DNA from: Candidatus Woesearchaeota archaeon
GTDB lineage: Archaea > Nanobdellota > Nanobdellia > SCGC-AAA011-G17 > JACPNG01
Direction of reading: 5' to 3'
Assembly (NCBI GenBank): GCA_018303365.1
Contig: JAGVYI010000008.1
Span: 1-53,658, forward strand
Length of the DNA stretch: 53,658 nucleotides
Both the position numbers and the translations under genes were made by a program. How positions within the stretch are numbered: position 1 is the stretch's first letter; every line of letters begins with the position of its first letter. Below, piece after piece: positions 1 through 53,658 of the stretch. A model generated the notes under the pieces. That model was not told the origin of the DNA, did not search any database, and was given only the letters and a program-made list of their open reading frames with translations.

Positions 1-31582: not shown

Positions 31583-31834
31583 AACAAGTTTTCCATACTC
31601 CTGGTATGCTGTATCGGTTAACCTCCAACATTTCTTCCTGGAGTTCCTTTTCCCGACATGTCTGACAAGACCCTGACACTCGAGAATAGATAAAAGGCGC
31701 CTCACAAACTCCTTATCCCGTCCAAGTTCAATAGCTATGCTACTTGTGTATAAAGGTTTAAGGCCAGCTTCATAGAGGGTGTAGAGGATGGCTTCCTTTA
31801 CTTTCCTTTCTGTACTTTGAGAGACTCTTGACAT
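31574..31834 (-). CDS. Small winged-helix protein
   Basis: [30 protein letters not shown]...WRLT pattern. Confidence 0.75.
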
Positions 31835-31933
31835 CTAAGACTGAGAAAAGTCCAACTATAAGTGATTTGCGGTTAAGCGCTAATATTCTATCCTCCTAAA
31901 ACCTTAAATATCTTGTACAAGAATTGGAGAGAA

Positions 31934-33610
31934 ATGTTTGAAAAAGATATAACCCGGACCTTAGCAAAAAAGTTAGGTAAGACCTATAAAGAAGTGGAGG
32001 GGTTTTTGGAGCAGCCTCAAGATTCCTCTTTTGGGGATATTTCCTTTCCTTGTTTTGTAGTTGCAAAGGAACAAAAAAGATCTCCTTCAGAGCTTGCAGC
32101 GCAGCTCAAGAAGAGTATTGCGCTTCCAAAAGGAATAGAAAATATAGAATCAAGCGGTCCATATTTGAATTTTTTTATAGATTACTCATCCCTAGCAGAA
32201 ACCATCTTTCAAGAGACAAGAAGAAAAAAGAGTAAGTTCGGACATACGAATAAGGGAAAAGGGGAGGTTGTGGTTATTGAGTTTTCTTCACCAAACATAG
32301 GTAAACCTTTTGGAATCGCTCATTTGCGCTCAACAGTTATAGGTAATAGCCTAAGCAACATTTACGCTTCGCAAGGGTACAAAGTGGAAAGGGTTAACTA
32401 TTTGGGAGATTGGGGTACGCAGTTCGGAAACTTAATGTGCGCGTTTCAAATGTGGGGTGATGAGAAAGAATTAAAGAAGAATTCCATAAGGCACCTTTTG
32501 AGTTTGTATATCAAATTTCATGCTGAAGCAGAAAAAGATGAAGCTTTAAAAAAGAAAGGCAAAGAGTGGTTTGTGAGGTTAGAGGGGGGAGATAAGAAAG
32601 CAAAGGGAATGTGGAAAAAGTTCTGCGGCCTCAACTTAAAAGAATTCAAAAGAATTTATCACCTTCTGAACATAAAAATAGACCACACCATCGGCGAGGC
32701 TTTCTACGAACCAATGCTTAAGAAGACGATCGAATTCTATAGGAACAAAGGATTGTTAAAAGAAAGCGATGGAGCCCTTATCCTTGAGTACCCAGATCTA
32801 CCCCCCGCGATTGTACAAAAAAAGGATGGGACCACAATTTATCTTACAAGAGACCTCGCAGCAGCAAAACACAGAAGGGATATCTTCAAGTTCAAAAAGA
32901 TGCTCTATGTAGCGGACGCAAGGCAAACCCTTCATTTTCAGCAACTTTTCAAGGCCTTGGAAATTGCAGGGTTCAAGTGGGCAAGACAATGTGAGCATGT
33001 CCCTTTTGGGGTCATGAAATTTAAAGGAGAACCCCTAGCGACTAGGAAGGGGTTCATCTTTTTAGAAGATGTTCTTCTAAAAGCCGTAAGCAAAGTAGAA
33101 TCTATCATAGATGAAAAGAACCCCTCTCTAGGCCATAAGGAAGAAGTGGCAAGGCAAGTTGCTTTTGGTGCTGTAATTTACTGGGACTTGAACAGCGACA
33201 GAGTGAGAGATGTTGTTTTTGATTTGGACCAAGTGCTTAACTTTGAAGGGGATACAGCCCCTTATATACAATATACCTCCGCACGTCTCTCAAGTATTCT
33301 CGCAAAGGCAAGCCCTCCCAGGAGAGTAGATTCCTTCCTCCTAAACTCTCAGGAAGAAAAGAAAATTATTGGTTCCTTAGCGAAGTTTGAGAGTGTAATT
33401 TGGGACGCAAAGATGCACAATAAGCCACACCTTCTTACAAACTACCTCTCTGCTCTTGCTCAAGAGTGTAACAATTTTTATAATAAACACCCTGTTCTGG
33501 TAAATGAAAAAGACTTACGGGCAGCAAGACTGCACCTCATCTTTGCAGCAAGGCAGGTATTAATAAATGGGTTGAGTTTACTAGGGATTCACTCCCCATT
33601 TCAGATGTAA
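31934..33610 (+). CDS. argS: Arginyl-tRNA synthetase
   Basis: EFSSPNIGKPFGIAHLRSTVIG (HIGH variant), NYLGDWGTQFG, DGTTIYLTRDLA and DALR domain (YIQYTSARLSSIL). Confidence 0.96.
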   Translation: MFEKDITRTLAKKLGKTYKEVEGFLEQPQDSSFGDISFPCFVVAKEQKRSPSELAAQLKKSIALPKGIENIESSGPYLNFFIDYSSLAETIFQETRRKKSKFGHTNKGKGEVVVIEFSSPNIGKPFGIAHLRSTVIGNSLSNIYASQGYKVERVNYLGDWGTQFGNLMCAFQMWGDEKELKKNSIRHLLSLYIKFHAEAEKDEALKKKGKEWFVRLEGGDKKAKGMWKKFCGLNLKEFKRIYHLLNIKIDHTIGEAFYEPMLKKTIEFYRNKGLLKESDGALILEYPDLPPAIVQKKDGTTIYLTRDLAAAKHRRDIFKFKKMLYVADARQTLHFQQLFKALEIAGFKWARQCEHVPFGVMKFKGEPLATRKGFIFLEDVLLKAVSKVESIIDEKNPSLGHKEEVARQVAFGAVIYWDLNSDRVRDVVFDLDQVLNFEGDTAPYIQYTSARLSSILAKASPPRRVDSFLLNSQEEKKIIGSLAKFESVIWDAKMHNKPHLLTNYLSALAQECNNFYNKHPVLVNEKDLRAARLHLIFAARQVLINGLSLLGIHSPFQM

Positions 33611-33647
33611 TAAAAATCTTTATAAAACGTTAGAAAGAAGGATTATT

Positions 33648-34097
33648 ATGCCCATTGTTGGATTTCAGTTTGATAAGGTTTCAGCAGAAAAGAAATCAAA
33701 AGTAAAATCTAAATTGGAGGTGAAAAATAGTATCAATATTAAAGGCATCGAATTTGAGTCTGTTGCCCTAACAAGAAGTAAAGACTCTTTGCTCCGTTTT
33801 AATTTCTCCTTTCACACTGAGTTTAGTCAAGGTCTTGGGGATGTTGTTTTAGAGGGTCACCTCTTATACTATGATGAAGAGAAAAAACTCAAAGATTTAA
33901 AAAGGTCCTGGGATAATAAGGAGGCAATGGACCCAAAACTAATGGCACGTATCTTAAATCACATCTTAATTCGTTGTAACATAAAGACCCTTGTTCTTTG
34001 TGAAGAAGTTAATCTCCCCCCCCACTTGCAGATACCAACAATCTCTCCAACCAAGCAAAATATTTCTAAAACTGCAGTGCACGACTATATCGGTTAG
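33648..34097 (+). CDS. Conserved-looking archaeal hypothetical protein, possible SecB-like fold, ending YIG
   Basis: Four beta-strand-like segments, two helices, then a Pro-rich NLPPHLQIP, a SecB-like topology (inference). tttataaa at 33619-33626. Confidence 0.75.
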   Translation: MPIVGFQFDKVSAEKKSKVKSKLEVKNSINIKGIEFESVALTRSKDSLLRFNFSFHTEFSQGLGDVVLEGHLLYYDEEKKLKDLKRSWDNKEAMDPKLMARILNHILIRCNIKTLVLCEEVNLPPHLQIPTISPTKQNISKTAVHDYIG

Positions 34098-34109
34098 CTT
34101 ATTGTGCGT

Positions 34110-34142
34110 TTATTCAACAATTCTTAAACAGTTATTCAACAC
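34110..34142 (+). repeat. Three 11-bp phased direct repeats upstream of the wHTH gene
   Basis: ttattcaacaa / ttcttaaacag / ttattcaacac, just upstream of a TATA-like tatttaata. Confidence 0.7.
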
Positions 34143-34179
34143 TCTAAATCTTATTTAATAGGTATTTTTCAACTACTTG

Positions 34180-34818
34180 ATGCCAGGAGAAAAGGATATC
34201 CTAGAAGAAAACATAAAGAAATCCTTTACAAAGGTAAAAGAAGAGATTTCTGGGCTTAAAGAAGTCCTAAAAGAAGATAGGTTGGTTCTAAACAAATTAA
34301 CCTCCCTTTTTGAAGCTCTAAAAGACGAACTGAGCTCTGTCAAGGCAGAGCTTCGAAAATCCGCTTCAAAGACAGAAGATATAAAAAATAGTTCCACAGG
34401 AAATAAAGGGGTCTATTCATTCATTCAACATTCATTCAACATTCATTCATTAGACAAAACTCTAGAAACAGTACCTTTCATAGAGCGAAATGTCTTTGAA
34501 ATGCTCAAAACTCTATCTAAACAAGAGTTTCTAACCCTCCTAACAATCTATCAACTAGAGGAAGAATCTAGTGGTCCTACCTCTTATTCTCGAATTTCTA
34601 AACAACTAAAGCTCTCTGAAGGCTGTATCCGGACATATGTCAGTTCTTTGTTAAAAAAAGGGGCCCCAATCCTCAAATCTCGCTTTAATAACCGTCAAAA
34701 CTTACTCTCAATTCGACAAGAATTCCGCTCTTTAAACCTCAAAAACAACCTTCTGACCCTATTCTATAGTCTAGACCCCTCTCAAACCACTCTCTTCGAC
34801 CATTACCCCCAAAATTAA
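34180..34818 (+). CDS. Coiled-coil plus C-terminal winged-helix protein with PIP-like tail (wHTH-A)
   Basis: N-terminal heptads (IKKSFTKVKEEISGLKEVL...), linker SSTGNKGV, wHTH LSKQEFLTLLTIYQLEE...SYSRISKQLKLSEGCIRTYVSSLLKKG, tail SQTTLFDHY. Confidence 0.85.
   Translation: MPGEKDILEENIKKSFTKVKEEISGLKEVLKEDRLVLNKLTSLFEALKDELSSVKAELRKSASKTEDIKNSSTGNKGVYSFIQHSFNIHSLDKTLETVPFIERNVFEMLKTLSKQEFLTLLTIYQLEEESSGPTSYSRISKQLKLSEGCIRTYVSSLLKKGAPILKSRFNNRQNLLSIRQEFRSLNLKNNLLTLFYSLDPSQTTLFDHYPQN
34391..34412 (+). promoter_or_regulatory. ORB-like element inside the wHTH-A coding sequence
   Basis: gttccacaggaaataaaggggt matches the archaeal ORB consensus (TTCCA..GGAAA.AAAGGGG) at least as well as the oriC boxes do. 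Confidence 0.7.
34415..34451 (+). repeat. Intragenic tandem repeats (attc / 11-bp attcattcaac)
   Basis: attc attcattcaac attcattcaac attcattcatt, starting 3 nt after the ORB-like box. The unit length is not a multiple of 3. Confidence 0.9.
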
Positions 34819-34864
34819 TCTTCCCCCTTTTATACCTATAGAAAGAATTCAGAAAACCCTCCTT

Positions 34865-34892
34865 ATTGTTCAGTGAACGTTCACTGAACAAT
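34865..34892. promoter_or_regulatory. Perfect 28-bp palindrome (operator-like), with a second core copy at 34906-34915
   Basis: attgttcagtgaac|gttcactgaacaat. The core tgaacgttca recurs at 34906-34915. Intergenic, between the two wHTH genes. Confidence 0.85.
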
Positions 34893-34961
34893 CCAGAGAC
34901 GTCTTTGAACGTTCACACAACAAAGAAAAAATTTATTAGTAAGGACTAAATTTTAGTTGTC

Positions 34962-35549
34962 ATGTTTGGATTTTTAAAAAGGAAAAGGGAGCAGCCCAAT
35001 CTGAGAGCTATGCACATATCTTTAACAAACTCTTTCAAGAATATAAAAAAAGATATATCCCATCTTCATGCAAAGAAACAAGACCATGAAGGTAGGTTAG
35101 ATCAAATAGAAAGACTGTTACACCATCTCCATGGAAAAATAGAGGTTATACTCTCATACTCTGACTCAGAGAGTCGGTCCTCTACGAGTCCAGAGGTCAT
35201 ATCCCCTAACGAGGCGACCAGCACTTTTGATTTTGGGGCACTTGACTCTTTGACAGTTGTACAGAGGAATATTTTGGAAATGTTAATAAGGCTCATGAAT
35301 GAGAGGGGTTCTAGTTTGGTATCTTTGAAAGACATTTCTGAGGACCTATATCCGAATAAAGACTATAGGGCCATAAGGTCTTTGATGTCAAGCTATTCTG
35401 ATTATCTTGAAGAGCAAGGATTTATAAGGAAAGCAAGAAAAGGAAGGCAAACCTATCTCCTTTTAACAGAAAGGACAAAGAAATCTCTCAAAAAGAGTAA
35501 AGGGAAAACAACGTTAAGTGTTAGAAAGAATGGTGAAAGCTCCAGGTAA
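34962..35549 (+). CDS. Coiled-coil plus C-terminal winged-helix protein (wHTH-B), probable paralogue of wHTH-A
   Basis: LTNSFKNIKKDISHL matches wHTH-A IKKSFTKVKEEISGL. Ser-rich linker, then LTVVQRNILEML...SLKDISEDLY...YLEEQGFIRKARKGRQTYLLLT. Confidence 0.82.
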   Translation: MFGFLKRKREQPNLRAMHISLTNSFKNIKKDISHLHAKKQDHEGRLDQIERLLHHLHGKIEVILSYSDSESRSSTSPEVISPNEATSTFDFGALDSLTVVQRNILEMLIRLMNERGSSLVSLKDISEDLYPNKDYRAIRSLMSSYSDYLEEQGFIRKARKGRQTYLLLTERTKKSLKKSKGKTTLSVRKNGESSR

Positions 35550-35580
35550 ATTTATAAACTGACCAGAAAAATGGGTTGTT

Positions 35581-36315
35581 ATGGATGTTGCTATCCTTTA
35601 TTCAGGTGGAAAAGATTCAACATATGCAATACATGAAGTTCTAAAAAAAGGATGGAATATTAAATACTTAATTTCTATAAAGCCGACCAGGACGGATTGT
35701 TATCTTTTTCATTATGCTACCATTGAGCACACCAAAACGCTTGCAAGAATTCTTGGTTATAAGCATGTCTACGAAACCTGCAATGTTGCAGATCCCAAAA
35801 AAGAGGCAGAGATAGTTAAGAAGATAGTTGAAAAAAGCCCTGTTGATGCAATTGTTTTGGGTGGAACAGGGCTCCAGCAAACTCAGATCAAAAGCATTCA
35901 AGAGGTTCTAAGCCATCTAAAAGTAGGAGCCTTTGCAATGCACGATTCCCTTGATCATGATGGTCTTGTAAGGCAAATGATTGAGGATGGTTATAGGATC
36001 ATTATCACTCAGATTGCAGCAGAAGGTCTGACAGAAGAGTGGTTGGGTAAGGAGATAACCAAAGAGAATGCTGAAAAACTCTTTAACCTCTCAAGAAAGT
36101 ATGGTTTCCATTGTGGTGGTGAAGGGGGTCATTTTGATTCTCTTGTAATAGACGGCCCTATTTTTAAACGAAGCTTAGAGATTTTAAGCGCAGAAAGGAT
36201 TATGGAAAGTGAGTGTGTAGGTCACTTGATTCTTAAAAAAATTAGAGTAAAGACTAAACCGATAGAACATTCTAAAAAAATATATAATTCTCAATGTACC
36301 CTGACTAAGGACTGA
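35581..36315 (+). CDS. dph6: Diphthine--ammonia ligase / Dph6-family PP-loop ATPase
   Basis: LYSGGKDS, YLFH, WLGKEI and GEGGHFDSLVIDGPIF. Confidence 0.88.
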   Translation: MDVAILYSGGKDSTYAIHEVLKKGWNIKYLISIKPTRTDCYLFHYATIEHTKTLARILGYKHVYETCNVADPKKEAEIVKKIVEKSPVDAIVLGGTGLQQTQIKSIQEVLSHLKVGAFAMHDSLDHDGLVRQMIEDGYRIIITQIAAEGLTEEWLGKEITKENAEKLFNLSRKYGFHCGGEGGHFDSLVIDGPIFKRSLEILSAERIMESECVGHLILKKIRVKTKPIEHSKKIYNSQCTLTKD

Positions 36316-36485
36316 ATATGAACACAGATTTTACCTGTTTTCTTGATAAGAATACAAAAGACTTGGTTTTGAACCTATAACTAGGAAAGACGGCATAAAG
36401 GACAATCTTGTCCTAAGTTACAGAAAGCCACTGACTTAATGATTAAAGACTTTAAGCAAAACCTAAAATCTCTATAACTATCAGA

Positions 36486-36513
36486 AGTTCGTATAATAAG
36501 GATTATACGAAAC
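36486..36513. other. dif-like Xer recombination site (11-6-11)
   Basis: agttcgtataa-taagga-ttatacgaaac, with 9-bp perfect inverted arms (ttcgtataa/ttatacgaa) around a 6-bp spacer. Intergenic, ~0.7 kb upstream of xerA. Confidence 0.8.
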
Positions 36514-36532
36514 ATTTATCTATAATAGCTCT

Positions 36533-37216
36533 ATGCTGCTTAAAATGGCAAAGAAAGTCGGAAATAAACCCCATGGTAAGAAAAGGGGTTCTAAAAAGTG
36601 TTTTATAGCTATAGACGAGTCCAATCATGGAGGGAACCCTGAGGTCATAGTTGCGGCTCTTACAAATAACCCCGCCTATATACAGCCAAACCTTGTTGCA
36701 GGGGGAACTTTGGATTCTGAAGGTTATTTTTTAATTAGAGGTGGTTTGTCGAAACGCAGGAACAAAAGTAGGAGAACTCCCTCTCCAGAAGGTGTCGAGT
36801 TTGTATATGCAATTTTATCCAAAGAGGTTGTTGCTGCCTACTCTTATGGGGAGGTGAAGTCTTTTTTTGTCAGTCAGTTAGTGCTTACTCTTTTGGAAAG
36901 AAAGGGACTCGGAAAACGTTCAAAAATAGAATTGTATATAGATGGGGTACTTTCAGAGAAGGCCACGCAAACCATTGTAGGAAGTATCCAAGCAAAATAT
37001 CCTCTTTTTGACTCCAGAAGGCTTTACACTTGGCCTAATTTGGACTGTTGTATACCACTCGTAAATGAAGCAGACGCCTATGCTTACAGGATTAAACGAC
37101 CTTACGAAAATCTCAACAGATCAGGAAGGGGTGGTCTTCAGCATCCAAGAAGAGTTAATCAAAAACAGAGGGTTGAAATTGGACTTCCGGAAAGATCTAA
37201 AAAGCCTAGAGACTGA
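36533..37216 (+). CDS. RNase H-like fold putative nuclease
   Basis: FIAIDESNHG...LYIDG...EADAYAY acidic pattern as in RNase HII/DUF3800-like proteins. The start may be 36545. Confidence 0.6.
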   Translation: MLLKMAKKVGNKPHGKKRGSKKCFIAIDESNHGGNPEVIVAALTNNPAYIQPNLVAGGTLDSEGYFLIRGGLSKRRNKSRRTPSPEGVEFVYAILSKEVVAAYSYGEVKSFFVSQLVLTLLERKGLGKRSKIELYIDGVLSEKATQTIVGSIQAKYPLFDSRRLYTWPNLDCCIPLVNEADAYAYRIKRPYENLNRSGRGGLQHPRRVNQKQRVEIGLPERSKKPRD

Positions 37217-38009
37217 GCTTAAACTGCGTGGTTTCTCAAAAGAGACCGTTAAAACCTACCTTTATCACAACGAAGTTTTTCTAAAGTCGGTTAAAAAAAA
37301 GCCGAAAGAAATTAATGAGAAAGACATAAAAGCCTACCTTGTCCACCTCCTAGCAGACAAAAATGCTCATCCGAGGACGATTTCTCTTAAGAAGTCTGCC
37401 TTGAAGTTCTTCTATGATGGACTTCTCAAGAAAAATATTGTTCTCATAAAAACCCCCAAACTGCCTAAGAATGTCCCTGAAACCCTCTCAAAAGATGAAA
37501 TTCGCACACTCATAGGATCTGCCCCATCCACAAAAGCAATGTTAATAATCAAATTTCTCTATGCCACTGGCCTACGTGTTTCAGAATTAACCCACCTAAG
37601 GGTAAAGGACCTCAATCTAAAAGACAAATCTGGTTGGGTACGTCAAGGGAAGGGGGCCAAAGACCGTTTTTTTCCAATTTCAGATTCCATGCTTATATGT
37701 TTTGAGCATTACATAAAAGATATGCCCCAAGGGAATTATCTTTTTTCAGGTAAAAATGGTCCGCTCACCACAAGGGCCGTACAGAAAGTTATCCAAACCA
37801 CGGCAAAAAGAGCAGGAATAACGAAAAAAGTAACACCTCACAAGTTGCGCCACTCCTTTGCAACCCATCTGCTCAATGAAGGCACGGATATCCGGCTCAT
37901 CCAGGAGCTTCTCGGTCACGCGCAACTTTCTACAACCCAAATTTATACTCATGTCTCTAAAGAGCAACTCAGGAAGGTAAAGAACCCTCTAGATATTCTT
38001 GGTATTTAG
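37179..38009 (+). CDS. xerA: Site-specific tyrosine recombinase XerA
   Basis: Likely TTG start at 37179 (276 aa). LRGFS.ETVKTY, LYATGLRVSE, GKGAKDR, TPHKLRHSFATHLL and LLGH...TTQIYTH give a full R-K-H-R-H-Y set. Confidence 0.92.
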   Translation: MDFRKDLKSLETELKLRGFSKETVKTYLYHNEVFLKSVKKKPKEINEKDIKAYLVHLLADKNAHPRTISLKKSALKFFYDGLLKKNIVLIKTPKLPKNVPETLSKDEIRTLIGSAPSTKAMLIIKFLYATGLRVSELTHLRVKDLNLKDKSGWVRQGKGAKDRFFPISDSMLICFEHYIKDMPQGNYLFSGKNGPLTTRAVQKVIQTTAKRAGITKKVTPHKLRHSFATHLLNEGTDIRLIQELLGHAQLSTTQIYTHVSKEQLRKVKNPLDILGI

Positions 38010-38032
38010 TGCCAAAAACTTTTAATAACTGA

Positions 38033-38341
38033 TTAATATTTTCGCTTTGTCCTTACACCTGCAAAGATGTTCGCAAAGACAGTATAGGTTATTTTCAATT
38101 CGCGTTTTCCCTTGCGGGTGAGGTGGTAAATTTTCTTTCTTCCCTTCTGTCGCAAGAGGATTAATTTATTTTCGCGAAGGTACTTTAACACAGGGTAAAT
38201 TGTCCCTGGTGTGAGTTTTCCAGCCTTTTTAGATCCGATGATATGTGCCAGTTCATCACCACAGTAGTTTTGCTTGGTGAGATTATGAAGAATAAGGAAG
38301 CGTAAAAACCCTCTAATCTCCAGATACTTTGGAAGTTTCAC
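38033..38341 (-). CDS. PadR-family transcriptional regulator
   Basis: GFLRFLILH.L...CGDEL...PGTIYPVLKYL...RKKIYHLTRKG. Confidence 0.9.
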   Translation of the reverse strand: MKLPKYLEIRGFLRFLILHNLTKQNYCGDELAHIIGSKKAGKLTPGTIYPVLKYLRENKLILLRQKGRKKIYHLTRKGKRELKITYTVFANIFAGVRTKRKY

Positions 38342-38430
38342 TTCCTTAGGAGGTTTCTCATTTATATAAATCTATTGGGTGACAGATAGTTGCCTAGCCA
38401 ATATATTGTTCATACAACAATTATAAATTC

Positions 38431-38449
38431 TGCTAGAAATCTTCTAGCA
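38431..38449. promoter_or_regulatory. Short inverted repeat upstream of padR (operator or terminator)
   Basis: tgctagaa-atc-ttctagca. Confidence 0.45.
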
Positions 38450-38504
38450 ATCTAATAGAAAATAGTATTAGGATGCTATAGGTACCAAAAACTATACCTT
38501 TAGT

Positions 38505-38861
38505 CTACTGGGTTTCTTGGATTTGCTGGATAGATGTTACCAAGGCCCAAATCCATACGCCAAACATCAAAAAGAGCCCAACAACCACAAGTATTAGTGG
38601 AATTCCAACCAAAAACAGGACTAGTTGTAAAATCCCTTTCCTTGTATCGCCACCAACTATCGTTCCAACACCAGGAAGGACTAAAACATTGAGAAGTAGT
38701 CCTGCAATTGCTGCACCTTGACTCCGTTTTTTACTTGAAGAAGGCGTCACGGCAACCCTTGGTGTAGTCCCGACAATTCGTTTCCGCTTTGCAGAAACAG
38801 TTTTTCTAGTCGCTGTTGTTTTCCTTGCTGACCTTTTTTTTGTAATCCTCTTTTTTGCCAT
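38505..38861 (-). CDS. TM2-like membrane protein with a Lys/Arg-rich N-terminal tail
   Basis: MAKKRITKKRSARK..., then AIAGLLLNVLVLPGVGTIVGG..KGILQLVLFLVG. Confidence 0.8.
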   Translation of the reverse strand: MAKKRITKKRSARKTTATRKTVSAKRKRIVGTTPRVAVTPSSSKKRSQGAAIAGLLLNVLVLPGVGTIVGGDTRKGILQLVLFLVGIPLILVVVGLFLMFGVWIWALVTSIQQIQETQ

Positions 38862-38932
38862 ATCTATGAGGAATAAAATATATTATATAAAACTATCGTA
38901 ATTTTTATATGGGAGTTAAACAATTCACTTAG

Positions 38933-39661
38933 GTGAAAGCGGTCATTTTCCTTTTGTTTTGTGCTGTTGTTCTTTCTTTAACTGCTTGTAGCGCTCCTGT
39001 AACGGGTGATGGGCCTCAAGTCGCGAAGTTCACTATCTTGGAAAACAAAACACTCGATCAAGAGGAAACGGCTGAAGAGCCAAATATTGTTAAAGAAGAG
39101 TCACCAGTACCGCAAAAGGTGGAAGGTGATAGTCAATCAAAAGAAGAATTTAGGCTCAAAGGAGGAGAAGAAATAACCTTCAAAGGGGTAGCTGTGAAGG
39201 TTGGTCAGATAACCCCAGAAGCAAGGTTCCTCGTATCAGTCGATGATGTTACCTATATCATAACAGAAACAAAATATGAAGAACTCATCAAAGGTCTTCT
39301 AGTGATGGTCAAGGATTTCGTTTATAATAAGACTCATCATGAAGAGAGTTTTGTTGTATTAAAGGTAAAGGGGCCCGACCTTGGTCCGGACGATTATATA
39401 TTCCTCGGAGAAGATAGGAAAGTCATAATGGGAGATAATTTTAAGGTAACTACCTTTGAGCCCAAACAGAAGCTTATAGAACTTCTGGTTGCAGACAGTT
39501 TCGTAGTCCGCTTAAAAGACAGTTTCGTAGTCCGCTTAAAAGAAGGAGACTCAAAAATGGTTGGTGTTTATAACCTGACAAACCTAAGAACTTTTCCAAG
39601 AGACAAGCGTTTTGAAAGTTCTGCAATTATCAGGGTGCTCGTACAAAATAATCAACAATAA
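38933..39661 (+). CDS. Putative lipoprotein / surface protein
   Basis: GTG start, signal peptide with LTAC lipobox, acidic linker and beta-rich domains with repeated RLKxG[ED] units. Confidence 0.75.
   Translation: MKAVIFLLFCAVVLSLTACSAPVTGDGPQVAKFTILENKTLDQEETAEEPNIVKEESPVPQKVEGDSQSKEEFRLKGGEEITFKGVAVKVGQITPEARFLVSVDDVTYIITETKYEELIKGLLVMVKDFVYNKTHHEESFVVLKVKGPDLGPDDYIFLGEDRKVIMGDNFKVTTFEPKQKLIELLVADSFVVRLKDSFVVRLKEGDSKMVGVYNLTNLRTFPRDKRFESSAIIRVLVQNNQQ
39493..39543 (+). repeat. Perfect 24-bp in-frame tandem duplication
   Basis: agacagtttcgtagtccgcttaaa occurs twice (plus aga), encoding DSFVVRLK twice. Confidence 0.95.
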
Positions 39662-39695
39662 AACTTATAATCCCCTATTTACTGTGTGGTGTTCT

Positions 39696-53658: not shown

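What the first reader, a model, noticed from the sequence alone, without database searches (positions are those of the whole stretch)
34110..34818. Candidate new replication/segregation module: a PIP-tailed coiled-coil wHTH gene that contains an ORB and its own phased repeats
Seen: (1) a near-consensus ORB, gttccacaggaaataaaggggt (34391-34412), lies in the ORF linker and doubles as the peptide SSTGNKGV. (2) It is followed at once by 11-bp-period repeats, attcattcaac (34419-34451), whose period does not fit codons, so the constraint looks DNA-level. (3) The same T[TC]ATTCAACA unit occurs at 11-bp spacing in the gene's promoter (34110-34142). (4) The protein ends SQTTLFDHY, resembling archaeal PIP boxes of the QxTLFDF type. 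Established: ORBs bind Orc1/Cdc6, and helically phased iterons plus promoter copies typify autoregulated initiators and centromere-binding proteins. Inference: wHTH-A binds its own locus next to Orc1 and contacts PCNA, acting as a second origin, an Orc1-titration site or a centromere-like anchor ~5.5 kb from oriC. I know of no description of this arrangement.
Basis: partly seen in the sequence, partly recalled or inferred. Interest (0 to 1): 0.88.

Follow-up and report, generated by a model that had tools for sequence, protein, structure and literature searches.

The report
Replication-initiator box inside a regulator gene
A binding box for the archaeal replication initiator, followed by short DNA repeats, is preserved as DNA inside the coding sequence of a small DNA-binding protein gene beside the replication origin in two orders of tiny DPANN archaea, which points to an undescribed origin-linked control module.

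Summary
All four observations are real. The 22-nt box at 34391-34412 is a genuine third ORB. A matrix built only from cdc6-adjacent ORBs of 20 relatives picks three sites in this 702-kb genome: the two oriC ORBs (30.6, 27.7) and this one (29.0). The next site scores 16.0.

The box is present in 70 of 71 homologous genes from two orders. It always lies in the disordered linker and is read in two different frames (65 and 5 genes), with invariant rare codons. The constraint is therefore on DNA, not on the peptide.

G-poor microsatellites always follow the box. In the window's order they co-vary with repeats in the gene's own promoter (0 of 10000 permutations reach the observed sharing).

The gene lies 4.5-15.5 kb from orc1/cdc6 wherever both share a contig. 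The PIP-like tail is conserved only in the window's order, and a model docks it in PCNA's PIP pocket (0.64; best control 0.00).

Best reading: Orc1/Cdc6 sits on the box and the encoded wHTH protein sits on the flanking and promoter arrays. This would autoregulate the gene and tie it to replication. A second origin is unlikely, because there is only one ORB and no unwinding element. No binding has been shown.

The parts
27385..28596 (-). orc1/cdc6 gene (context: the initiator expected to bind the box)
   Evidence: Pfam Cdc6_C 92.8 bits and Cdc6_lid 82 bits. Orthologues found in 60 of 61 genomes searched.
28652..28677 (-). Left oriC ORB (context)
   Evidence: Scores 27.7 with a matrix built from ORBs next to cdc6 in relatives. 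Sequence read.
28955..28980 (+). Right oriC ORB (context). It forms an inverted pair with the left ORB around about 270 bp of 76% AT DNA.
   Evidence: Matrix score 30.6. AT content.
34110..34141 (+). Promoter repeat array: TTATTCAACA at 34110 and 34132, with a degenerate unit between them
   Evidence: TRF, exact copies. Co-varies with the intragenic array across the window's order.
34151..34160 (+). TATA-like box TTATTTAATA, 20-29 nt before the ATG, which would give a leaderless transcript (inferred)
   Evidence: Read from the sequence. Inference from general knowledge of archaeal promoters; not tested.
34180..34818 (+). Gene A: coiled coil (residues 4-62), disordered linker (63-97), wHTH (98-198), disordered tail (199-212). 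An alternative TTG start lies at 34177.
   Evidence: ORF; AlphaFold2 model; Foldseek matches to MarR/ArsR-type wHTH proteins; family search.
34391..34413 (+). Intragenic ORB: mini-ORB dyad TTCCAcaGGAAAT, a 3-nt spacer, then GGGGTC
   Evidence: Present in 70 of 71 homologous genes, read in two frames, and is the third-ranked ORB of the genome.
34414..34451 (+). Intragenic repeat array (CATTCATTCAA x2.9; a G-poor microsatellite)
   Evidence: TRF. Microsatellite-like repeats start directly after the box in all 29 of the first 30 loci that hold it. In all 70 genes the 48 nt after the box show a short best period and a G fraction of 0.08.
34774..34806 (+). Codons for DPSQTTLFDHY, the PIP-like tail
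   Evidence: Tail survey. Complex model contacts at residues 200-207 and 209.
34866..34891 (.). Perfect 26-bp palindrome TTGTTCAGTGAACGTTCACTGAACAA. Its core TGAACGTTCA recurs at 34906-34915. Probably the operator of gene B.
   Evidence: Read. Relatives carry species-specific palindromes at the same place.
34962..35549 (+). Gene B: a second coiled-coil wHTH gene in tandem
   Evidence: Pfam DUF6293_C 26.2 bits, below the cut-off of 27. Found in 32 of 61 genomes, mostly directly downstream of gene A.

Best explanation
The linker-coding DNA of gene A carries a composite cis-element. It consists of one full ORB of the clade's own oriC type, followed directly by an array of species-specific short repeats.

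Proposed mechanism. Orc1/Cdc6, which is highly conserved, binds the invariant ORB. The product of gene A, dimerised through its N-terminal coiled coil, binds the fast-evolving repeat array beside the ORB. In the window's order it also binds the matching array just upstream of its own TATA box. The two arrays lie about 300 bp apart, so they could be bridged to repress or tune transcription of gene A. Initiator occupancy at the ORB would feed into that control. In the window's order, the C-terminal Qxx[L]-type tail would additionally tether the complex to PCNA.

The locus would then be an origin-proximal accessory site that links the level or state of a DNA-bound, PCNA-binding factor to the initiator. 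It is not a place where replication starts.

Shown here: the DNA-level constraint on the box; its identity with oriC ORBs; co-variation of the two arrays; conserved linkage and orientation relative to orc1/cdc6 and oriC; the disordered linker and tail.

Inferred: every binding event, the bridging of the arrays, and the regulatory outcome.
For: ORB identity. A matrix built from 21 cdc6-adjacent ORBs of 20 relatives, leaving out this genome and all intragenic boxes, gives three outstanding sites in the 702-kb genome: 28955+ (30.6), 34390+ (29.0) and 28677- (27.7). The next site scores 16.0. The pattern TTCCANNGGAAANNNNGGGGT at up to 1 mismatch occurs in 54 of 61 genomes, with 84 matches against 3 for the reversed control. 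Typically one match lies in gene A and the others next to cdc6.

DNA-level constraint. The box is in 70 of 71 distinct genes, the exception being a partial ORF. It is in frame 1 (SSxGNxGV) in 65 genes and in frame 0 (VPQE.KGS) in 5. TCC is used in 65 of 65 cases against a background of 13.3% of Ser codons. GGG is used in 65 of 65 against 19.4% of Gly codons. GGA is used in 61 of 65 against 29.7%. The encoded residues fall in a linker with pLDDT below 50.

Not an RNA element. There is no Rfam match, and the RNA fold z-score is +0.73.

Array co-variation. A gene's own promoter and its own intragenic array share 11.4 7-mer positions on average, against 2.47 for cross-species pairs. None of 10000 permutations reaches the observed sum. 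Control regions give 1.2, 1.55 and 0.55. In one family the whole ORB-plus-repeat module is duplicated about 100 bp upstream of the ATG.

Who binds what. The ORB is invariant and Orc1 is 53-76% identical across the same genomes. The repeats vary along with the recognition helix of gene A; for example, all 29 ATTC-type genes have GC[IV]R[TS]Y.

Linkage. In 21 of 21 fetched regions the order and orientation are the same: cdc6(-), oriC, then gene A(+). Thirty-three relatives have both genes on one contig, always 4.5-15.5 kb apart. In the second order, 4 of 5 genomes show 2.3-13 kb.

PCNA. The complex model scores 0.64 against a best control of 0.00. That mark was reached by 58 of 80 solved complexes and by 2 of 110 mismatched pairs. 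Runs agree in at least 62% of contacts, and the partner's pLDDT is at least 45. Contacts are tail residues 200-207 and 209 with PCNA residues 39, 42-46, 125, 127, 199, 224-225, 241 and 243-248.

Precedent. An ORB cluster inside dp1 next to oriC is bound by Cdc6 in ChIP in Pyrococcus (PMC1904270, section 13 read).
Against: No binding has been measured.

The helix-repeat association is not shown to be independent of phylogeny. Only 2, 1 and 2 supported independent contrasts exist, and the sign tests are not significant.

The second order keeps the ORB and microsatellite but shows no promoter copies (own 1.35 against cross 1.15 shared 7-mers). It also has no PIP-like tail in 17 of 20 genes. Bridging of two arrays and PCNA tethering therefore cannot be the conserved core function.

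In 5 of 29 loci of the window's order, no 7-mer is shared between the promoter and the intragenic array.

The intragenic box always has GGGGT, whereas most oriC ORBs have GGTG[TG], so a different binding mode or a different binder is possible.

The PCNA pass may reflect the model's memory of solved PIP-PCNA complexes. The tail is non-canonical, with H at the first aromatic position.

The wHTH fold is generic (MarR/ArsR-like, Foldseek E about 2e-4), and all Pfam hits are below their cut-offs.
Confidence: 0.55

Rival explanations
1. Replication-coupled initiator-control locus. Orc1 bound at this third ORB, beside an iteron-bound protein that carries a clamp-binding tail, would be acted on when the first fork from oriC (5.5 kb away) brings loaded PCNA. 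This would reset or release the initiator once per cycle. The logic resembles datA and Hda/clamp (RIDA) in E. coli or crtS in Vibrio.
For: Gene A keeps a 2.3-15.5 kb distance and a fixed orientation relative to oriC in two orders. The G-string side of the ORB abuts the repeat array in every gene. A PIP-like tail is modelled in PCNA's PIP pocket. In this genome the repeat unit clusters only at this locus, so the protein appears to have no other target.
Against: The second order lacks the PIP-like tail (17 of 20 genes) yet keeps the module. A single site cannot titrate much initiator. No archaeal precedent came up in searches. There is no evidence for ATP-hydrolysis control of Orc1 here.
Confidence: 0.15
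2. Centromere-like anchor. The wHTH protein coats its own gene's arrays near the origin and marks the origin region for segregation. The comparison is a parS site inside the spo0J gene of Bacillus subtilis (recalled, not looked up).
For: The putative binding sites lie in and next to the protein's own gene. The location is origin-proximal and conserved. A coiled coil could bridge DNA.
Against: No ParA/SegA-type ATPase was found among the 18 neighbouring proteins scanned against Pfam. The wHTH is MarR-like, not ParB- or SegB-like. This reading does not explain the invariant ORB.
Confidence: 0.1
3. A second replication origin with its own initiator-like protein. The comparisons are oriC3/WhiP of Sulfolobus or an iteron plasmid replicon with a host-initiator box.
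For: The layout of ORB, direct repeats, promoter copies and an adjacent wH-protein gene mirrors iteron replicons. The box has the same orientation as the right-hand oriC ORB.
Against: There is only one ORB and no inverted partner. The 250 bp between the promoter array and the box are 66.5% AT, against 76.2% for the oriC unwinding element. The protein has a single MarR-like wHTH, not a Rep WH1-WH2 or a Cdt1-like pair. Two origins 5.5 kb apart in a 0.7-Mb genome would serve little purpose.
Confidence: 0.07
4. The box is bound by a conserved factor other than Orc1/Cdc6, and its likeness to ORBs reflects a shared half-site only.
For: The G-string is strictly GGGGT here, whereas most oriC ORBs have GGTG[TG].
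Against: The oriC-trained matrix scores the box as high as the true oriC ORBs. Five second-order genomes each gave only one Orc1/Cdc6 match at E<=1e-10, and in each of the five the fetched gene A locus holds the box, so a second paralogue is not needed.
Confidence: 0.08
5. Contingency (phase-variable) locus. Slippage of the 4-nt repeats would switch the C-terminal wHTH domain in and out of frame, with the ORB being incidental. Alternatively, the conservation is peptide-level or due to codon bias.
For: Repeat periods are not divisible by 3 in 58 of 70 genes. The box is found in two frames, which shows that frame changes have happened during evolution.
Against: All 70 genes are in frame. Two bridging contigs from other samples show no length change (contigs only). 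The peptide reading is excluded by the use of two frames and by the invariant rare codons. The co-variation with promoter repeats is unexplained by this reading.
Confidence: 0.05

Closest known systems
ORB3/mini-ORB cluster inside the dp1 gene of Thermococcales (Matsunaga et al. 2007, PMC1904270)
   Same: ORB elements lie inside a coding sequence a few kb from oriC and are conserved across an order. There they are bound by Cdc6 in vivo as strongly as oriC itself. Their function is unknown.
   Different: Here the host gene is a wHTH regulator, not dp1; the window's dp1 gene has no ORB. There is a single ORB rather than a cluster. It is coupled to co-evolving repeat arrays and sits in a disordered linker read in two frames.
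Iteron replicons (Rep protein, iterons, host-initiator boxes, autoregulatory repeats at the rep promoter). Recalled textbook knowledge.
   Same: Direct repeats sit next to a host-initiator box. Copies lie in the promoter of the adjacent winged-helix protein gene. The repeats are species-specific.
   Different: There is no AT-rich unwinding element. The protein is not of the Rep fold. The repeats are mostly 4-nt microsatellites inside the coding sequence. The locus is chromosomal and vertically conserved.
E. coli datA/DARS and Hda-clamp RIDA; Vibrio crtS. Recalled; the Vibrio RctB abstract was seen in listing 76.
   Same: A non-origin initiator-binding site at a fixed position relative to the origin, together with a clamp-binding accessory protein.
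   Different: The proteins are unrelated. There is a single box. No evidence of initiator inactivation exists.
UBP/ucm of Sulfolobus origins (PMC12141716; abstract and passages read)
   Same: A non-initiator DNA-binding protein with a specific motif beside ORBs.
   Different: UBP binds through beta-hairpins to a motif inside the unwinding element and to hundreds of other sites, and it contacts MCM. Here the fold is a wHTH, the sites are confined to its own gene, and the modelled partner is PCNA.
Auxiliary intragenic operators (lac O2, gal OI). Recalled.
   Same: A second operator inside the coding sequence is paired with a promoter operator.
   Different: Here the intragenic site lies in the regulator's own gene, is an array, and is fused to an initiator box.

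Membership tests
Archaeal origin recognition box (ORB) | Mini-ORB core with the invariant TTCC and GAA motifs (PMC1904270, section 14) | tested here: met
   Positions TCC, A6, G10 and A12 are identical in 70 of 70 boxes; T2 in 65 of 70.
Archaeal origin recognition box (ORB) | G-rich extension 3' of the core | tested here: met
   GGG at positions 19-21 in 70 of 70 boxes; G18 in 68 of 70.
Archaeal origin recognition box (ORB) | Same motif as the orc1/cdc6-adjacent ORBs of the same clade | tested here: met
   The matrix trained on oriC ORBs of relatives scores it 29.0, against 30.6 and 27.7 for the oriC ORBs and 16.0 for the next site.
Archaeal origin recognition box (ORB) | Bound by Orc1/Cdc6 | not testable with these tools
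   Needs EMSA, footprinting or ChIP.
Replication origin (oriC type) | Inverted ORBs flanking an AT-rich unwinding element | tested here: not met
   Single ORB. Minus-strand hits within gene A are the same palindromic core read backwards. AT content is 66.5% against 76.2%.
Replication origin (oriC type) | Initiation activity (marker frequency, autonomous replication) | not testable with these tools
   Only contigs were available, with flat depth.
PIP-box PCNA partners (QXXhXXaa; PMC2770678, introduction) | Q, a hydrophobic residue at position 4, and two aromatic residues at positions 7-8 | tested here: inconclusive
   The window has QTTLFDHY, with H at position 7. In the window's order, 48 of 50 genes have a terminal Qxx[LIMV]. 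Many end in QxxLF, like the short Pyrococcus motifs QKSFF and AKTLF. In the second order 17 of 20 have none.
PIP-box PCNA partners (QXXhXXaa; PMC2770678, introduction) | Docks in the pocket formed by the PCNA interdomain connector and C-terminus | tested here: inconclusive
   The model scores 0.64 against a best control of 0.00 and places the tail at that site. The pass may come from memory of solved complexes, and nothing was measured.
MarR/ArsR-type wHTH regulators | Winged helix-turn-helix fold | tested here: met
   AlphaFold2 residues 98-198 have pLDDT about 90. Foldseek matches ST1710, MarR and CzrA at E 2e-4 to 3e-3.
MarR/ArsR-type wHTH regulators | Pfam family score over the curated cut-off | tested here: not met
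   HTH_11 scores 21.7 against a cut-off of 25. No MarR model was listed.
Iteron-plasmid Rep initiators | Two tandem winged-helix domains (WH1-WH2). This feature is recalled, not looked up. | tested here: not met
   The model shows one coiled coil and one wHTH.
ParB/SegB-type centromere systems | A partner ParA/SegA ATPase gene next to the DNA-binding protein gene. This feature is recalled, not looked up. | tested here: not met
   None was found among 18 neighbouring proteins scanned. The rest of the genome was not scanned.

The most novel reading that the evidence does not exclude
The ORB-plus-repeat module inside gene A is a dedicated replication-control site, which would be the first archaeal counterpart of datA/RIDA/crtS-type logic. 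The initiator would be parked on a third ORB a few kb from oriC, next to an iteron-bound clamp-binding protein. It would be released, inactivated or re-licensed when the first fork, with its PCNA, passes. The module would have been kept within a coding linker for the whole history of two DPANN orders.
Probability: 0.15. Interest if true: 0.9.

Novelty: new variant of a known kind. Interest (0 to 1): 0.78.

Why it matters
How archaea limit origin firing to once per cycle is largely unknown, and DPANN archaea are unstudied in this respect. This locus gives a sharply defined, sequence-level handle with three parts: one invariant initiator box, a fast-evolving repeat array with a matching promoter copy, and a small protein with a clamp-binding-like tail. 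All three can be tested in vitro with recombinant proteins and oligonucleotides.

It is also a clean natural example of a cis-element lodged in a disordered protein linker and kept through changes of reading frame. That is relevant to how overlapping DNA and protein constraints are detected in genome scans.

Tried and rejected
RNA element: no Rfam match at E<=1 in 33600-35600. The RNA fold of 34370-34470 is no better than shuffles (z = +0.73).

Peptide motif: rejected because the box is read in two frames and uses invariant rare codons.

dif/Xer site: a tyrosine recombinase gene lies 2.2 kb downstream. However, the published Thermococcales dif has an 11-6-11 layout, ATTGGATATAA-TCGGCC-TTATATCTAAA (PMC4640148, Table 2), which is unlike this box.

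Repeat-length variation: only Logan contigs were available. Two contigs from two other samples bridge the repeats with no difference (X6 and X8). Assemblies of X1 and X9 break at the repeats. No RNA holder was listed. This says nothing about rare variants or about expression.

Phylogenetically independent test of recognition helix against repeat type: too few supported contrasts (2, 1 and 2), not significant.

Pfam, Foldseek and the ESM Atlas gave only generic HTH or 'hypothetical protein' results from Nanobdellota.

Literature: searches listed no paper that combines ORBs with DPANN, Woesearchaeota, Pacearchaeota or Nanoarchaeota lineages, or with intragenic or iteron arrangements, apart from the Thermococcales dp1 case. 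Supplements were not seen; Supplementary Figure 1 of PMC1904270 maps further mini-ORBs.

The strict regex found the box in only 22 of 30 loci. A mismatch-tolerant search raised this to 29 of 30.
Full report
**Setting.** The window is contig C8 of a 702,038-base, 22-contig genome that is 90.9% complete. Database relatives of its proteins are named Woesearchaeota or Nanoarchaeota, so this is a DPANN archaeon.

The window holds the PolD large and small subunits and orc1/cdc6 at 27385-28596(-). An AT-rich intergenic stretch at 28597-29090 carries two inverted ORB-like elements. After it come LonB, ArgRS and a 149-aa ORF. Next is the gene of the finding, gene A at 34180-34818(+), and then a second coiled-coil wHTH gene, gene B at 34962-35549(+).

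**The observation.** All four items are in the sequence.
- The 22-mer at 34391-34412 is unique in the window at up to 3 mismatches; 0 of 100 shuffles gave any match.
- Tandem Repeats Finder reports 34418-34449 with period 11, 2.9 copies and 100% matches. It reports 34110-34141 with period 11 and 76% matches.
- The exact promoter copies of TTATTCAACA are at 34110 and 34132, which is 22 bp apart.
- The protein ends DPSQTTLFDHYPQN.
- The bare 12-nt core at 1 mismatch is not beyond chance: 10 found, 8.2 expected. The case therefore rests on the full element and on comparison with other genomes.

**Is it an ORB?** I fetched the cdc6-to-gene-A regions of 20 relatives. From them I collected the 21 ORB-like sites lying within 1.2 kb upstream of cdc6 and built a weight matrix. 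This genome and every intragenic box were left out.

Scanned over the whole genome, the matrix gives three outstanding sites: 28955+ (30.6), 34390+ (29.0) and 28677- (27.7). The next site scores 16.0. The clade's oriC ORBs read TTCCAnnGGAAAT-nnn-GG[TG]G[TG] and form an inverted pair around about 300 bp of AT-rich DNA. The intragenic box has the same layout and the same orientation as the right-hand oriC ORB.

Published work states that 'TTCC' and 'GAA' are the perfectly conserved core of ORBs and mini-ORBs (PMC1904270, section 14 passage). It also states that Cdc6 of one species binds ORBs of others (PMC4640148, section 16 passage).

**Is the constraint on DNA?** Gene A has homologues in 54 of 61 related genomes. 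In a class-wide sample it was found in 101 of 251 genomes. Full-length hits were confined to the window's order and one further order.

From 71 distinct genes (L001-L100), 70 hold the box; the exception, L021, is a partial ORF.
- It is read in frame 1 (SSxGNxGV) in 65 genes and in frame 0 (VPQE.KGS) in 5. The frame-0 genes come from five genomes.
- TCC is used in 65 of 65 cases, against 13.3% of Ser codons elsewhere in these genes.
- GGG is used in 65 of 65, against 19.4% of Gly codons.
- GGA is used in 61 of 65, against 29.7%.

The residues lie in a linker that AlphaFold2 leaves disordered (pLDDT below 50 for residues 65-96). There is no Rfam match and no RNA structure. Kin are not independent, but at about 40% protein identity synonymous sites should be saturated.

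**The repeats.** In all 29 of the first 30 loci that hold the box, microsatellite-like repeats start directly after it. In all 70 genes the 48 nt after the box show a short best period and a mean G fraction of 0.08 on the coding strand. The unit differs between lineages: ATTC, CACT, AATC, CAAA, CAGA, CACG, and longer units of 8-16 nt. The best period is 4 in 32 of 70 genes, 8 in 11, 11 in 12, 12 in 7, 15 in 5, 16 in 2 and 10 in 1. The helical phasing seen in this window is therefore not general.

In the window's order, the 160 nt upstream of each gene carry copies of that gene's own unit, in the same orientation.
- A gene's own promoter and intragenic array share 11.4 7-mer positions on average, against 2.47 for cross-species pairs.
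- None of 10000 permutations reaches the observed sum.
- Control regions give 1.2 (-320 to -160), 1.55 (downstream of the stop) and 0.55 (reverse complement).
- Five of the 29 loci share no 7-mer.

In one family (G025, G051) the entire ORB-plus-repeat module is present twice: about 100 bp upstream of the ATG and inside the gene. In this genome the unit clusters only at this locus.

**The second order.** Twenty genes of the other order keep the box followed by (CAGA), (CAAA) or (CCAA) repeats. They show no promoter copies (own 1.35 against cross 1.15). Seventeen of the 20 have no PIP-like tail and end in ...L.LREL instead. The conserved core is therefore coiled coil, ORB plus microsatellite, then wHTH. 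The promoter copy and the tail are features of the window's order.

**Linkage to oriC.** In 21 of 21 fetched regions, cdc6(-), oriC and gene A(+) have the same order and orientation. Comparing the places listed relatives have both genes on one contig, always 4.5-15.5 kb apart. In 14 others the two genes lie on different contigs of fragmented assemblies. In the second order, 4 of 5 genomes show 2.3-13 kb in the same orientation, and one has the genes on different contigs.

Those five genomes each gave only one Orc1/Cdc6 match at E<=1e-10. The second Orc1 paralogue present in the window's order is therefore not needed for the box to be kept.

**The protein.** The AlphaFold2 model has mean pLDDT 77. 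It shows a helix at 4-62, a disordered stretch at 63-97, a wHTH at 98-198 and a disordered tail at 199-212. Foldseek finds MarR/ArsR-type regulators (ST1710, MarR, ZitR, CzrA) at E 2e-4 to 3e-3, and nothing specific to replication. Pfam hits are all below their cut-offs. The Atlas and the databases give only 'hypothetical protein' from Nanobdellota. A profile search finds 982 cluster representatives at E<=0.001 and 691 at E<=1e-10.

The recognition helix tracks the repeat unit. All 29 ATTC-type genes have GC[IV]R[TS]Y. CACT-type genes have [SG]G[VT]RSY. CAGA and CAAA types have S[SA][IV]RDY in the second order and in three genes of the window's order (L076-L078); other CAAA-type genes of the window's order differ. 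A tree-based test finds only 2, 1 and 2 supported independent contrasts, which is not significant. This is a lead, not a result.

**The tail.** In the window's order, 48 of 50 genes have Qxx[LIMV] within the last 22 residues. Many end in QxxLF, or in QxxL[SF]Dx[FYL]. The canonical PIP box is QXXhXXaa, and short pentapeptide PCNA-binding motifs (QKSFF, AKTLF) are known in Pyrococcus (PMC2770678, passages read).

A complex model of the genome's PCNA with residues 165-212 of gene A supports binding. The score is 0.64 against a best control of 0.00. That mark was reached by 58 of 80 solved complexes and by 2 of 110 mismatched pairs. Runs agree in at least 62% of contacts, and the partner's pLDDT is at least 45. 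Tail residues 200-207 and 209 contact PCNA residues 39, 42-46, 125, 127, 199, 224-225, 241 and 243-248. Because PIP-PCNA complexes are solved, this pass shows likeness to them; it does not show that this copy binds.

**Reading.** The invariant box fits a highly conserved binder: Orc1 is 53-76% identical across these genomes. The fast-changing arrays fit a fast-changing binder, and gene A's own product is the obvious candidate. I therefore read the locus as a composite site. Orc1/Cdc6 would sit on the ORB, and the coiled-coil wHTH protein would sit on the flanking array and, in this order, on the promoter array about 300 bp away. Together they would control gene A and place a clamp-binding protein beside a parked initiator, a few kb from oriC.

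A second origin is unlikely. There is one ORB, no inverted partner and no unwinding element (66.5% AT against 76.2%), and the protein does not have a Rep-like or Cdt1-like fold. The centromere-like and replication-coupled initiator-control readings remain open.

**Known and new.** Intragenic ORBs beside oriC are published: in Thermococcales an ORB3/mini-ORB cluster inside dp1 is bound by Cdc6 in ChIP as strongly as oriC (PMC1904270, section 13). The window's dp1 gene has no such site.

I did not find the following described in searches (listings and abstracts only): an ORB fused to co-evolving repeat arrays, lodged in the linker of the gene for the likely array-binding protein, kept through frame changes across two orders, with a PIP-like tail in one of them.

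Noticed in passing
window 34866-34915; L002, L006, L010, L017, L018 downstream of gene A: The spacer between gene A and gene B carries GC-richer palindromes or repeats that differ between species. Here it is a perfect 26-bp palindrome, with its 10-bp core repeated 32 bp on. Relatives have GTTCGACGAACCGTTCGTCGAAC, GGTCTATAGA arrays, or TGACGTCAGTGACGCGTCACTGACGTCA. This looks like a separate, fast-evolving operator for gene B.
   Followed up: partly
window 28645-28985: Likely oriC: two inverted ORBs with their G-strings pointing outwards, around about 270 bp of 76% AT DNA directly upstream of orc1/cdc6. Most oriC ORBs of the clade have GGTG[TG], whereas the intragenic box always has GGGGT. This difference is unexplained.
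   Followed up: partly
G007:C49:9952-12243 and G026:C50:904-3177: In two relatives the orc1/cdc6 match is split into two pieces within one open frame of 773-776 aa, against about 405 aa elsewhere. This suggests a large in-frame insertion, possibly an intein.
   Followed up: no
window 37065-38009 and 39773-41974: A tyrosine recombinase (Phage_integrase plus an N-terminal SAM-like domain, Xer-like) and a Hef/XPF-type helicase-nuclease lie just downstream. The origin-side neighbourhood is therefore rich in DNA-transaction genes.
   Followed up: no
window 34390-34427 in runs X1, X8, X9: Many short contigs from other organisms in the same metagenomes match only the box plus the first ATTC repeats; depth is 89 against 13-16 on the flanks in X1. 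This fits conservation of the box among co-occurring relatives. Assemblies of X1 and X9 break at the repeats.
   Followed up: partly
window 34414-34451 and all loci L001-L100: By eye, nearly all repeat units can be written (NNCA)n: TTCA, CTCA, ATCA, AACA, GACA, CGCA, ACCA. That gives a CA step every 4 bp on the G-poor coding strand. No explanation is offered. A formal resemblance to initiator-box-plus-short-repeat arrangements in bacteria (DnaA-trios, recalled) was not tested.
   Followed up: no
window 33648-34097: A 149-aa ORF directly upstream of gene A has no Pfam match. Its C-terminal coding sequence (...NLPPH...DYIG) recurs upstream of gene A in many relatives (by eye), so it is part of the conserved neighbourhood.
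   Followed up: no
window 39493-39543: A perfect 24-bp tandem repeat (2.1 copies, 100% matches) lies inside the ORF 38933-39661, which has no Pfam match.
   Followed up: no
L103 (G037:C3) position 1440; L091 after the repeats: Some genomes carry extra copies or partial copies of the box. One is in the spacer after gene A in G037. Another is a second partial box after the repeats in G136.
   Followed up: no
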